From sequence record SRR31156797_635: a DNA stretch of 64,000 nt, one strand, 5' to 3'. Of this stretch, positions 1 through 64,000 are shown one piece after another. The notes beneath the pieces are model-generated. The model saw only the letters and a program-made list of their open reading frames with translations. It had not been told where the DNA came from and did no database searches. A program made the position numbers and the translations under genes. The first letter of the stretch is position 1; each line of letters opens with the position of its first letter.

Positions 1-2164
1 AATCATAGTTATCCGTATCTGCTGTAGCATTCCAACTAATTGTCATGGAGTTGTAGGTGATAGCCGAAGCAGTTAAACCAGTTGGAGTATTAGGAGCTGT
101 TGGAGCGACTAAAGTTGTTGCATTTACTACTGCCGTGTAATCACTTGATCCAATATTGTTGTTGGCTCTAACACGGAATTCGTAAGTTGTTTCTGCTGTT
201 AGTGTCGTATAATCATAGGAAGTTTCGATTTGATTGATTGTAGTCCAGTTACCACCATTTGGTCGTACTTGTAAATCATAGTCATCAGCATCCGTCGTTG
301 CATCCCAGCTAATTGTCATAGAATTGTAGGTAATTGCCGAAGCAGATAAGCCTACAGGAGTATCAGGAGCAGTTGGTGCCTCTTCTGTTGTTACAGAAGC
401 CGCAGCAGAATAACCGCTTGAGCCAGCATCGTTATTTGCCCTCACCTGAAATTCATAAGTTGTTCCAGCCGTAGCTCCAGAGTAATCGTAAGTTATTGCT
501 GTTGTATTATAGCTTGTCCAGCTTCCTCCTTGTTCTCTAACCTGTAAATCGTAGCTGGTTGCTCCGTTTACAGTGTTCCATTCAATTGTGAAGGTGGTTT
601 GAGTTACATTCGTAGCCGTTAAACCAGAAGGAACTGAAGGTAGGTTGTCATCACTTAATGCTTTGTAGGCATTCATTCTACCTGAACCCAATTTTCCTGC
701 ATATTGACTGTCGTTTAAAGCGTCAATTGGATCTGTGTTGTCTACCAATTTACTCCAAACTTCGCTAGGTGTAATATTACCTGCATATTTTGATACAATT
801 AAAGCAGCAACACCCGAAACGTGAGGAGCAGCCATAGAGGTTCCCTGGAAAACACCATATTTATCATCTGGGAAAGTACTTAAAACTGCCGTTGGATCTT
901 CATTGGTTGTTTCCAATTCACCACCTGGAGCAGCAATATCAACCCATGTTCCATAGTTTGAATAGTATGATTTTACATCATTTTTATTGGTTGCAGCAAC
1001 AGCTAGTACACTATCGTAATAAGAAGGATAATATCTACTTTGAGAATTGCTATTTCCTGCTGAGAAAATAACTATACCACCATTCATAGGCGCATTTGGT
1101 CCACCTGCATTGGCAATAAAATAATCGATTCCATCAAGAACCGCCTGATCATATTGGTACGGATAGGAGTAACTCCAGCTATTCTGTGAAATCACGGCGC
1201 CATTATCGGCAGCATAGGTATAGGCTTCTGCAAATCCACCATTGGTTGATCCAAAAACATTACAAGACATGATTTTAACACCATCGTTATTTCCACTTCC
1301 ACCAGCAACACCACTTACACCAACACCATTGTTGGTAACAGCAGCTACAGTTCCTGCAACATGAGTACCATGATCACCAACATAGATATCGCCAGTATCA
1401 TCAGCGAAATTATATCCATAAACATCGTCAACATAACCATTGCTATCATCATCAATTCCGTTACCGGCAATTTCCCCGGTATTTACCCACATGTTTGCAG
1501 CCAAATCGATATGGTCGAAATCTACTCCACCATCTTCAACAGCAACAATTACACTTGGATTACCAGTTTCAACTTGCCAGGCTTCCAAAAGACTAATATC
1601 GGCACCAGCTGTACCATTATTTTGTCCGGTATTTTCATAATGCCATTGCTCAGAGAATAATGGATCATTTGTACCAGAAGCTAATGCAGTTGGTTCTATC
1701 TCTATTTCTTGTCCATTTTCAGCACCAACGAGACGAGTGGCGTGAACACCTTCAGCCATCGAAATTTCGGCAACATTGCTGTAGGAGCTTATCAATTGAG
1801 AAACGGGCGTTGAAGAGTTAAATTCAAGTTCGTACCATAAGTGTAAACCATGTTTTCTGTGCTTGGCTTCGAATTTACCAGCATGACGAAAAACACGACG
1901 CATTTTATGTGCTTTAAATTTTTCATTTACTCTGTTAAGTCCCTCAATGTTGGTTTTAACAAATTCCGGTTTGTTTTTTAAGGATACTTTTTTTGCTTCC
2001 AGAAGAACTTGATGCAGGGCATCTACTTTTTGGTTTTCTTTTTGTTCGAATTTAATACGGATTATTCCTTTGTATTTTCCATCCGCATTAATTGCTTTGG
2101 TTTGGGAATATCCAGTTCCCACAATAAAGATTAAACAAATAAAAAGAGTAAAAAATCTTTTCAT
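1..2164 (-). CDS. Secreted S8 (subtilisin-like) serine peptidase with C-terminal fibronectin type III repeats; 3'-partial, runs off the window
   Basis: Not in the ORF track; translated manually from ATG 2164 (MKRFFTLFICLIFIVGTGYSQ signal peptide). Catalytic motifs VAVEDGGVDFDHIDL, HGTHVAGTVAA and FQGTSMAAPHVSG, then at least 3 FN3 units (P.GL.A..IT...MTISW....YEF.VRA.N). Confidence 0.93.
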   Translation of the reverse strand, partial: MKRFFTLFICLIFIVGTGYSQTKAINADGKYKGIIRIKFEQKENQKVDALHQVLLEAKKVSLKNKPEFVKTNIEGLNRVNEKFKAHKMRRVFRHAGKFEAKHRKHGLHLWYELEFNSSTPVSQLISSYSNVAEISMAEGVHATRLVGAENGQEIEIEPTALASGTNDPLFSEQWHYENTGQNNGTAGADISLLEAWQVETGNPSVIVAVEDGGVDFDHIDLAANMWVNTGEIAGNGIDDDSNGYVDDVYGYNFADDTGDIYVGDHGTHVAGTVAAVTNNGVGVSGVAGGSGNNDGVKIMSCNVFGSTNGGFAEAYTYAADNGAVISQNSWSYSYPYQYDQAVLDGIDYFIANAGGPNAPMNGGIVIFSAGNSNSQSRYYPSYYDSVLAVAATNKNDVKSYYSNYGTWVDIAAPGGELETTNEDPTAVLSTFPDDKYGVFQGTSMAAPHVSGVAALIVSKYAGNITPSEVWSKLVDNTDPIDALNDSQYAGKLGSGRMNAYKALSDDNLPSVPSGLTATNVTQTTFTIEWNTVNGATSYDLQVREQGGSWTSYNTTAITYDYSGATAGTTYEFQVRANNDAGSSGYSAAASVTTEEAPTAPDTPVGLSASAITYNSMTISWDATTDADDYDLQVRPNGGNWTTINQIETSYDYTTLTAETTYEFRVRANNNIGSSDYTAVVNATTLVAPTAPNTPTGLTASAITYNSMTISWNATADTDNYD

Positions 2165-2535
2165 AATTGGTTGGTTTAAAAGTGAATATTTTGATAATAA
2201 TGAATAAGTTAGTTAAAAAAGATCTGTTAATCAATACTATTGTTTTAAAATGATTTTGAGTGAAGTTTGGATGAATATTATGTATGTTATTAATGCAATT
2301 GAGGAAACAGTTCTAAACGGTAGTACTATAAAGAGAGAATTACAATTTGATCGTCTTTAGAAAGATTATTTAAAATTAAACTATTTAAATAATTAAGTTA
2401 GCAATTAATTTGGTCAAAAAAACAATATAATTTTTAATACAAGGTGTGTTGTGTCAATTATATTAAAATTATATTGAACTTTTCATCCTTATGCGATTCA
2501 TAAATTCGTACTTTCGGATTGTAATACGATAAACA

Positions 2536-5500
2536 ATGTCAGAATTAAATATATATAGAGCATCAGCCGGATCTGGAAAGACATATACCTTAACAGGAGA
2601 GTTTTTGAAGTTGGTTTTTCAGGATCCATCAAACTACAAAAGTATTCTTGCTGTAACCTTTACAAATAAAGCTACCGATGAGATGAAATCAAGAATTTTG
2701 AAAGAAATTCATGTGATTTCTTCGGGGAATAATTCTCCTTATGCGGATGCTTTATGCAAAGAAAATAATTTAAGTGCGGCTGAATTAAAGAAAAGAGCAA
2801 CAGAAATTTTGAATAGAATGTTACACGACTATTCTCGTTTTTCTGTGACCACTATTGATAGTTTCTTTCAGAAGATTGTTCGCTCATTTACTCGTGAAAT
2901 AGGTTTGCAAATGGGCTATAATATTGAGCTCGATCAAGGACGTGTTTTAAATGACGTAACTGATTTGTTATTGCAAGATGTAGATGATGATAAACAATTG
3001 AGATCCTGGCTTACTTCATTTGCGGAAAATAAAATTCACGAAGGAAAAACCTGGAATTTTAAGCAAGATATACTGGTTTTAGGAGGAGAAGTTTTTAAGG
3101 AGGATTTTCAGAATTTCTCAGGAACACTAATTGATAAATTATCCGATAAGAAATTCTTGAGTGGATATCGCAAGATATTGAATGAAATAAAAGAGGAGTT
3201 TGAAAGCTACTTTGCTCAGATTGGTGAGAAGGCGAAAAATATTTTGGAGAATCACGCTTTGGATGTTTCCGATTTTGCGTACGGCAAATCTGGAGTGGCG
3301 GGTTATATTACAAGTTTGGGTACAGGATCTAAATTTGAACCTGGAGCCAGAGCAAAAGCTGCAATTGATACGCCTAAGAAATGGTACGCAGGAAAAGCTT
3401 CTGCAGAAACGAAAAAAGCTGTTGAAAGTGCATTCGATGCCGGTTTAAATCAGCTATTGAAGGATGCTGTAAAATATTACGAAGAGCAGGGAATGCTATA
3501 TCGTTCAACGGATAAAACCTTGAGTTATATTTATACTTTGGGAATTCTTACTGACCTTTCGAAAAAGGTGAGGGAATTTTCAGAGAGTGAGAACATTTTT
3601 CTTTTATCGGATGCCAGTAGGCTACTAAGAAATATTATTGGAGAAAACGATTCACCATTTATTTATGAGAAAATCGGGAATGTATACAAGCATTTCATGA
3701 TTGATGAGTTTCAGGATACTTCATCGATGCAGTGGGATAATTTCAGACCTTTGGTTGGAAATTCATTGGCTGAAGATCAACGCTCTTTGGTTGTGGGAGA
3801 TGTAAAACAATCCATATACAGATGGAGAAACGGGGACTGGAAATTGCTTGCAGATCAATTGGATATTGATTTTGAAAGTTTTGGTGTGAATGGTATGAGT
3901 TTGAATTATAATTGGCGAAGTACCAAAAATGTAATTGATTTCAACAATGCTGTTTTTGCACTTGGTGCACAAATTTTGCAAAATGATTACAATGCCTCAA
4001 TTCCTGCTGAGATATCGGAAAGCTTAAATGAGGAACAGGAGAAAATAGTAAATGCATATCAGGATGTGTATCAGCACTATCCGAATAAAGGTGAGAAGTT
4101 GCCGGGATATGTGAAATCGTATTTTATTGAGAAAGATTCGGAACGGGATTGGACCGAGCCAGTTTTAGAGGATTTGCCATTGAAAATTGAAGAATTGCAA
4201 ACGAATGGATATAGCGCCAGAGATATTGCAATTTTGGTTCGAAATGGTAAAGAAGGTGGTTTGGTTGCTGATACACTTATGGCATATCGTGCGAGTGAAA
4301 TGGCGAAGGAAGATGTGAATTATGATGTGATTTCAAATGATTCCTTGTATCTGAAAAATTCTTCGGCGATTAATTTTTTAGTGCATCTTTTGCAATATCT
4401 GGTTAACCCGGATGATAAAATAAATATTGGCTTTTTACGACAAGAGTATTGTTTGTATGTGAAGGATAATTCAGACTTATCAGGCGACGAATTGTATGTT
4501 GTTGGTAAGGATGACAATTTCCATGATGTATTTCCAACTGAATTTGTTGAGACGATCTCAGAATTAAAGCGACAGCCTTTGTATGATTTGACTGAGAAAT
4601 TGATTAAAATGTTTAATCTGAATAAAAATCCACAAGATTATCCATTTTTAGAAACTTTCCAGGATTTTGTTTTAGGATTTACCAAGAGTGATTCTCCTGA
4701 TTTAAATTCCTTTGTACAGTATTGGCAGGAGCGAAAAGATAAGGAAGTAATTTCGGTTTCAGACGATCAGGATGCGATTCGAATAATGACCATTCACAAA
4801 TCGAAAGGATTGGAATTTAAGGCTGTGATTTTACCATTTTGCAATTGGGATTTAGACAATACACGACATACAAATATACTTTGGTGTCAGCCTAAGGTTG
4901 AAGGTTTTAATGTTTTGGATGTATTACCAGTACGCTATGCGAGTACATTGAAAGATACCATTTATTACGAGGAATATTTTTCTGAAAAATTACAATCCTA
5001 TATCGATAATTTGAATCTTTTATATGTTGCTCAAACCCGTGCTGAAGAAGTTTTTATCAGTTATTCTCCATTAACAGGCAATAAGGAGCTACGAACGGTT
5101 TCTGATTTGCTTAAGTTTGCATTTGAGAAGTCGAATGAGTTTCCATGGGATTTCTTCGGGAATAAGATTATTTCATTGACTGACAACTGGAACGGGGAAG
5201 GTAATTTTTTCGAATTGGGAGAAATAAAGGGTAAAAAGAAAGATGAATCTGATAAAAGAGAAAAGGAGAAAATGACCAATTATCCAGCTTCATTATTAGA
5301 TGACAGACTTAAGTTACGATCACATTCTGCTGATTATTTTGATTTTTCGGAGGCAGAATCGGTTGAAACATTTTCACCAGTGAGTCGTGGAAATATATTG
5401 CATCAATTGTTTCAACTTATCGAATATTCAGATGATTTGGATAAGGCTGTTGAAAGTTTGCAATTCGAAGGAAAGCTTGACAGCAAACAGGCTGATGAGG

Positions 5501-5799
5501 TTAGAGATTTTGCAAAAGATCTTCTAAATGATTCTAAGTTTTCTTCTTGGTTTTCGAAGGAATGGACGATCGTAAACGAGCGAGATATTTTAAAAGGGAA
5601 TGGTGATGTTTACAGACCCGATAGAGTTATTTACAATGATAAAGCAGCCATTGTGATCGATTATAAATTTGGTAAGAAAAAGGATAAAAAATACGAAAAA
5701 CAGGTATTAACCTATAAAAAACTAATTCAGCAACTGGGTTTCGATGAGGTTAAAGGTGTTGTACTTTATGGTAAACTATCTGAACTTGTTGAAGTATAG
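2536..5799 (+). CDS. addA: UvrD/AddA (RecB-like) helicase-nuclease
   Basis: ASAGSGKT Walker A, VTFTNKA, IDEFQD, VGDVKQSIYRWR, MTIHKSKGLEF, LLYVAQTRA, and a C-terminal PD-(D/E)xK nuclease (RPDRV...IDYKFG). Confidence 0.9.
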   Translation: MSELNIYRASAGSGKTYTLTGEFLKLVFQDPSNYKSILAVTFTNKATDEMKSRILKEIHVISSGNNSPYADALCKENNLSAAELKKRATEILNRMLHDYSRFSVTTIDSFFQKIVRSFTREIGLQMGYNIELDQGRVLNDVTDLLLQDVDDDKQLRSWLTSFAENKIHEGKTWNFKQDILVLGGEVFKEDFQNFSGTLIDKLSDKKFLSGYRKILNEIKEEFESYFAQIGEKAKNILENHALDVSDFAYGKSGVAGYITSLGTGSKFEPGARAKAAIDTPKKWYAGKASAETKKAVESAFDAGLNQLLKDAVKYYEEQGMLYRSTDKTLSYIYTLGILTDLSKKVREFSESENIFLLSDASRLLRNIIGENDSPFIYEKIGNVYKHFMIDEFQDTSSMQWDNFRPLVGNSLAEDQRSLVVGDVKQSIYRWRNGDWKLLADQLDIDFESFGVNGMSLNYNWRSTKNVIDFNNAVFALGAQILQNDYNASIPAEISESLNEEQEKIVNAYQDVYQHYPNKGEKLPGYVKSYFIEKDSERDWTEPVLEDLPLKIEELQTNGYSARDIAILVRNGKEGGLVADTLMAYRASEMAKEDVNYDVISNDSLYLKNSSAINFLVHLLQYLVNPDDKINIGFLRQEYCLYVKDNSDLSGDELYVVGKDDNFHDVFPTEFVETISELKRQPLYDLTEKLIKMFNLNKNPQDYPFLETFQDFVLGFTKSDSPDLNSFVQYWQERKDKEVISVSDDQDAIRIMTIHKSKGLEFKAVILPFCNWDLDNTRHTNILWCQPKVEGFNVLDVLPVRYASTLKDTIYYEEYFSEKLQSYIDNLNLLYVAQTRAEEVFISYSPLTGNKELRTVSDLLKFAFEKSNEFPWDFFGNKIISLTDNWNGEGNFFELGEIKGKKKDESDKREKEKMTNYPASLLDDRLKLRSHSADYFDFSEAESVETFSPVSRGNILHQLFQLIEYSDDLDKAVESLQFEGKLDSKQADEVRDFAKDLLNDSKFSSWFSKEWTIVNERDILKGNGDVYRPDRVIYNDKAAIVIDYKFGKKKDKKYEKQVLTYKKLIQQLGFDEVKGVVLYGKLSELVEV

Positions 5800-5869
5800 T
5801 TTAAATCCTATTAAACAGTTAAAAAAATGATTATCTTGCTGAACATATCTTAAAAAATAAAAACACCTT

Positions 5870-6676
5870 ATGAGATTTATAATTATTCTGCTAGCATCCT
5901 TATTCCTATTTAATTCGTGTGATATAATTGTATCTGGAATTGAATCTTTCTCGACCATTAAAGAGGAAACAAAAAAACAAAAACGTGAAAAAGAGGATAA
6001 AAAGTTTACTAAATCCTTGCAGAAGAAAAATGGTGAGAAAAAATACCTATATGAGAATGGTAATATTAAGTCTGTTGTTAATTATAAGGACGGAAAAAAA
6101 ATAGGAACAAGTTTTACTTTTTATAAATCTGGAGAGAAGCAATATGATATTCCCTACGTAGATGGAATGAAGCATGGTAAAGTGTTGTGGTATTATAAAA
6201 GTGGAAAAATTTATAGGGAGACAGAGTATAAAAAAGGAAAGAAATCAGGATTCCAGCGTAAATATTGGGAATCGGGAAAGCTGAAATCAGAAATGGAATA
6301 TCATGATAACATGCTTAGTACTGGATTAAAAGAAATATCAAATACAGGTAAAGTTAAATCTACGCCATCAATTAAAGTAGAAAGAATTGATAGGTTGAAA
6401 ACTGCTGGAGAGTACATTCTTAAAATGAGATTGAGTAATGATAGAAGCAAGGTGGAATTCTTTTTTGGCGATTTAGTGGATGGAAAATATATTCCTGAGG
6501 ATGGTCGTGGTTTTAGTAGAATGGATGTTAAAAAAGGTGTTGCTACTTTTAAGTTTAAAGTGAATAGAGGAAAACAGGTGATTACCGACTTTAAAATCAT
6601 AGCAATAGAAACTACTCGTTATAAAAATAAAAGAGTTATCACGAAAAATGTTCCTATATCCATTCGAAATCAATAG
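5870..6676 (+). CDS. MORN-2/YwqK-repeat lipoprotein
   Basis: Lipobox LFNSC; repeated Y.nG..k....Y..G.k.G units. Confidence 0.75.
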   Translation: MRFIIILLASLFLFNSCDIIVSGIESFSTIKEETKKQKREKEDKKFTKSLQKKNGEKKYLYENGNIKSVVNYKDGKKIGTSFTFYKSGEKQYDIPYVDGMKHGKVLWYYKSGKIYRETEYKKGKKSGFQRKYWESGKLKSEMEYHDNMLSTGLKEISNTGKVKSTPSIKVERIDRLKTAGEYILKMRLSNDRSKVEFFFGDLVDGKYIPEDGRGFSRMDVKKGVATFKFKVNRGKQVITDFKIIAIETTRYKNKRVITKNVPISIRNQ

Positions 6677-6699
6677 TAAAAAATCAATTTGATAGATAT

Positions 6700-6725
6700 A
6701 AAGCTCCTTTTAAGGAGCTTTTTTT
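6700..6725 (+). terminator. Rho-independent terminator
   Basis: AAAGCTCCTT-TT-AAGGAGCTTT followed by a T-run. Confidence 0.8.
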
Positions 6726-6823
6726 ATTTGCGAAAACTGATAAAGCAATTTTTCTTCTCAGGTCTTAATTTCTTATCTTTAAGAGAGATAACTCATCACA
6801 CTAATTTACTAAAACACTGAACA

Positions 6824-8017
6824 ATGACTACGAGAACTATTGTAAGTATGCCAGGCGATGGTATTGGGCGTGTTGTACTTGACGAGACCAAGAGAATTTT
6901 ATCTGCATCAGGCTTCCATGCCAACTACATCGAAGCTGATATTGGATGGGAGTTTTGGTGTAAGGAAGGTAACCCCCTTCCGGATCGCACAATTAAATTG
7001 TTAGAAGAGCATAAAATTGGTTTGTTTGGAGCAATTACTTCTAAGCCGAAGGATGATGCATTTAATGAACTTGCTCCCGAACTAAGAGAAAAAGGTTTTG
7101 TGTATTCCAGTCCGATTGTAGGATTACGACAGCATTTTAATTTGGATATTTGCATTCGTCCATGTAAAACTTATCAGGGGAATCCACTGAATTTTATTCG
7201 AAGAAGTGCAAATGGTTCTTTTGAAGAACCAATGGTTGATGTTGCTATTTTTAGACAAAATACCGAAGGTTTGTATGGAGGCGTGGAATGGTCTAATCCT
7301 GATAATACGGTTTATGCAGCCTTAACCAGTCATCCAAAATTCGTAAAGAACTTTGGCGATGTTCCTCGTGAGGAATTGTCTATATCTACAAGGATTTTTA
7401 CAAAAAATGGCACGTCAAGAATACTAAGAGCTGCTTTTGATTATGCCCGAAAATATAAGTACAAATCGGTTACGGTTTGCGAGAAGCCAAATGTGATTCG
7501 TGAAACTTCTGGAATGATGTTTAAGCTGGCTCAGGAAATTCAGAAGAAGGAATATCCGGAAATTGAATTGTGGAACACTAATATTGATGCTCAAATGATG
7601 TGGTTGACCAAGAATCCAGAGAATTACGGTGTTATTGTAGCTGGAAATATGTTTGGAGATATTGTTTCGGATGCTTTCGCCGGATTAATAGGAGGTTTGG
7701 GCTTTGCTTGCAGTGCACAAATGTCAGACGAAGGAGTCGCTGTTTTTGAGCCTACTCATGGATCTGCACCAAAATATGCAGATTATGAAATTCCAATAGT
7801 AAATCCTGTAGCAATGGTGGAATCAGCTTGCATGATGCTGGATTATATTGGCGAAAAAGAAAATGCCAGTAAAATTAGAAAGGCAGTTGCTAAAGTAATC
7901 CTCGAAGGAAAGGTTCAAACCTACGATATGATGAAAATGTCAGGAAAGCCTGAAGTGATTCAAAATGGAGCTGCCTCTACGATTGAAATGGCAAATGCAA
8001 TTATCGAAAAACTGTGA
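6824..8017 (+). CDS. Isocitrate/isopropylmalate (beta-decarboxylating) dehydrogenase family protein; substrate uncertain
   Basis: PGDGIG, FRQNTEGLY, NMFGDIVSD and FEPTHGSAPKYA motifs. Confidence 0.9.
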   Translation: MTTRTIVSMPGDGIGRVVLDETKRILSASGFHANYIEADIGWEFWCKEGNPLPDRTIKLLEEHKIGLFGAITSKPKDDAFNELAPELREKGFVYSSPIVGLRQHFNLDICIRPCKTYQGNPLNFIRRSANGSFEEPMVDVAIFRQNTEGLYGGVEWSNPDNTVYAALTSHPKFVKNFGDVPREELSISTRIFTKNGTSRILRAAFDYARKYKYKSVTVCEKPNVIRETSGMMFKLAQEIQKKEYPEIELWNTNIDAQMMWLTKNPENYGVIVAGNMFGDIVSDAFAGLIGGLGFACSAQMSDEGVAVFEPTHGSAPKYADYEIPIVNPVAMVESACMMLDYIGEKENASKIRKAVAKVILEGKVQTYDMMKMSGKPEVIQNGAASTIEMANAIIEKL

Positions 8018-8571
8018 TTATGAGAGAAACTGTGAAACAATTGTGGCCAGAATTGAATTGGATCTCAAATGAAAATTTACGAGAGAGAACAGCTCAAGTG
8101 TGGGAAATAGCTCTTGAAAGAAGCGTTCTCTCTGCTGATGATTTGAAAAAGATACCTTTTACCTTACTTTGCGGACCTGGTCTGAAAGTTAGTTTTATGG
8201 ATCACAAGCAATGTGTTGTTCATGTGGCTAAGGAGAGTGGAGAAAAAATGAATTCTTTTTTTAAGGCTGAGCTACCTGTTGATATGGATGTTTTGATCTC
8301 AGGTGCAATTTTGTGCGATGTAGGTAAATTACTGGAATATATTCTGGACGAAAGGGGAAAAGCAGTTCAGGGAACCTATGGGAAATATTTACGACATCCA
8401 TTTTCGGGTGTTGTGTTAGCCGAAGAATGTGGTTTGCCTCCAGAGGTTTGTCATATTATAGCGACTCATGCAGGAGAAGGAGATATGGTAAAACGCAGCA
8501 CCGAAGCATACATTGTTCATCATGCCGATTTTATGACATTTTTACCATTTAAGGAACGTTTAAAAATTTAA
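8014..8571 (+). CDS. HD/HDIG-like metalloprotein with the HD motif altered to CD
   Basis: H...GAILCDVGK...RHPFSG...ATH...HHAD pattern; overlaps the stop of the upstream gene. Confidence 0.75.
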   Translation: MIMRETVKQLWPELNWISNENLRERTAQVWEIALERSVLSADDLKKIPFTLLCGPGLKVSFMDHKQCVVHVAKESGEKMNSFFKAELPVDMDVLISGAILCDVGKLLEYILDERGKAVQGTYGKYLRHPFSGVVLAEECGLPPEVCHIIATHAGEGDMVKRSTEAYIVHHADFMTFLPFKERLKI

Positions 8572-8584
8572 ATGATTATGAATT

Positions 8585-8611
8585 ACAGCTATCTTAATTT
8601 AAGATAGCTGT
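8585..8611. terminator. Hairpin terminator between convergent genes
   Basis: ACAGCTATCTTA-ATT-TAAGATAGCTGT. Confidence 0.7.
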
Positions 8612-8616
8612 TTGTT

Positions 8617-9195
8617 TTATTCTTTTTTTAAGATAGCACCCACACTGCTTACATATTCTGGTAATTCATTTTGCTCTGCCCATTTTATTTCGTGATGAAA
8701 CAAATCACTCATTATTTTGCTCACATTAAAACCAAAGGCAACCAAATTGTATCTTATCTTTTCTGGAATATGACATTGATTTCCTTTAATAAGAGCACAG
8801 CTTTTGCAAATTTCACAACTGTTTGCTGCAATCATTTTACCGTTTACAGGTTCAATTTCTGATAGGTATGATTGTAGTTCTTCTTTTATAAAATTGTAAG
8901 CTGTTAATGAACGATCTTTTTGACTAATAAAATCAAACTGGTTGGGAGAGATATAGAATAAATACAAACTCATTTTTAGATGATTTTTCGCATAATCAGT
9001 AAATGGAGGACAATTGGGAGGGCAGGTCCATTTTTGATTGTAATTTGGGCATCCCGTTTTACAATAGGAATTGAATTCTTCTGGAGATAAATAAGCTAAT
9101 ATTTCATTGGTTGAAACATCTAGTTTCTTGAATTGAATTTTTATTTCATTGTTTTGATATGTCTTAATGATGTATTTATTCTTAGTCTCAATCAT
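8617..9195 (-). CDS. Cys-rich putative metal-binding protein (DUF2284-like)
   Basis: C...CP.Y...W.CPP and CEIC..C......C..P...RY...A.G..V motifs. Confidence 0.75.
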   Translation of the reverse strand: MIETKNKYIIKTYQNNEIKIQFKKLDVSTNEILAYLSPEEFNSYCKTGCPNYNQKWTCPPNCPPFTDYAKNHLKMSLYLFYISPNQFDFISQKDRSLTAYNFIKEELQSYLSEIEPVNGKMIAANSCEICKSCALIKGNQCHIPEKIRYNLVAFGFNVSKIMSDLFHHEIKWAEQNELPEYVSSVGAILKKE

Positions 9196-9335
9196 GATTT
9201 TAATTCAGTTTGTGTACAAAAATAGAATTTTTCATTGTCTTGAAAAATCATGTGTCATATAAGTGCTAAGGATTGTGATATCGGTTGCGGTATTTTTGTA
9301 TCTTCGTATCTTGAATTACACCCAAATATTTATTT

Positions 9336-11114
9336 ATGCTCTCATTTGATGCGATCGTTGTTTTAATCGTATTGGTTTTTATACTGATTTCCTTCTACAA
9401 AGAATGGATAGGTCCAGCATTTACTTTCCTCATAGGAGTGGTTATTCTTGGCATATCAGGGATTTTGACTCCTTCTGAAATTCTGAGTGGTTTTGCCAAC
9501 GACCAGGTTGTTGTAATTCTTATGCTTTTGTTAATTGGTGATATTATTCGCGATCTTGGAATTGTGGAAACATTATTCGACCGAGTCTTTCAAAGGGCGA
9601 AAGGATATCGGCAGTTTATGGCTCGAATGATGTTTTTGGTAGGTGGATTTTCAGCATTCTTAAACAATACACCACTTGTTGCAGTTATGATGCCATATGT
9701 GCATAGTTGGAGCAAGAGAAACAATATTTCTCCTTCAAAACTTCTTATCCCATTGTCGTATGCGGCTATTCTTGGAGGTTGTATTACATTGATTGGTACT
9801 TCTACAAACTTGATTGTAAATGGTATGGTTAAAGATCAGGAGATTGTTCCAGCCTTATCATTAAGTATGTTTAGTTTTGCTTATGTTGGGATTCCAATGA
9901 TGTTTATAGGATCAATTTATTTATTAATTGTTAGCAAAAAATGGTTGCCGGAAAAGGCTGATGCTTTAGGTGAATTTTCAGAAAATACCAGAAAATATAT
10001 AGTAGAGGCACATGTGAAGCCAAACTCTGATTTAATAGGAAAAACGATCGAAGAAGCAGATTTGAGAAATCTTAAAGGTTTGTATCTTTTTCAGATCAAC
10101 AGAGGAGGAGTTCGTGTTGCTGCCGTTTCTCACGAGTTTAGATTGGAAGAGGGAGATCGATTGCTGTTTGCCGGAGATACAGAAACCATTGCCGATCTGG
10201 TTTTACCTAACTCAGGACTTACCCTGCCAACTGTGGGAATGCTAACTCACAAAAAGCATTTGGAAGTTGTCGAGATTGTAATTTCTCACAATTCTACTTT
10301 GATTACTAAAACGGTAAAAGAGGCTAATTTTAGAGGTCAATTTGATGCTGCGGTAATTGGTATTCATAGAAATGGTGGAAGAGTAAGCGGGAAGATTGGG
10401 GAAGTAAAATTACGCGCTGGAGATGTATTGTTGCTTCTTGGAGGTGATGATTTTGTGGAGCGAACTCACCGAATTCAGGATTTTTATTTTATTTCCAAAG
10501 TAAAAGAGTTTAAAAAACAGGAAGGTTACAAGGTTGGTTTATTGTTGGGAGGAACGGTATTAGCTGTAATTTTATCTGCCTTAAATATTGTGCCATTATT
10601 TATGACATTAATCGTAATGATTATAATAATTCTGGCACTCAAAATATCCAACCCTAAGGATATTGCCACTATGGTCGATTTTAATCTGGCATTAATCATA
10701 TCCCTCTCGCTCGCATTTGGAACGGCGATGATCAAATCTGGTTTGGCTGAGATAATTGCTGATTTGTTGATATCAGTATTTCTTCCAATGGGCAGAGTAG
10801 GTGTGCTTTTTGGTATTTATTTGATTACCTCAGTTTTGGCTGCGTATATTACCAATAAGGCTGCCGTAGCTATAGTGTTTCCTATATCCTTAACAATGGC
10901 TTTAAATTTGCATTTGGATCCGGAACCGTTTGTTTTAATTGTTGCCTTTGCAGCAGCAGCTAATTTTATGACTCCAATTGGCTACCAAACCAACTTAATG
11001 GTTTACGGACCAGGAGCATACTCTTTCAAAGATTTCTTTAAGATTGGATTTCCCCTAACAATCATTTATATGATAGTAACTGTTTTGATGTTGTCATATA
11101 TTTATTTTTATTAG
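9336..11114 (+). CDS. SLC13/DASS permease with two TrkA-C domains (sulfate/dicarboxylate transporter)
   Basis: SAFLNNTP, TLIGTSTN and FMTPIGYQTN motifs; central TrkA-C repeats. Confidence 0.88.
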   Translation: MLSFDAIVVLIVLVFILISFYKEWIGPAFTFLIGVVILGISGILTPSEILSGFANDQVVVILMLLLIGDIIRDLGIVETLFDRVFQRAKGYRQFMARMMFLVGGFSAFLNNTPLVAVMMPYVHSWSKRNNISPSKLLIPLSYAAILGGCITLIGTSTNLIVNGMVKDQEIVPALSLSMFSFAYVGIPMMFIGSIYLLIVSKKWLPEKADALGEFSENTRKYIVEAHVKPNSDLIGKTIEEADLRNLKGLYLFQINRGGVRVAAVSHEFRLEEGDRLLFAGDTETIADLVLPNSGLTLPTVGMLTHKKHLEVVEIVISHNSTLITKTVKEANFRGQFDAAVIGIHRNGGRVSGKIGEVKLRAGDVLLLLGGDDFVERTHRIQDFYFISKVKEFKKQEGYKVGLLLGGTVLAVILSALNIVPLFMTLIVMIIIILALKISNPKDIATMVDFNLALIISLSLAFGTAMIKSGLAEIIADLLISVFLPMGRVGVLFGIYLITSVLAAYITNKAAVAIVFPISLTMALNLHLDPEPFVLIVAFAAAANFMTPIGYQTNLMVYGPGAYSFKDFFKIGFPLTIIYMIVTVLMLSYIYFY

Positions 11115-11155
11115 TTGATTTTTTAGCAGAAAAAGAATTTTAGGATACAACATAC

Positions 11156-11965
11156 ATGAACTTTAAGCAAAGAAAGGAACTACTTTATTTTGCAATTTTA
11201 GCATCGCTGAAGGCAGGAGAAGAGATTTTAAATGTCTATCAGTCTGATGATTTTGAAATACAATTAAAATCAGATGATAGTCCTTTAACCATTGCAGATC
11301 AAAGAGCGCACAAGGCAATAGTTTCAATTATTGATGAATTGGGAATTCCTGTTTTGAGTGAAGAGGGAGAACATTCAAGCTATGAAGAACGAAAATTGTG
11401 GAAGCAATGCTGGATTGTGGATCCTTTGGATGGAACAAAGGAATTTATCAAGAGAAACGATGAATTTACAGTTAATTTAGCTTTGATTGATGAAGGAAAA
11501 CCTGTTTCAGGTGTTATCTACGTTCCTGTATATTGTCGATTGTATTTTGCGGATATAGAATTAGGAGCATTTCGTACGGATGATATTGAAAACTGGGAAG
11601 ACAGTTTAGATAAATTAATTCAAGCTTCACGTCAATTGCCATTTGAATACAATAGTGATGAAATAAGAGTGGTTGGCTCACGTTCTCATATGAATGCAGA
11701 AACACAATCTTATTTTGAGGAGCTAAAAAAGGATAATCCTGAAGTTAAGATTATTGCGAAAGGTAGTTCACTTAAACTTTGTATGATTGCAGAGAACGAA
11801 GCTGATATATATCCTCGCTTCTCTCCTACAATGGAGTGGGATATTGCTGCTGGTCATGCAATTGTATCTGCTTCTGGAGGCAAGGTGCTTCATATTGACT
11901 CCAAAACTGAATTAACCTATAATAAAGAGGATTTGTTGAATCCGTCTTTCATGTGTAAACGATAA
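11156..11965 (+). CDS. cysQ: 3'(2'),5'-bisphosphate nucleotidase
   Basis: KSDDSPLT.AD, LSEEG, WIVDPLDGTKEF, GSSLK and EWDIAAG. Confidence 0.92.
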   Translation: MNFKQRKELLYFAILASLKAGEEILNVYQSDDFEIQLKSDDSPLTIADQRAHKAIVSIIDELGIPVLSEEGEHSSYEERKLWKQCWIVDPLDGTKEFIKRNDEFTVNLALIDEGKPVSGVIYVPVYCRLYFADIELGAFRTDDIENWEDSLDKLIQASRQLPFEYNSDEIRVVGSRSHMNAETQSYFEELKKDNPEVKIIAKGSSLKLCMIAENEADIYPRFSPTMEWDIAAGHAIVSASGGKVLHIDSKTELTYNKEDLLNPSFMCKR

Positions 11966-12003
11966 CAATCAACCTTAAATACAACTAAAATAACAAACCA
12001 ATA

Positions 12004-14820
12004 ATGAAAAGATTACTTACTTTCGGTCTGCTATGCTTTATCTGTTTCCAGATGGTAGCACAGATCCAAAAGGTACCATTAAGTCATACTGATTATGATG
12101 GATGGAAAAACCTTAAAAATCAAAAGATTTCGAACAATGGAGAATGGATTACTTATGAGGTAAATCCTCAGAAAGGAGATGGATTTCTGTATATATATCA
12201 GGTGAAAACTAAGAAATTAGATTCTATTGACAGAGCTTACGACGCCATTTTTTCTCCAGGATCAGAGGTTTTGAGTTTTAAAATTAAAACTCAGTTTGAT
12301 ACCATTCGCCAGGCAAAGGTAGATAAGTTTGAGAAAAAGGATATGCCTAAGGATTCTATCGGAATTTGGAATTTGTCGGAGAATAAGATTTTGCGTTTTG
12401 GGAACTTAAAATCATTTCAAATGCCCGAAGAAAAGGGAGATTGGATGGCTTTATTGTTAGAAATGCCCAAGGAAAAAAAGGATTCAACTGAAAGTGATTC
12501 TACCCAAATTCCTTTTAAGAAAAAGAAAGGTAAAGACAAAAAGAATGGGAAGGATAAAGTTGAAAAAGGCTTACTGGTAATTAAAAATTACATCTCTGGT
12601 AAGGAGTATCGTTATAAAGATGTAACTGAGTTTTCCTTATCTAGAAATGGGAATGCAGTTAACTTTATTCAAGTAAAAGGTGATAGTATAAAAACTGCCT
12701 TGGTGAATAAATTCTCTGGAAAATCCGAGGAATTAGAGGCGGTTTTTGAACAAGAAGGAACAGCTAAAAAAGCTTCGATTTCACCAGAAGGCGATAAATT
12801 AGGTTTTATTTTTTCTGCTGATACAGTGAAAAATAAGTGCTATTCTTTGTATTACGCAGATCTTAAACAAGCCGTAAAACCTATTGTTGATACTTTATCC
12901 AATGCAATTCAGGATAATTGGACCGTAAGTGAAAATGGCAAGATTTACTTCTCTCGTGATGGAAAGAAGATGTTCTTTGGTGTTGCTCCAAAACCAATAA
13001 ATGAAAAGAAAGATAGCTTGTTGGATGAAGAAAAATACAGAGTAGATGTTTGGAATTGGAAAGATCCTTTGTTGCAGCCACAGCAGAAACTTCAAGCTGA
13101 GAAAGAGAAAAAACGTACTTGGTTAGCTGTTTATCATACCAAAGAGAACAAAATTGTACAATTGGGAAAAGAAGATATGCCTAATGTTGAGCTGTTTGAT
13201 CATGGAAATGCTAATCTTGCATTGGGTCGATCAAGTTTGCCATATCAACAATTAACCTCATGGGACGATTGGTATTCTGATTACTATGTTGTTGATTTAG
13301 AATCGGGGAAAAAAGAATTGATTTTGGAAAAGAAAAATTCTGATGTGAGTATTTCTCCTGATCAAAAGTTTATACTTTGGTTCGAAACACAGGATAGTGT
13401 TTGGTATTCCTATCAGTTTGAAAACAAAACGAAAGTGGCTTTAACCAATAAGATAAAAGCCGAATTTTATAATGAAAAACATGATACTCCTAATGATCCT
13501 GAGCCGTATGGATTGGTTGGTTGGACAAAAGGTGATAAAAATGTGTTTATTCAGGATCGTTATGATTTTTGGATGATTGATCCTACAGGAAAAAATGCTG
13601 CCGTAAATCTAACAAATGGATTTGGTCGTAGAAATAACATTCGATTTGATTATTTGAAATTGGATGAGGATGAATTGTTTGTGGATTTAAAGAAGCCTCT
13701 ATTGTTAGCTGCCTTCCATGAATTCAATAAAAAATCGGGAACTTTTAGATTAGAAAAAGAAAGCGATCCCAAGGAAATTATTTTCAGCGATGCCAGTTAT
13801 ACAAGTCTTAAAAAGGCGAAAAATGCTGATCGTTTAATTTGGAAGCGATCAACTTTTAAAGAGTATCCAAATCTTTGGACTGGCGGAATGGATTTGTCGG
13901 ATGAAAAGCAAGTGTCAGATGCAAATCCACAGCAAAAAAACTATTTGTGGGGAGATGTTGAATTGGTAGATTGGACATCAGGTGATGGTGAGAAATTACA
14001 AGGATTACTGTACAAGCCTGAAAATTTTGATCCAAACAAAAAGTATCCAATGTTGGTTTATTTTTACGAGAGAACTTCAGATCGCATGCATCGTCATCAT
14101 GTTCCTCAACCCAACTGGTCGATTATAAATCCTTCTTATTGCGTGAGTAATGGTTATATGGTATTTATGCCAGATATTACTTATCCTAAAGTTGGATATC
14201 CAGGGGAATCAGCCTACAGTTCGATTGTTACCGGAACCTTGGCAATGATGGATCGTTACGATTTTATCGATAAAGAAAACATTGCACTACAAGGTCAAAG
14301 CTGGGGAGGATATCAAATTGCTTATTTAATCACTAGAACCGATTTGTACAAATGTGCAATGGCAGGTGCGCCAGTTACCAATATGACTTCTGCTTATGGA
14401 GGAATGCGTTGGGGAAGTGGTATGAGTCGTATGTTCCAGTATGAGAGGACTCAAAGTAGAATTGGAGGAACCTTATGGAATAGTACTTTGCAATACATCG
14501 AAAATTCACCAGTGTTCTTTGCTCCAAAAATTAAAACGCCACTATTGATTATGCATAACGATAATGATGGTGCTGTGCCTTGGTATCAGGGAATTGAATT
14601 GTTTGTGGCGATGCGTCGTTTGCAAAAACCTTGCTGGATGCTTACCTATAATGATGAAGCGCACAATTTACGCAAGCGTCCAAATCGTGTAGATTTATCG
14701 ATACGAACAATGCAGTTTTTCGATTATTATCTGAAAGGGAAACCTGCTCCTGTTTGGATGACAGATGGAATACCAGCAGTTAAAAAAGGAAAATTTGATG
14801 GTTACGATTTAAAGGAATAA
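12004..14820 (+). CDS. S9 family peptidase with beta-propeller
   Basis: Signal peptide; GQSWGG nucleophile, HNDNDGAV and EAH catalytic triad. Confidence 0.9.
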   Translation: MKRLLTFGLLCFICFQMVAQIQKVPLSHTDYDGWKNLKNQKISNNGEWITYEVNPQKGDGFLYIYQVKTKKLDSIDRAYDAIFSPGSEVLSFKIKTQFDTIRQAKVDKFEKKDMPKDSIGIWNLSENKILRFGNLKSFQMPEEKGDWMALLLEMPKEKKDSTESDSTQIPFKKKKGKDKKNGKDKVEKGLLVIKNYISGKEYRYKDVTEFSLSRNGNAVNFIQVKGDSIKTALVNKFSGKSEELEAVFEQEGTAKKASISPEGDKLGFIFSADTVKNKCYSLYYADLKQAVKPIVDTLSNAIQDNWTVSENGKIYFSRDGKKMFFGVAPKPINEKKDSLLDEEKYRVDVWNWKDPLLQPQQKLQAEKEKKRTWLAVYHTKENKIVQLGKEDMPNVELFDHGNANLALGRSSLPYQQLTSWDDWYSDYYVVDLESGKKELILEKKNSDVSISPDQKFILWFETQDSVWYSYQFENKTKVALTNKIKAEFYNEKHDTPNDPEPYGLVGWTKGDKNVFIQDRYDFWMIDPTGKNAAVNLTNGFGRRNNIRFDYLKLDEDELFVDLKKPLLLAAFHEFNKKSGTFRLEKESDPKEIIFSDASYTSLKKAKNADRLIWKRSTFKEYPNLWTGGMDLSDEKQVSDANPQQKNYLWGDVELVDWTSGDGEKLQGLLYKPENFDPNKKYPMLVYFYERTSDRMHRHHVPQPNWSIINPSYCVSNGYMVFMPDITYPKVGYPGESAYSSIVTGTLAMMDRYDFIDKENIALQGQSWGGYQIAYLITRTDLYKCAMAGAPVTNMTSAYGGMRWGSGMSRMFQYERTQSRIGGTLWNSTLQYIENSPVFFAPKIKTPLLIMHNDNDGAVPWYQGIELFVAMRRLQKPCWMLTYNDEAHNLRKRPNRVDLSIRTMQFFDYYLKGKPAPVWMTDGIPAVKKGKFDGYDLKE

Positions 14821-14871
14821 TACTGATTCATTTGGAATTTAAATGATATAATACCATTATAAAAAGTATAG

Positions 14872-14899
14872 AATGCGTCCCAAGTGGGACGCATTTTTT
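14872..14899 (+). terminator. Rho-independent terminator
   Basis: AATGCGTCCCA-AG-TGGGACGCATT followed by a T-run. Confidence 0.85.
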
Positions 14900-14967
14900 A
14901 TTTACAATAATGTTTTGACCTGGAGATCAAAAGTTTTAATTGATCAAACGCTTTTTATAGGTCAAAT

Positions 14968-15135
14968 TATGCTTCTATTCTCGATTTAACCACATTTTTT
15001 AATTAGCCATATGCTTCGAGGCTTGCAAAAGGTGTATCAACTCTTGATTTTGGTGTATCGAAGCAGGTATGAGCTTCTTCAACTCTCGAAATAGACGCAC
15101 CGAAGCATTATAAAGGTGCTTGTATTCATGGATTT
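14968..15135. repeat. Degenerate tandem array with 21-bp period
   Basis: Units at 14968, 15010, 15031, 15052, 15073, 15094 and 15115 align with invariant A10 and C13 (e.g. GGTGTATCAACTCTTGATTTT / GGTGTATCGAAGCAGGTATGA). Confidence 0.6.
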
Positions 15136-15237
15136 ATTGAGTAGAAGTTTTATTTTATCGCTTTAAGCTACCAGTTTACCTATTGGAGTAATTCTTTTTA
15201 TAAAAAAATGAGTGTGTTAATACAGAAGAATGTATGC

Positions 15238-15375
15238 AAACAAAACCCTTCATTTCCGATAAATGAAGGGTTTTTGAATCTTAATTGTTAGTTAAGAGTG
15301 TTGTGTGTTTGTTGTTGTGTTGCTTCTGGTTAGGTTTAACCAATATTATTTAGTGTTGTTGTTTTCCGTATTATT
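15238..15375 (-). ncRNA. Candidate CA-rich small RNA (about 135 nt) divergent from Lrp/AsnC
   Basis: Minus-strand -7-like TTACTTTG (15389-15382), CAACA-rich body without ATG, and a 14-bp terminator hairpin at 15242-15274. Confidence 0.5.
15242..15274 (-). terminator. Strong hairpin terminator (T-runs on both strands)
   Basis: AAAACCCTTCATTT-CCGAT-AAATGAAGGGTTTT. Confidence 0.85.
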
Positions 15376-15409
15376 TGCTAGCAAAGTAAACACCTTTCCA
15401 AGATAATTC

Positions 15410-15475
15410 ATACAGTTTCTGTATAAATAAGTAAATATTACCGATATTGCTACGTCTTAAAGTGAAAATCACTTT
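15410..15475. promoter_or_regulatory. Three palindromes with 3-nt A/T centres; candidate Lrp/AsnC operators
   Basis: ATACAG-TTT-CTGTAT (centre 15417), GTAA-ATA-TTAC (15436), AAAGTGA-AAA-TCACTTT (15467). Confidence 0.5.
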
Positions 15476-15518
15476 GTGTTTTACGCAAACGTTATAAATA
15501 GGAGTAAAAATTTCTTTT

Positions 15519-15980
15519 ATGGAAAGTTTAGATCAAACGGATAAAACTATTTTAAGAATATTGCAGAATGATTCAAAGAAAACTGCGAAAGAGATAGCTG
15601 CAATGTTGAACATTACAGTTTCTCCGGTATATGAGAGAATTCGAAGATTGGAAAATCAGGGATTTATTAAAAAATATGTAGCCATTCTAGATAAAAAAAG
15701 AATAGAAAGAAGCGTTACAGCCATCTGCCAGGTTTCCATGCGATATCATGATGAGAAATTTATTGACGAGTTTGAAAAACAAGTTCAGGATCTAAAAGAA
15801 GTTCAGGAATGTTATCATATGGCTGGGCAAGTTGATTTTATTCTTAAAATTCATGTGAGAAGTCTGGAAGAGTATCATGAGTTTGTACGTTTTAAACTAT
15901 CTAAGATTAATAATATCGGAGTTTTGAATAGTACTTTTGTTATTAAAGAAATAAAACATAGTTCCGAATATTACATTTAG
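15519..15980 (+). CDS. Lrp/AsnC family transcriptional regulator
   Basis: LD.TDK.IL..LQ HTH with ERIRRLE..G.I; RAM domain ECYHMAGQVDFILK. Confidence 0.93.
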   Translation: MESLDQTDKTILRILQNDSKKTAKEIAAMLNITVSPVYERIRRLENQGFIKKYVAILDKKRIERSVTAICQVSMRYHDEKFIDEFEKQVQDLKEVQECYHMAGQVDFILKIHVRSLEEYHEFVRFKLSKINNIGVLNSTFVIKEIKHSSEYYI

Positions 15981-16066
15981 TTTTGTTCTAAATTCAGAGT
16001 ATTTCTTAATGTGATTTTAGTAACTTAGTAAGAGTTCTAAGAATTTTTGCTCACTTCAATCACATT

Positions 16067-19000
16067 ATGGGAGATAATTCTCAAAACATACCACTAGGCA
16101 AGTTTAGAAAGCAACTTACCGAATATCAACAAGAAATTGATCTGCTTAAGGCACAAAATAAACGCCTTAAGAAGAAGGTTGATAGCCTGGTCGTGAGACA
16201 GTTTTCAGATGAGTTGGAATTACTTTTTAACGCTACCGGACAAGGAATCATTATTCGAGATGCTAATGGTAAGATTACTTTTGCCAATCCGGCAGCATCG
16301 CATATTCTTGGGGTTAAGAATGAAGCCTTATTAAACATCAACAGTTTCGAACCATCAAAAAAAAATAGATTACTTGATGGTACGATCATTACAGCAGATG
16401 AACATCCTGCAAAAGTTGCTTTAACCACCGCTAAGGAAGTTCACCGTTCTATATTGGGTGTTTTTAATCCTGAGAAAAATACTTACATCTGGATAAGTAT
16501 TACAGCTACACCAATGTTTGAACAGCAAAGCGATATTGTAAAAAGTGTTTATACTGTTTTTGAAGACATTTCTGGAAAAATTGAAGCTGATAATTTGCTA
16601 AAAGAAAATGAAGCTAAAGCAAAGGCTTTGATTAAAACCATTCCTGATTTAATTGTGCGTATCTCCAGAGATGGAAAAATAATTGATGTAAATGGTAGAT
16701 TAAATGGACTGTTTAATGGAATATATCCGAATATAAATTCCGATATACGACAACTTTTTGAGCCTGAATTGTCTTTGAAATTTATTGATGCAATGGAGGA
16801 GGCTTTTGAAAGCCGTAAAGTTCAAATCTTCGATTACAGGATGAATCTTCAAAATAAAGGAATTTGCTACTTTGAGTTTAGGATTAATAGTGTCGGAGAG
16901 CGTGAGATTACTACAATAATTCGTGATGTTACTGGGCAAAAAAGATCACAGCGAAAAATGGTGGAGGCTACGCGTAGGTTAACCACATTAATTGGAAATT
17001 TAACAGGAATGGTATATCGTTGTCTTGCCGATGAATATTGGACGATGCTCTTTGTTAGTGATGGCGTTAAAGATCTTACAGGTTATACTTCTGAAGAATT
17101 AAATTATAATGCAGCTTTAGCTTATAATGATGTAATTTATTCAGAAGATAGAGATTATGTAGTTAAAGAGGTGGAAGATGGAGGGGTTCGAAATAAAAGA
17201 TTTGCATTAGAATATAGGATTATAACTAAATCGGGACAACTAAAATGGGTTTTTGAACAAGGGCTTACAATAAAAGATAAACTTGGAAGACCTTTGTTTA
17301 TAGAAGGATATATTGTTGATATTACCGAAAAGAAAATTGCAGAACAAAACCTTGTGTTAAGCGAGAGTAAGTTTCGTTTGTTGTTTAATTCATTAACAGA
17401 AGCCATTTTTGTGCATCCATGGAGTGAAGAAGGTTTTCAGTCCTTTGTTGAAGTAAATGATATTGCAGTTGAAAGATATGCTTATACCAGGAAAGAGTTT
17501 TTAAAAATGAGTGTTATTAATTTAGTCCCTGATGATCAACTTTCGGAGAATAAATTAAAAAAAATGCGAAAAACACTATCTGAAAAAGGGTGTTTATATT
17601 TGGAGGGTGTACATAGAACTAAGTATGGTAAGGATTTTCCGGTAGAGTTAAACGCTAATTTAATTGAATTAAACGGAAAAAAATACATACAGTCAGTAGT
17701 ACGTGATATCAGTGATCGTAAACGAGCAGAGGATGAGTTGGAGCATAAATCTCAGGTGGAGGAATCAATTAGTAAAATTTCAGCAGATTTTGTTCGTGCA
17801 TCGATAACCGAAATTGATAGTGCTATTAATAAAGCTATTGGTAAAATAGGAAAATTGATTCATGCAGATAGAGCATATATATTTCTATTGAAGGATGGAG
17901 GTAATGGTTTTGAAAGATCCTATGAATGGTTTCTTAACGATCGAGTAAAAGAATTTCCAACTACAAGCTTTTTTAGAGTTGAAGATATTGAGTATTGGCT
18001 GTATGAGCTCAAAAAACATGGAAATTTTATTGTTAAAAATCTAAATGATCTTCCTAATGATGCATTTTCGAATATGGATCAGGATCCAAGAGAATATGTG
18101 AAGTCATTGTTTACTTTTCCTATTTTTACTCAGGATAAATTGTTAGGATTTGTTGGATTTGACACGATTGATAAGGAGAGAGAATGGGGAGATGATAGTG
18201 AGCTTTTATTGAGGACATTTACGGATATTTTAGCAGGAGTTATTAGCAGGAAACGTTACGAACAGGAATTAATATTTGCCAAAGAAAAAGCAGAAGAAAG
18301 TGATATGCTTAAATCAACTTTTTTGGCATCTATGTCTCATGAGTTAAGGACACCATTAAATGCAATTATTGGTTTTAGTACACTGGTAAAATCCGATTCT
18401 TCTCCTGAGAAAATCGTGAAATGGAATGATATAATAAAGTCCAGTGGTAAACATCTGCTTAAGATTATAGAATCTATTTTCGATGTATCCTTGCTTCAGG
18501 CAAAGGAAGCAAAAGTGAATTATAACAGAATTTCTTTGGACGATGTATTTCTTACTATTCAGCAATATGTTAAGGCTGAATTAAAGAAATCGGATAAAAC
18601 AAGTTTACAAGTTGTATTTAGTAAAGATGGTGAGGCTGATATTTATCTAAATACCGATAGAACAAAAATCATTCAGATGATAACTAATCTGTTGAATAAT
18701 GCGATAAAATACACAGATTTTGGTTGCATTGAATATGGATATAAGATAGAAGATGATGATCTTGTATTTTTTGTTTCAGATACGGGAATAGGAATATCAA
18801 AAGAACATCAGGAGATCATTTTCGATATTTTTAGACAGGTTGATGAGCCTTATTTTGGTTTACAATCAGGTGTTGGTTTAGGGCTGGCAATTTGCAAAGA
18901 AATCGCAAAGCTCTTAGATGGAGAATTGTGGTTGGAATCTGAAAAAGGAAAAGGCTCTTGTTTCTTTTTTAAACTCAATAAGGTTATTTGTGAAAAAAAT

Positions 19001-19405
19001 AGCATCGAAAATGCGCCAAACAATAAGATTTCAATCCCTTACTTAAAGGGACGTACAATCTTGGTTGTCGAAGATATTCAAATAAATTATCAATTAATTG
19101 AGGAGATGTTGTTAGTGACTGCAGCAAACATTATATGGGCAGAAACTGGTCTTGTTGCGGTTGATAAAGCGTGTGATACTAATATTGACCTTATTTTAAT
19201 GGATGTTAAAATGCCGCAAATGGATGGATATAAGGCTACAGTTGAAATATTAAAAAAGAAACCAGATATTCCTATTATTGCTCAAACGGCATATGCATTA
19301 CCTGGAGATCAGAAAAAGGCAATAGATGTTGGTTGTAGGGCATATCTCACAAAGCCTATTGATAAATCGAAGTTGTATGTATTGTTGTCAGAATTCTTAG
19401 GATAA
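16067..19405 (+). CDS. Cytoplasmic multi-PAS/GAF hybrid sensor histidine kinase with REC domain
   Basis: About 4 PAS/PAC domains, GAF-like segment, MSHELRTPLN, NLLNNAIKYT, DTGIG, GLGL and ILMDVKMPQMDG; no obvious TM helix. Confidence 0.92.
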   Translation: MGDNSQNIPLGKFRKQLTEYQQEIDLLKAQNKRLKKKVDSLVVRQFSDELELLFNATGQGIIIRDANGKITFANPAASHILGVKNEALLNINSFEPSKKNRLLDGTIITADEHPAKVALTTAKEVHRSILGVFNPEKNTYIWISITATPMFEQQSDIVKSVYTVFEDISGKIEADNLLKENEAKAKALIKTIPDLIVRISRDGKIIDVNGRLNGLFNGIYPNINSDIRQLFEPELSLKFIDAMEEAFESRKVQIFDYRMNLQNKGICYFEFRINSVGEREITTIIRDVTGQKRSQRKMVEATRRLTTLIGNLTGMVYRCLADEYWTMLFVSDGVKDLTGYTSEELNYNAALAYNDVIYSEDRDYVVKEVEDGGVRNKRFALEYRIITKSGQLKWVFEQGLTIKDKLGRPLFIEGYIVDITEKKIAEQNLVLSESKFRLLFNSLTEAIFVHPWSEEGFQSFVEVNDIAVERYAYTRKEFLKMSVINLVPDDQLSENKLKKMRKTLSEKGCLYLEGVHRTKYGKDFPVELNANLIELNGKKYIQSVVRDISDRKRAEDELEHKSQVEESISKISADFVRASITEIDSAINKAIGKIGKLIHADRAYIFLLKDGGNGFERSYEWFLNDRVKEFPTTSFFRVEDIEYWLYELKKHGNFIVKNLNDLPNDAFSNMDQDPREYVKSLFTFPIFTQDKLLGFVGFDTIDKEREWGDDSELLLRTFTDILAGVISRKRYEQELIFAKEKAEESDMLKSTFLASMSHELRTPLNAIIGFSTLVKSDSSPEKIVKWNDIIKSSGKHLLKIIESIFDVSLLQAKEAKVNYNRISLDDVFLTIQQYVKAELKKSDKTSLQVVFSKDGEADIYLNTDRTKIIQMITNLLNNAIKYTDFGCIEYGYKIEDDDLVFFVSDTGIGISKEHQEIIFDIFRQVDEPYFGLQSGVGLGLAICKEIAKLLDGELWLESEKGKGSCFFFKLNKVICEKNSIENAPNNKISIPYLKGRTILVVEDIQINYQLIEEMLLVTAANIIWAETGLVAVDKACDTNIDLILMDVKMPQMDGYKATVEILKKKPDIPIIAQTAYALPGDQKKAIDVGCRAYLTKPIDKSKLYVLLSEFLG

Positions 19406-19488
19406 GAAATGAATTATTATGAATATTATAGGTTTTGAATATCCATATTTTTTATACAGCTTTGTTAACATCTAAAAAATAAATAATC

Positions 19489-20409
19489 GTGAAACTATCT
19501 AGCTTTTTAAGTCTTATTATATCTCTGGTATTTTTTGTGGGGTGCAACACAAATGCTAAACAAAATAAGAATCGTGAGAATTTAACATCAGAAAATGAGT
19601 CTAAGACATATCTACCTAAATTGGTAACCGATCAATTGGCTAAGGAAGTTGAGGAACAATCGGGGATGGTGTATTATGATAATTTATTTTGGGTAAATAA
19701 CGATAGCGATTGCCCTGCTGAATTGTATGCCTATGATTTATCTGGAAAACTTAAAAAAACCATTAAAATTTTAAACGCTAATAATATAGATTGGGAAGAT
19801 CTTACTGATGATGAAGATTTTTTTTACATAGGAGATTTTGGAAACAATTTTGGGATACGAAAAAATCTGAGAATTCTTAGAGTTGCCAAATCAGAAATAG
19901 GAGAAGGTGAGAGGGGTGAAATGAATGCAGACATCATTACTTTTGACTGGAAGGATCAAATTGATTTTAAAAAAAGAAAACACGATCACGATTTCGATTG
20001 TGAAGCGTTCTTTTCTTATGGAGATTCTCTTTATCTATTCACAAAAAATTGGGCGAACTACAAGACCAGAATGTATGTGATGGACAAAAAGTTAATACAT
20101 CATTCGTTGCAGCCAAAAATGGAATTTGATATTGACTTTATGGTAACAGGAGCCGATATTAGTTCTGATGGAAAGAATCTTGCCTTGGTGGGATATAAGG
20201 ATTACAAAACTTATATGTATTTGTTTTCGAATTATTCAGAACTAAATTTTGATCAAGGGAAACAGATTCGCATAGATATGAGTCCTTTGGGAGGTGCACA
20301 AACCGAAGGTGTAGTATATGATGATGCGGATTCATTATTTATTAGTACTGAAGCCACAAAGCAACCACAAGCATTGTACAAGGTAGATTGGGAGCAATGG
20401 ATGAATTAA
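19489..20409 (+). CDS. Putative lipoprotein, beta-propeller-like, function unknown
   Basis: Lipobox FVGC; E.SG, NDS, DWEDL, IGDFGNN, FDCEA and QTEGV motifs. Confidence 0.7.
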   Translation: MKLSSFLSLIISLVFFVGCNTNAKQNKNRENLTSENESKTYLPKLVTDQLAKEVEEQSGMVYYDNLFWVNNDSDCPAELYAYDLSGKLKKTIKILNANNIDWEDLTDDEDFFYIGDFGNNFGIRKNLRILRVAKSEIGEGERGEMNADIITFDWKDQIDFKKRKHDHDFDCEAFFSYGDSLYLFTKNWANYKTRMYVMDKKLIHHSLQPKMEFDIDFMVTGADISSDGKNLALVGYKDYKTYMYLFSNYSELNFDQGKQIRIDMSPLGGAQTEGVVYDDADSLFISTEATKQPQALYKVDWEQWMN

Positions 20410-20429
20410 ACTCATTACTCCCTTAATAT

Positions 20430-21872
20430 TTATTTCATTCTAAAATAGCGATCTGAGTTAGGATAGTCTACCTGACTGTTAATATCAGTAAGATATGAAA
20501 TGATACTTTCAGCATCTGTTTGGCTTTGTTTTACACCATTTTCTGGGAAAAAAGAATGATGGACTGCTGCAATGTAATCGTTCATTCCAAGTGTAAGTAT
20601 GGTATCATCCGGCAGAGTGTTGCCTTGTAGGTCTTTGATGATAACATCTTGATCTGCTTGACTGATTTGAATTCCAGAATAATAAAATCCAGAACCAGAA
20701 TTGCGAAGAAATTTTTTGATATCAAAAACTGACATTTCATAGATTATGGTTCCATTGTTAAAGGGGGAGATTTCATAAATTTCTCGTTTGGTGATATCTC
20801 CTTCATCAAGACTTGATCTTACACCTCCTGAATTCTGAAAAGAAAGATCAACATCCAATTGTAGTCGCAAAGCATCAGTATAAAAACATCCAACCTGACT
20901 TCTACTGTGGTATCTATTCGAGTAACCAATTACATCAGTTAGGTAGGGTTCATCATTGTAATCATCAATAATTGCTTTGATCTCAGAATCAAACTCGCTT
21001 TGTTTATTCAAGTCAATCAATTCAAAATTAAGATCTGTAATTTTTTTATTTTGAAGAGTCAAGTGAATTTTACCTAAATAATTAAGATAGCCACCTGATT
21101 GAAATATTGGAATTCCATTGACCGTTCTGTTTACTTTTGCATGAGAATGACCACCTATAATTAAATCAAAATAGGGAAACTTATTCGCAACTTGATTATC
21201 TCCAAGTACGTTGTCGTTTCCATTGTCTCCCAAATGACTTAAGCAGATGTATAAATCCGATTCTTCTTCAGTTTTTATATTTGAATAAAGAGAAATAATA
21301 TCTTCCGGTCTGTTGAAAGATATATCCTGAACTCTCCAGGGATGTGTGGAAGGAATGGTTGCATCCTCTTTTCCATTGGTCTCAACCAAGCCTAAAAATG
21401 TTACTTTAATATTATCTTTTGTAATACTTACATATTCCAGTGGATCTGGCAATATACTTCCATCTGTATCTACATTTGCGCAAATCCAGTCGAAGTTTGA
21501 TTGTTCCATTCTATCCTTCAAATTCTCTAAGCCATAATCAAATTCATGATTTCCTAAAGTGGCTACATCAAATCCAACTTTGTTCATCAAATCGATTAAT
21601 GGATAACCTTTTTGAGGGTGATTGTCAACGGTAGGATTTCCGGAAAACAGATCTCCTGCGCTTACAACTATTACTTCATTTTTAGTTCGTTGGTCATCTA
21701 CAATGTATTTCACTTTCGAAAAATTATCTATCTGGGCATGTACATCATTAACACAGAAAATTGTAAGTGTTTTTACCGTATCATCAATAGGAGGAGCTTT
21801 TTCATCTTTACTATCTGAACATGATGCAAAAATGAGCAGGGCAATTAAAAAGTAGAATAAATTATTTTTCAT
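20430..21872 (-). CDS. Bifunctional metallophosphatase / 5'-nucleotidase lipoprotein
   Basis: NDVH, AGD, GNHEFDYG, SHLG, GGHSH and NSGGVR motifs. Confidence 0.9.
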   Translation of the reverse strand: MKNNLFYFLIALLIFASCSDSKDEKAPPIDDTVKTLTIFCVNDVHAQIDNFSKVKYIVDDQRTKNEVIVVSAGDLFSGNPTVDNHPQKGYPLIDLMNKVGFDVATLGNHEFDYGLENLKDRMEQSNFDWICANVDTDGSILPDPLEYVSITKDNIKVTFLGLVETNGKEDATIPSTHPWRVQDISFNRPEDIISLYSNIKTEEESDLYICLSHLGDNGNDNVLGDNQVANKFPYFDLIIGGHSHAKVNRTVNGIPIFQSGGYLNYLGKIHLTLQNKKITDLNFELIDLNKQSEFDSEIKAIIDDYNDEPYLTDVIGYSNRYHSRSQVGCFYTDALRLQLDVDLSFQNSGGVRSSLDEGDITKREIYEISPFNNGTIIYEMSVFDIKKFLRNSGSGFYYSGIQISQADQDVIIKDLQGNTLPDDTILTLGMNDYIAAVHHSFFPENGVKQSQTDAESIISYLTDINSQVDYPNSDRYFRMK

Positions 21873-22013
21873 AGCTGTGATTTGTTTTATTGTAAAGACA
21901 AATGTATTTAATTTTTGAGAGTAATATCAATCTTTCGTTCGATAGAGTCCTGTAAAGTATTTCATGTTTCTTCGGTTGAAGTAGAATCAATTTAAATAAT
22001 CTTGCACTTTGAT

Positions 22014-22043
22014 TTTGAAATCCTTAAAAAGCGTGTAATTTTG
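22014..22043 (+). promoter_or_regulatory. Bacteroidota housekeeping promoter for queE
   Basis: TTTG-N18-TAATTTTG. Confidence 0.6.
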
Positions 22044-22101
22044 CAGTCCGTTTACTGAACAACCAAAATATTCGGATTGTATTACTGTAAATAAGAGAGA
22101 T

Positions 22102-22737
22102 TTGAAAGATAAGTACAAAGAAATATTCGATAAAGGAACAGATTTACCTCTGGTTGAGGATTTCTATACCATACAGGGCGAGGGATATCATACGGGGAAA
22201 CCAGCCTATTTTATTCGTATTGGTGGATGTGATATCGGTTGCAGATGGTGCGATAGTAAGATATCGTGGAATCCATCTGAGCATCGATTAATATCTGTTG
22301 AGGAGGTAGTAAGAAAAGCGGTTGAGTCGCCAGCAAAATCGGTTGTTGTTACTGGTGGAGAGCCATCGCTGTATAATTTGGAACCCCTTTGTACTGAATT
22401 AAAGAAGCATAACATTGAAAATTTTCTGGAAACTTCTGGAGCTTACGAAATTAGTGGGCAATGGGATTGGATTTGTTTATCGCCAAAACGAAATAAACTT
22501 CCTGTGCCATCCTCATATCAAAAAGCTAATGAGTTAAAAGTAATCATTTACGATTTAGAAAAAGATTTTGAATGGGCGGAGGAGTTATCCAAAAATGTTG
22601 GCGATGATTGTTTGTTATATTTACAGTCGGAATGGAGTCAATATGTTCACAATGTAAAACCAATTGTGGAGTATGTAAAGAACAATCCAAAGTGGAATAT
22701 TTCATTGCAATCACATAAGTTTATGAGAATTCCATAA
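22102..22737 (+). CDS. queE: 7-carboxy-7-deazaguanine synthase (radical SAM)
   Basis: FYTIQGEG, CxxxCxxC (CDIGCRWC), TGGEP, ETSG, LSPK and SLQSHK. Confidence 0.92.
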   Translation: MKDKYKEIFDKGTDLPLVEDFYTIQGEGYHTGKPAYFIRIGGCDIGCRWCDSKISWNPSEHRLISVEEVVRKAVESPAKSVVVTGGEPSLYNLEPLCTELKKHNIENFLETSGAYEISGQWDWICLSPKRNKLPVPSSYQKANELKVIIYDLEKDFEWAEELSKNVGDDCLLYLQSEWSQYVHNVKPIVEYVKNNPKWNISLQSHKFMRIP

Positions 22738-22757
22738 GAGAAAGATATATTATCATA

Positions 22758-22806
22758 TAGGGTAGAAAGGGCATTCAAATTTTTGAATGCCCTTTTCTTT
22801 GCCCTA
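22758..22806. terminator. Bidirectional terminator between queE and the porin gene
   Basis: AAAGGGCATTCAAA-TT-TTTGAATGCCCTTT with extended outer pairing. Confidence 0.8.
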
Positions 22807-22837
22807 AACTAATAAGCTAAAGTATAAACTATTGCGA

Positions 22838-23581
22838 TTAAAATGTAACTCCAAATACAAGGAATAAGTTTTCTGCCATTGGGTTAGCAACAACAGAAGC
22901 TGAAAGAGGAAGAGAGAATTTTTCAGTAATGCTCACTACTTTTGAGGCGGTAAAACCTAGATTTACAAAACCTGAAGTGTCACCATAAAAACCGGACTCA
23001 CCTTTATCCTCATCGGCATCAATTGGTGTAAAGCCTGCAAATAAATCAATATCAACTTTTTTGTATGAGAAGCTATGTCCAAGCTCTATATATAAAGAAT
23101 ACTGCTGATCTCCGTTTGCATCTTGATCGGCTCCCCAAAAGTTCATTGCTGCCATTATGCTGATAGGGAATCCGTCTGTTCCATTAAAAGCTAATGTTCC
23201 TTCAAGAATATGACCAGAGGACTCCTTCTTATAGTCAAAATAGCTATTGTTTACTGCTATGTTGTCTGTGGGAAAAAAGTAGTCGGTTAATGTTGCTGTG
23301 AATAAATCATCGGCAAAAGTGTATGATACATATATATCTGCTTCGGCTCCATCCTTATCACCATTTTGTGCATACGACCCCCAGACCCCGATTGCAAATC
23401 CATCTTTGCTGTACTCAACAGCAGGTTGAATTACTGGTCCGGTTGAAAATTGTGTCCCTCTCCAGATGTATCTGCTCATTAAATCAGCTCCGAAAGAGAG
23501 TTCGCCTTCCTGTGCAGATGATGTTCCTATCAGCATTATCATACCGATTAACAATGTGATAAATTTTCGTACTTTCAACAT
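22838..23581 (-). CDS. Putative outer-membrane porin (TorF/TIGR02001-like beta-barrel); likely start ATG 23581
   Basis: Signal peptide; GADLMSRYIWRG, P..QP and E.D.Y..Y motifs; C-terminal Phe. Confidence 0.7.
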   Translation of the reverse strand: MLKVRKFITLLIGMIMLIGTSSAQEGELSFGADLMSRYIWRGTQFSTGPVIQPAVEYSKDGFAIGVWGSYAQNGDKDGAEADIYVSYTFADDLFTATLTDYFFPTDNIAVNNSYFDYKKESSGHILEGTLAFNGTDGFPISIMAAMNFWGADQDANGDQQYSLYIELGHSFSYKKVDIDLFAGFTPIDADEDKGESGFYGDTSGFVNLGFTASKVVSITEKFSLPLSASVVANPMAENLFLVFGVTF

Positions 23582-23654
23582 AGTAATAGATTTTAAGATT
23601 AATAAAAAAGGTAAATAGTTATATCTCAAAATTGTGATTTTGTAATTTTTTCAG

Positions 23655-23699
23655 ATAAAAACAAATCCCACCCCCTCGAAAGAGGGGGTAGGAGCTTGT
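23655..23699 (-). terminator. Terminator-like hairpin in the porin leader
   Basis: Minus strand CCTACCCCCTC-TTTC-GAGGGGGTGGG then ATTTGTTTTT. Confidence 0.55.
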
Positions 23700-24043
23700 A
23701 AGAATCAACTAATTTTTATCTTAACCCATGCATCCTAGGGGTTTTATTTTTAAAAGTATTAAAATATTTAATTCGAGCACTATTTTTATAGGGGCATTTC
23801 ACTAAAAAGTGTATATTTTTTTGCGCAAAGGTTTTAAAAGAGGGGGGGGGTGCGTTAAAAAATGTCTTTTTGAATAATTGTTATTGCTTAAAGTGTAGAC
23901 ATTGTGAGTTTTTGCAACTTAATTTATGATTGTAGTTTTTTGTATTGAATATAAATTGAGATATTTTCTCATGAAATCATATTTGTTACCTGAAAAAATA
24001 TCGATCTTCGTATAACAAAATTAAAAATCAATAAATAAAAACT

Positions 24044-24622
24044 ATGGACAAGAGTTTAAAAGGGACCGAAACAGAAAAGAATCTTTTAAAGGCATTTGCT
24101 GGTGAATCTCAAGCTCGAAGTAGATATACTTATTTTGCAAAGCAAGCTAAGAAGGAAGGTTATGAGCAAATTGCTGCTATTTTTATGGAAACTGCAGAGC
24201 AGGAAATGCAGCATGCAAAACGTTTTTTTAAGTTTTTAGAAGGTGGTGATGTGGAAATTACAGCTGCTTTTCCAGCTGGTTCTATTGGAACAACTGCCGA
24301 AAATTTAAAAGCTGCAGCTTGTGGTGAAAACGAAGAGTACACCGAATTATATCCAGAGTTTGCAAAAATTGCAGCAGAGGAAGGTTTCAAAAAAGTAGCT
24401 TCTGCATTTAAGTTAATTTCTAAGGTTGAAGAAATGCACGAGCAAAGATACCTGAAGCTTTTGGCAAATCTTGAGGAAGAAAAGGTATTTGAATCTGAAG
24501 AAAAAGAGGAATGGTATTGCCGAAATTGCGGATATGTTCATGAAGGAACAAAAGCACCTAATATGTGTCCTGCTTGTGAGCATCCTCAATCCTATTTTGA
24601 GAAAAAAGCGAAGAACTACTAG
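24044..24622 (+). CDS. rbr: Rubrerythrin
   Basis: AFAGESQA, E..H diiron motifs, and C-terminal CxxC...CxxC rubredoxin domain. Confidence 0.95.
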   Translation: MDKSLKGTETEKNLLKAFAGESQARSRYTYFAKQAKKEGYEQIAAIFMETAEQEMQHAKRFFKFLEGGDVEITAAFPAGSIGTTAENLKAAACGENEEYTELYPEFAKIAAEEGFKKVASAFKLISKVEEMHEQRYLKLLANLEEEKVFESEEKEEWYCRNCGYVHEGTKAPNMCPACEHPQSYFEKKAKNY

Positions 24623-24640
24623 TAGTTTACATCCTATATT

Positions 24641-24674
24641 AAAAAGAGCCTCTGATTTCAGAAGCTCTTTTTTT
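24641..24674. terminator. Bidirectional terminator between rbr and trmD
   Basis: AAAAAGAGCCTCTGA-T-TTCAGAAGCTCTTTTTTT. Confidence 0.8.
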
Positions 24675-24677
24675 ATT

Positions 24678-25355
24678 TTACTCGTCCAGCAAATCTGGGC
24701 GTAATTTTTTTGTACGCAGATAAGCTTGATCTTCTTGCCATTTTTCAATTTTTTTATGATCTCCGGAAAGTAGAATGTCCGGAACTTTCCATCCTCTGAA
24801 TTCTGCAGGTCTGGTATAGATTGGCGGCGAAAGTAAATTATCCTGAAAAGAATCAGTTAAGGCTGAAGTTTCATCATTCATAGCGCCAGGAATTAAACGC
24901 ACTACACTATCGGTTATTATCGCAGCAGCAAGCTCTCCACCAGTTAAAACAAAATCACCTATTGAGATTTCCTTACTGATAAAATGATCTCTGATACGTT
25001 GATCTATGCCTTTGTAGTGTCCGCAAAGAATCATGATATTTTCTTTTAAAGACAATGTATTTGCTGTTTTTTGATCGTATTGATCGCCATCGGGAGTGGT
25101 GAAAATGATTTCATCATATTTTCTTTGATCCGTTAAGTGTTCAATAGCTTTAACAACAGGCTCCAGGCGCATTACCATGCCGGCACCACCACTAAATGCG
25201 TAGTCGTCTACTTTATTGTGCTTGTCTTCCGAGAAATCACGAATATTGTGTATGTGAATTTCAACAACACCCTTGTCTTTTGCTCTTTGTATTATGGAAT
25301 GGTTCAACGGACTTTCCAATAGTTCAGGAACCACTGTTAATATATCAATTCTCAT
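24678..25355 (-). CDS. trmD: tRNA (guanine-N1)-methyltransferase
   Basis: VDD...[28 protein letters not shown] and YTRP. Confidence 0.96.
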
Positions 25356-25438
25356 TTTTTCAAATTTTGTGTAAAAGTATACATCACATACTTCTGTTGC
25401 AAGTAATTTAAAATTGAGAGTGAGAAATGTGTATTTAG

Positions 25439-25542
25439 TGACAATATGACATTATGAAGCTCATGTAAGAAGACAATATGGCACTACTGAAGAGTCAATT
25501 GATGACGAAAGTGAAGCAAAAAGCAAACGGCACAGACATTGA
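25439..25542 (+). promoter_or_regulatory. Candidate heat-shock regulatory repeats upstream of Hsp20
   Basis: TGACAATATGACA (25439), AGACAATATGGCA (25471), GGCACAGACATTGA (25529). Confidence 0.45.
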
Positions 25543-25623
25543 AAGATGTTGATCGAAAATTATTAGATAATGATCGGAATCCGGAACCGAATAGTAAATA
25601 AATTTAAAAAGGAGATTTAAGTT

Positions 25624-26061
25624 ATGACAGTTTTAAGATATTCGAAAAGACCGAGTGATTTTTTTACAAATCAGTTAATGAATCAATTGTTTAGAGAAAC
25701 ACAAGATAGTTTTAGAAATGTAGTTGAAAGAGAGAGCAATTTTCGACCTGGTACAAATGTAATGGAAGAGGAGGATTACTATTTAATTGAAATGGCTATA
25801 CCTGGATTCTCTAAAGAGGAGGTCAGTGTAAAAGTAGAAGAGGGATATATCAAGATTTCGGGACAGAAAGAAACGGGTAAGACTGATAAGAAATACCTTA
25901 GAAAGGAATTTGGTTTTAGCAAGTTGGAACGCAGTTTTATACTTTCAGATACGGTGAATCAGAAAAATATTTCGGCTGAGGTAAAAGATGGTATATTGAA
26001 CGTAATTCTTCCAAAAATTAAGAAAGAGGAACAGACCGTTCAGAATATAGAGATTAAATAA
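25624..26061 (+). CDS. Hsp20/alpha-crystallin small heat shock protein
   Basis: P.TNV.E..D.Y.IE.A.PG..KE, R.EF....ERSF.L and A...DGIL.V.LPK. Confidence 0.92.
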   Translation: MTVLRYSKRPSDFFTNQLMNQLFRETQDSFRNVVERESNFRPGTNVMEEEDYYLIEMAIPGFSKEEVSVKVEEGYIKISGQKETGKTDKKYLRKEFGFSKLERSFILSDTVNQKNISAEVKDGILNVILPKIKKEEQTVQNIEIK

Positions 26062-26157
26062 TTCGTTTAAAGTGGTTTAATGCAAATAAGGCTTATGAGT
26101 AGAGAAAAAACCGAATAATTGGTAACATTTGGCTTAGTTAATTAGTTTGTTTTAGTT

Positions 26158-26191
26158 AAGAGGTTCATGCAAAGCGTGAACCTCTTTGTTT
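26158..26191 (+). terminator. Rho-independent terminator about 100 nt after the Hsp20 stop
   Basis: AAGAGGTTCATGC-AAA-GCGTGAACCTCTT followed by TGTTTT. Confidence 0.8.
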
Positions 26192-26335
26192 TAGGGGAAA
26201 AGAAAAAAGCTGAAAATCTTTGAGGATTAGGACATAATTAGTTAAATTCGTAAGTGGATGCCTTTAGAATTCCTTGAAATTGTATTGTTAACGCGGGTTT
26301 TCGTTCAGTCGAAAATCTAATCTAACTCAAATTGC

Positions 26336-28303
26336 ATGAAAGATCTGTCAAACCCCTCACATGAGAATGAATTAAATGAAAATTTAGAAGAGAAAGATAA
26401 GACTGCTGAGTCTCATGAAACCAAAAATGTAGAAGAAAAATCCATTGAAAGTACAGAATCATCTCCAAAAACTGAGATTGAAAAAGTAGAAGAAATCAAT
26501 CAGCCTGAAAAGGAGGAAGTTGTGGTGAATGCTACAGCAGATGCTCCTGTGGAAAATGAAGAGAAAGACTCTGAACTACAAAAGGAACCGGATTACACTC
26601 TTATGGAGAAATCGGAACTAAGAGACAGATTAATTTTCTTGTTAGAGAATGATTCACTTGCGGGAGTGAAAGAAAAAATTGCTTCCATTAAGTTGAATTT
26701 CTTTAAGAAACACAATGAAGAAGTTGCTACAGCTAAAAAGAAATTTTTAGATGAGGGAGGTAGAGAAGATGAATTCGATTTTGGTAAGGATGAGGTTGAA
26801 GTACAGGTTAAAGAATTGTTTAGAAAATACAAGGAGAAAAAATCAGAAGTTAGCCGAAATTTAGAACACGAGAAAGAGGAAAACTTAAAGAAGAAATACC
26901 AGATTATTGAGGATATTAAAGATTTGGTGAATAGAAAAGAGGCTTTCGATAAAACTTTTCATGAATTTAGAGAACTACAAAAGAAATGGCACGAAACAGG
27001 AATGGTACCACAACAGGCATTAAAAAATCTGTGGGACAATTACCATCATCATGTTGAGAATTTCTATGATTATATCAAAATTAATAAAGAATTGCGTGAT
27101 CTTGATTTGAAGAAAAATATGACTTCAAAAATTAGATTGTGTGAAGAAGCAGAGAAGTTATTAAATGAATCATCAGCAGTGAAAGCTTTTAATACACTTC
27201 AGAAATATCACGAACAGTGGAGAGAAATTGGACCTGTGCCTCGCGATGAGAAGGAGAATTTATGGGCTCGGTTTAAAGAATCGACAACCATTATCAATAA
27301 AAGGCATCAAGAATTTTATGAAGGTTTAAAATCGGAACAGAAGGTTAATTTAGAGAAGAAGGCAGTACTTTGCGAGAAGGCGGAAGAAATTGCCAATCGA
27401 AAGATTGATTCGCATAAAGACTGGAATGCTACTTCGAAAGAGATAATAGATCTGCAAAAAGAGTGGAGAACTATAGGTTTTGCTCCAAAGAAAGATAATA
27501 ATCGAATCTATCAAAGATTTCGTGCAGCTTGCGACTTGTATTTCGATAGAAAAAGAGAATTCTATTTGGTGTTGAAAGAAAAGTTGAACGAAAATCTGGT
27601 TAAGAAACAAGAACTTTGCAAAACAGCAGAAAGCTTGCAGGATAGTGATGATTGGAAAGTAACAACCGATAAGCTGATTGCCATTCAAAAACAGTGGAAG
27701 ACAATTGGACCTGTACCGAGAAAAGTTTCAGAAGATCTTTGGGTAAGATTCAGAGCCGCTTGCGATAAATTTTTCAATAACAAATCGGAGCATTTCGAGA
27801 ATGCGGATTCAGGACAGGTTGAGAATTTGAAATTGAAGGAAGCTTTGATAGAGAAGGTAACTGCCTGCGAATTATCAGAAGACAATGATAGAAATTTAGA
27901 GTTGTTGAGACAGTTCCAGAAAGAGTGGTCTCAGATTGGTCATGTTCCTTACAAGAAGAAAGATCGAGTTCAGGAAGCATTCCGCAAAGCGGTTAATGGC
28001 TTGTACGATAAAATGAACATGGACAGTGAGAATATGGAGGTTCAGAAATTCAAGTCCAAGATCGATAATTTGTTGACCATGAGTAATTCTGAAGATAAGA
28101 TCATTTTCGAACGCAATAAGATTGTAAATAAAATCAGACAGATGGAAAGTGACATTGCACTTTGGGAAAACAATGTAGGCTTCTTCTCATCTTCACCAAA
28201 CTCCAGTGTTGTTGCTGAAATTAAAGAGAAAATAGAGAAAGGAAAACAAAATCTTAACATTCTGAATCAGAAATTGAAAGTGATTGATGGTTTGGTTTCC
28301 TAG
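26336..28303 (+). CDS. DUF349 domain coiled-coil protein
   Basis: Repeated LQ..W..IG.VP......LW.RF..A...FF units; acidic N-terminus. Confidence 0.88.
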   Translation: MKDLSNPSHENELNENLEEKDKTAESHETKNVEEKSIESTESSPKTEIEKVEEINQPEKEEVVVNATADAPVENEEKDSELQKEPDYTLMEKSELRDRLIFLLENDSLAGVKEKIASIKLNFFKKHNEEVATAKKKFLDEGGREDEFDFGKDEVEVQVKELFRKYKEKKSEVSRNLEHEKEENLKKKYQIIEDIKDLVNRKEAFDKTFHEFRELQKKWHETGMVPQQALKNLWDNYHHHVENFYDYIKINKELRDLDLKKNMTSKIRLCEEAEKLLNESSAVKAFNTLQKYHEQWREIGPVPRDEKENLWARFKESTTIINKRHQEFYEGLKSEQKVNLEKKAVLCEKAEEIANRKIDSHKDWNATSKEIIDLQKEWRTIGFAPKKDNNRIYQRFRAACDLYFDRKREFYLVLKEKLNENLVKKQELCKTAESLQDSDDWKVTTDKLIAIQKQWKTIGPVPRKVSEDLWVRFRAACDKFFNNKSEHFENADSGQVENLKLKEALIEKVTACELSEDNDRNLELLRQFQKEWSQIGHVPYKKKDRVQEAFRKAVNGLYDKMNMDSENMEVQKFKSKIDNLLTMSNSEDKIIFERNKIVNKIRQMESDIALWENNVGFFSSSPNSSVVAEIKEKIEKGKQNLNILNQKLKVIDGLVS

Positions 28304-28325
28304 ATCAAATAGAATAATTACAAAG

Positions 28326-28358
28326 AAAGCATTCTCACGAAATTGGGAATGTTTTTTT
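28326..28358 (+). terminator. Rho-independent terminator
   Basis: AAAGCATTCTCA...TGGGAATGTTTTTTT. Confidence 0.7.
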
Positions 28359-28464
28359 GTTGTGATAGGTAGAGCGACAAGATTTTCGGACTTTGCAAAA
28401 TAAAATAATCATGCATTCATGGTCTGAAACATGGAAATTGTTTCTTAAAAAACTATAAAATGAC

Positions 28465-28472
28465 TACTTTTG
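28465..28472 (+). promoter_or_regulatory. -7 promoter element for pyrG-yidC
   Basis: TACTTTTG matches TAnnTTTG, 33 nt before the GTG start. Confidence 0.55.
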
Positions 28473-28505
28473 CAGCTTTATTAATCCAGTAAAACGTATA
28501 GAATA

Positions 28506-30107
28506 GTGTCAACAACCAAATACATCTTCGTTACAGGTGGGGTAACCTCCTCATTGGGAAAAGGAATCATTGCATCATCATTGGCAAAATTGCTACAAGC
28601 AAGAGGTTATTCAGTTACCAACCAAAAATTGGACCCTTATTTGAATGTCGATCCGGGAACATTAAACCCGTATGAGCACGGAGAGTGTTTCGTTACTGAT
28701 GATGGAGCTGAAACCGATTTGGATTTGGGACATTACGAGCGTTTTACCAATGCTCCTACATCTCAGGCGAATAATGTTACTACAGGTAGAATCTACCGTA
28801 ACGTTATCAACAAAGAGAGAAAAGGAGATTTCTTAGGAAAAACGGTTCAAATCATACCTCATATTACCGACGAGATTAAAAGAAACATTAAAATGCTTGG
28901 TACCAAGCAGAAATTTGATGTTGTAATTACTGAAATCGGGGGTACAGTAGGTGATATTGAATCATTACCATATATCGAGGCTGTTCGTCAGTTGAAATGG
29001 GAGTTGGGACACGATGCTCTTGTAATTCACTTGACTTTGGTTCCTTATCTTGCTGCTTCAGGTGAGTTGAAGACCAAACCTACACAGCACTCTGTAAAAT
29101 CATTATTAGAGACCGGAGTTCAGCCAGAAGTATTGGTTTTAAGAACTGAGCACGAATTACCTGCCGATGTACGTCGTAAGGTAGCATTATTCTGTAATGT
29201 TGAGCCAAAGGCAGTAATCCAGTCTATCGATGTATCTACTATTTACGAGGTGCCTCTTAAGATGCGCGAAGAAAAGCTTGATCAAACAGTTTGTGAGAAA
29301 TTGGGCTTGGATTTGAAGAAGGAACCAAAATTAAAAGAGTGGACCAAATTCTTAACTCGCTTGCAAAATCCAAAATCAGAAGTAAAAATTGGTTTGGTAG
29401 GTAAGTATGTAGAATTGCACGATGCTTACAAATCAATTGCAGAATCATTTATTCATGCAGGATCGGTAAACGAGTGTAAGGTGAAAGTTGAGTGGATTCA
29501 TTCTGAGAAATTGAATGACAAAAGCTATCAGGAAGAACTGAAAGACCTTAAAGGTATTTTGGTTGCACCAGGATTTGGTCACCGTGGATTAGAAGGAAAG
29601 ATATTAGCAGTAAAATATGCTCGTGAAAATAACATTCCATTCTTGGGAATTTGTTTGGGCATGCAGGTAGCAGTTATTGAGTATGCTCGAAACGTACTGA
29701 AATTGGAAAATGCAGATTCATTGGAAATGAATCCAAAAACTCCACATCCGGTTATTAACCTGATGGAAGAGCAAAAGAATGTTACCGAAAAAGGTGGAAC
29801 TATGCGTTTGGGTGCTTACGATTGTACTTTGAAAGAAGGGTCGAAAGCGTTGAAAGCATACGGACAAAAAGAGATTTCGGAACGTCACCGTCACCGTTAC
29901 GAGTTCAATAATGAGTATTTGGAGCAATTCGAAGCTGCAGGAATGCAAGCAGTAGGTATGAATCCTGATACTGGTTTGGTTGAAGCTGTAGAATTGGACG
30001 GACACAAGTGGTTTGTTGGTGTACAATTTCACCCAGAGTACAAGAGTACTGTTATTAAACCACAGCCATTGTTCGTTGATTTCGTGAAAGCGGCAATGAC
30101 AGAGTAG
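28506..30107 (+). CDS. pyrG: CTP synthase
   Basis: KYIFVTGGV.SSLGKG, GICLGMQ, ERHRHRYE and QFHPE. Confidence 0.98.
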   Translation: MSTTKYIFVTGGVTSSLGKGIIASSLAKLLQARGYSVTNQKLDPYLNVDPGTLNPYEHGECFVTDDGAETDLDLGHYERFTNAPTSQANNVTTGRIYRNVINKERKGDFLGKTVQIIPHITDEIKRNIKMLGTKQKFDVVITEIGGTVGDIESLPYIEAVRQLKWELGHDALVIHLTLVPYLAASGELKTKPTQHSVKSLLETGVQPEVLVLRTEHELPADVRRKVALFCNVEPKAVIQSIDVSTIYEVPLKMREEKLDQTVCEKLGLDLKKEPKLKEWTKFLTRLQNPKSEVKIGLVGKYVELHDAYKSIAESFIHAGSVNECKVKVEWIHSEKLNDKSYQEELKDLKGILVAPGFGHRGLEGKILAVKYARENNIPFLGICLGMQVAVIEYARNVLKLENADSLEMNPKTPHPVINLMEEQKNVTEKGGTMRLGAYDCTLKEGSKALKAYGQKEISERHRHRYEFNNEYLEQFEAAGMQAVGMNPDTGLVEAVELDGHKWFVGVQFHPEYKSTVIKPQPLFVDFVKAAMTE

Positions 30108-30147
30108 TCTACAAAAAGAAATTGATTAAAGAAATTAAATAAAAGAA

Positions 30148-32007
30148 ATGGATAAAAATTCGATTTGGGGATTGGTGATCATCGGAGCGATTTTGATTGG
30201 GTATACCTACCTGACAAAACCTTCAGATGAGGAAGTCAAAGCCATGAAAACGAGAGACTCTATTGCCAGCGTTGAGCGTTTGCGTAATGAGACACTTGAA
30301 GCTGCAAGAATTGAAGGATTAAAAAAGCAGTATGAAGAACAAAAATCAGATACTGTAGCACTTAAGAAAGCTTACGGTGCTTTTGCTGGAGCTGTTCAAC
30401 AGAAAGAAGAAGTTATTACTCTTGAGAATAAGTTGGTGAAATTAAGCATCAATACACTTGGTGGTAGAGTTAGTAATGTTGAGCTGAAAGAGTACAAAAC
30501 TCACGATGCCGAGAAGCTAATGCTTTGGGGTGAAAAGAATTCTAAATTCGGGTTGACATTTTATGCGGATAATAAAGCAATGTATTCTCAGGATTTGTTC
30601 TTTACTCCAGTTAATGCAGTAAAAACGGTTGACGCAACTACAGCTAAACAAGTCGTAAGCATGCGTTTGCTAGCAGGTCAGGGGAAATATATTGAGTACC
30701 GATATACTCTGGAGCCAGATTCGTATAAAGTTGGTTTCGATATCAATGTTGTAGGAATGCAAAATGTAATTCAAAGAGATTTAACTTTCAATTGGGCTGC
30801 TGATATTCCTAGTCAGGAAAAAGGTCGTAAGTTCGAAAATCAGTATACTGCTCTTTATTACAAATTCTTGGGTGATGATATCGAGAGTCTATCTGCATCA
30901 GGTGAAGAAGAAGAGAGTGTAAGCACAAAAGTGAAATGGATTGGTTTTAAGCAACAGTTTTTCTCTTCTGTATTAATTGCTGACGATGCGTTTAAAGGTA
31001 TTGTATTTAATACGGTTGATATGGAGGAAACTTCTCCTATTCTGAAGAATTTTTCTGCTGAAATCTCCTTACCATATCAGGGATCTCAATTAGAGAACTA
31101 CCCAATGAATTTCTATTTCGGTCCTAACAAATTCAAAACTTTACGTGAGTATGGTAAAGATTATGATGGTGTGGATATCGAATTGCACAAATTGGTTGAT
31201 TTAGGATGGATGATTTTTGGATGGGTTAACAGATATTTTGTTATTCCAATCTTTAACTTCTTAGAAGGCTTTATTTCGAATTATGGTATCATCATTTTGA
31301 TTTTGACCATTATCATTAAATTGATCTTGGCTCCTTTAACTTACAAGTCGTACATGTCGACTGCGAAGATGAAGGTGTTGAAGCCAGAGATTGATGCGAT
31401 TAACGAAAAGATTCCGAAAGATAAAGCAATGGAGCGCCAGCAGGCAACTATGGCATTGTACAAAAAGGCAGGTGTGAATCCTATGGGTGGATGTTTGCCA
31501 ATGTTGGTACAGTTTCCATTCCTGATTGCATTGTTCCGATTCTTCCCATCTTCTATCGAGCTACGTCAAAAGAGCTTCTTGTGGGCTGAGGATTTATCAT
31601 CATACGATTCAATTGTTGATTTAGGATTTCATATTCCAATGTATGGAGATCACATCAGTTTGTTCTGTTTGTTAATGGCAATTACCAACTTGATTTACAC
31701 TCGTATGAATGGTCAAATGCAATCATCGCAGCAAATGCCTGGTATGCAAACCATGATGTACTTAATGCCGGTAATGTTCCTTTTCTGGTTCAATAGCTAT
31801 GCATCAGGTCTTTCATATTACTACTTTATTGCAACCTTATTTACTGTTGTTCAAACCTGGGCAATCCGTAAGTACTTGGTTGACGATGACAAAGTTTTGG
31901 CTATGTTAGAAGCAAACAAGAAGAAACCAGCTAAAAAGAAATCTAACTTCCAAAAGAGATTAGAGGAAGCTGCGAAGCAAAAAGGTTATAAGCCTCCTAA
32001 AAAATAA
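30148..32007 (+). CDS. yidC: Membrane protein insertase
   Basis: N-terminal TM, periplasmic domain, GVNPMGGCLP and FLWAEDLS. Confidence 0.96.
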   Translation: MDKNSIWGLVIIGAILIGYTYLTKPSDEEVKAMKTRDSIASVERLRNETLEAARIEGLKKQYEEQKSDTVALKKAYGAFAGAVQQKEEVITLENKLVKLSINTLGGRVSNVELKEYKTHDAEKLMLWGEKNSKFGLTFYADNKAMYSQDLFFTPVNAVKTVDATTAKQVVSMRLLAGQGKYIEYRYTLEPDSYKVGFDINVVGMQNVIQRDLTFNWAADIPSQEKGRKFENQYTALYYKFLGDDIESLSASGEEEESVSTKVKWIGFKQQFFSSVLIADDAFKGIVFNTVDMEETSPILKNFSAEISLPYQGSQLENYPMNFYFGPNKFKTLREYGKDYDGVDIELHKLVDLGWMIFGWVNRYFVIPIFNFLEGFISNYGIIILILTIIIKLILAPLTYKSYMSTAKMKVLKPEIDAINEKIPKDKAMERQQATMALYKKAGVNPMGGCLPMLVQFPFLIALFRFFPSSIELRQKSFLWAEDLSSYDSIVDLGFHIPMYGDHISLFCLLMAITNLIYTRMNGQMQSSQQMPGMQTMMYLMPVMFLFWFNSYASGLSYYYFIATLFTVVQTWAIRKYLVDDDKVLAMLEANKKKPAKKKSNFQKRLEEAAKQKGYKPPKK

Positions 32008-32028
32008 GATCAATTAGATTCTATATAT

Positions 32029-32059
32029 AAAGCTCCACATTTTTGTGGGGCTTTTTTTT
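32029..32059 (+). terminator. yidC terminator
   Basis: AAAGCTCCACA-TTTT-TGTGGGGCTTTTTTTT. Confidence 0.85.
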
Positions 32060-32063
32060 GTTT

Positions 32064-32111
32064 ACCTCATCCCCCAGCCCCTTCTCCTCAAGGAGAAGGT
32101 TAGGGTGAGGT
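32064..32111. repeat. REP-like palindromic repeat, copy 1 (short single-hairpin form)
   Basis: ACCTCATCCCCCAGCCCCTTCTCCTCAAGGAGAAGGTTAGGGTGAGGT; contains the DUF559 stop codon. Confidence 0.85.
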
Positions 32112-32489
32112 GATATTCACGATTTTTTCCTTCAATTTACGAACCACCAATTCAGGAGAATGATGGATTTCATCATTTGTAAAGCGGACTACAGAAATAC
32201 CTAAATATCCCAGTTCAGCAGTTCTTCCTTCATCATATTCCTTATTGTCAACCTTATTGTGAATTTCTCCATCAATTTCAACGATTAGTTTTAATTCGTG
32301 ACAGTAAAAATCAGCTATAAAATTACTAATCGGATGTTGTCTTTTGAATTTGAATCCTTTGATTCTTCTATTGCGAACGATTTCCCAGAAAACCATTTCC
32401 GATTCCGTCATTGTTTTACGAAGTTCTTTGGCTCTTTTGTGTATTTCTGGACTTGCATCATAAAAGAGACATTCTTTATAGTCAACCAT
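32100..32489 (-). CDS. DUF559 (Vsr-like, PD-(D/E)xK fold) endonuclease-domain protein
   Basis: AKELRK.MT.SE..FW..VR, FKRQHPI..FIADFYC.E.KL.VEIDG..H, D..RT..L...G..V.RFTN.E. Confidence 0.92.
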   Translation of the reverse strand: MVDYKECLFYDASPEIHKRAKELRKTMTESEMVFWEIVRNRRIKGFKFKRQHPISNFIADFYCHELKLIVEIDGEIHNKVDNKEYDEGRTAELGYLGISVVRFTNDEIHHSPELVVRKLKEKIVNITSP

Positions 32490-32550
32490 AACTGCTGATA
32501 TTTATGATTATGTAATTTATTAATAAAATGTTTTAAGTGCAATTTTACTT

Positions 32551-32652
32551 GCCTTATCTCCCAGCCCCTTCTCCTCGAGAAGAAGGGGAGTATACCACTA
32601 AAGCAAAATTGTTGTGTATTCCCTCTCCTTAAGGAGAGGGGTAGGGTGAGGT
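32551..32652. repeat. REP-like palindromic repeat, copy 2 (full double-hairpin form)
   Basis: GCCTTATCTCCCAGCCCCTTCTCCTCGAGAAGAAGGGGAG-spacer-TTCCCTCTCCTTAAGGAGAGGGGTAGGGTGAGGT. Confidence 0.85.
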
Positions 32653-32744
32653 ATATTTAGGAGGATGTGCGATAAAAAACTCAACTAATCACTATCTTGT
32701 ATCTACTTTTTAAAGCTATTTTATCAACTCATATTCTTTAAAAA

Positions 32745-33875
32745 ATGGACCCAAAATTAATTGCATTGCGTCACCAATTACATTCCCAACCCGAAATTTC
32801 GAATAAGGAATACAATACAGCTCAAACTATTGAGGATTTTATGAAGGATTACAATCCCGATGAGGTGATGGAATTGGGAGAGACAGGTAGAGCATTTGTA
32901 TTTAATGGAGCAGAGGAGGGCAAAACAACGGTATTTCGTGCCGAGTTGGATGCTTTGCCAATAAGCGAGAAATCGAAGGTGAAGTACAGCTCTATTAATC
33001 CAGGAGTGGCTCATGCATGTGGTCATGATGGACACATGGCAATATTAGCTGGTTTGGCACAAAAAATTGCAAATCATCCACCGCAAAAAGGAAGAGTAGT
33101 ACTTCTTTTTCAACCAGCCGAAGAGGTAGAGCAAGGAGCAAGAGATGTGCTAAACCACCCTGATTTTACAGCCTTACGAGCCGACTATCTATTTGCACTA
33201 CATAATGTGCCGGGAGAGGAAGCGAATACAATCCTATTACGACGAGGAAGCTTTTCAGCAGCATCGAAAGGGATGACCATTCAGCTAAAGGGAAAGACCT
33301 CACATGCAGCCGAGCCCGAAAATGGCACAAATCCCGCAATCGCCATATCAAAAATTAGCCGTGAGCTAAATGATTTGCTGAATAACAAGAAGCTATTCAA
33401 GGATCTAAGCTTGCTTACTTTTATATACATTCGTATGGGTGAGGTATCTTTCGGAACATCGGCAGGAAGTGGCGAGATGGGACTTACACTTCGTGCATTC
33501 GAGAATAGTGACATGCAGTTACTAACCACGAAATCCAAGGAAATCATACAACGAATAGCTAATGAAGAAGGACTGGAATGTAGCATAAACTATCACGAAG
33601 AATTTCCGGCAATAGTAAATAACAATACTTGTGTAGACATGATACAGACCATAGCCCAAAAGAACAGTTTGGACTACAAATATCTAGACAAACCTTTTAA
33701 ATGGTCTGAGGATTTTGCTTATTTTTCGGAGAAATATTCAACAGGATACTTTGGTTTGGGAGCAGGATTCGATCAGCCTGCCCTCCATCATCCCGATTAC
33801 GATTTTCCGGATGAGATAATCGAAACAGGACTAAGCATTTTTACCAGTCTCTATCAAAAAATAAATGGTAAATAA
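32745..33875 (+). CDS. M20D family amidohydrolase
   Basis: LH.QPE.S..E, RAELDALP, HACGHDGH, FQPAEE, SEDF and LHHP.YDF. Confidence 0.92.
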   Translation: MDPKLIALRHQLHSQPEISNKEYNTAQTIEDFMKDYNPDEVMELGETGRAFVFNGAEEGKTTVFRAELDALPISEKSKVKYSSINPGVAHACGHDGHMAILAGLAQKIANHPPQKGRVVLLFQPAEEVEQGARDVLNHPDFTALRADYLFALHNVPGEEANTILLRRGSFSAASKGMTIQLKGKTSHAAEPENGTNPAIAISKISRELNDLLNNKKLFKDLSLLTFIYIRMGEVSFGTSAGSGEMGLTLRAFENSDMQLLTTKSKEIIQRIANEEGLECSINYHEEFPAIVNNNTCVDMIQTIAQKNSLDYKYLDKPFKWSEDFAYFSEKYSTGYFGLGAGFDQPALHHPDYDFPDEIIETGLSIFTSLYQKINGK

Positions 33876-33947
33876 TCTAAGTTGAATTTTTTATATTATC
33901 TAACCTTTTGTGCCTTATATTTTTAAATCACTTATCTGATTCGAAAT

Positions 33948-34014
33948 AGTTTCAAGTTACAAGACACAAGCTGCAAGTTTTCCTCTTGATGCTTTTAACT
34001 AGTAGCTTGCAGCT
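33948..34014. repeat. Inverted pair of 7-bp tandem repeats
   Basis: TTTCAAG TTACAAG ACACAAG CTGCAAG ... CTTGATG CTTTTAA CTAGTAG CTTGCAG. Confidence 0.65.
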
Positions 34015-34097
34015 ATTGTAAACGCCATTTATTTGCACGTAGTTAATAATAAATACTAATTTTTTTAATTGAACTTAGGTCAATAAACAACAATCAT

Positions 34098-34772
34098 ATG
34101 TTATCACAAATACTAAAAAACAATCAACATCTCTTTATCGATATATTCCCATTCAGTTTAAACGAAGAAAAACATTTTGTTTTGGACCTATCCGTCGATA
34201 ATCAGGAACTCTATTCAATAGATCTTACTTCGGTAGAAGCATTGCAGCAATACATTTCCGATGGATTGCAAAAAACTGAGGCTACATTTGCCATAGGTGG
34301 ATACAACGAGGACAGACTTATTTATCGAAAAAGTGCCCACTTTGGCGAGGGAGAAGATGCACGAAGCATTCATTTGGGAACCGATGTTTGGTTGGCGGCT
34401 CATACAAAAATTGCTGCACCTATCGAGGGTAAGATTCACAGCTTTAAGAACAATGATGCCTTTGGCGATTACGGTCCTACCATTATATTGGAGCATTGCA
34501 TAAATCATACGACTTTTTATACCCTTTACGGACACCTATCGGTTCAATCCCTCGAAGGGAAAAGTGTAGGACAAGTGATTCCTCAGGGCGAAGTGTTTGC
34601 CGAATTGGGCAAGGAGAATGAGAATGGCAATTGGCCAACACACCTGCATGTTCAGATTATTGCCGATATGAATGGGCATCAGGGCGATTTCCCCGGCGTA
34701 TCCAATCAAGCAGATCGGGCAAACTATCTGAAAACCTGCCCCAATCCCAATCTTATTTTAAAGATTCAATAG
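34098..34772 (+). CDS. M23 family metallopeptidase
   Basis: IHLGTD (HxxxD), YTLYGHL and HLH (HxH). Confidence 0.88.
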   Translation: MLSQILKNNQHLFIDIFPFSLNEEKHFVLDLSVDNQELYSIDLTSVEALQQYISDGLQKTEATFAIGGYNEDRLIYRKSAHFGEGEDARSIHLGTDVWLAAHTKIAAPIEGKIHSFKNNDAFGDYGPTIILEHCINHTTFYTLYGHLSVQSLEGKSVGQVIPQGEVFAELGKENENGNWPTHLHVQIIADMNGHQGDFPGVSNQADRANYLKTCPNPNLILKIQ

Positions 34773-34896
34773 TAAACTCAATTTGATATAGAATTTTAGG
34801 GATAGATTTCATCTTCTCACGAACTTGCAAAAATATCCAACTAACGCAAATTTGTATGTCGTGCTTTATATTTATTCGAATTAATTTATATAATCA

Positions 34897-36249
34897 ATGA
34901 AATTAATAACCATTACTACACTTCTCACGTTCTTTTTATTTCAATTCGCAAAAGCACAAGAGTACAATCCCACATACTTTCAAAAAGCAGAGTTGTTAGA
35001 AGATTTATCTTTTGTGCAGGAGAAAGTAGAGAACATGCATCCTCTGTTTTTAGATGAGGCTTTTGCTGAGGAATGGAACTTGGCACGCAAAACACTGGAA
35101 AAGCAATTGCCCGATAGTCTGTCGATAAACCAGTTCTATGTGAAGCTGGGGACATTGCTAGGAGAATTGGAAGATACGCACACAGGGATATCCTTTCCTT
35201 ACAGCGAAAGAAAAAAGTACATGATTGATGGAGGAGGAGTAAGCATGCCATTCTCCATTACAATTAAGGATCACAAGCTGTATGTAAACGAATATTTTGG
35301 AGAGGATAGATCGCTAGCTATAGCCGGGAAACAAATAGTGGCGATGAATGGTATGGCTTCTGATCAAATTCTGCAGGATATGCGAAAGATTGCAGGAGTG
35401 CGAGGACGTGAGTGTGGTGATCAATCGGTAGAGAAGTTGTTTGCCATGTGCTTTTGGGCTCTGTATGGCGAATGGGAAACGTATGACTTACAATTGGTCG
35501 ATTCTCAGGTTAAAATAGCTGTGGTAAACAATGTTACTTATTTTGAATTGAAGAAAAAGTATGCAAGTTCGCAAAGACCGGAATACTATCACCTGAATTT
35601 TTCTGATGACAACGAATTGGCAAAGCTAAAGATTGCCTCCTTTTATGGAGGCGAGAAATACAATGCTTTTTTAAAGGAGGCTTTTGAAGAGATCAAAGCC
35701 AAAAGTTCTAAGCAATTGATTATTGATGTTCGCAACAATCCAGGAGGCAGAAGCCGTGGAGTTGATAGTTTGCTAAATTACTTGACCAATAAAGCATACG
35801 CCCAATACAAAAGCATTGGCATAAGAGTAAGTGAGGAGCTGAAAGCAAACTATAAGCTGAAGCGCCCTGAATCTTATGCTCTAATAGAAGATCTACCAAA
35901 TGATACTTTGTTGTATGTAGACAGCGAAACCTTTATTCATGAACCAAACACTAAAGAATCGGCATTCACGGGCGATGTATTTGTTGTAATTAATGAACGC
36001 TCAAACAGCGCTGCTGCAACCTTTGCAGGTGTAGTTAAAGAATATCGATTGGGAACCATTGTCGGCAACAAAGCAACAGGTGAAAACATACGTTACTACG
36101 GTGATTTTTTATCCTACGAATTGCCAAATACCAAGTTGAAGATATACGTTTCTCCAAAGGAATTTATTCAATTCGGAGGCAGTAATCTTAACAAGGGAGT
36201 TGAACCGGATGTTCTACTCAAAGACTTTGAATTTAGAGGTATTCTATAG
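34897..36249 (+). CDS. Secreted S41 family peptidase
   Basis: Signal peptide, D.HT, IIDVRNNPGG, SNSAA and GVEPDV. Confidence 0.85.
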   Translation: MKLITITTLLTFFLFQFAKAQEYNPTYFQKAELLEDLSFVQEKVENMHPLFLDEAFAEEWNLARKTLEKQLPDSLSINQFYVKLGTLLGELEDTHTGISFPYSERKKYMIDGGGVSMPFSITIKDHKLYVNEYFGEDRSLAIAGKQIVAMNGMASDQILQDMRKIAGVRGRECGDQSVEKLFAMCFWALYGEWETYDLQLVDSQVKIAVVNNVTYFELKKKYASSQRPEYYHLNFSDDNELAKLKIASFYGGEKYNAFLKEAFEEIKAKSSKQLIIDVRNNPGGRSRGVDSLLNYLTNKAYAQYKSIGIRVSEELKANYKLKRPESYALIEDLPNDTLLYVDSETFIHEPNTKESAFTGDVFVVINERSNSAAATFAGVVKEYRLGTIVGNKATGENIRYYGDFLSYELPNTKLKIYVSPKEFIQFGGSNLNKGVEPDVLLKDFEFRGIL

Positions 36250-36256
36250 TTTAAGG

Positions 36257-36289
36257 ACATGCCAAGCATCTCAAAGATGCTAGGCATGT
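36257..36289. repeat. Isolated 15-bp-arm palindrome without a U-tract
   Basis: ACATGCCAAGCATCT-CAA-AGATGCTAGGCATGT (1 mismatch). Confidence 0.6.
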
Positions 36290-36314
36290 AATTATTGGAA
36301 GTGTAAATGTTTAG

Positions 36315-36689
36315 ATGATTGAAATGAAGGAAAAAACAGTAGTTGTTACCCTAGTTGGCATTGTAATAGTTGGTTTTATACTTGCTATAATCTGGGATAC
36401 ATATCAGCGAAATAAATTAGAGGATGAAGGGATCTATTCAATTGGAAAAATACTAGATGTGGTGGATGATCATCATGCATCACCAAGTACCATTTATGAA
36501 TTTAAGTACAAGGGAGGCAAATATAAGGGTGCTATAGATAGAGTTGATAAGTCTTTAATAGGTAAAAGATTTTTTGTAGTTTTTCTTCCCAATAATCCAG
36601 ATATATCAAAAATGTTAATTGATAAGGCAGTACCACCAGGATTAATAGATGTGCCGTATAGTGGTTGGAAGTCTATTCCAAATCAATAA
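36315..36689 (+). CDS. Small single-TM protein, DUF3592-like, function unknown
   Basis: N-terminal TM, then G.I....YEF.Y.G..Y.G...IG.RF.V.F.P.NP. Confidence 0.6.
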   Translation: MIEMKEKTVVVTLVGIVIVGFILAIIWDTYQRNKLEDEGIYSIGKILDVVDDHHASPSTIYEFKYKGGKYKGAIDRVDKSLIGKRFFVVFLPNNPDISKMLIDKAVPPGLIDVPYSGWKSIPNQ

Positions 36690-36709
36690 AAAACCTTAGA
36701 ACAAAATAT

Positions 36710-36744
36710 ACCGCCAGACATTTAAAAGCTCTAGCGGTTTTTTT
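36710..36744 (+). terminator. Rho-independent terminator
   Basis: ACCGCCAGA...TCTAGCGGT followed by a T-run. Confidence 0.65.
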
Positions 36745-36754
36745 GTGCGCTAAT

Positions 36755-36855
36755 TCCTCAACCCCAGCCCCTTCTCCTCGAGGAGAAGAGGAGAATTCTA
36801 CAAAACTTTTGCAGTTTCAGTTCCCTCTCCTTTGAGGAGAAGGCTAGGGCGAGGT
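36755..36855. repeat. REP-like palindromic repeat, copy 3 (full double-hairpin form)
   Basis: TCCTCAACCCCAGCCCCTTCTCCTCGAGGAGAAGAGGAG-spacer-TTCCCTCTCCTTTGAGGAGAAGGCTAGGGCGAGGT. Confidence 0.85.
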
Positions 36856-37076
36856 ATTTATTCAAAACCATGCTGAACAACATTTTTTTACCTCTTTCCA
36901 TTCAGCTAATAAAGTCGGAATTTTAATAGAGTAAAACTTACCCAAGCAGGACTGTGAAGTTGAACAGTTTTACAAATTACTCAACATAGCTTCGCCTATC
37001 AGTCCTCTTCATGTGCAAAACTTCTCATGCACACATTCTCAAAAGCAAAAAACAATTTCAATCCAAAACATTAGCC

Positions 37077-39335
37077 ATGGCTAAATTTACCAAAGAGGAT
37101 GCTCTTCGATATCACGAAGGCAATCGACCCGGGAAAATTGAGGTGATCCCAACCAAACCACATTCCACACAATTAGATTTGTCACTCGCCTACTCGCCAG
37201 GGGTGGCAGAACCTTGTCTTGAGATTGAGGCAAATCCTAAAGATGTGTACAAGTATACCGCCAAGGGAAATCTGGTGGCCGTAATATCGAATGGTACAGC
37301 CGTTTTGGGTTTGGGCGATATCGGTGCCGAAGCAGGCAAACCGGTAATGGAAGGGAAAGGTTTGTTGTTTAAAATATTTGCCGATATCGATGTATTCGAT
37401 ATTGAGGTAGATAGCAAAAATGTAGACGAGTTTGTTAAAATCGTTAAGGGAATTGCTCCAACCTTTGGAGGAATCAATCTGGAAGACATTAAAGCACCAG
37501 AGTGTTTTGCCATTGAAGATCGCCTGAAAAAAGAATTGAACATTCCAATCATGCACGACGATCAGCACGGAACAGCAATTATATCGGCTGCTGGATTGCT
37601 GAATGCAGCTGAGATACAGAAAAAGAAACTGGGCGATATCAAGTTGGTGGTGAGTGGTGCAGGAGCATCGGCAGTAGCTTGTACTCGCTTGTATATTTCT
37701 TTGGGCATCAGGAAAAAGAACATTGTAATGCTCGATAGTAAGGGAGTAATTCATAAATCGCGCCCTAATTTGAGTGGGGTAAAGAAAGAGTTTGCCACCA
37801 GTCAGAATGTAGAGACATTGGAAGAAGCAATGAAGGGAGCTGATATGTTCCTGGGTTTATCGGTCGCGGATTTGTTGAGCCCTGAGATGATAAAGACCAT
37901 GGCGCCCAAACCAATTGTATTTGCCATGGCCAATCCAAATCCTGAAATCGCCTACGAATTGGCTATGAAAACCCGTAAGGATATGATCATGGCAACGGGT
38001 CGTTCAGATCACCCAAATCAGGTCAACAACGTTCTTGGTTTTCCTTTTATATTCCGGGGAGCCCTGGATGTAAAAGCTACTGGTATTAACGAAGAAATGA
38101 AGATTGCAGCCGTTAAAGCTTTGGCAGCCTTGGCAAAAGAAGATGTACCTGATATTGTAAACACTGCTTATCACGAAATGAATCTGAGTTATGGACAAGA
38201 TTACATTATTCCGAAACCATTGGATCCACGCTTATTAACTGTTGTTGCACCAGCTGTGGCGAAAGCAGCAATGGATTCAGGTATTGCCCAAGAGCCAATT
38301 CACGATTGGGAGAAGTACAAAAATGAGTTGGAGAAACGCATGGGGCGCGACAATAAATTGTTGCGAGCCTTAACCGACAAAGCCAAACGAAATCCTAAGC
38401 GTGTTGTATTCGCCGAAGGGGCTAATTTTAAAGTGCTAAAAGCGGCTCAAACGGTATTGCACGAAGGCATCGCAAGACCTATATTATTGGGTAATCCAGA
38501 ACATATCAATAAATTGATTAAAGAGAATGATTTAGATTTGGAAGGTGTACCAATTATAAATTGGAGAGCTATTGAGGAGAGAAAAAGACGGGAAGAATAT
38601 GCGAAAATATTGTTTCGCAAGCGGAACCGAAAGGGTTTAACCTATACCGAGGCGGTGGATAAAATGACCAATCGAAATTTTTTTGGTGCCATGATGGTTG
38701 AAACGGGTGAAGCCGATGCTTTTATTAGTGGATCAACTTCAAAATATGCCGATACCATTCGTCCGGCTATTCAAACTGTAGGTATCAAGTCTGATATCAA
38801 TCACATTGCGGGTATGTATTTGTTGATGACGAAACAGGGACCTATTTTCTTTTCGGATACCACAGTAAATCCTCGTCCTGATGCTCAAACCTTGGTAGAT
38901 ACAACTTTACTTACAGCTGAGGCGGTTCGAAAATTTAATATTGAGCCGGTAATTGCCATGGTCTCTTATTCCAACTTCGGATCCATACGAGAGGGAAGTC
39001 CTTGTCGTGTTCAAAAAGCTGTAGAGATTCTTCATCACGAGCATCCTGATTTAATTGTTGATGGAGATATTCAAATGAATTTTGCACTGAATGCTGAGCT
39101 TAGAACCAAAATGTTCCCATTTTCAAAATTAGGTTGGCGAAAGGTGAATACCATTATCTTCCCTAATTTGAGTAGTGGTAACATTGCCTACAAAATGATG
39201 CAGGAAATTGGTGGAGCAGAGGCTATCGGACCAATTCTTCTGGGAATGAATAAATCCATACATATTGTGCCATTGGAGAGTTCTGTTCGCGAAATTGTAA
39301 ATATGGTTACTATTGCTGTGGTTGATGCGCAATAA
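37077..39335 (+). CDS. maeB: NADP-dependent malic enzyme fused to a PTA-like domain; likely start ATG 37077
   Basis: LAYSPGVA, NGTAVLGLG, GGINLED, HDDQHGT, GAGA, ATGRSD.PNQVNN and a C-terminal PTA domain. Confidence 0.95.
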   Translation: MAKFTKEDALRYHEGNRPGKIEVIPTKPHSTQLDLSLAYSPGVAEPCLEIEANPKDVYKYTAKGNLVAVISNGTAVLGLGDIGAEAGKPVMEGKGLLFKIFADIDVFDIEVDSKNVDEFVKIVKGIAPTFGGINLEDIKAPECFAIEDRLKKELNIPIMHDDQHGTAIISAAGLLNAAEIQKKKLGDIKLVVSGAGASAVACTRLYISLGIRKKNIVMLDSKGVIHKSRPNLSGVKKEFATSQNVETLEEAMKGADMFLGLSVADLLSPEMIKTMAPKPIVFAMANPNPEIAYELAMKTRKDMIMATGRSDHPNQVNNVLGFPFIFRGALDVKATGINEEMKIAAVKALAALAKEDVPDIVNTAYHEMNLSYGQDYIIPKPLDPRLLTVVAPAVAKAAMDSGIAQEPIHDWEKYKNELEKRMGRDNKLLRALTDKAKRNPKRVVFAEGANFKVLKAAQTVLHEGIARPILLGNPEHINKLIKENDLDLEGVPIINWRAIEERKRREEYAKILFRKRNRKGLTYTEAVDKMTNRNFFGAMMVETGEADAFISGSTSKYADTIRPAIQTVGIKSDINHIAGMYLLMTKQGPIFFSDTTVNPRPDAQTLVDTTLLTAEAVRKFNIEPVIAMVSYSNFGSIREGSPCRVQKAVEILHHEHPDLIVDGDIQMNFALNAELRTKMFPFSKLGWRKVNTIIFPNLSSGNIAYKMMQEIGGAEAIGPILLGMNKSIHIVPLESSVREIVNMVTIAVVDAQ

Positions 39336-39366
39336 GATTCCTTTTTTAAGGTGGTGAACCTGAATT

Positions 39367-39402
39367 AAACCTGTCGGGAATTATTTTCCTGATGGGTTTT
39401 TT
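39367..39402 (+). terminator. maeB terminator
   Basis: AAACCTGTCGGGAA...TTCCTGATGGGTTTTTT. Confidence 0.75.
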
Positions 39403-39897
39403 CTGCTTTAGTCAGTTTGTAGAAAAGAACCCCTTACTGGATATTTTCATCTATAATTTTCATTATTTAAAGGAAAAACCCAGTGTTTTGATCATCTATA
39501 ATAATTATAGATCAATAGCTGTAACCCATAGTTAATAAGGAGTTTATGAATGATGGGTAAGAAACCGATTTAAAATAAAATAAACAAAAGCCTGGTGTTT
39601 AATTTTTCTTATCTATTGGTAATCAGGATAAAATGCAGGTTGATCAGCTAAGAATGTCCTCTCACCAAAATAAATTAGATTCAGTCTAAGTAATAGGCAA
39701 TCAAATTTGTTCATTTGAGGAAATGTCCCGAAATTTTATTTACCGTTCAAAAAATGCTAAAAAGTTTGCCCTGCATTTTTCGGTGTATATGGATAAGTAA
39801 AATTATCCTTATAGAAATTAGATTGCTACCCAAATAGAACTATCAAAACAGACATGAGAAGTGTTAAACTTTTCTTGTAAGGAATTGTTTAAAAGAA

Positions 39898-39946
39898 TAT
39901 CGGCAGAAGCATTTTCTGTGACCGAGGAAGCGAAGCTATGCCGATA
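39898..39946 (+). promoter_or_regulatory. ops-like GCGAAGC inside a hairpin in the upxY leader
   Basis: TATCGGCA...GCGAAGC(39930-39936)TA-TGCCGATA. Confidence 0.5.
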
Positions 39947-40070
39947 CCCTATAAAATAGATAACGATACACCTTGAAAAATGGTTTAATCGGGCATCAAC
40001 CACCCATCAACCTAATCCGTTTTTCTTGCAGTCCTTTCATTCACTAGTATAAACCTTAACTCAATCAACC

Positions 40071-40595
40071 ATGCGAGGCTTACAGAGGCCTTATTTCTGG
40101 CACGCGATTTATACAAAGTCGCGTGCCGAAAAGAGGCTGTACAAAGAATTGTGCTCAAAAAATATTGAGTGCTACCTTCCGTTAAAGAAAGAGCTCCGTC
40201 AGTGGAGTGATCGAAGTAAATGGGTTGAAGAACCTCTACTACGATCGTACTTGTTTGTAAAAGTCAGCGAAAGAGAGTACTACGACGTAATGAATTCAAA
40301 TTACGCGGTTCGGTATGTAACTTTTGGTGGCAAAGCTGTGCCTATACCTGAAGACCAAATTCAGGCGCTTCAACTTTTCCTTGCCGATGAAAATCGAAAA
40401 GTAGATCTCAGTCATGAGAATCTGGAGAAAGGAGAATTGGTAGAAGTGGTTGGAGGTCCTTTAAAAGGAATCCAGGGTGAGATCATGCAAATAAGGGGAA
40501 AGAATAGAATTGTTATTCGATTCGATTCTTTGGGAACTTGTGTTTATACTGATATTTCAATGGACAAGATCAAACAAGTTCAATCCGTCTTTTAA
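40071..40595 (+). CDS. upxY: UpxY-family (NusG paralog) antiterminator
   Basis: W.A.YT..R.EK, YLP......WSDR.K.VE.PL..SY.FV and KOW GGPLKG..GE; heads the polysaccharide locus. Confidence 0.92.
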   Translation: MRGLQRPYFWHAIYTKSRAEKRLYKELCSKNIECYLPLKKELRQWSDRSKWVEEPLLRSYLFVKVSEREYYDVMNSNYAVRYVTFGGKAVPIPEDQIQALQLFLADENRKVDLSHENLEKGELVEVVGGPLKGIQGEIMQIRGKNRIVIRFDSLGTCVYTDISMDKIKQVQSVF

Positions 40596-40613
40596 GTTTA
40601 TCCAGATAATTTT

Positions 40614-41899
40614 ATGAAGCAATTTGAAGTAGTTACCACAATTGGATTGGGGTATATTGGACTTCCTACGGCCTCACTTATAGCAAATAGTGGGATTCGT
40701 GTGAAAGGAGTAGATGTAAATCCGAAAGTTGTTGAAGCCGTAAATCAAGGACGAATTATTATTGTAGAGCCTGATTTAGACAAGCTTGTAAAGCGTGTTG
40801 TTGAAGACAATTTATTGTCGGCACATACTGAACCAATGGAAGCTGATGTATATACTATTGCAGTTCCTACTCCCTTTAAAGGCAATCATGAGCCTGATAT
40901 TTCCTATGTTTTAGAGGCTACCAACTCAGCAATTCCTTTATTAAAAGCAGGTGATTTATTTATTATTGAATCAACCTCCCTGTGGGAACAACTGAGAAAG
41001 TTCGTGATTTGATTTACCTAAAACGTCCGGAACTAAAAGATCAACTGCATATCGCTTATTGTCCTGAACGTGTGTTACCAGGTAATATTATTTACGAGTT
41101 GGAACACAACGATAGGGTAATTGGAGGTGTAAATGAGGAGTCGACTAAAGTAGCGTGTGAATTTTTCAGAACTTTTGTAAGAGGTCAGCTACATGAAACC
41201 AACTCAAGAACGGCTGAAATGTGCAAGTTGGTAGAGAATTCTTCGAGAGATGTACAAATTGCCTTTGCTAATGAGTTATCAATTATTTGCGATAAAGCAG
41301 AAATTAACGTTTGGGAATTGATAGAATTGGCCAATCGACATCCTAGGGTAAATATTTTAACACCTGGTAGTGGCGTTGGTGGACATTGCATTGCTGTCGA
41401 TCCGTATTTTATCGTTTCTGAATATCCTTTGGAAAGTCAAATTATTGGAAAGGCAAGAGAGATTAATAATTACAAAGCATTCTGGTGTGTTGAAAAGATA
41501 AAGAATGCACGCTTACAATTTAAAATTGACAATGGATATGATGCTAAAATAGCATTGATGGGCATGGCATTTAAGCCCAATATTGATGATTTACGTGAAT
41601 CCCCGGCTAAATACATCACTCAAAAAGTAGTGCAAAGCAACCAGGAAGGAATTTTGGTTGTAGAGCCGAATATTAATGAACATGAGCTGTATTCATTAAC
41701 CAATTACAAACAGGCTTTTGAAGAGGCTGATATGGTAATTTATCTGGTGGCTCACGATGAATTTAAAATCCTTCCTTATTCGAAAGAAAAGGTAACCCTT
41801 GATTTTTGTGGTGTGACTCGTTATCAGGAGGAGCTTCCTGAAGAAGTACTTATAGAGGTAGAACGAAGAGTGAACAATACACAGCAAAATAGATCATGA
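40614..41899 (+). pseudogene. wecC: UDP-N-acetyl-D-mannosamine dehydrogenase split by a 1-nt deletion near 40978-40980 (real or sequencing error)
   Basis: IGLGYIGLPTA...IIESTS in one frame, then (PV)GTTE..CPERVLPG..GVGGHC..FKPNIDDLRESP in the next; TCCCTGTG lacks one C relative to TCC CCT GTG. Confidence 0.88.
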
Positions 41900-41967
41900 C
41901 TACTACTGTAGAGCACTGAAATTAGTGCTGCTACGAAAGAAAATTTACAATTTAAATCTTTTGACTT

Positions 41968-43191
41968 ATGAGTGTTAATGGAAAATATAGGGTTTTATTG
42001 GTGTTCGGAACCCGACCTGAAGCGATTAAAATGGCACCTTTGGTTAAGGAGTTTCAGAAATTCCCTGAAAATTTTGAAACAATAGTTTGTGTTACCGGTC
42101 AGCATAGAGAAATGTTAGATCAGGTTCTAAACCTATTCGAAATTATTCCTGAATACGATTTGCAAATCATGAAATCGGGTCAGGATCTATATGATATTAC
42201 CAGTAGAGTAATGTTAGGTATGCGTGATGTGTTTAAAATTGCAAATCCTGATTTGGTTCTGGTTCATGGCGATACAACAACATCATCGGCAACTGCTTTG
42301 GCTGCTTATTATCAGCAAATTCCAGTGGCTCATATCGAAGCAGGTTTGCGTACTCACAATTTATATTCTCCATGGCCCGAGGAGGCGAACAGACAAATTA
42401 CGGGACGATTGGCTCATTGGCATTTTGCACCAACCATTATGGCTCAAAAGAACTTAATGGATGAAGGAATTAGTAAAAATCGAATTTTTGTTACCGGAAA
42501 TACGGTAATTGATGCGCTACAGCTTACACTAACAAAAATACATCGATCGTCGCGTGTGGTAATGGATATTGTAAATGTTTTGCAAGCTAAAGGAATTCCT
42601 ACAGGAAAGGTAGCAGAATGGGTTTATCGAACCAGAAAAATGGTATTGATTACAGGGCACAGACGTGAAAATTTTGGAAGAGGATTTTTAAATATATGTG
42701 AGTCGATTAAATTTTTGGCAGAGAAACATCCTGATGTTGATTTTGTGTATCCTGTTCATTTGAATCCAAATGTGCAAAAACCAGTTTATGAAATTTTAGG
42801 CAACACTTCCTTAAATGGAGACAGAGAAAATCAAAACATTTTCCTTATCGATCCGATTGACTATTTGCCATTTGTATATCTAATGGATCTTTCATATTTG
42901 ATTTTGACAGATTCGGGTGGTGTACAGGAAGAGGCACCATTCCTTGGTAAACCTGTTTTGGTGATGCGGGATACAACAGAGCGCCCAGAGGCATTAACCG
43001 CAGGAACGGTGAAATTGGTAGGAACCGACTCACAAAAAATAATTGAAGCTGTAGATCTGCTTTTTAGCGAAGAAGTTACTTATAGAAAAATGGCCCATGC
43101 CATCAATCCTTACGGCGATGGGAAAGCTTGCATCCGTATTGTGCAAGAGTTGAAAAAAACATCATCGGTTCGCGAGCGAGTTGTCGCGTAG
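41968..43191 (+). CDS. wecB: UDP-GlcNAc 2-epimerase (non-hydrolysing)
   Basis: FGTRPEAIKMAP, TGQH, VHGDT, HIEAGLR, HRREN, DSGG.QEE and TERPE. Confidence 0.96.
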   Translation: MSVNGKYRVLLVFGTRPEAIKMAPLVKEFQKFPENFETIVCVTGQHREMLDQVLNLFEIIPEYDLQIMKSGQDLYDITSRVMLGMRDVFKIANPDLVLVHGDTTTSSATALAAYYQQIPVAHIEAGLRTHNLYSPWPEEANRQITGRLAHWHFAPTIMAQKNLMDEGISKNRIFVTGNTVIDALQLTLTKIHRSSRVVMDIVNVLQAKGIPTGKVAEWVYRTRKMVLITGHRRENFGRGFLNICESIKFLAEKHPDVDFVYPVHLNPNVQKPVYEILGNTSLNGDRENQNIFLIDPIDYLPFVYLMDLSYLILTDSGGVQEEAPFLGKPVLVMRDTTERPEALTAGTVKLVGTDSQKIIEAVDLLFSEEVTYRKMAHAINPYGDGKACIRIVQELKKTSSVRERVVA

Positions 43192-43201
43192 ATTATAACG
43201 A

Positions 43202-44662
43202 ATGTCAGAATTAAAGAGCCAAACCATACGAGGAGTTTTCTGGAGCTTTATTGAAAAATTTGGCAGTCAGTTCATTCTACTGATCTCTCAAATTGTTCTT
43301 GCCAGACTATTGGATCCCCGGGATTTTGGTTTGCTGGGAATGTTAGCGATTTTTATTGCCATTTCACAAGCCTTTATCGACAGTGGCTTCGACAATGCTT
43401 TGATTCAAAAAAAAGATGCCAACCAGACCGATTATTCAACGGTATTCTTTTTCAATATTAGTATAGGAGTAGTTCTGTATTTGATATTGTTTTTTACCGC
43501 ACCGTTGATTGCTGATTTTTTCAGGTCGCCGGAATTGGTTCAATTGACCAGAGTCGTTTGTTTGATTTTAGTTGTTAACTCTTTTGGACTGATACAATTT
43601 GTGAAGTTCAAAATTGAGATGAATTTTAAAGCCATTGCTCAGGTGGTGGTTATTGCGAATCTCTTATCAGCAGTTTTAGGAGTTGTATTGGCCTTGTTAA
43701 ATTTTGGGGTTTGGGCACTTGCTGCACAGGTAATTGGAATCTACTTTTTTAGAACCATACTGTTTTGGGTAAAAAGTACATGGAGACCTTCAATGGTTTT
43801 TTCCATTAAATCGTTTAAAGGATTATTCAATTTTGGATCCAAATTGCTTTTGTCTGGTTTAATCAGTCAAACCTTCGAGAACATATATCTTTTGGTGATA
43901 GGTAGAATGTTTTCTGCAACCGCCTTAGGATTTTACGATCAGGCAAAAAAGTTTCAGCAGGTTCCGGTAGCAACATTGGCTCAGGTAGTTGGCAATGTTA
44001 CTTTTCCGGCATTCTCGAAAATACAGGATGAAAATGAAAAATTAAGATTGGGCTTTCGAAAGTTGATCAAGCTATTGGTCTTTATTAATTTCCCACTTAT
44101 GATTGGACTGGCTGTAATGGCAGATCCTTTATTAGTTGTTGTTCTGGGAGATAAGTGGGAACCATCAGTGCCATACTTTCAATTGTTGTGTATTGCAGGA
44201 ATGATTTACACTTTACATTCCTCCAACCTGAATATTTTAAAAGTTAAAGGCAGGTCAGATCTTTTTTTGTATCTGGAAATAATAAAAAAAGCAATAGTAG
44301 TTCTTGCCATAATCATTGGATTAAAATGGGGAATTATTGGCTTGATAATCGGACAAATATTCACCTCATTCATTAGCTTTTTTATCAATGCATTTTATAC
44401 AGGAAAATTAATTTCCTATACCATATCAAACCAACTTAAAGACGTTAGTCAGACCTTCTACATTACAATTGTTATGGCGGCAGTTATGAGTTTAGGTTGG
44501 TTAATTCAAAATCAAATTTTAGCTCTCTCATATCAGATACTTAGTGGTATCGGAACCTACTTACTATTGGCTTTTGCAACAAAACAAGAAGCAGTTAGCG
44601 ATGGGATATCAATTCTTAAAGAACTAATACCTACACGAAGATGGAAAAACGCAAAATATTAG
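43202..44662 (+). CDS. wzx: Wzx-type polysaccharide flippase (WzxC-like)
   Basis: LARLL.P.DFG, about 12-14 TM segments, FG.KLL. Confidence 0.9.
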   Translation: MSELKSQTIRGVFWSFIEKFGSQFILLISQIVLARLLDPRDFGLLGMLAIFIAISQAFIDSGFDNALIQKKDANQTDYSTVFFFNISIGVVLYLILFFTAPLIADFFRSPELVQLTRVVCLILVVNSFGLIQFVKFKIEMNFKAIAQVVVIANLLSAVLGVVLALLNFGVWALAAQVIGIYFFRTILFWVKSTWRPSMVFSIKSFKGLFNFGSKLLLSGLISQTFENIYLLVIGRMFSATALGFYDQAKKFQQVPVATLAQVVGNVTFPAFSKIQDENEKLRLGFRKLIKLLVFINFPLMIGLAVMADPLLVVVLGDKWEPSVPYFQLLCIAGMIYTLHSSNLNILKVKGRSDLFLYLEIIKKAIVVLAIIIGLKWGIIGLIIGQIFTSFISFFINAFYTGKLISYTISNQLKDVSQTFYITIVMAAVMSLGWLIQNQILALSYQILSGIGTYLLLAFATKQEAVSDGISILKELIPTRRWKNAKY

Positions 44663-45822
44663 TAACCAGACCACAACTGCCACCTTTAAATGAGTTCATT
44701 CCATTATTGGCAGATATTTGGGATAGCAGGTGGTTGACCAATAATGGGAAATATCATCAGGAATTTGAAAAAGCTTTGGCTAGTTATTTGGGTGTTCCAT
44801 ATGTTTCTTTATTTGCTAACGGAACATTGGCTTTGATGGCAGCTTTGCAATGTTTGCGAATTAAGGGAGAGGTGATTACCACGCCATACAGTTTTGTGGC
44901 TACTACACATTCTTTATGGTGGAACGGAATAAAGCCTGTATTTGTTGATATAGAACCAGATTATTGCAATCTGGATCCAGCAAGAATTGAAGCTGCAATA
45001 ACTCCACAAACAACAGCAATTTTGCCTGTCCATGTTTACGGTAATCCTTGTGATGTTGACAGCATTCAGAATTTGGCAGATATTTATGGCTTAAAGGTTA
45101 TTTATGATGCAGCCCACGCTTTTGGTGTTCGATTGAACGGATCCAGTGTTTTAAATTATGGTGATTTGTCAATTGTTAGCTTCCATGCGACTAAAGTGTT
45201 CAACACCATAGAAGGTGGAGCCATTATCAGCCATGATATTAAGACTAAGAAAAGAATTGATTACCTGAAGAATTTTGGGATTGCCAATGAAACCACTGTG
45301 GTGGCTCCGGGTATTAATGCTAAAATGAATGAAATTCAGGCAGCTTATGGTCTTTTGCAGCTAAAGTATTTCGATACAGTTATCGATGGCAGAAAGCACA
45401 TTACAGATCGGTATAAGGAAGGTTTGAAAGATATTCCAGGTTTGCGTTTCCTGGATGAACCGATAGGAGTGGATTACAATTATTCCTATTTCCCGGTGTT
45501 TATTGATGATTTGGAATTTGGAAGAACTCGTGATGAAATATATGAAGAGTTAAAATCGCAGGATATCTTTGCGCGCCGATATTTCTATCCATTAATAAGC
45601 GAGTTTGCAGCTTATAGAGGTTTGCCTTCGGCAAAAGGATTGGATATTGCACATGAGATTTCCCGTCAAATTATTTGCCTGCCTTTGTATCCTGATTTGC
45701 CTGATGATGTAGTCGATTTGATTATTTCTATAATCTCATATATGTCGCAACCCGATGGAAAGAAAGTACCTATTAAAATTCTTCACTCCTACGAGAAGAA
45801 GAACAAATTGCCTAAAAAATAG
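44641..45822 (+). CDS. DegT/DnrJ sugar aminotransferase, VioA-like
   Basis: NGTLAL, TTPYSFVAT, YDAAHAFG, SFHATKVFNTIEGG, GINAKMNE and RRYFYP. Confidence 0.9.
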   Translation: MEKRKILVTRPQLPPLNEFIPLLADIWDSRWLTNNGKYHQEFEKALASYLGVPYVSLFANGTLALMAALQCLRIKGEVITTPYSFVATTHSLWWNGIKPVFVDIEPDYCNLDPARIEAAITPQTTAILPVHVYGNPCDVDSIQNLADIYGLKVIYDAAHAFGVRLNGSSVLNYGDLSIVSFHATKVFNTIEGGAIISHDIKTKKRIDYLKNFGIANETTVVAPGINAKMNEIQAAYGLLQLKYFDTVIDGRKHITDRYKEGLKDIPGLRFLDEPIGVDYNYSYFPVFIDDLEFGRTRDEIYEELKSQDIFARRYFYPLISEFAAYRGLPSAKGLDIAHEISRQIICLPLYPDLPDDVVDLIISIISYMSQPDGKKVPIKILHSYEKKNKLPKK

Positions 45823-45827
45823 ATCCT

Positions 45828-46790
45828 ATGGATAAGCCTCTTGTAAGCGTAAAAACCATAACATACAATCATGGAAAATACATTGCTCAGTGTATTAAGG
45901 GGATTGTAAATCAGAAAACCAATTTCTCTTTTGAGTTTATTATTGGTGAAGATTGCAGTACGGATAATACAATGGAAGTAATTCAGGAATACGCAAAGCG
46001 ATACCCTGATATTATTCGAGTAATTACAAGTGAAAAAAATGTTGGAGCAAGTGAAAATGATCATCGTACCGATATGGCTTGTAGAGGGAAGTATGTAACT
46101 TTTTGTGAGGGAGATGATTACTGGACAGATCCATATAAGCTGCAAAAGCAAATCGACTTTTTGGAAGCCAATCCTGATTATGGAATGGTTCATACCAATT
46201 TTTCCATTGTAAAGGGAGATAAGGTATCTAAAAGTTTTCGTGGTGACGAAATGTTACCTACAGGACATATTTTAGATCAACTGATAAGAGGAAATCATGT
46301 TGCAACTGCATCGGTATGTATGAGAAATAAAATTTTGCAAAAGATTCGTGCTGAGGAACAGATTAAAAGAAACGTATGGAGAATGGGAGATTATCCGCTC
46401 TGGTTGGAAGTAGCATCGATGACAAAAATTCACTATTTGAAAGATGATACGATTACCTATCGTATACATTCCGATTCGGCAACTCACGGTTTAGATTGGA
46501 ATGGGGATTATTATTTTTTTAAAGACAGATATGGCATAAAGAAACATTATATAGACAAATTTAACAGGAAGGAATTGCTTCCGTTCATATCTAAAATGTA
46601 CCACAGAGAACTTTTGAAATTTGCCATTTTTTTGAAGGATGAACAATTGAGAGAAGAATGCAACAAATACTATAAAGAAAAATCGGAAAGCGTCGAGTTA
46701 CCTTACCGTTTGTTATCGCAATTCAAAGTGTTTGATGCTCTTTATTGCTTTGTGTATTCATCAAGAAAAAAACTTAAAACTATCGTTTAA
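45828..46790 (+). CDS. GT2 glycosyltransferase
   Basis: YNH..YI, EDCSTD.T, CEGDDYW..P.KLQKQ and GD..LW. Confidence 0.9.
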   Translation: MDKPLVSVKTITYNHGKYIAQCIKGIVNQKTNFSFEFIIGEDCSTDNTMEVIQEYAKRYPDIIRVITSEKNVGASENDHRTDMACRGKYVTFCEGDDYWTDPYKLQKQIDFLEANPDYGMVHTNFSIVKGDKVSKSFRGDEMLPTGHILDQLIRGNHVATASVCMRNKILQKIRAEEQIKRNVWRMGDYPLWLEVASMTKIHYLKDDTITYRIHSDSATHGLDWNGDYYFFKDRYGIKKHYIDKFNRKELLPFISKMYHRELLKFAIFLKDEQLREECNKYYKEKSESVELPYRLLSQFKVFDALYCFVYSSRKKLKTIV

Positions 46791-46808
46791 CCAGTTTATT
46801 AGAAAGCA

Positions 46809-47585
46809 ATGCGGAATGCCAATCAGAAATCGGAAATAAGTGTAATTGATCGTAATCATGAAAAATCAACAGAGGAAGTTGGGACCTGTTTGTCGATTAT
46901 GCAACCTTACTTATTTCCTTATATTGGGTATTTTCAGCTGATTGAAGCATCTACCGAAATTGTGTTTTATGACGATGTGAATTACATAAAAAGAGGCTGG
47001 GTAAATCGAAATAGGATTTTATTAAATGATCGAGATTTTCTTTTTACAATTCCTGTAGAGAAAGCAAGTCAGAATAAAAAGATCAATGAGATTGTTCCTG
47101 CCATCGATGATAATTATAGAAGAAAATTATTCCTTCAACTGGAATCTGCCTACTCAAAAGCTCCGTTTTATAATGAAGTAATCAACCTATTGATTGATAC
47201 TTTTGAAAGAGATTATCAAAATATTGGCGATATGGGAATTCAGTCTGTTTTAGCAGTGTTTGAATATATTGGGAAAACAGTTCTATGGAGGAAATCATCG
47301 GTAAGTTTTCCTCAAAATGCTGGAATTGACAAAGCAGATCGTTTAATCGATATTACAAAACAGTTGGGGTATAAAAAATATGTCAATCCAATTGGAGGAA
47401 AAGAAATTTACCAGAAGGAATATTTTAAAAATCAGGGAGTTGATTTGTATTTTCTGAAATCAGGCAACATAAAATACAGGCAATCTTCTAAGGAATTTGT
47501 ACCCTATCTATCAATTATTGATGTACTAATGTATAATGACAAGAATACGGTGTTGAATTTTTTGAAGGAGTATGATTATTTGTAG
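46809..47585 (+). CDS. WbqC family protein (putative glycyltransferase)
   Basis: IMQPY.FPY.GYFQL, YDDV.Y....W.NRNRI, Y.KAP and LSIID.L. Confidence 0.88.
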   Translation: MRNANQKSEISVIDRNHEKSTEEVGTCLSIMQPYLFPYIGYFQLIEASTEIVFYDDVNYIKRGWVNRNRILLNDRDFLFTIPVEKASQNKKINEIVPAIDDNYRRKLFLQLESAYSKAPFYNEVINLLIDTFERDYQNIGDMGIQSVLAVFEYIGKTVLWRKSSVSFPQNAGIDKADRLIDITKQLGYKKYVNPIGGKEIYQKEYFKNQGVDLYFLKSGNIKYRQSSKEFVPYLSIIDVLMYNDKNTVLNFLKEYDYL

Positions 47586-47655
47586 TACCCCGAAATATTA
47601 ATTTCCCGAATCAACTTATAGATACAATTTAATTGTATTCGAAAAACCAATAGTT

Positions 47656-48858
47656 ATGCAAGAAAAGAAAAAGTTACTCATGCTGGGAGCTAGTAGTTTT
47701 CAGATACCTTGCATAAAATATGCAAAGTTAGAAGGCTACCATGTAATTACTTGCGATTATTGTCCGGATAATCCCGGACATAAATATTCCGATGAATATC
47801 ATAATGTAAGTACTACCGATTTGCAGTTGGTTTTAAAACTTGCCCGCAAATTAGAAATTGATGGCATTTTAGCCTACGCATCCGATCCAGCAGCGCCAAC
47901 AGCAGCTTTTGTTGCTGAAAAAATGGGATTGCCAGGAAATCCCTATAAATCGGTTAAGACATTATCAGAAAAAGATTTGTACAGATCCTTTTTAAGATTG
48001 AATAATTTTAATACACCATGGTATGGCGGGTTTAATACTTTAAAAGATTTTTCCAGTTCAACCTCTCAGTTTACTTATCCGGTAATTGTAAAGCCGGTAG
48101 ATTCAAGTGGAAGCAAAGGAATAAGTGCGGTAAACGATTTTTGGGAAATGGATAAAGCAATCACTCATGCCATTCAATTCTCCCGTTCAAATAGGTTTAT
48201 CGTTGAAGAGTTTATTGAGAAAAAATATCCTCAGCTCGATGGAGATATTTTTGTGCACAATGGGAAAATTATTGCTTACTACTTGGGTGATCAGCGCAAC
48301 GATGTTGCTATAAATCCTTTTGTTCCCTCCAGTATTAATTATCCTTCGCTTTTACCTGATTTTATTCACGATAAAATTAAATCAGAACTGCAGAGAGCCA
48401 TTGATCTTCTTAAAATAAAATTTGGGGGTTTTAATATCGAAGTGATTGTTGATGAGAAAGATGAAATTTATCTGATTGAAATTGGTGCGAGGAACGGAGG
48501 CAATTGCATACCCGATATCATTAAGTGTGCTAGTAATGTGGACATGATAAAAATGAGCGTTGATGCGTGTATGGAAGTTGAACCCAAAATATCGAACCGT
48601 AAAAATATTGACAAGTTTTATACAAGTTATGTAATCCATTCCAATAAGGATGGCAAATTTAAATCGGTAAAATTGGATGAATCCATTTCTCAATATGTTC
48701 TTGATATCAGATTAATGGTAGAAGAAGGAGGGGATGTTTATAAATTTAATGGATCGAATTGTACGGTTGGAGTAGGATTGTTAGAATTTCCCAATGTGAA
48801 TGTTCGAAACGAGATGATGGACAATATAGAGGAGTTAATAGCTGTTGAATTGGAATAG
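47656..48858 (+). CDS. ATP-grasp domain protein
   Basis: IVKPVDSSGSKG, IVEEFI and IEIGARNGG. Confidence 0.85.
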   Translation: MQEKKKLLMLGASSFQIPCIKYAKLEGYHVITCDYCPDNPGHKYSDEYHNVSTTDLQLVLKLARKLEIDGILAYASDPAAPTAAFVAEKMGLPGNPYKSVKTLSEKDLYRSFLRLNNFNTPWYGGFNTLKDFSSSTSQFTYPVIVKPVDSSGSKGISAVNDFWEMDKAITHAIQFSRSNRFIVEEFIEKKYPQLDGDIFVHNGKIIAYYLGDQRNDVAINPFVPSSINYPSLLPDFIHDKIKSELQRAIDLLKIKFGGFNIEVIVDEKDEIYLIEIGARNGGNCIPDIIKCASNVDMIKMSVDACMEVEPKISNRKNIDKFYTSYVIHSNKDGKFKSVKLDESISQYVLDIRLMVEEGGDVYKFNGSNCTVGVGLLEFPNVNVRNEMMDNIEELIAVELE

Positions 48859-48862
48859 AAAA

Positions 48863-49822
48863 ATGGTTAAAGCAATTGGTGGATATTTTGAATTGGAAAA
48901 TCGATTTGAATCAGAATTGTATTCGAATTTAATTCGTTTTAATACGGGTAGAAACTGCCTGGAGTATATTCTAAGAGCGAGAAATTATCGAAAAATTTAT
49001 CTGCCTGAATACAGTTGCCATGCCATTATGGAACCGATTTTGAAATTGGATATTGAATATGAAAAATATTCGATCACAAAGGATTTGGAGCCAAAACAAA
49101 TCATCGAGATAAAAGATGATGAATGTATTCTGATTGTTAATTATTTTGGAATGAAAGGAAAATACATTTCAAGCATTAGTAAGAGAGTAAACAATTTAAT
49201 TGTTGATAATTCGCAGGCTTTTTTCGAATCTCCAATAAAAGGAGTTGATACATTTTATTCGGCTCGTAAATTTTTCGGTGTTGCCGATGGTGCTTATTTG
49301 AGTACAGACTGTAATACGTTTATGGATTTTGAGCAGGAAATCTCATGGAAACGCAGTGAACATTTGTTGAGAAGACTCGAGAATGGAGCTAATGATGGAT
49401 ATCCTGCTTTCCTAAAGAATGAGGAATATTTGTGTGGAAAAGAAATTCGATTAATGTCCGAGTTTACGCAGAAAATACTGGCTGGAATCAATTATACTTC
49501 TGCAAAGAATCGAAGAAATAGAAACTTTCAATATTTACATTTAAAACTAAAAGCATTAAATAAATTGACTTTTAACGATGCTGAAATTGATGGACCAATG
49601 GTTTATCCAATTTATATTGAGAATGAGTTGTTAAGAGACGAACTTATTCGACAAAAGATATTTGTTGCCAGTTATTGGTCTAATGTTTTGCAGGAATGTA
49701 AACCCGAAAGTACGGAATACAAACTGGCAAAATATCTACTTCCACTTCCAGTAGATCAGAGATATGGTCTTTTGGATATGGATAGAATTTGCAATGTTCT
49801 TTTAAAAGCTGTTGCTGAATGA
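48863..49822 (+). CDS. Short DegT-like PLP-fold protein; likely start ATG 48863
   Basis: IGGYFELE, NTGR, P.Y.C, VNYFG, IVDNSQAFF, YSARKFFG and LP.DQRY. Confidence 0.75.
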   Translation: MVKAIGGYFELENRFESELYSNLIRFNTGRNCLEYILRARNYRKIYLPEYSCHAIMEPILKLDIEYEKYSITKDLEPKQIIEIKDDECILIVNYFGMKGKYISSISKRVNNLIVDNSQAFFESPIKGVDTFYSARKFFGVADGAYLSTDCNTFMDFEQEISWKRSEHLLRRLENGANDGYPAFLKNEEYLCGKEIRLMSEFTQKILAGINYTSAKNRRNRNFQYLHLKLKALNKLTFNDAEIDGPMVYPIYIENELLRDELIRQKIFVASYWSNVLQECKPESTEYKLAKYLLPLPVDQRYGLLDMDRICNVLLKAVAE

Positions 49823-51087
49823 GATATGTAGAAATCGGAATTTGGTTTTTAATCTTTTTTGTGGCTTTTTATTTGAAAAGCTATACCATTGGTGGGCAGG
49901 AATTGGCTTATTTGTGGAAAATGCCCTTACTCTTATTCCTGATATCAAGGGTAGTTGGACAGGAAACCAAACATGCATTTTTAGTATTAGGTTATCTGTT
50001 TGCGGCGAAGAATTTGGTACATGTTGCCTTTTTTAAATTTCCTATCGATTCAATAATCAACTTTATCAAATACTTAACCATTCCATTATTTGTTCATTGG
50101 ATTTATTTGAATATTAATAGTGCAAAGGCTCTGAAAAATTTGCGACTTGTACCAGTGTTTATGGCTTCATTTTTCATTTTGAGTAATCTGCCGTATTATT
50201 TGGGTGTGTTTTCAGCACCAGCTAGCACAACCATGTTATGGATGGAAGATACACGTTTAGATGGATTAATAGGAATATTGGGAGCTCCACATTATACATC
50301 AGCAGTTTTAGCAGTTGCATCAATTATTGTGTTGGACTTTATCGTGAAGAAAAGAGGGAACTTACGAGTCAATTTAATCATGATTCCTATCCTTATTCTT
50401 GGGACCTTTTTTCTATTTAAAACTTATACCCGAACTGGTTGGCTGATGTTTGTTGTTGGTATTCTGGTTCTTTTTATCAGAAAAATTTCATTTCGAGATT
50501 TAGGTAAAATTGCAATAGCAGGAGCATTGTTACTCGCTGGTTTGGTATTTCTTTTTCAGACGAATGAGGGCTTCAGACGAAGAGTAATGGACGACAGAGC
50601 CGGGCAGGAAGATAAATCGGTTTATGAAACAGTTGGTTCAGGACGATTACAGATTGCTCAAATCTATTTGGAGAATTTGTACGAAAGCAATTTTGTGACC
50701 TATTTAGTGGGAATGGGCATGGAAGAGTCGATGCGTCGATATGAGCAAAAAGATGGAATGCCTTTGTTTGCACACAATGGATTTATCCAAACTTTAGTTG
50801 ATAACGGAATTCTGGGATTTATTCTTTATATACTGTTTTTACTCACCATTTATAAGGTGATTGCTGGTTCTGAGAGTTCTCACAACCAGTTAACAGTTGC
50901 CCTGTTTTTTATGTTTTTATCTTGTCTGGCAACACAACAAGCCAATTATTTTTTAGTAGATGTTTTTCTCTCTATTTACATCGGAATATCTGTAATCGAG
51001 AGTAGGGTAAATCGCTTTATCGATTACCGAAAAAAGGCTAACGTTTATGAAAAGATAAAGACCTGTCAACCTGTTTATCGTCGTTAA
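49819..51087 (+). CDS. wzy: Wzy polymerase / O-antigen ligase family membrane protein
   Basis: About 11 TM segments; T.TRTG, SGR, G.G and AHNGF. Confidence 0.75.
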   Translation: MRYVEIGIWFLIFFVAFYLKSYTIGGQELAYLWKMPLLLFLISRVVGQETKHAFLVLGYLFAAKNLVHVAFFKFPIDSIINFIKYLTIPLFVHWIYLNINSAKALKNLRLVPVFMASFFILSNLPYYLGVFSAPASTTMLWMEDTRLDGLIGILGAPHYTSAVLAVASIIVLDFIVKKRGNLRVNLIMIPILILGTFFLFKTYTRTGWLMFVVGILVLFIRKISFRDLGKIAIAGALLLAGLVFLFQTNEGFRRRVMDDRAGQEDKSVYETVGSGRLQIAQIYLENLYESNFVTYLVGMGMEESMRRYEQKDGMPLFAHNGFIQTLVDNGILGFILYILFLLTIYKVIAGSESSHNQLTVALFFMFLSCLATQQANYFLVDVFLSIYIGISVIESRVNRFIDYRKKANVYEKIKTCQPVYRR

Positions 51088-51100
51088 TTATTGAGAATAT

Positions 51101-52255
51101 ATGTACGGATTTAGCTTAATAACCATAAGAGATTTAGAGCGGATTGAATATCAGGGAAGTTTTCCAGGAATTCAAGCCAATTGGATATCTAATTGGTACA
51201 ACACCTTCAGTAAGGTAGAGGATAATATTATTGGCTATTCTAAAAAGCCATATATAATTACAGTTCATGAGGGAAGTAGACTTGTAGCCATAGTGCCTCT
51301 CTTAAAATTAACTCGTACCTATTTTAAGTTATTCAAGTTAGATTTTTTAGAATTTCTCGGGCAGCAATGGTCTGGTTTAGGTTATGACATTATAAAACTA
51401 AAATCATTGGATGATTGTTTTGCTAAGGATCTCACCATATGGATAAAAAACAATATTTCATATCACTTTTTATTTCTTAAATATCTTCCCAAATCAACAA
51501 GTTTTAAGCAAAAATATAAGTTATACAGATACGCTGGCGCTCCTTATATCACAAGCTCTGCTTTTGCTGATTATGAGGATTTTTCGAAAAATGTATACTC
51601 CAGAAAATTTAGAGAGGAGCTGCGTAGAACGTCTAGAAGTATTTCTAAGAATGAGCTTGAAATGACTACAAGTGTTGAGGAAATTAATGAATCAAGTTTA
51701 GAGCACATAAGAGCAATTGCCGAATCAAAAGTTATTGACGGAAAAAGCTTTCTATATGGAAATAATCAGAAAGAGGATTTTCACTTAAAAGTGTATGAAA
51801 CTTTTCCATCGAAGGTAGTTTTTATAAAATTTAATGGCAAGCCTGTAGCCTATGCTACCGAGATTGATTTTAATGGAAAACGAATTGGTGTTGATGCCTC
51901 TTTTAATAGAAACTATCGAAAGTATGGAATAGGAATTCATTGTATTGATGAGGTGATTCGCAATAGTTTTAAAGAGGGAGCTGAAATGGTTTCCTTCGGT
52001 TTAGGTCTTGATTCATATAAATTCAGATACTGTAATAAAGTTGAAGAATTTTTTATGTGTTTTGATTTTAAATTTAGGTTTAAGTCTTTATTGGCTTTGC
52101 CATATATGTATTATCGATTGAATAAAACAGATAAAATGGTTGGGGAGATCTTGGGTAATGCATTTGTCAATCGAAAAAAAAGAAGGAATCCTCGCAAAAT
52201 AAAGACAAAGGAAACAAAAATCAAGTTACAAAAAATTGCAATTAATGATCTTTAA
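51101..52255 (+). CDS. GNAT (CelD/BcsL-like) acyltransferase, copy 1
   Basis: LVAIVPL, EFLGQQWS, F...YRKYG.G and FG.G...YK. Confidence 0.72.
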   Translation: MYGFSLITIRDLERIEYQGSFPGIQANWISNWYNTFSKVEDNIIGYSKKPYIITVHEGSRLVAIVPLLKLTRTYFKLFKLDFLEFLGQQWSGLGYDIIKLKSLDDCFAKDLTIWIKNNISYHFLFLKYLPKSTSFKQKYKLYRYAGAPYITSSAFADYEDFSKNVYSRKFREELRRTSRSISKNELEMTTSVEEINESSLEHIRAIAESKVIDGKSFLYGNNQKEDFHLKVYETFPSKVVFIKFNGKPVAYATEIDFNGKRIGVDASFNRNYRKYGIGIHCIDEVIRNSFKEGAEMVSFGLGLDSYKFRYCNKVEEFFMCFDFKFRFKSLLALPYMYYRLNKTDKMVGEILGNAFVNRKKRRNPRKIKTKETKIKLQKIAINDL

Positions 52256-52320
52256 TCTATCCAAACAAAAAGGTTAAAAGCCTTATTACGAAACCCAATT
52301 CAACCCAAAATCAAACTATC

Positions 52321-53397
52321 ATGTATCATTTTTACTCCATATCATTAAAAGAATTGGAGAGCATAAATTACAAGGCAAGTTTTCCAAGTAACCAATACAA
52401 ATGGATTTTCGATTGGTATTCCGTTTTTGAAAATGTTGAAAACAATACGATTGGATTTAAAAAGAAACCATTAATAATTGCAGCCTACGAAGGAGAGGAA
52501 TTAGTTGCAATCATACCTCTGATAAAATTGATACGGAAATATTGCAAATGTATAAAGTTGGAATTTGTTGAGTTTTTAGGTCAGCAATGGTCTTGTATTG
52601 GTCACGATCTTATAATCATGAAAGAACTTGACTCTGACTTTATTGACGAGTTATTACGATGGATTAAAAAAAAGATCAACTATCATTTTATCTTTTTTAA
52701 ATATGTGCCTAAAACATCTATTCTCAATCAGAAGTTTAAAATGTATCGGTATTCAGGCGCTCCTGTAATTCCAGTTGCTGATTTTGATTCTTATGAAGAT
52801 TTTTCGCTTAATGTATATGCAAAAAAGTTCAGAAAGAAACTAAGCAGAACAATTCGGAAAATTGAAAGAGATGGTTTCAATTTGAAATTATCTTACGAAG
52901 AAATTGATGACACCAATTTTAAGATCATAAAAGAAATTGCAAAATCGAAAGAAATCGATGGCAAGAATTATGTGTATGGCGATAAAAATAAAGAGAACTT
53001 TCATTTGAAATTGTACGATAACTTTCCCTCCCATGTACTGTTTGCAAAATTTAACGAAACGCCTGTAGCTTATGTCGCAAACATAGAGTGTGATGATGTT
53101 CGCATTGCCGTTGATTGTGCTTTCGATCGTGATTTTAGAAGTTATGGTGTTGGTGTTCAGTGTATGGATTGTAACATTCGAAATAGTTTTAAAGTGGGTA
53201 AAAAGAAATTCTCCTTTGGGGTTGGTTTAGATGCTTACAAATTTCAGTTTACGGATAGGGCAGCTCCTTTCTATATGTGTTTCGATTATCGATACCGTTT
53301 AAAATCCTTATTGGCTTTGCCTTTTTTGTATTATAAAGTTGTAAAAACGAATCATCAGGTTTCGAAACAATTTAATGAGATTCAGGAATATGTTTAG
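52321..53397 (+). CDS. GNAT (CelD/BcsL-like) acyltransferase, copy 2
   Basis: Paralog of 51101 (EFLGQQWS, YRY.GAP, F.MCFD...R.KSLLALP). Confidence 0.72.
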   Translation: MYHFYSISLKELESINYKASFPSNQYKWIFDWYSVFENVENNTIGFKKKPLIIAAYEGEELVAIIPLIKLIRKYCKCIKLEFVEFLGQQWSCIGHDLIIMKELDSDFIDELLRWIKKKINYHFIFFKYVPKTSILNQKFKMYRYSGAPVIPVADFDSYEDFSLNVYAKKFRKKLSRTIRKIERDGFNLKLSYEEIDDTNFKIIKEIAKSKEIDGKNYVYGDKNKENFHLKLYDNFPSHVLFAKFNETPVAYVANIECDDVRIAVDCAFDRDFRSYGVGVQCMDCNIRNSFKVGKKKFSFGVGLDAYKFQFTDRAAPFYMCFDYRYRLKSLLALPFLYYKVVKTNHQVSKQFNEIQEYV

Positions 53398-54313
53398 TCT
53401 GAAAAAATACATAAGAGATGCAATTAGTATTCTACTATTGTTGGTGTTTAAAAAGTCAGCTTTAAAGCAGTTCAACAATCATGTGCTTTCAATTTACTTT
53501 CACAATCCATCTCCTGTATTGTTTAAAGGTATTGTAAGATTTCTTAAAGCTCACCAATTTAAATTTATATCCCAAAAAGAGTATTTAGAAATTGTAGAGG
53601 AAAGTTATTCCATATCTGAGAAATTGGTGTTCATTTCCTTTGATGATGGATGGAAAGGGAATTTGAAATTGATTAAAACAATAGAGAAATATCAAATTCC
53701 AGTGTCCGTTTTTATTCCCGTAGAGCCAGTTGTTACAGGAAACTTTTGGTGGGAATATGCTACGGCTGTATTGGCTGATAATCTAAATTTTTCGAGTGTT
53801 GAAGATTTGAAAAAAATTCCAAATTCGAAACGATTACAGCTTATTGATTCCGCCATATCAAAATATGATTTGAAAAGGTCATGTGTTGATTTAAACGAAT
53901 TAAAGAGCTTAAATAAACATTCTTTAATCACCATCGGATCTCATACTTACCATCACCCAATTACACTAAACTGTACGAATGAAGAGTTGGATTTTGAATA
54001 TCGGGAATCGAAGAAAACACTGGAAAAATGGTTAGATACAGAAATACAATCTTTCTCTTATCCCAATGGCGATTTTGATCAAAGAGATATCAATTTATTG
54101 AAGGAATGCGGATATAAAATGGCATTTACGACCAATCCGAATTTATCAATTGCAGGAGATGCATTTCAAATACCCAGAGTGTCTATCAATTCGAATGGAG
54201 GAACCTATGAAAACATTGCACGAATGTTAGGGGTTTGGCATCGCTTTGTTCAACCATTTAAACTAATAAGAATTCCACATCGAATATTAAAAATAAATTT
54301 TTCAAAGGCGTAG
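53390..54313 (+). CDS. Polysaccharide deacetylase (CE4); likely start ATG 53390
   Basis: SFDDG, IGSHT..H and FSYPNG. Confidence 0.87.
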   Translation: MFSLKKYIRDAISILLLLVFKKSALKQFNNHVLSIYFHNPSPVLFKGIVRFLKAHQFKFISQKEYLEIVEESYSISEKLVFISFDDGWKGNLKLIKTIEKYQIPVSVFIPVEPVVTGNFWWEYATAVLADNLNFSSVEDLKKIPNSKRLQLIDSAISKYDLKRSCVDLNELKSLNKHSLITIGSHTYHHPITLNCTNEELDFEYRESKKTLEKWLDTEIQSFSYPNGDFDQRDINLLKECGYKMAFTTNPNLSIAGDAFQIPRVSINSNGGTYENIARMLGVWHRFVQPFKLIRIPHRILKINFSKA

Positions 54314-54332
54314 GTAATAACTGAATTATTAC

Positions 54333-55415
54333 ATGAAAGAAGTTCTTTACATAGCTCCCGGTAATCAGAATAGTAAAGGAGGAATTGGTTTATGTGTTAA
54401 CAATTACTCTCGGTATATGACTGATTTTAAAGTTTTGGTGACTCACAGATATGAGTCAAAGCTATTGAATACGCTATGGTTCCCGATTTGTGTTTTGGAA
54501 TTCATTATTCGATTGTTAAAAGATAGGGACATTAAAATATTGCATATTCACGGAGCTTCAAAAGGAAGCTTCTACAGAAAATACATTTTATTTTCTATAG
54601 CCCGTACTTTCTTTACTAAAAAGATAATTTATCATGTACATGGAGGAGGTTTTCGGGATTTCTATCTTAAATCTTCCCCTTTTATTCAAAAGCGTGTTCG
54701 TTATGTAATCAATTCATCAGATGTTTTGGTTTGCTTATCGGAGAAATGGAAGCATTTTTTCGCAAGCGCTTTTAAAAGCAGACGGATTGAAATTGTAAAC
54801 AACATGATAATTCCACCCGTTACCACTGAAAGAAATGAAAAGGAGGGTAAGTTTATTCTGTTCTTTTTGGGTTTAATAGGTGATAACAAAGGAATTTTTG
54901 ATTTGATTAAAGTAATTGCTAAAAATCGAGATTTGTTCGAAGGAAAATTGGAATTGAAAGTGGCTGGTAATGGAGAAGTGGATCGCTTTAAGGAAACCAT
55001 TGAAAAATGGAAAGTGAAAGATATAGTGCAATTTGTTGGCTGGGCTGATTCTGAAAAAAAAGAGCAGTTGTTTCGATCATCCAATGCCTTTATTTTACCA
55101 TCTTATAAGGAAGGGTTACCCTTATCAATTCTTGAAGCCATGAGCTATGGATTACCAATTATATCGAGTAAAGTGGGAGGCATTCCGGATTTGATTTATA
55201 AAAGCCGCAATGGCATATTAATTGAACCTGGAAATCAGATAGCCATTAAAAATGCAATTGAAAAACTAATGACCAATAAAGATCTCTGTGATATCTATTC
55301 ACAAAAGTCTAGCAACGCTGTTGTTGACTATTATCCACAAAGCGTATTAAAATCATTATTCTCAATCTACCATGAATTACAAGGGAATAAGGGATTACTT
55401 TTTGAGCAAAATTAA
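54333..55415 (+). CDS. GT4 glycosyltransferase
   Basis: HVHGG, NKG..DL and FILPSY.EGLP..ILEAM..GLP. Confidence 0.92.
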   Translation: MKEVLYIAPGNQNSKGGIGLCVNNYSRYMTDFKVLVTHRYESKLLNTLWFPICVLEFIIRLLKDRDIKILHIHGASKGSFYRKYILFSIARTFFTKKIIYHVHGGGFRDFYLKSSPFIQKRVRYVINSSDVLVCLSEKWKHFFASAFKSRRIEIVNNMIIPPVTTERNEKEGKFILFFLGLIGDNKGIFDLIKVIAKNRDLFEGKLELKVAGNGEVDRFKETIEKWKVKDIVQFVGWADSEKKEQLFRSSNAFILPSYKEGLPLSILEAMSYGLPIISSKVGGIPDLIYKSRNGILIEPGNQIAIKNAIEKLMTNKDLCDIYSQKSSNAVVDYYPQSVLKSLFSIYHELQGNKGLLFEQN

Positions 55416-56700
55416 ATTCGGAATAAGATTTGAAAGAGAATTAAAAAGAATTAAGGAGTTATACTCAATAAGTGAATCTCAATTATCAGATTTAAAACAC
55501 AAAGAGTTCGTAAAACAATACCGTAATGCATTTTTACATTCAAAATTTTATAATGAATTGTATCGCAAACACGGTTTAAACCTAAATTCAGTAAAATCAA
55601 TTGATGATGCTGAAAAAATTCCAATAATAACCAAAGAGGACATCAGGCATAGAGTAGATGATTTGCTGACCACAAATCGATTGTTTTTGTACAAAGCATA
55701 TACCAGTGGTACTACAGGTTCGCCTTTAAAGCTATACAGAGATTATCGATCGGTTTGTAAGGAGTATTCTTATGGATATCATTTTCAGAATATTCATGGA
55801 TATAATTTGGGTGATAAGGTAATCTCCATAAAAGGAGATTTGGATAAAGATGAAATTTTTAGGTATGACAAATCATTAAACACTATGCATTTGTCGAGCT
55901 ATAATCTCAACGAAAAAAATATTCTGAAATACTATGAATTGATTCGTGATTTTGAACCAAAAGTGGTGAAGGCTTATCCAAGCTCTTTACAGATTTTGTC
56001 CACAGAATTGTATAAAAAAGGCTTGAATTTAAATATCCCTTTGGCTTTTACATCGTCTGAAGTTTTACATGATTTTCAAAGACGAATAATTGAAAAAGTG
56101 CTACATACCAAGTTAATGGATTGGTATGGCAATTCGGAACAAACTATTGCTTTGGGACAGGTGAAAAAAGATTTGTATCAGGATGTTCCCTTGTATGGTC
56201 ATATCGAAGTGCGTGAGAATCATATCATCACTACAGGATTTATAAACAAATCCTTCCCTTTAATTCGATATAAAATTGATGATGTGATCAAACTGAAATG
56301 CGATAGCAGTTGCATTCGATGTTGTACCAGTAGCATTTTAGGTCGCGACAATCAGTATGTTTTACTAAAGAACGGACAGCAAATTGGCTTACTTGATCAT
56401 GCCTTCAATTTTAATAACGTTAAGAATATTCTTTCTGCTCAGATCGTACAAAAAGTAGCTGGTGAAATCGACTTAAATATTATACCGGATTTTGGATTCA
56501 CAGCTGAAAACAAGAATGAATTGTTAGGTAATCTCAATCAGTTATTGGGCGATGATTGTGAGATTCATTACAATGAGATTAGCGAGGATCAGATTATTAA
56601 AACGGCTGCGGGCAAATTCAATTTAATGGTTTCCTATTTAGATACTAAGGATAAGGATTCAACAGCACAAAAGATTCTTAATGAGATTGACGCAAGTTGA
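55372..56700 (+). CDS. CapK/phenylacetate-CoA-ligase-like adenylate-forming enzyme, copy 1
   Basis: YTSGTTGSP, YPSS, WYGNSE, FPLIRYKIDD, GR and GKF. Confidence 0.85.
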   Translation: MNYKGIRDYFLSKIKFGIRFERELKRIKELYSISESQLSDLKHKEFVKQYRNAFLHSKFYNELYRKHGLNLNSVKSIDDAEKIPIITKEDIRHRVDDLLTTNRLFLYKAYTSGTTGSPLKLYRDYRSVCKEYSYGYHFQNIHGYNLGDKVISIKGDLDKDEIFRYDKSLNTMHLSSYNLNEKNILKYYELIRDFEPKVVKAYPSSLQILSTELYKKGLNLNIPLAFTSSEVLHDFQRRIIEKVLHTKLMDWYGNSEQTIALGQVKKDLYQDVPLYGHIEVRENHIITTGFINKSFPLIRYKIDDVIKLKCDSSCIRCCTSSILGRDNQYVLLKNGQQIGLLDHAFNFNNVKNILSAQIVQKVAGEIDLNIIPDFGFTAENKNELLGNLNQLLGDDCEIHYNEISEDQIIKTAAGKFNLMVSYLDTKDKDSTAQKILNEIDAS

Positions 56701-56736
56701 TAAAAAAAGATTTGATACTATAACTCTATCGATAAT

Positions 56737-58002
56737 ATGGCAGTTCAGCTAATAAAAGATCTTATTGCTTACAAAATTAAATTCGGAGGCGGCTTTGAGA
56801 AAGAATTGAGGCGGATTATTGAATTGAGTCAAAAATCTAAATCTGAGATTCTGGAGCTTAAAAATGAAGCTTTTGTACATCAGTATCGAAATGCATTTAA
56901 GAATACTGTTTTTTATAAGAATTTGTATAGAAGTAAGGGTTTAACAATTCATTCGATTAAAGATTTATCGGATATTTCAAAAGTACCAATAATCGAAAAA
57001 AAAGAAATAAAAGAGTATGCAAAAGCCATGTTGGCTAAATCTCGACTTTGTGTTTTTAAAGCTTATTCGAGCGGAACAACTGGTACTCCACTGCAGGTTT
57101 ACAGAGATTTTTCTTCGACCATAAAAGAGTATGCTTACGGTCATTATTTTCAGCAAATGCATGGTTATCATTTGGGAGATCCTGTTGTATCTCTTCGCGG
57201 AACTTTAGACAGAAATACATTTTCTTATTACGATAAAACGAACAATGTTTTGTACCTGTCTTCCTTTCATTTAAATGGAAATAGAATTGAGGAGTATCAC
57301 AAATTGATTTCGGATTTTAAGCCGAAAGTTATTAAAGCCTATCCGAGTTCAATGCATATTCTGGCAACCGAATTGTACAAAAAGGATTTGAAATTGGATA
57401 TTCCTATTGCATTTACTTCCTCTGAAGTTTTACACGATTTTCAAAAAGAAATTGTTGAACGTGTTTTAAATACGAAAATATTCGATTGGTATGGCAATGC
57501 TGAACAAACAGTTGCTTTTGGACAGTTTGAAGACAATTTGTACCGGGAATTTCCAATGTATTCCCATATCGAAGTAAAAGACAATCATTTGGTAACTACA
57601 GGTTTTATCAATTCTGCTTTTCCACTTATTCGATACAAGGTTGATGATGTGATTCAACTTTTACCAACAAGTAACGGAACTTGTGTTGTTCACAAAATTG
57701 AAGGAAGAGATGATGATTACATTCTATTAAAAAACGGTCAGAGAATTGGTCGTCTCGATTTGGCTTTTAAGAAAGCGAAACAACTTCTTGCAGCTCAGGT
57801 AATACAAGATTCGGCAGGAGAAATTAAAGTCAATTTAATTCCCGATAAAAAATTCGGAAGAAGCGAATTGAGCGAGATAAAAGCAAATTTAAGAGATTTA
57901 TTGGGCGATGAATGTGAAATACTCTTTAACGAAATTGAAACCGAACAACTGATTCGTACTGAAAAAGGAAAATTCAATCTGGTAGTGTCAAACTTGAAAT
58001 AG
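56737..58002 (+). CDS. CapK/phenylacetate-CoA-ligase-like adenylate-forming enzyme, copy 2
   Basis: YSSGTTGTP, WYGNAE and FPLIRYKVDD; collinear paralog of 55372. Confidence 0.85.
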   Translation: MAVQLIKDLIAYKIKFGGGFEKELRRIIELSQKSKSEILELKNEAFVHQYRNAFKNTVFYKNLYRSKGLTIHSIKDLSDISKVPIIEKKEIKEYAKAMLAKSRLCVFKAYSSGTTGTPLQVYRDFSSTIKEYAYGHYFQQMHGYHLGDPVVSLRGTLDRNTFSYYDKTNNVLYLSSFHLNGNRIEEYHKLISDFKPKVIKAYPSSMHILATELYKKDLKLDIPIAFTSSEVLHDFQKEIVERVLNTKIFDWYGNAEQTVAFGQFEDNLYREFPMYSHIEVKDNHLVTTGFINSAFPLIRYKVDDVIQLLPTSNGTCVVHKIEGRDDDYILLKNGQRIGRLDLAFKKAKQLLAAQVIQDSAGEIKVNLIPDKKFGRSELSEIKANLRDLLGDECEILFNEIETEQLIRTEKGKFNLVVSNLK

Positions 58003-58012
58003 ATATTGAAAT

Positions 58013-59101
58013 ATGAATGCTGAAAATATCTTAATTATTGGTGCCGGACCTCAGGCTTTATTTTTGGTTCGCGAGCTATGTCGTCTAAATCATGATGTAA
58101 CTTTAATTGGTCGAAATAGTGAGATAGCTATGCATTCAAAGTATGCTAAAAAAGTTTTTGTTGAGACAGAAGAAAATTTAATATCAGAATTGAAACAATT
58201 GGCATCCGAAATGCCAAAACAGAAATGCTTTGTTGCTAGTGGTTTTTATCTAGCATTTCTGATGAATCATTTCCCTGCTTTTACGAAATTGTTCAATGTT
58301 TTCCCAAGAGATGTTCAATCGGTTCGTAAGCTGATGATCAAAACAGAAACCTATCAATTAGCTCATAGTGTTGATATTTTATATCCCAAATCAGTTTTAC
58401 TAAGCGATAAAAATATTCAATTCGAGGAATTAAACTATCCTCAAATTGTAAAATGGAACAGAGATATCTGTTTATTCGAAAAACCTCGATTTAAGACAAC
58501 TTGCGTACAGAATACGATGGAGTTGAGAGATTTAATTAACAAGTTATCCGAGAAGGAAAAAGAAGCATTAGTAAGCCAGGATTATTTAGGTTCAGATTTA
58601 CGGAATAACTTCTCTTACGGTGCTTATGTTTTCGATGGTGAAGTAAAAATGGATATCTGTGTAAATGAAGTTAGGCACTTTCGTTCTGGCGTTTCATCTG
58701 TGGTTGAAGAGTATACAGGTTCTTTTGCTACAGAGATAAGAAATGCAGCTTTTGCCTTAATTTATCAAACACAGTTTACCGGCTTTTTGGATGTTGAGTT
58801 TAAGATAAAGGGAGATAAGCTTTATTTGTTGGAGGTAAATCCTCGTCCTTTTGGTTTTATTAAAATCATGAAAAAGAAATACCCAGATTTGATACCGGTT
58901 GTTATGGGCGAAAAAGCCGAATCATTCAAGAATAAAAAACCAGTAAAATGGATCAATTTTTTACGAGATATGGTGTTGATCTTAAAAAATCCAGCTTCAG
59001 TTTTCCATATGCTACAATTAGTTTTCGATTTTGAAAATCGAACTTTCGATGTCTGGGATATCAACGACCCAGTCCCATTTTTTTATCAAATGAAGCGTTA
59101 A
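58013..59101 (+). CDS. ATP-grasp carboxylate-amine ligase-like protein
   Basis: SKY, K...Y..A, QDYL, F.GFLDVEFK, LLEVNPRP and W...DP.P. Confidence 0.72.
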   Translation: MNAENILIIGAGPQALFLVRELCRLNHDVTLIGRNSEIAMHSKYAKKVFVETEENLISELKQLASEMPKQKCFVASGFYLAFLMNHFPAFTKLFNVFPRDVQSVRKLMIKTETYQLAHSVDILYPKSVLLSDKNIQFEELNYPQIVKWNRDICLFEKPRFKTTCVQNTMELRDLINKLSEKEKEALVSQDYLGSDLRNNFSYGAYVFDGEVKMDICVNEVRHFRSGVSSVVEEYTGSFATEIRNAAFALIYQTQFTGFLDVEFKIKGDKLYLLEVNPRPFGFIKIMKKKYPDLIPVVMGEKAESFKNKKPVKWINFLRDMVLILKNPASVFHMLQLVFDFENRTFDVWDINDPVPFFYQMKR

Positions 59102-59128
59102 TCCGGAAATCAGAAGCTTAGGAACTGT

Positions 59129-59253
59129 AAGGAATATTCAGGCAATTTAAGGAGCGTTCAAGTAATCCGAAGGAGAACTCAAGCAACTTAAAGGAGAGCT
59201 TAAGTAAGCTAAAGGGATGTTCAGGCAATTCAAAGGGGAGCTCAAGTAACCTA
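59129..59253. repeat. Degenerate tandem repeat, six units of 20-21 bp
   Basis: AAGGAATATTCAGGCAATTT, AAGGAGCGTTCAAGTAATCCG, AAGGAGAACTCAAGCAACTTA, AAGGAGAGCTTAAGTAAGCTA, AAGGGATGTTCAGGCAATTCA, AAGGGGAGCTCAAGTAACCTA. Confidence 0.8.
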
Positions 59254-59281
59254 TAGAATATCTAAATCAATCGGAAAAACA

Positions 59282-60358
59282 ATGACCAATCTTTGTCTCA
59301 CACTCGATTACGAACTATTTGGTTCAGGAAAAGGTAATGTGTTTCAGCACATTATTGAACCAACCTATCGATTGTTGAATATTTGTGCTGAGCATGATAT
59401 TAAACTCACCATTTTTTTTGAGGTTGTTGAGTATTGGAAAATCAAAGAGAATTACGATAAAGGAGAGCATATGGGCTATAAAAGCAATCCAGCTTTAGCC
59501 ATGGCGGAACAAATCAGGAAGGCACACGAATATGGACACGATATTCAATTGCATGTTCATCCTCAATGGATAGATGCCAAATATGAAAACGAAGAATGGG
59601 TTCTAAACATGAAGTATTGGCGGTTGCCCGAAGTACCGGATCGGGTTGATGAGACAATTAGCATGGGATTGGGTGACCTGATTCGAAAGGGGAGAGAGGA
59701 GATAGAATCCATTCTTCATCCGGTAAATCCGGATTATAGATGTAATATATTACGAGCAGGAGGTTACAATATCGATCCATCTGAAAGATTGTTAAAGGTA
59801 CTTAAGGAGAATGATTTTATTGCCGACAGCTCGGTTTATTATGGTGGAGTAGCTAATGGTGCACTTTCACGTTACAACTATTCATCTGTTAAGGATAGCT
59901 TGCCTTATTGGTACGCAAACGGTTCGCTTCTTTCTGTTAATGCCAGCAAGAGTGATTTTTTAGAAGTACCTGTATTTGCTCAAAAAATAAGAAGATTTAA
60001 AAAATACGATTTGGTAAGAGTGAAATCTGCCTTGCATAACAAAGTCCACTCCATCGAGAAATTTAAAAATAATAGTGTGCGAAAATCCAAGTTTGAAACT
60101 TTAAAACAGATTTTTGAAAAAGAGGCTGTAACCTGGGATTTTTGCTTGTTTTCGAAATCTAAAATGAAGAACTTTTTAAAGAAAGCACGACAGGTTCAAG
60201 CCAAATCGGATTATAAATTTCATCCATTTGTTTTGGTTGGGCATCCAAAGGATTTTTACTATTCCGATGCCATTGATTATTTGATTCAGCAATCGAAGAA
60301 AAAGAAAATTGATTTTCTGACCATGAGCGAAATGGTGAATCGCATCCATCAACTTTAG
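59282..60358 (+). CDS. Polysaccharide deacetylase-like (CE4/NodB fold) protein
   Basis: TLDYEL.G.G.G, GHDIQLHVHP, RAGG, DSS and GHPK. Confidence 0.78.
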   Translation: MTNLCLTLDYELFGSGKGNVFQHIIEPTYRLLNICAEHDIKLTIFFEVVEYWKIKENYDKGEHMGYKSNPALAMAEQIRKAHEYGHDIQLHVHPQWIDAKYENEEWVLNMKYWRLPEVPDRVDETISMGLGDLIRKGREEIESILHPVNPDYRCNILRAGGYNIDPSERLLKVLKENDFIADSSVYYGGVANGALSRYNYSSVKDSLPYWYANGSLLSVNASKSDFLEVPVFAQKIRRFKKYDLVRVKSALHNKVHSIEKFKNNSVRKSKFETLKQIFEKEAVTWDFCLFSKSKMKNFLKKARQVQAKSDYKFHPFVLVGHPKDFYYSDAIDYLIQQSKKKKIDFLTMSEMVNRIHQL

Positions 60359-60368
60359 TTCAATTTAC

Positions 60369-61571
60369 ATGATAAACGAAAGTCTCGAAAAACTACGAGC
60401 ATATATAGAAGACCAGGAATATAAAGGTTGGGATCCATACGATGGATTAAATTCTAAACTCTTTCAGGCTGTCCCTTTTTTAAGAAATAGCAGACTAATG
60501 AGGTTGGTATGGATACAAACTTTTAAAAGAAATCCAATTAATTTCCGGGATCTTGCGGGGATTAAAAAAGCTTATAACCCAAAAGGTCTTGGTTTATTTC
60601 TTAGCGGTTATTGTAAGCTTTATCAATTTGATCGCACACAGGAGGTAAGATCCCGGATACTTTTTCTTAGTAAAAAGCTGTTAGAGTTAAAATCCCCAGG
60701 TTGGTCGGGTGCTTGTTGGGGATACAATTTCGATTGGCAGGCACGAGCATTTTTTCAACCTAAAGGCACTCCTTCGGTTGTAGTTACTTCCTATGTGGCA
60801 AATGCATTGCTAGATGCCTACGAAATTTTAGGAGATAAAATCTTACTTGAAACAGCAATTAGTACAAAGGATTTTGTGTTAAATGATTTACATCGATCCT
60901 ACGATGGGAATGGAGATTTTTGTTTTTCCTATTCACCTCTCGATGAAACAAAGGTGTTTAATGCATCCTTGCTTGGAAGCAAATTGTTAGCCCGAATATA
61001 TCATTATACAAAAGAGGAAGAGCTTGCAGTTGCGGCAAAACAATCGGTGCAGTTTTGCATTAATTATCAGAATTCAGATGGATCTTGGGCATATGGAACT
61101 TTACCTTATCATGCCTGGATAGATAATTTTCATACTGGTTTTAATTTAGAAGCCCTTTCCGATTATAGAAAATATACAGAAGACTATGAATTTGATTCAC
61201 AAATATCATTGGGTTTGGAATATTACCTGAATAATTTTTTTACGAACAAAGGAGTACCTAAATATTATAATAATTCTGTTTACCCTATTGACATTCACTG
61301 TCCGGCGCAATTGCCAATTACCTTAAGTAAGTTGGATAAATTTAAGAACAATTATGAGTTGGTAAATAAAGTAATGAATTGGACAATTCAAGAGCTGCAA
61401 AGTAATCAAGGCTACTTCTTTTTTAGAGCTGGGAAACGATTCAAAACAAAAATTCCATACATCCGTTGGGCTCAAGCCTGGATGTTTTTGGCTCTAACAA
61501 TCTACAAAAGTGAAACTTTAAAAACACCGGAATATGAGAAAGAGAATTACGATAATGAACTCGCCGGTTGA
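60369..61571 (+). CDS. (alpha/alpha)-barrel protein typical of polysaccharide loci, function unknown
   Basis: G.DPYDGL, WGYNFDWQ, Q..DGSW.Y, WIDNFHTGF, YP.DIH and YIRW.QAWM. Confidence 0.7.
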   Translation: MINESLEKLRAYIEDQEYKGWDPYDGLNSKLFQAVPFLRNSRLMRLVWIQTFKRNPINFRDLAGIKKAYNPKGLGLFLSGYCKLYQFDRTQEVRSRILFLSKKLLELKSPGWSGACWGYNFDWQARAFFQPKGTPSVVVTSYVANALLDAYEILGDKILLETAISTKDFVLNDLHRSYDGNGDFCFSYSPLDETKVFNASLLGSKLLARIYHYTKEEELAVAAKQSVQFCINYQNSDGSWAYGTLPYHAWIDNFHTGFNLEALSDYRKYTEDYEFDSQISLGLEYYLNNFFTNKGVPKYYNNSVYPIDIHCPAQLPITLSKLDKFKNNYELVNKVMNWTIQELQSNQGYFFFRAGKRFKTKIPYIRWAQAWMFLALTIYKSETLKTPEYEKENYDNELAG

Positions 61572-62277
61572 TGTTTTAACCATGCGCGAAACCATCAATT
61601 TAATTGATGATTCCATACATCAGAAAAAATCTATTCAGCATATTGTTGTAAATGCAGCCAAACTGGTTCACATGCAGGATGATGAAGAATTGTATCAGTC
61701 GGTTATTAGTAGTGATATAATAAACGCTGATGGAATGGCTGTTGTATGGGCAGCAGAAATTCTTGGGAAACCACTTCCGGAAAGAGTTGCAGGAGTTGAT
61801 TTGATGCAGGAACTAGTGATTTTAGCTTCCGAAAAAAAGTATAAGATATTTTTCTTTGGAGGTAAGGAGGATGTAGTTAGTGAAGTGGTTCGAAAGTACA
61901 AATCTGTATTTGGAGAAGAGATTATTGCCGGATATAGAAATGGATATTTTAAGAAACAGGAAGAAGCTAATATTGCCGAACAAATTGCAGAATCTGATGC
62001 CGATATCTTGTTTGTTGCCATTAGTTCTCCTACTAAGGAAATTTTTCTGAACACCTATAAAGAGCAATTGAAAGTTCCTTTTATAATGGGAGTGGGAGGT
62101 TCTTTTGATGTGGTAGCGGGAAAGGTAAAACGGGCGCCAAAATGGATGCAGAAATCTGGATTGGAATGGTTCTATCGATTCATGCAGGAACCCGGACGAA
62201 TGTGGAAACGATATTTAATAACCAACTCTAAATTCATCTATTATATACTAAGAGAAAAACTAAAAAACATATTCTAA
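61534..62277 (+). CDS. WecG/TagA/CpsF (GT26) glycosyltransferase
   Basis: NAAK, ADG, ERVAG.DL, GYF, P.KE, GVGGSFD, RAP.WMQ..GLEW.YR..QEP.R..KRY. Confidence 0.93.
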   Translation: MRKRITIMNSPVDVLTMRETINLIDDSIHQKKSIQHIVVNAAKLVHMQDDEELYQSVISSDIINADGMAVVWAAEILGKPLPERVAGVDLMQELVILASEKKYKIFFFGGKEDVVSEVVRKYKSVFGEEIIAGYRNGYFKKQEEANIAEQIAESDADILFVAISSPTKEIFLNTYKEQLKVPFIMGVGGSFDVVAGKVKRAPKWMQKSGLEWFYRFMQEPGRMWKRYLITNSKFIYYILREKLKNIF

Positions 62278-62329
62278 CCAAGTATGTGATTATTATAATA
62301 CAATACTTTAAAACCTTAATAAACCAACC

Positions 62330-63733
62330 ATGATTAAAGGACGAGAAAAAACGCTAGCTAGGATAAGTACGCTTTCGCAAGTGGCATTATCCGTGAGCTG
62401 TTATTGGTTCGTTGCCTGGGCGGTAACAACTTATTTACGACCTGTTCAAATTGCAACTCATGATAGCAATACTATTTATTTGCTGATCATTGCCATTTGG
62501 TATACTCTGATTAAAGAATTCAATCTTGGGAAAATACTAAGGGTTAAAACTTACTCAGAATTGTTTGCTGAATATTTTGCCATGGTTTTTATCAGTTCGG
62601 GATTACTCTATTTAGGTAGTTTATTCCTTACCGATACAGTTCATGTTTTGATATTGGGTCTGTTTGCCTGCTTAAATATGTTGGTGCTTTTCGGATTTAG
62701 GATGCTGAGTTACACCATCTTTAAAAAGATTAGAGGAAAAGGATACAACACAAGAAATGTATTGATTATTGCCGATGACGAATCTTATCTTCATTTTATT
62801 GATAGAATGCTTTTTATTCGCGATTGGGGATACAATGTATGGGCAATAATGTCCGATGGAAAACACATAAAAGACAAGTACGAATCGAATGTGAGAGTCA
62901 TACATGAACATTTTCAACTCACCGAAATTATTGATGCCAATGTTGTTGATGAAGTGATTTATTGCAAAGGTAATTTTGATAATGATGAGGTGAGAGCTCT
63001 GATATATGCTTGTTCTGAAGTTGGAGTTACTTTTCGTGTGTACTCCGAATTGTTAAGTGTAGTTAGTATGCGATCGCATCTTACCTATTTTAAGGAATTA
63101 CCATTTCTCACTTTCGCAAATACCACTAAAAACTACTTTGCATTGAAAGTTAAGGAAATACTTGACTTTGTATTTTCCTTTTTCATTGTACTACTAATAT
63201 CACCTGTGATGTTAGCCATTGCCGTTGCTATTAAAATAGAGGATGGAGGTTCAATTTTCTTTAGACAAAAAAGAGTTGGTCTTAACGGACGATTGTTTTC
63301 ATGTTTAAAATTCAGGACAATGGTTGAAAATGCAGAAGCATTGCGTGTTCGTCTCGAGAATCAGAATGAGCAGGAAGGACCTGTTTTTAAAATTAAGAAC
63401 GATCCAAGAGTAACAAGAGTTGGTCGATTTCTTAGAAAGACATCTTTAGATGAATTGCCACAATTTTTCAATGTTTTAAGAGGTGAGATGTCAATTGTAG
63501 GACCTCGTCCACCAATTCCTTCTGAAGTACAACAATATCAACGTTGGCAACGCCGACGATTGAGCATGAAGCCAGGAATAACTTGCATTTGGCAAGTATC
63601 AGGTCGTAACAACATTCCTTTCGAGGAGTGGATGAAGTTAGACATGATGTACATTGATACCTGGTCGCTAAAGCTTGATTTAATGCTTTTTTTAAGCACT
63701 ATAAAGGTTGTGTTAACCGGTGATGGACAATAA
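62330..63733 (+). CDS. Polyprenyl glycosylphosphotransferase (WcaJ/CpsE-like initiating sugar transferase)
   Basis: N-terminal TMs, KFRTM, DPRVT..G.FLRK.SLDELPQ, GPRP and KPGIT..WQ.SGR. Confidence 0.93.
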   Translation: MIKGREKTLARISTLSQVALSVSCYWFVAWAVTTYLRPVQIATHDSNTIYLLIIAIWYTLIKEFNLGKILRVKTYSELFAEYFAMVFISSGLLYLGSLFLTDTVHVLILGLFACLNMLVLFGFRMLSYTIFKKIRGKGYNTRNVLIIADDESYLHFIDRMLFIRDWGYNVWAIMSDGKHIKDKYESNVRVIHEHFQLTEIIDANVVDEVIYCKGNFDNDEVRALIYACSEVGVTFRVYSELLSVVSMRSHLTYFKELPFLTFANTTKNYFALKVKEILDFVFSFFIVLLISPVMLAIAVAIKIEDGGSIFFRQKRVGLNGRLFSCLKFRTMVENAEALRVRLENQNEQEGPVFKIKNDPRVTRVGRFLRKTSLDELPQFFNVLRGEMSIVGPRPPIPSEVQQYQRWQRRRLSMKPGITCIWQVSGRNNIPFEEWMKLDMMYIDTWSLKLDLMLFLSTIKVVLTGDGQ

Positions 63734-63892
63734 TTTAAATCCAAAAGAGAGAGTTGATAGTGAATAAGAACTCCTGTTTGTTTATTCATTAATTCTCTCC
63801 AAACCTGATTGTAAATTGTTATAATTTACAAGTATGAGTAGGTATTTCCTATCTCGTAATTTTAATTCGTAATTCATAAAAAAACCAAGACC

Positions 63893-64000
63893 ATGAATAA
63901 AAAGTATTTACTTCTAATGAGCCTTCTTATAGTAATGAGTCTCATTTCCTGTCGTTCGAATAAAGATTTAGTTTACTTGCAAGATGCAGAAGCTGAAGTC
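63893..64000 (+). CDS. 5'-partial lipoprotein, probably Wza-like polysaccharide export protein
   Basis: MNKKYLLLMSLLIVMSLISCRSNKDLVYLQD: lipobox plus K...YLQD; follows the initiating transferase. Confidence 0.65.
   Translation, partial: MNKKYLLLMSLLIVMSLISCRSNKDLVYLQDAEAEV

Follow-up and report, generated by a model that had tools for sequence, protein, structure and literature searches.

The stretch of DNA that faces an lrp/asnC-family regulator gene in the 64,000-nt piece analysed here (the window), which comes from the marine bacterium Marinifilum, is, judging from its sequence, a non-coding RNA gene of about 140 nt whose origin can be reconstructed. In the ancestor the regulator gene was divergent from an SDR-type L-threonine 3-dehydrogenase gene (tdh) that had a CA-rich 3' untranslated region (3'UTR), and the deletion of the tdh coding sequence joined the Lrp-linked promoter and the initial 16 nt or so of the leader to the last 10 or so codons, the 3'UTR and the terminator. 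Conservation of the CA-rich remnant greatly exceeds that of synonymous sites, and the remnant is complementary to a previously undescribed GU-rich small RNA (sRNA) candidate. We give about an even chance to the interpretation that the CA-rich RNA (CA RNA) is an Lrp-linked sponge for this GU-rich candidate.

The unit occupies positions 15389-15236 of the minus strand, to which all the following features belong, and consists of a Bacteroidota-type -7 box, an A+C-rich body with a pair of small hairpins, and a terminator of 14 bp. The promoter (15382..15419) includes the -7 box TTACTTTG at 15389-15382 and a possible -33-like TATG at 15412-15409, 19 nt upstream of the box, and by the Bacteroidota promoter consensus transcription would start at about 15378-15374. 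Two-piece alignment identified the first 16 nt or so past the box (CTAGCAAATAATACGG, 15366..15381) as a relic of the tdh 5' leader, after which CA block 1 (AAAACAACAACAC, 15353..15365) aligns to KQ(L/I) codons near the tdh C-terminus and contains AAACAACAA at 15364-15356, a complement of the seed of the GU-rich sRNA candidate. Alignment to Labilibaculum tdh revealed a relic of the last tdh codons at 15336..15347 (AAT ATT GGT TAA, N I G stop), and hairpin 1 (TGGTTA / AACC / TAACCA, 15327..15342), found in the minimum free energy (MFE) fold, spans the former stop codon. CA block 2 (GCAACACAACAACAAACACACAACAC, 15298..15323) is the most conserved part across genera, as judged by its invariant alignment columns, and encloses the 12-mer AACAACAAACAC at 15316-15305. 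Folding also predicts hairpin 2 (TCTTAA / CTAACAA / TTAAGA, 15279..15297), which is found in Marinifilum and Ancylomarina only; it was missing from the features listed in an earlier note on this DNA. The intrinsic terminator (15236..15274) has a 14-bp stem formed by 15274-15261 with 15255-15242 around the loop ATCGG, followed by TTTTGTTTGC, a U-rich tail reaching to about 15236. It is bidirectional in form, with a T-run also on the plus strand, and was not listed by a consensus terminator scan of the window.

The -7 box, hairpin and 14-bp terminator that the earlier note had described were all found on the minus strand where it had placed them, while its claim that the unit has no ATG has to be corrected, since the 3' arm of the terminator contains a single one (15253-15251). 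The body (15365-15280) is 78% A+C (46 A, 21 C, 5 G and 14 T), a content that no other stretch of the 64-kb window equals, in agreement with the strong A/C bias noticed earlier. This A+C count was reached in 10 of the 127,830 windows of 86 nt on both strands of the 64 kb, and because all ten fall at the CA locus the bias is not a product of chance. The fold of the RNA gave z = -5.3 against 200 dinucleotide-preserving shuffles, and the predicted probabilities of being unpaired were 0.96 for CA block 1 and 0.98 for CA block 2.

Data on expression come from RNA libraries. One contig of 153 nt with a depth of 3.8 covers 15212-15361; it may derive from either strand or from DNA carry-over, and it overruns the terminator by 24 nt and ends short of the predicted start. 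Runs X17 and X18 gave cover at the start of lrp only and X20 gave none, the uncovered parts being uninformative. Searching Rfam 15 around the locus at a permissive threshold yielded sub-threshold matches only, driven by the terminator, the best overlap being SpF11_sRNA (26.4 bits where 54 are required, E = 0.4), restricted to the terminator; the Rfam check proposed in the earlier note therefore assigned the CA RNA to no family at the gathering threshold. No description of the RNA was found in the literature on CA-rich Bacteroidetes small RNAs, nor, among the titles listed, in that on the Marinifilum transcriptome and on Flavobacterium threonine dehydrogenase and Lrp.

The regulator gene, an ORF for 153 amino acids at 15519..15980 of the plus strand, is divergent from the CA RNA unit. 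Its product matched the NCBIfam Lrp model with E = 2.5e-26 and 92 bits, under the 233-bit equivalog cut-off, so that we classify it as a member of the Lrp family only, and its orthologues at 80 loci show identities of 78-99%. Among the ORFs of the window no gene lies downstream of the CA RNA on its strand, and the peptidase gene is convergent to it; Rfam matches to Phe_leader and atoC at 14842-14916 correspond to the terminator of this peptidase gene. The suggestion that the divergent partner of the Lrp/AsnC regulator is something other than an enzyme holds in this genome, where a conserved non-coding unit stands at the site.

Examination of the related loci showed an SDR-type tdh gene divergent from lrp in 64 of the 80, all 60 loci outside Marinifilaceae having this arrangement, and the divergent Tdh protein has a match (E = 1.6e-106) to 2yy7, an SDR-type L-threonine dehydrogenase of solved structure. 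The coding sequence is missing at the locus in Marinifilum, including the window, in Ancylomarina and in some Labilibaculum, and it is present in the Labilibaculum loci L012, L013, L014 and L018. In these four loci the same -7 box and flanks precede the tdh ATG, and a CA block and terminator that align to the RNA of the window start directly past the stop codon. The Labilibaculum gene ends in ...ELENIG* with GAAAATATAGGTTAA, aligned to window positions 15336-15347 in A1 (an alignment of 21 rows), and a hand count over a 24-nt stretch gave 18/24 matching positions between the window and L012. Deletion junctions were mapped by two-piece alignment to tdh-bearing loci, and the junction fuses nt 16 of the 5' leader to sequence that starts 31 nt ahead of the stop codon's last base. 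Elsewhere in the RNA-only genomes tdh was absent (4/4), the best matches being partial and 24-34% identical. The SDR-type gene is dispensable in the relatives, whose genomes keep Zn-type Tdh and Kbl (both above curated cut-offs in 5/5 genomes); Zn-type tdh was not found in the 64-kb window. The CA element was not found in the tdh 3'UTRs of 59 loci from outside Marinifilaceae.

Both the approximately unbiased (AU) test and the types of junction indicate repeated loss of the tdh coding sequence. A single RNA-only clade was rejected (AU test, p = 6e-6), the RNA-only L016 and L019 are nested in a tdh-bearing clade with SH-aLRT supports of 100 and 95, the deletion junctions are of four types in the two-piece alignments, and intact and deleted forms occur side by side within one genus. 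Marinifilum, L015/L108 and L017 have a common junction position although the tree separates them, and we count this against the best reading. In the lineages retaining lrp the CA block was kept in every type of deletion.

Comparison of the window with 13 other RNA-only species, leaving out the near-identical L001, gave identities of 21-43% at the 4-fold sites of lrp, 63-80% in the RNA and 46-53% in the 150 nt downstream. The promoter region had a mean identity of 0.73 between the window and 10 other Marinifilum species, a conservation that could reflect regulation of lrp itself. By segment, identity within Marinifilum was 0.94 for hairpin 2, the best-conserved of all, 0.71 for CA block 1, 0.64 for the terminator and 0.33 downstream; the hairpin 2 of Ancylomarina (CTAA/TTAG) has one base pair less on both arms. 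Hairpin 1 appeared at the homologous place in the MFE folds of 12/12 Marinifilum sequences and of L015 and L108, and has only a version of 3-4 bp in the tdh-bearing relatives. Inspection by eye of this hairpin showed a change from U-A to C-G and another from G-C via G-U to A-U between Marinifilum clades, and in the alignment fold of the terminator 4 of the 10 predicted pairs carry compensatory double changes. The CA element was single-copy and syntenic in 22/22 strong matches from 96 family genomes, inspection adding one more (G050/L021). The covariance model R1, built from RNA-only and tdh-bearing forms, recovered both forms and nothing else credible; second matches at 5644-5767 of the window, inside a 1087-aa ORF, and in L109, at the 3' end of an unrelated gene, were spurious.

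The earlier note would have taken its proposal as refuted had the unit turned out to be just the leader of a deleted gene, and the orthologous loci bear this out by half, proving that it did originate from a deleted tdh gene. The word "just" did not survive, for the CA block is under constraint: it was conserved as a 3'UTR before the deletion and remained constrained after it, so that the unit is more than a relic. We regard as unlikely the view that it is a decaying set of leftover tdh ends, whose promoter is kept for lrp and whose terminator is kept against antisense transcription into the peptidase gene, the CA block having no function. Such decay would fit with the RNA-library cover consisting of one low-depth contig, and with the four genomes that have the GU-rich sRNA without an lrp-tdh locus, from which it follows that some lineages can do without the element. 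Against it, however, CA blocks and hairpin 2 lie outside the promoter and terminator and are far better conserved than the saturated synonymous sites or the flank, the compensatory changes of hairpin 1 postdate the deletion, and the CA block outlasted all the deletion types where lrp was kept. Moreover, bacterial genomes have a deletional bias, which should have purged 100 neutral nt in the time that 4-fold sites took to become saturated.

The GU-rich sRNA candidate, of about 88 nt, was identified in 34 of 96 Marinifilaceae genomes. It has a 27-nt single-stranded region that is invariant in 30 aligned copies and a terminator that covaries, with 23 cells changed on both sides vs 7.0 in shuffles (0/500 reach 23). 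The 12-mer of CA block 2, AACAACAAACAC, is the perfect complement of GUGUUUGUUGUU in this candidate, and at least 11 contiguous complementary nt were found in 22 of the 23 CA RNAs or 3'UTRs. The CA RNA carries two accessible predicted sites for the candidate's seed, the perfect 12-mer and a second site, and the energies of CA-GU pairing go moderately beyond those of composition-matched shuffles (z from -1.5 to -3.3). The GU-rich candidate is present in each of the 23 genomes that carry the CA element, and 0 genomes without the candidate have the element, a co-occurrence that tracks the phylogeny and does not count as independent evidence. The candidate can exist without the sponge, since 11 genomes have it without the CA RNA; neither an lrp orthologue nor SDR-type tdh was found in the 4/4 of these that were tested. 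Searches found no copy in a sample of 150 other genomes of the order, no Rfam match, and no match to GcvB (RF00022) at E <= 1 in L210, L219 and L227, so that any resemblance to GcvB would be functional only. The candidate was not found within the 64-kb window, and it is probably encoded by the window organism, given its presence in 10/10 other Marinifilum genomes. The guess made earlier that the CA RNA could be a sponge for a GU-rich RNA has in this way gained specific support, as every relative with the CA element has a candidate with a complementary 12-nt core.

Under the sponge interpretation, the CA RNA would present its two CA blocks as single strands between stabilising hairpins, and these would pair with the invariant 27-nt region of the GU-rich sRNA, encoded elsewhere in the genomes of the relatives. 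The GU-rich sRNA would repress kbl, Zn-type tdh, C69 peptidase, aminotransferase and further amino-acid gene mRNAs by pairing at their initiation regions, and we propose it as a repressor because the CA 12-mer sits directly upstream of those start codons. When made from its Lrp-linked promoter, the CA RNA would serve as a decoy that titrates the GU-rich sRNA and lifts repression. The 12-mer has 35 exact matches in five genomes vs 27 for the reversed control, with no genome-wide over-representation, and 28 of the 35 lie outside the two RNA genes. Positions no more than 42 nt upstream of an ORF start account for 12 of these 28 matches vs 2/27 for the reversed sequence (Fisher p = 0.0027), the leaders being those of kbl, Zn-type tdh, Peptidase_C69, aminotransferase, SDH_alpha, TPP enzyme and transporter genes; the link to the kbl and tdh leaders is post hoc, having been noticed while a search for pairing between CA RNA and leaders failed. 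Ranking of predicted seed pairing among 270 initiation regions sampled from G003 placed the C69 peptidase first, tdh 5th and kbl 7th, and none of the window's 47 initiation regions paired strongly with the GU seed (best -14.8, mean -9.9).

Taking these results further, we consider it possible, at somewhat less than even chances, that some of the Hfq-less Marinifilaceae have a GcvB/SroC-like circuit put together from unrelated parts, in which an invariant GU-rich sRNA would repress catabolic mRNAs for amino acids and peptides by way of a CA motif common to their leaders, with the CA-rich 3'UTR of the second, SDR-type tdh as the sponge. Selection for the sponge would then account for at least four separate deletions of the redundant tdh coding sequence all having spared the promoter and the 3'UTR. 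In such a scenario an enzyme gene would have repeatedly turned into a free-standing, Lrp-linked anti-sRNA gene.

The CA RNA might instead be a trans-acting regulator in its own right, with CA seeds that pair with GU-rich sites in mRNAs, such as hydrophobic signal-peptide codons, or that bind some CA-binding protein or 30S/S1 by mimicking CA-rich translation leaders in the manner of CrcZ, although we find this improbable. Its single-stranded stretch followed by a terminator is the architecture of the Bacteroides sRNAs in PMC11697453, amino-acid genes have CA-rich leaders resembling the RNA, and some of the GU-rich complements fall in signal-peptide codons (L124/L138). A search of five genomes with 11-mer complements, however, revealed no conserved GU-rich mRNA partner: there were 68 matches vs 47 in the control, no conserved target in 5' regions, and a single cluster shared across 3 genomes, within coding sequence. 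Direct pairing of the CA RNA with the kbl or Zn-type tdh leaders was rejected as inconsistent (z from -2.4 to +1.7), and the one strongly conserved complementary partner that was found is the GU-rich sRNA candidate. As to proteins, Hfq (PF17209) was not found in 5/5 Marinifilaceae genomes, the five control genomes being positive, and RRM_1 proteins were not found in 5/5 either, with a positive Bacteroides control. On these results we reject roles as an Hfq sponge or RbpB ligand, and it is unlikely that the CAACA-binding protein guessed at in the earlier note is an Hfq or RRM-1 binder.

It is very improbable that the tract is a termination or stability element, acting as a Rho loading site or, within the 3'UTR, stabilising what used to be the tdh mRNA, and having no function in trans. 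G-poor, unstructured and C-containing RNA ahead of a terminator does resemble Rho-utilisation sites, and the tract is indeed a 3'UTR in the tdh-bearing relatives. Rho prefers YC dinucleotides, though, of which the CA tract is almost devoid, the strong intrinsic terminator that follows makes Rho unnecessary, and the tract stays conserved despite the deletion of the gene that would be its target in cis. The idea of a leader peptide or attenuator has next to no chance: the 20-aa TTG ORF at 15343-15281 exists and translates as the earlier note gave it, but it is not a conserved peptide, occurring in just two of the 21 A1 rows, those of the window and L001 (L015 has a similar ORF), and being absent from 9/10 other Marinifilum sequences (the exception is L001) and from the remaining rows, while its start falls within hairpin 1, block lengths vary among species by non-multiples of three and no gene lies downstream on the minus strand.

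How sRNAs originate and enter regulons is an open question in bacteria, for which OxyS is the main worked example. According to Krieger et al. (2022, Mol Biol Evol, PMC8825220), OxyS evolved from a peroxidase gene that was divergent from oxyR, namely from the 3' end of its mRNA. Two hallmarks of such an origin are found at the CA locus, namely a coding gene divergent from the same regulator in relatives and homology at the 3' end: as with OxyS, most relatives have an enzyme gene opposite the regulator and one clade has an sRNA gene there, and the sRNA shares homology with the enzyme gene over the last codons, the 3'UTR and the terminator. The CA RNA would also inherit the regulator-linked promoter, thereby staying in the parental regulon as OxyS does. 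OxyS is established by experiment, whereas expression and Lrp regulation of the CA RNA are predicted. The CA locus further differs in belonging to another, Hfq-less setting in a different phylum, in its much clearer homology, in its several losses, and in that the CA 3'UTR element was already a conserved block before the deletion. It represents a second and cleaner case, with junctions readable to the former stop codon and a conversion that was repeated.

GcvB, an sRNA of the amino-acid regulon, targets C/A-rich sites, and the predicted targets of the GU-rich candidate are similarly the CA-rich initiation regions of amino-acid genes. SroC is described by Miyakoshi et al. (2015, EMBO J, PMC4474525) as a sponge that derives from an mRNA and acts on GcvB, a GU-rich sRNA, and the CA RNA would be comparable to it as a fragment of an amino-acid-related mRNA with sites that match, as complements, the seed of such an sRNA. 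Unlike SroC and GcvB, the two RNAs of Marinifilaceae have no Hfq, show no sequence or Rfam kinship to them, and have predicted roles throughout; in contrast to SroC, the parental coding sequence is gone and the CA sponge would be free-standing, with its own inherited promoter. The Pseudomonas RNAs CrcZ and CrcY are decoys that sequester Hfq/Crc through CA motifs, and the CA RNA likewise has repeated A/C-rich single-stranded motifs that may mimic the initiation regions of catabolic mRNAs, whereas Hfq was not found in the 5/5 genomes and the candidate binder is an RNA and not a protein. GibS and FopS, Bacteroides sRNAs associated with the RRM-1 protein RbpB according to Ruttiger et al. (2025, Nat Commun, PMC11697453), resemble the CA RNA as sRNAs of Bacteroidota in which an intrinsic terminator comes after a single-stranded seed, but RRM_1 was not found in 5/5 Marinifilaceae genomes and the CA RNA has no Rfam match. 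If true, the sponge interpretation would make this the first sRNA/anti-sRNA circuit of an amino-acid regulon to be described from Bacteroidota, Hfq-less and here also RRM-1-less. Its testable parts would be the two short RNAs, the 12-nt core through which they would pair and the candidate target leaders, and Marinifilum fragile, M. flexuosum, Labilibaculum filiforme (with tdh) and L. manganireducens (without tdh) are all culturable.

Examination of the region divergent from the Lrp/AsnC-family regulator gene lrp (15519-15980, plus strand; NCBIfam Lrp match of 92 bits, below the equivalog cut-off) identified on the minus strand all the features from which the earlier note had proposed a CA-rich small RNA (hereafter CA RNA): a -7-like box (TTACTTTG, 15389-15382), an A/C-biased body (15365-15280; 46 A, 21 C, 5 G and 14 T), a hairpin (hairpin 1, TGGTTA-AACC-TAACCA, 15342-15327) and a terminator folding into a 14-bp stem (15274-15242) with a U-rich tail behind it. 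We found in addition a second small hairpin missing from that description (hairpin 2, 15297-15279, minus strand), and one ATG at 15253-15251, in the 3' arm of the terminator, contradicts the statement that the unit contains none. The A/C bias of the body is exceptional: of all 86-nt windows on the two strands of the 64 kb (127,830 in total), just 10 attain its A+C count, and all ten lie at this same locus. The fold was more stable than 200 out of 200 dinucleotide-preserving shuffles (z = -5.3). The 20-aa ORF offered as an alternative peptide reading was found in the window and in the nearly identical locus L001 only, with a similar ORF in L015.

Comparison with relatives indicates where this unit comes from. 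Of the genomes in the collection, that of an uncultured Marinifilum sp. is nearest by its Lrp (99% identity), followed by those of Marinifilum, Ancylomarina and Labilibaculum, all Marinifilaceae. The promoter and first bases (…TTTACTTTGCTAGCAAATAATACGG) upstream of the lrp orthologues are alike in all Marinifilaceae loci, and in four Labilibaculum loci (L012, L013, L014 and L018) a 324-aa ORF sits behind that promoter. Judged by homology, its product is an SDR-type L-threonine 3-dehydrogenase (gene tdh), matching PDB entry 2yy7 (E = 1.6e-106) and, at E <= 2.5e-65, 18 sequences of solved L-threonine dehydrogenases, three of these deposited under epimerase-type names. Because tdh faces lrp in 64 of 80 lrp loci, including 60/60 outside Marinifilaceae together with the four Labilibaculum loci, and is missing from the other 16, we take the divergent lrp-tdh pair to be the ancestral arrangement. 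Where a Labilibaculum locus carries tdh, the ORF closes with …ELENIG* (GAAAATATAGGTTAA) and is directly followed by AAAACAACAACAAACAC… and the terminator, a 3'UTR that can be aligned with the window RNA. A two-piece alignment, approximate in such low-complexity sequence, joined nt 16 after the -7 box of the window to a position lying 31 nt ahead of the stop-codon end; AAT ATT GGT TAA is still readable at 15347-15336, and hairpin 1 spans the former tdh stop codon. That the divergent unit arose by deletion of tdh is thus almost certain, and we count this origin as demonstrated. Such a loss is plausible because a Zn-dependent (MDR-type) Tdh and Kbl, both above curated cut-offs, are also encoded in the five genomes searched (four RNA-only and one tdh-bearing). 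No SDR-type tdh was found elsewhere in the four RNA-only genomes, the best tdh-like matches being partial (24-34% identity). In each of these genomes (G002-G005 and G059) the Zn-type tdh, not found within the window, shares a contig with the lrp/CA-RNA locus at a distance of 48-64 kb; both tdh types are present in G059.

The deletion junctions fall into four types. In Marinifilum, L015 and L017 the 5' part reaches leader nt 16-17 and the 3' part begins 28-36 nt before the stop end; in L016 and L019 these points are leader nt 14-15 and 53-56 nt; in Ancylomarina (L011), ATG + 8 and 57 nt; and in L021, ATG + 10 and 17 nt. In the tree built from Lrp and the peptidase, L016/L019 are nested (SH-aLRT 100 and 95) within the Labilibaculum clade that carries tdh, to which L015/L108 are sister (94). 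Grouping all 19 RNA-only rows together was rejected by the AU test (p = 6e-6), and unordered parsimony required three changes. Assuming that gene loss is irreversible, tree and junctions together point to at least four losses of tdh, with a near-identical junction in lineages that the tree sets apart (Marinifilum, L015/L108 and L017). Promoter, CA block and terminator were spared by every loss in the lineages retaining lrp; in four other family members tested, orthologues of lrp and tdh were both undetected.

Sequence and structure of the CA RNA have been under constraint. Comparing the window with 13 other RNA-only species (L001, nearly identical throughout, was set aside), identity was 21-43% at the 4-fold degenerate sites of lrp, which are saturated, 63-80% in the CA-RNA region, and 46-53% in the 150 nt past the terminator, the global-alignment level for unrelated sequence. 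When 10 other Marinifilum species were compared with the window segment by segment, mean identity was 0.94 for hairpin 2, 0.71 for CA block 1, 0.64 for the terminator, 0.52 for CA block 2 (with indels), 0.34 for hairpin 1 and 0.33 for the downstream flank. Hairpin 1 varies in sequence and keeps its pairing, being predicted in 12/12 Marinifilum sequences, with changes read by eye from U-A to C-G at one pair and from G-C through G-U to A-U at another; the terminator shows double compensatory changes in 4 of 10 pairs. A covariance model of the CA core gave exactly one strong match per genome in 22 of 96 family genomes, every one of them in the lrp-[tdh]-RNA-peptidase context; inspection added one divergent copy (G050/L021), and two other weak matches were spurious. 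The element was absent from all 59 non-Marinifilaceae tdh loci scanned. The CA unit is probably a functional RNA of some kind.

Searching for a conserved GU-rich mRNA site as pairing partner of the CA block, we found none, nor any pairing of the CA RNA with the leaders of kbl or Zn-type tdh. These leaders bear the CA motif in the same sense as the CA RNA: the 40 nt before the starts of Zn-type tdh (L182-L186) and kbl (L177-L181) in five genomes hold 3-8 CA pentamer matches, at least four in 9 of 10 leaders. In a 400-kb stretch of G003, picked to include both genes, 6 of 270 ORFs reach four, as does 1 of 47 in the window. A search of 800,000 nt for the 15-nt core put its top match 10 nt upstream of Zn-type tdh. 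The CA 12-mer AACAACAAACAC has 35 exact matches in the five genomes: two in the CA element itself, five (one per genome) in a conserved intergenic element, 12 at 0-42 nt upstream of an ORF start, three at 87-122 nt upstream (a Crp-type regulator and POR twice) and 13 elsewhere. Behind the 12 near-start matches stand kbl (twice), Zn-type tdh, Peptidase_C69 (twice; L229, L235), a TPP enzyme (twice; L216, L223), a Gate-domain transporter (twice; L217, L224), an aminotransferase (twice; L218, L222) and SDH_alpha (L207). Placement within 42 nt of a start, 12/28 for the CA 12-mer once its matches in the two RNA genes are set aside versus 2/27 for the reversed 12-mer, differed significantly (Fisher p = 0.0027). 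The CA motif is shared by leaders of amino-acid and peptide catabolic genes. At L213 (G005) and L226 (G059), a further CA-rich tract (…CACAACACACAACAACAAACAC…) with a hairpin behind it precedes the POR (2-oxoacid:ferredoxin oxidoreductase) gamma-subunit gene by about 120 nt; for the GU-rich RNA described next, this tract might serve as one more binding site or decoy.

Taken on its opposite strand, the conserved intergenic element shows the textbook architecture of an sRNA, a GU-rich candidate of about 88 nt. Predicted from sequence are an upstream -7-like box, a stem-loop at the 5' end, a tract of 27 nt left single-stranded (UUAGUGUUUGUUGUUUAAGUAUUUUGU) and an intrinsic terminator. Copies lie at L227:51-139 (-), L210:51-139 (-), L219:52-139 (-), L220:874-958 (+) and L232:49-139 (-), and 30 in L237-L266, flanked by a YccF-like and a flippase-like gene with no regulator. 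With its model, 34 of 96 Marinifilaceae genomes each yielded one strong copy; a sample of 150 further genomes from the order yielded none, and the element is absent from the window. An alignment of 30 copies, 22 of them distinct, shows no variation in the single-stranded tract and covariation in the terminator, 98.2% of pair cells being paired and 23 cells changed on both sides versus 7.0 in shuffles (0/500 as high).

The CA RNA is complementary to this second, strongly conserved RNA. Window 15316-15305 complements the seed core GUGUUUGUUGUU perfectly, and a second complementary site lies at 15364-15356; both are predicted to be unpaired (0.96-0.98), and the best predicted duplex (-20.4 kcal/mol) involves CA block 1 together with the leader. 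Among 23 CA RNAs or 3'UTRs, 22 offer an uninterrupted complement of at least 11 nt and the remaining one a complement of nine; one Marinifilum clade has its main site shifted to block 1, pairing being kept via a G-U pair. Duplex energies were only moderately better than those of mononucleotide shuffles (z -1.5 to -3.3; 0-9/100 as low), a conservative control because composition itself may be the selected trait. The GU-rich RNA is present in all 23 genomes with the CA element and alone in eleven, and the CA element in none of the 62 lacking it, a nesting that follows phylogeny and is not independent proof. Among 270 G003 initiation regions, predicted seed pairing ranked the C69 peptidase first, Zn-type tdh fifth and kbl seventh.

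These results can be placed into a model in which the Lrp-linked promoter would drive transcription of the CA unit, the CA-leader mRNAs would be repressed by the GU-rich RNA, and the CA RNA would titrate that repressor. To this sponge mechanism we give at best an even chance; it would account for the survival of the CA block through every deletion in lrp-retaining lineages, and the CA RNA would stay within its parental gene's regulon, as is proposed for OxyS (PMC8825220). The origin matches that of OxyS, where a regulator-divergent enzyme gene gave way to an sRNA formed from its 3' end, and the proposed sponge action resembles that of SroC on GcvB (PMC4474525); the GU-rich candidate may be functionally analogous to GcvB. 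In the five genomes, neither Hfq nor RRM-1 chaperones were found (controls positive). Rfam gave no above-threshold match for the CA RNA and no match for the GU-rich candidate, neither being a sequence member of any Rfam family, and a title-level literature search found no description of either. The case stands out for its unusually clear intermediates, repeated conversion and Hfq-less setting.

Downstream of the CA RNA, and convergent with it, lies a serine-peptidase-like gene (12004-14820, 938 aa) with its own terminator, whose strong hairpin (14870-14897) accounts for sub-threshold Rfam Phe_leader and atoC matches at 14842-14916 (+). A single 153-nt contig from a marine-sediment RNA library (run X16), of unknown strand, low depth and possible DNA carry-over, spans 15212-15361 and is the sole cover that this library gives within 14700-15877, a weak hint of CA-RNA expression; it extends 24 nt beyond the terminator, into the spacer 14898-15235. 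The second-highest A+C stretch of 86 nt in the window is at 53087-53172 (-; 64/86 A+C, 27 C). The spacer itself (about 340 nt between the two terminators, without ORF) recurs in L001 only and holds repeated GGTGTATC(A/G)A. In other Marinifilum (L004-L010) the corresponding spacer, just past the RNA terminator, is full of tandem REP-like palindromes (…TTCCCCAAGCTGGGGAAGG…; for example L004 about 3430-3720, minus strand), whose number differs among species.

Follow-up and report, generated by a model that had tools for sequence, protein, structure and literature searches.

Intrastrand-triplex repeats of the BoxC/PIT/TM class have been on record since the early 1990s, are very widespread and are tied to genome instability. 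To our knowledge, an origin, a function and a partner protein for these repeats are all lacking to date. The DUF559 proteins, for their part, form a very common nuclease-fold family for which we know of no established role.

The repeats are described by Holder et al. 2015 (PMC4666352), who list 23 TM-ECO sites and cite Bergler 1992 and Hoyne 2000 on BoxC/PIT repeats. In their account, rearrangement is commoner at TM than at control loci, five inverted pairs are described, always with type A joined to type B, and no mobility gene is reported near TM sites; the main text mentions neither 'endonuclease' nor 'ycjD'. In the classification by Steczkiewicz et al. 2012 (PMC3424549), clade 58 of the PD-(D/E)xK enzymes groups the homing endonuclease I-Bth0305I with Vsr and DUF559. 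Among titles and abstract openings in the literature, none was found that links DUF559 to triplex repeats.

The two lie side by side in a model organism. The single annotated DUF559 gene of E. coli K-12, ycjD, is located 167 nt from TM-ECO number 9, a published site that was recovered here with a TM-ECO-type pattern. As judged by megablast, ycjD is absent from 2048 of 5426 complete E. coli genomes. A clean empty site at this position was considered and rejected: strains without ycjD have other genes in its place, and therefore no clean excision is seen there.

Here, we describe a DUF559 gene flanked by hairpin repeats in a 64-kb stretch of DNA (hereafter, the window). We give an even chance to the reading that DUF559 and repeats of the BoxC/PIT/TM type form a widespread pairing, of which this locus is an old member passed on vertically, and in which DUF559 would act on the repeat ends.

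Organisation of the locus

The preliminary description of the window had reported a lone 129-aa DUF559 gene between copies of one GC-rich repeat, its last codons and stop inside the left copy, and a third, gene-less copy at 36755-36855; all of this was confirmed (Table 1). The 16-mer CCAGCCCCTTCTCCTC occurs three times, always on the plus strand (at 32074, 32561 and 36764), versus 0.20 occurrences expected, and none of 100 shuffles reached three; the same three copies each terminate in TAGGGYGAGGT. In genome contigs, the 16-mer by itself gave at least 120 loci, which were taken for chance hits on the strength of the organisms concerned; no relative of the window was among them. The gene is the only one of its family in the window, as tblastn with 112 DUF559 proteins pointed to one 500-nt bin. 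Its stop codon TAA is the TTA of the repeat's second loop read on the opposite strand, and its start codon is positioned 63 nt downstream of the end of the right copy. The third copy is bordered by a 124-aa ORF without Pfam match on one side and by a malic-enzyme gene on the other.

Table 1 Positions of the repeat copies, the DUF559 gene and the adjoining terminator-like hairpin in the window
Feature	Position	Strand	Description
Intrinsic-terminator-like hairpin with T run	32029..32063	+	3' of the YidC gene, adjoining the left repeat copy; 11-pair stem, then T run
Left repeat copy	32064..32112		Single hairpin with C-rich 5' tail and G-rich 3' tail; triplex-motif half read on either strand (32066-32099 minus, 32080-32110 plus)
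DUF559 gene	32100..32489	-	129 aa, intact, conserved; Vsr-like PD-(D/E)xK nuclease fold; Pfam PF04480
Right repeat copy	32553..32652		Full element: degenerate C-tail and hairpin 1 (32553-32590), spacer of ~30 nt (32591-32620), hairpin 2 and G-tail (32621-32652, triplex-motif half)
Third repeat copy	36755..36855		Full element without gene, same orientation, spacer of another subfamily; minus-strand half (36756-36788) fits the triplex design, plus-strand half degenerate

The DUF559 protein and its conservation

The ORF matched PF04480 over residues 16-122 (E 4.6e-34, 117 bits with a cut-off of 20.6). The protein retains every one of the 26 positions that are conserved in 85% or more of 112 homologues; among them are D60, E71, D73, H77, D86 and R89, which are presumably catalytic in DUF559. 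An alignment of 31 sequences has 17 invariant columns. The protein matched 3hrl, itself a DUF559 protein, by sequence (E 7.7e-18), and the same structure headed the Foldseek matches of the predicted model (pLDDT 83.7; E 3.5e-8, TM 0.92 on target). Second was 3r3p, the catalytic domain of the homing endonuclease I-Bth0305I (TM 0.79 on target, approx. 21% sequence identity), with the Vsr structures 1cw0 and 1vsr at ranks 20 and 31.

Comparison with relatives gave dN/dS values of 0.081 and 0.109, and the gene of the window is thus under purifying selection. Synteny analysis located DUF559 at the same site, after yidC, in two relatives designated L130 and L131. The shared site, together with purifying selection, indicates that the gene is old at this position. 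Among 301 sampled genomes of one phylum, the closest one encodes a YidC with only 51% identity.

Strong purifying selection and a fixed site among relatives would also suit a host repair or defence nuclease, acting by Vsr-like mismatch or methylation-linked nicking next to repeats that act on transcription or mRNA stability, as REP can. The left copy adjoins a terminator shared with yidC, and the Caulobacter DUF559 protein VsrA is described as eliciting an SOS response when a cytosine methylase is lacking (PMC12907096). We nonetheless consider this explanation improbable, as it leaves the cassette insertions of relatives (see below) unexplained and finds little in the surroundings of the gene: its neighbours encode YidC (Pfam PF02096/PF14849) and an M20 peptidase, and a methyltransferase gene is absent beside it. 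In addition, the sole PADLOC match was weak (E 5.8e-4), promoter-like sites were not above chance (4 versus 2.5 expected), and an Rfam search of the window at gathering scores returned no family, and therefore no group I or II intron.

Repeat structure

Read from its sequence, each repeat half combines two arms, one of pyrimidines and one of purines, with a mirror-image purine tail, which corresponds to the BoxC/PIT/TM intrastrand-triplex design. Four such halves were found in the window, all of them within the three copies, versus none in 10 shuffles; with stricter limits, two remained, versus none in 20 shuffles. The mirror rule was further examined on 287 asymmetric pyrimidine/purine hairpins near DUF559 genes, in 93 of which the 3' tail fits at 8 of 8 positions, compared with 6 cases under a direct-copy rule and 9 with shuffled arms. 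The strict TM-ECO consensus, CCCTCNCCC N3-6 GGGNGAGGG N3 GGGNGAGGG, has no match in the window. In each full element of the window, one half has an NTA second loop and its partner a GGCT-type loop. Membership of the repeat in this known class had been missed in the preliminary description.

Folded as single-stranded DNA with ViennaRNA, which models hairpins only, the left copy forms one inner hairpin with its outer ends paired (z -3.5), the right copy forms two hairpins (z -2.2) and the third copy has paired ends (z -3.4). Both full copies had been said to keep their hairpins and complementary outer ends; the outer ends of the right copy are degenerate and unpaired in the best fold. The spacers of ~30 bp, which had been called unrelated, share only 41% identity between the two full copies of the window, but they do have relatives elsewhere: that of the right copy shows 83% and 72% identity with the two L130 spacers, and that of the third copy 66% identity with the L131 spacer. 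Whole elements, spacers included, have been copied. The arms of the copies in the window are only 71-77% identical to one another. The DUF559 gene of L131 is also flanked by repeat elements, but of a spacer subfamily other than that around the gene in the window and in L130; the repeats can therefore change round a resident gene.

Association of DUF559 with triplex repeats in other bacteria

Such pairing of gene and repeats is also widespread in other bacteria. Of 80 metagenome loci, 34 have triplex halves at most 250 nt away from DUF559, as do 27 of 36 genome loci. They are about 13-fold denser close to the gene than further out, with 1.00 per kb (up to 250 nt) versus 0.08 per kb (beyond 400 nt) at the metagenome loci and 1.66 versus 0.12 per kb at the genome loci. 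Among the 68 metagenome loci with usable flanks (of the 80), 39 have flank-to-flank repeats (32 direct, 16 inverted) that exceed the 99th percentile of between-locus controls. The pairing of gene and repeat is hence real, general and far above chance.

The commonest half-bearing arrangement, found at 14 of 116 loci, has one inverted half on each side of DUF559, and a full element on each side, as in the window, was found at four. The triplex finder detected no half at 55 of the 116 loci, many of which have other flank repeats.

Cassettes in frame within host genes

In relatives, the arrangement half-DUF559-half was found in frame within genes for class I tRNA synthetases, PRAI, and HsdM-type and N6_N4 methylases. 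In one LeuS, it forms a clean insert of 146 aa, whose limits match the outer ends of its halves to within a few residues; the insert is absent from all five other LeuS genes compared, which have neither halves nor gene at the insertion site. The in-frame cassettes of differing host genes form one clade in the DUF559 tree. In these relatives, the repeat halves are the exact ends of the inserted DUF559 cassettes.

The cassette consists of two inverted halves round DUF559, measures ~440 bp and encodes DUF559 as its sole protein. The same parts occur in two forms: two inverted halves with a short spacer make up the element of ~100 nt seen in the window, and two inverted halves with DUF559 the cassette of relatives. 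Since the gene-less elements share the inverted halves of the cassette, they are best read as its miniature, non-autonomous relatives. A simple cassette model does not account for the arrangement with a full element on each side.

Repeat-rich genomes with and without DUF559

Among 151 genomes of one order, 13 contain between 5 and 32 halves of this family and are referred to here as repeat-rich. A DUF559 match was obtained in 9 of these 13, versus 50 of the 138 other genomes (odds ratio 3.96, p 0.034; genomes of unstated completeness). The four repeat-rich genomes without a match, likewise of unstated completeness, are G320, G342, G403 and G418, with 16, 11, 20 and 6 halves, respectively; G342 even has a repeat of 166 nt or more, with 92-96% identity between loci. 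Two others have only impaired genes: G306, with 31 halves, carries two DUF559 copies, both damaged, and G368, with 12 halves, has DUF559 only as a 44-aa fragment. The analogy with RAYT-REP systems that had been drawn for this locus holds insofar as a single, repeat-flanked gene is kept at the same site in two relatives under purifying selection; a strict dependence of the repeat on the gene, in contrast, is not borne out by these four genomes.

In three of the DUF559-less genomes, tblastn revealed no DUF559 remnants beside the repeats (best E 0.03). Of 54 ORFs located no more than 200 nt from repeats in the same three genomes, none was assigned to a family of nucleases or transposases, which speaks against an alternative partner gene beside the repeats.

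Another possible explanation of the pairing is that DUF559 is a selfish nuclease of the homing type, which lands in or beside pre-existing triplex repeats; the repeats would then be its target and not its cargo, and the gene-less ones would not be spread by it. The existence of repeat-rich genomes without DUF559 agrees with this, as do the numbers of gene-less halves, which far exceed those of the gene (e.g., 31 versus 2 in G306 and 20 versus 0 in G403), the homing endonuclease as the nearest characterised fold, and the L131 orthologue with its flanking elements of a different spacer subfamily. However, landing does not predict that spacers are often shared between the two elements flanking a locus, as suggested by the long direct flank repeats at 32 of 68 loci, and in LeuS the halves arrived with the gene, both being missing from five of five comparators, even though an insertion in two steps, repeat first, is possible. 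Altogether, we regard such landing as unlikely.

Instability of the repeats at the locus

While the gene has stayed in place, the repeats around it have not been stable. L130 bears full elements on both sides of DUF559, and the left copy of the window lacks 126 nt of the L130 sequence; a contig of run X2, 97% identical, has a full two-hairpin left element with 37 nt between the hairpins. The left copy is therefore not an original short unit but arose recently by deletion from a full element with two hairpins. Close relatives differ at the locus not only by the deletion of 126 nt but also by a hairpin-to-hairpin collapse and a tandem repeat of 288 nt.

There was no sign of recent movement at this locus, given the limited identity of the arms, the contigs of runs X2, X5 and X15, which also have a copy at the position of the third copy, and the contigs of four runs, in which we found no joint skipping the gene or an element, i.e. 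no empty-site or excision joint. This last result says little, because contigs drop rare variants. Long apparent 'joints' in the run contigs were found to be one repeat copy mapped onto another.

This variation raises the question of whether gene and repeat have any functional link, or whether triplex repeats are simply hot spots of rearrangement and foreign-DNA insertion, where small accessory genes accumulate. The higher frequency of rearrangement at TM loci reported by Holder et al. 2015 (PMC4666352), the differences among relatives listed above and the other genes found in place of ycjD in E. coli strains are all in line with mere hot spots. Nevertheless, they would explain neither the fixed geometry with which half, gene and half lie in frame in essential genes nor the single cassette clade across different host genes, and DUF559 recurs beside the repeats, yet no nuclease or transposase (0 of 54 ORFs) was seen there in DUF559-less genomes. 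We consider the absence of a functional link to be of low probability.

A possible role for DUF559 in repeat spread

We propose, tentatively and as something short of an even bet, that the BoxC/PIT/TM repeats have their missing partner enzyme in DUF559: a Vsr-like nuclease, rather than a transposase, that recognises the folded end formed by a hairpin plus third strand, and by which both the cassette and the gene-less elements are copied. In the broader reading to which we gave an even chance above, DUF559 would recognise a folded or sequence-specific repeat end and nick or cut there; copying or moving of the element would then fall to host repair and replication, much as happens in homing and in the partnership of REP with RAYT. 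In the lineage of the window, selection keeps the gene at one site, while the flanking repeats decay via deletion between repeated motifs. The analysis shows that gene and repeats are associated, that cassettes have inserted in relatives, that the repeats have the triplex design, that the gene is conserved and that the repeats are unstable; the enzymatic step and the route of spread are inferred.

Whatever the case, the reproducible pairing of DUF559 and the repeat provides a concrete hypothesis for both, which can be tested in a model organism. If DUF559 is indeed the partner enzyme, ycjD of E. coli K-12 is a ready experimental handle, and the cassette would represent a new class of bacterial mobile element, able to settle in frame in essential genes. 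If, moreover, a folded triplex or hairpin end is what the nuclease acts on, this would be a new route of DNA movement and a possible source of structure-specific DNA tools.

Comparison with known systems

The repeats of the window most closely resemble the BoxC/PIT/TM class. They share with it the order of blocks (pyrimidine arm, purine arm, mirror tail), the common tail GGGTGAGG with a TTA-type second loop, and two types of halves that pair as inverted doublets; they are also GC-rich and intergenic, with three copies in the 64 kb of the window and loci that vary between close strains. The arms are different, being CCYTCTCC/GGAGARGG in the window and CCCTCNCCC/GGGNGAGGG in TM-ECO.

I-Bth0305I, which belongs to the same clade as DUF559 and was its second-best fold match, is a selfish nuclease whose gene likewise resides inside its own insertion. 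DUF559, in contrast, is free-standing, without intron or intein, and its cassette ends in structured repeats, which are also found without the gene.

As in the REP/REPIN-RAYT systems, one vertically kept gene under purifying selection is found amid dispersed hairpin doublets that outnumber it. The partner here is, however, a Vsr-like PD-(D/E)xK nuclease, with no HUH Y1 transposase between the repeats; the halves have a mirror tail, the gene-bearing form is also inserted in coding genes, and 4 of 13 repeat-rich genomes lack a DUF559 match. Finally, like miniature inverted-repeat elements with an autonomous parent and the in-frame palindromic elements of Rickettsia, the short elements described here share their inverted ends with a longer, gene-bearing form, and some copies are read through in frame within host genes; they differ in that no transposase is encoded.

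The DUF559 gene and its flanking repeats

The preliminary description had placed a lone DUF559 gene between copies of one GC-rich repeat, with a third copy further away, and this arrangement was confirmed. The 16-mer CCAGCCCCTTCTCCTC occurs three times in the window against an expectation of 0.20, a count attained in none of 100 shuffles of the window, and all three copies close with TAGGGYGAGGT. The ORF is the only DUF559 gene in the 64 kb; it matches Pfam DUF559 with 117 bits (cut-off 20.6) and, by sequence, the solved DUF559 protein 3hrl (E 7.7e-18). Its neighbours encode YidC and an M20 peptidase, and a malic-enzyme gene comes after the third copy. The hairpins described for the three copies were reproduced by folding as single-stranded DNA (z-scores -3.5, -2.2 and -3.4), and the DUF559 stop codon TAA is the TTA of the repeat loop on the opposite strand.

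Coordinates of the features discussed
Feature	Source	Position	Strand	Remark
Terminator-like hairpin	window	32029-32063		beside YidC gene
Left repeat copy	window	~32064-32112		flanks DUF559
16-mer CCAGCCCCTTCTCCTC	window	32074, 32561, 36764	plus	
DUF559 ORF, 129 aa	window	32100-32489	minus	between first two repeat copies
Right repeat copy	window	~32553-32652		flanks DUF559
Stretch corresponding to L130 tandem repeat	window	32653-32744		
Third repeat copy	window	~36755-36855		gene-less
Stretch of uneven divergence from L130	window	30239-33785		
288-nt tandem units	metagenome relative L130	1193-1800		
Truncated DUF559	G306:C23 (L226)	8857-9153		between inverted halves
fabI-ycjD-sapF	E. coli K-12 (L285)	3541-4330		
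TM-ECO number 9	E. coli K-12	1351204-1351239		
ycjD	E. coli K-12	1351407-1351760		between fabI and sapF

A full element spans about 100 nt and comprises a C-rich tail and hairpin, a spacer of about 30 nt, and a hairpin and G-rich tail. Its two halves are mutually inverted and of two kinds, with an NTA second loop or a GGCT-type loop. The tail of each half mirrors the purine arm of its hairpin (G opposite G, A or T opposite A), as in GGAGAGGG, a short loop and then GGGTGAGG. A custom half finder, searching for a pyrimidine arm, a purine arm and a mirror tail, returned four halves in the window, all within the three repeat copies, and none in 10 shuffles; with stricter limits it returned two, and none in 20 shuffles. 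Among 287 asymmetric pyrimidine/purine hairpins near DUF559 genes, 93 had a tail following the mirror rule perfectly, compared with 6 for a direct-copy rule and 9 for shuffled arms. The sequence of DUF559-linked repeats varies widely among loci and their design is constant.

History of the locus

Two metagenome relatives (L130 and L131) carry the DUF559 gene at the same place after yidC. Nucleotide identity between L130 and the window is 96% in yidC, 86.5% in the gene and repeats and 85.6% in the M20 gene; for L131 it is 79% in yidC and 73% in the gene and repeats, the locus not reaching the M20 gene. The uneven divergence from L130, with yidC at 96% versus about 86% for the DUF559 region and M20 gene, points tentatively to a breakpoint of recombination at, or close to, the repeat. 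The dN/dS of DUF559 is 0.081 (dS 0.55) against L130 and 0.109 against L131, and the window protein retains 26 of 26 positions with conservation of at least 85% among 112 homologues. Judged from its sequence, DUF559 of the window is a working gene, long kept at one site.

The gene is under selection and the repeats are unstable. Full elements lie on both sides of DUF559 in L130, and a contig of run X2 (one of four sequencing runs compared), 97% identical to the window, retains the full left element with 37 nt between hairpins; the short left copy of the window is therefore a recent collapse. Absent from the window are 126 nt of L130 that lie between the gene end and the distal hairpin. Also absent is a 288-nt unit that L130 repeats in tandem about 2.5 times, in the stretch from the upstream repeat element to the M20 peptidase gene; every unit includes a GC-rich hairpin of its own as well as an ORF of 88 aa. 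The last codons of DUF559 (ITSP and stop) are the same in L130 and thus native to the gene.

Spacers fall into subfamilies common to different organisms: that of the right copy is 83% and 72% identical to those of the two L130 elements, that of the third copy 66% identical to that of L131, and other pairs reach 34-45%. Both elements flanking the gene in L131 have one spacer, of the third copy's subfamily, so that replacement or conversion has affected the repeats beside an orthologous gene. The third copy is also present in relatives. The contigs of the four runs contained no joint across an empty site, and no sign of recent movement at this locus was seen among them or among the relatives.

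Association of DUF559 with the repeat

DUF559 and the repeat are physically associated. Set 1 comprised 80 metagenome loci with relatives of the DUF559 protein (41-91% identical), and set 2 comprised 36 loci, namely the 30 strongest PF04480 matches from a set of 151 genomes, all of one order, and six others. Flanks were usable in 68 of the 80 loci of set 1, and 39 of these 68 had a flank-to-flank repeat (32 direct, 16 inverted) above the 99th percentile of between-locus controls. A half of the same design lay within 250 nt of DUF559 in 34 of the 80 loci, at a density of 1.00 per kb versus 0.08 per kb at distances above 400 nt in these loci; the corresponding values for set 2 were 27 of 36 loci and 1.66 versus 0.12 per kb. 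Across all 116 loci the commonest half-bearing layout, seen in 14, placed one inverted half on either side of the gene; 4 loci had, like the window, full elements on either side, and the finder detected no half in 55. A hot spot that collects gene and repeat with no functional link between them seems to us a highly improbable account of the pairing.

Cassette insertion in relatives

In relatives, a cassette of half, DUF559 and half lies in frame within class I tRNA synthetases of three kinds, PRAI, an HsdM-type methylase and an N6_N4 methylase. The in-frame halves (L229, L240, L248, L223, L245, L251, L238, L228, L237, L134, L139 and L231) translate to short linkers rich in Pro, Ser, Gly and Glu, and the synthetase hosts represent at least three amino acids. 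The genes of five other genomes align with the cassette-bearing LeuS over residues 17-312 and 459-939, with only 6-15 nt between the pieces; as these nearly abut, the unit is a 146-aa insertion absent from 5 of 5 comparators. The insert begins and ends within a few residues of the halves' outer ends, so the halves are the termini of the inserted DNA, and DUF559 is its sole gene. Cassettes have thus inserted in relatives. A nuclease that merely landed in pre-existing repeats is an unlikely explanation of the pairing, if less remote than a hot spot. In-frame cassettes of different host genes form one clade in the DUF559 tree, as expected if a single lineage had moved among sites.

The full element with its 30-nt spacer has the same ends as the cassette, without the gene. 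In genome G306, a truncated DUF559 (match to profile positions 48-107; open frame of 90 aa) between inverted halves 278 nt apart looks like an intermediate of the two. From the common ends and this intermediate, we regard the elements that lack the gene as the cassette's miniature relatives. A simple cassette does not account for loci where full elements, often with like spacers, stand on both sides. A circle with the gene and one element might integrate by element-to-element recombination, or an extruded element might be cut in staggered fashion at its two ends and the cuts filled in; either route would equally yield full elements on both sides.

Repeats and gene presence in genomes

Co-variation of repeat and gene, which the preliminary description had put forward as a check, was examined among genomes. 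A pattern for this repeat family, applied to the 151 genomes of one order, identified 13 repeat-rich genomes with 5 to 32 halves each and few control hits; PF04480 was matched in 59 of the 151. DUF559 was enriched in repeat-rich genomes (9 of 13 versus 50 of 138 others; odds ratio 3.96, p 0.034; completeness not reported), but 4 of the 13 (G320, G342, G403 and G418, with 16, 11, 20 and 6 halves; completeness likewise not reported) had no match. In most of the nine, DUF559 lies beside family members, and all five halves of G350 fall inside 4.5 kb around it; G306 has two damaged copies and G368 only a fragment.

No DUF559 remnants were found near repeats in three DUF559-less genomes, and none of 54 ORFs adjoining repeats in DUF559-less genomes was of a nuclease or transposase family. 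G342, with no DUF559 match, contains a dispersed repeat, at least 166 nt long and with 92-96% identity among its loci, that ends in a triplex-design half (L255, L258, L270, L273 and L282). Repeats can clearly persist without a resident DUF559, which weakens a strict RAYT-like dependence, and may have multiplied without one; they fit orphaned miniature elements.

The protein and a possible mechanism

An AlphaFold model of the DUF559 protein, built on 31 sequences (pLDDT 83.7), had 3hrl as its best fold match (E 3.5e-8), followed by 3r3p, the catalytic domain of the group I intron homing endonuclease I-Bth0305I (TM 0.79 on target), with Vsr at ranks 20 and 31. Steczkiewicz et al. 2012 (PMC3424549) place Vsr, DUF559 and I-Bth0305I in one PD-(D/E)xK clade. 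A 2026 paper (PMC12907096) reports that a Caulobacter DUF559 protein elicits an SOS response in the absence of a cytosine methylase, which indicates nuclease activity in cells for at least one member of the family. We hold it to be very unlikely that DUF559 is a host repair or defence gene and the repeats its regulatory sequences.

The proposal that DUF559 is the cognate enzyme of the repeat is partly supported by the association and by cassette insertion, and we infer the enzymatic step and the route of spread. The scheme as a whole has, in our estimation, about an even chance of being right. DUF559 would recognise the repeat end, as a folded hairpin with a third-strand tail or by sequence, and would nick or cut there; host repair and replication would then copy or move the element. 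Gene-less elements would use DUF559 in trans, and in lineages like that of the window the gene would persist without changing its site, similarly to RAYT genes.

Comparison with known repeats

Repeat class and protein family are both already known. Titles and opening lines of abstracts, largely from outside subscription journals, revealed no link between DUF559 and triplex repeats; the main text of Holder et al. 2015 (PMC4666352) mentions neither ycjD nor an endonuclease and reports no mobility gene near TM sites. E. coli K-12 offers a case of the pairing in a model organism: its annotated DUF559 gene, ycjD, lies 167 nt from TM-ECO number 9 (Holder's Table 1), a proximity with an estimated chance of about 0.004, given 23 such sites in 4.6 Mb. 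Between the two lies a partial second copy of the ycjD 3' end. A perfect hairpin upstream of ycjD has outer letters (CACCTCA...TGAGGTG) similar to the window repeat tails. Of 5426 complete E. coli genomes, 3378 contain ycjD, in at most two copies per genome; in one strain without it, efflux genes occupy the site.

The design of the window repeat is that of the BoxC/PIT/TM-ECO "intrastrand triplex" repeats. In Holder et al. 2015 (PMC4666352), the TM-ECO consensus is CCCTCNCCC N3-6 GGGNGAGGG N3 GGGNGAGGG, with TTA or CCG as second loops, and five inverted pairs join the two types in every case. The window copies resemble TM-ECO in their tail, in their TTA-type loop and in pairing halves of two kinds, whereas none matches the exact consensus; we therefore file them as a variant of the triplex class and not as TM-ECO.
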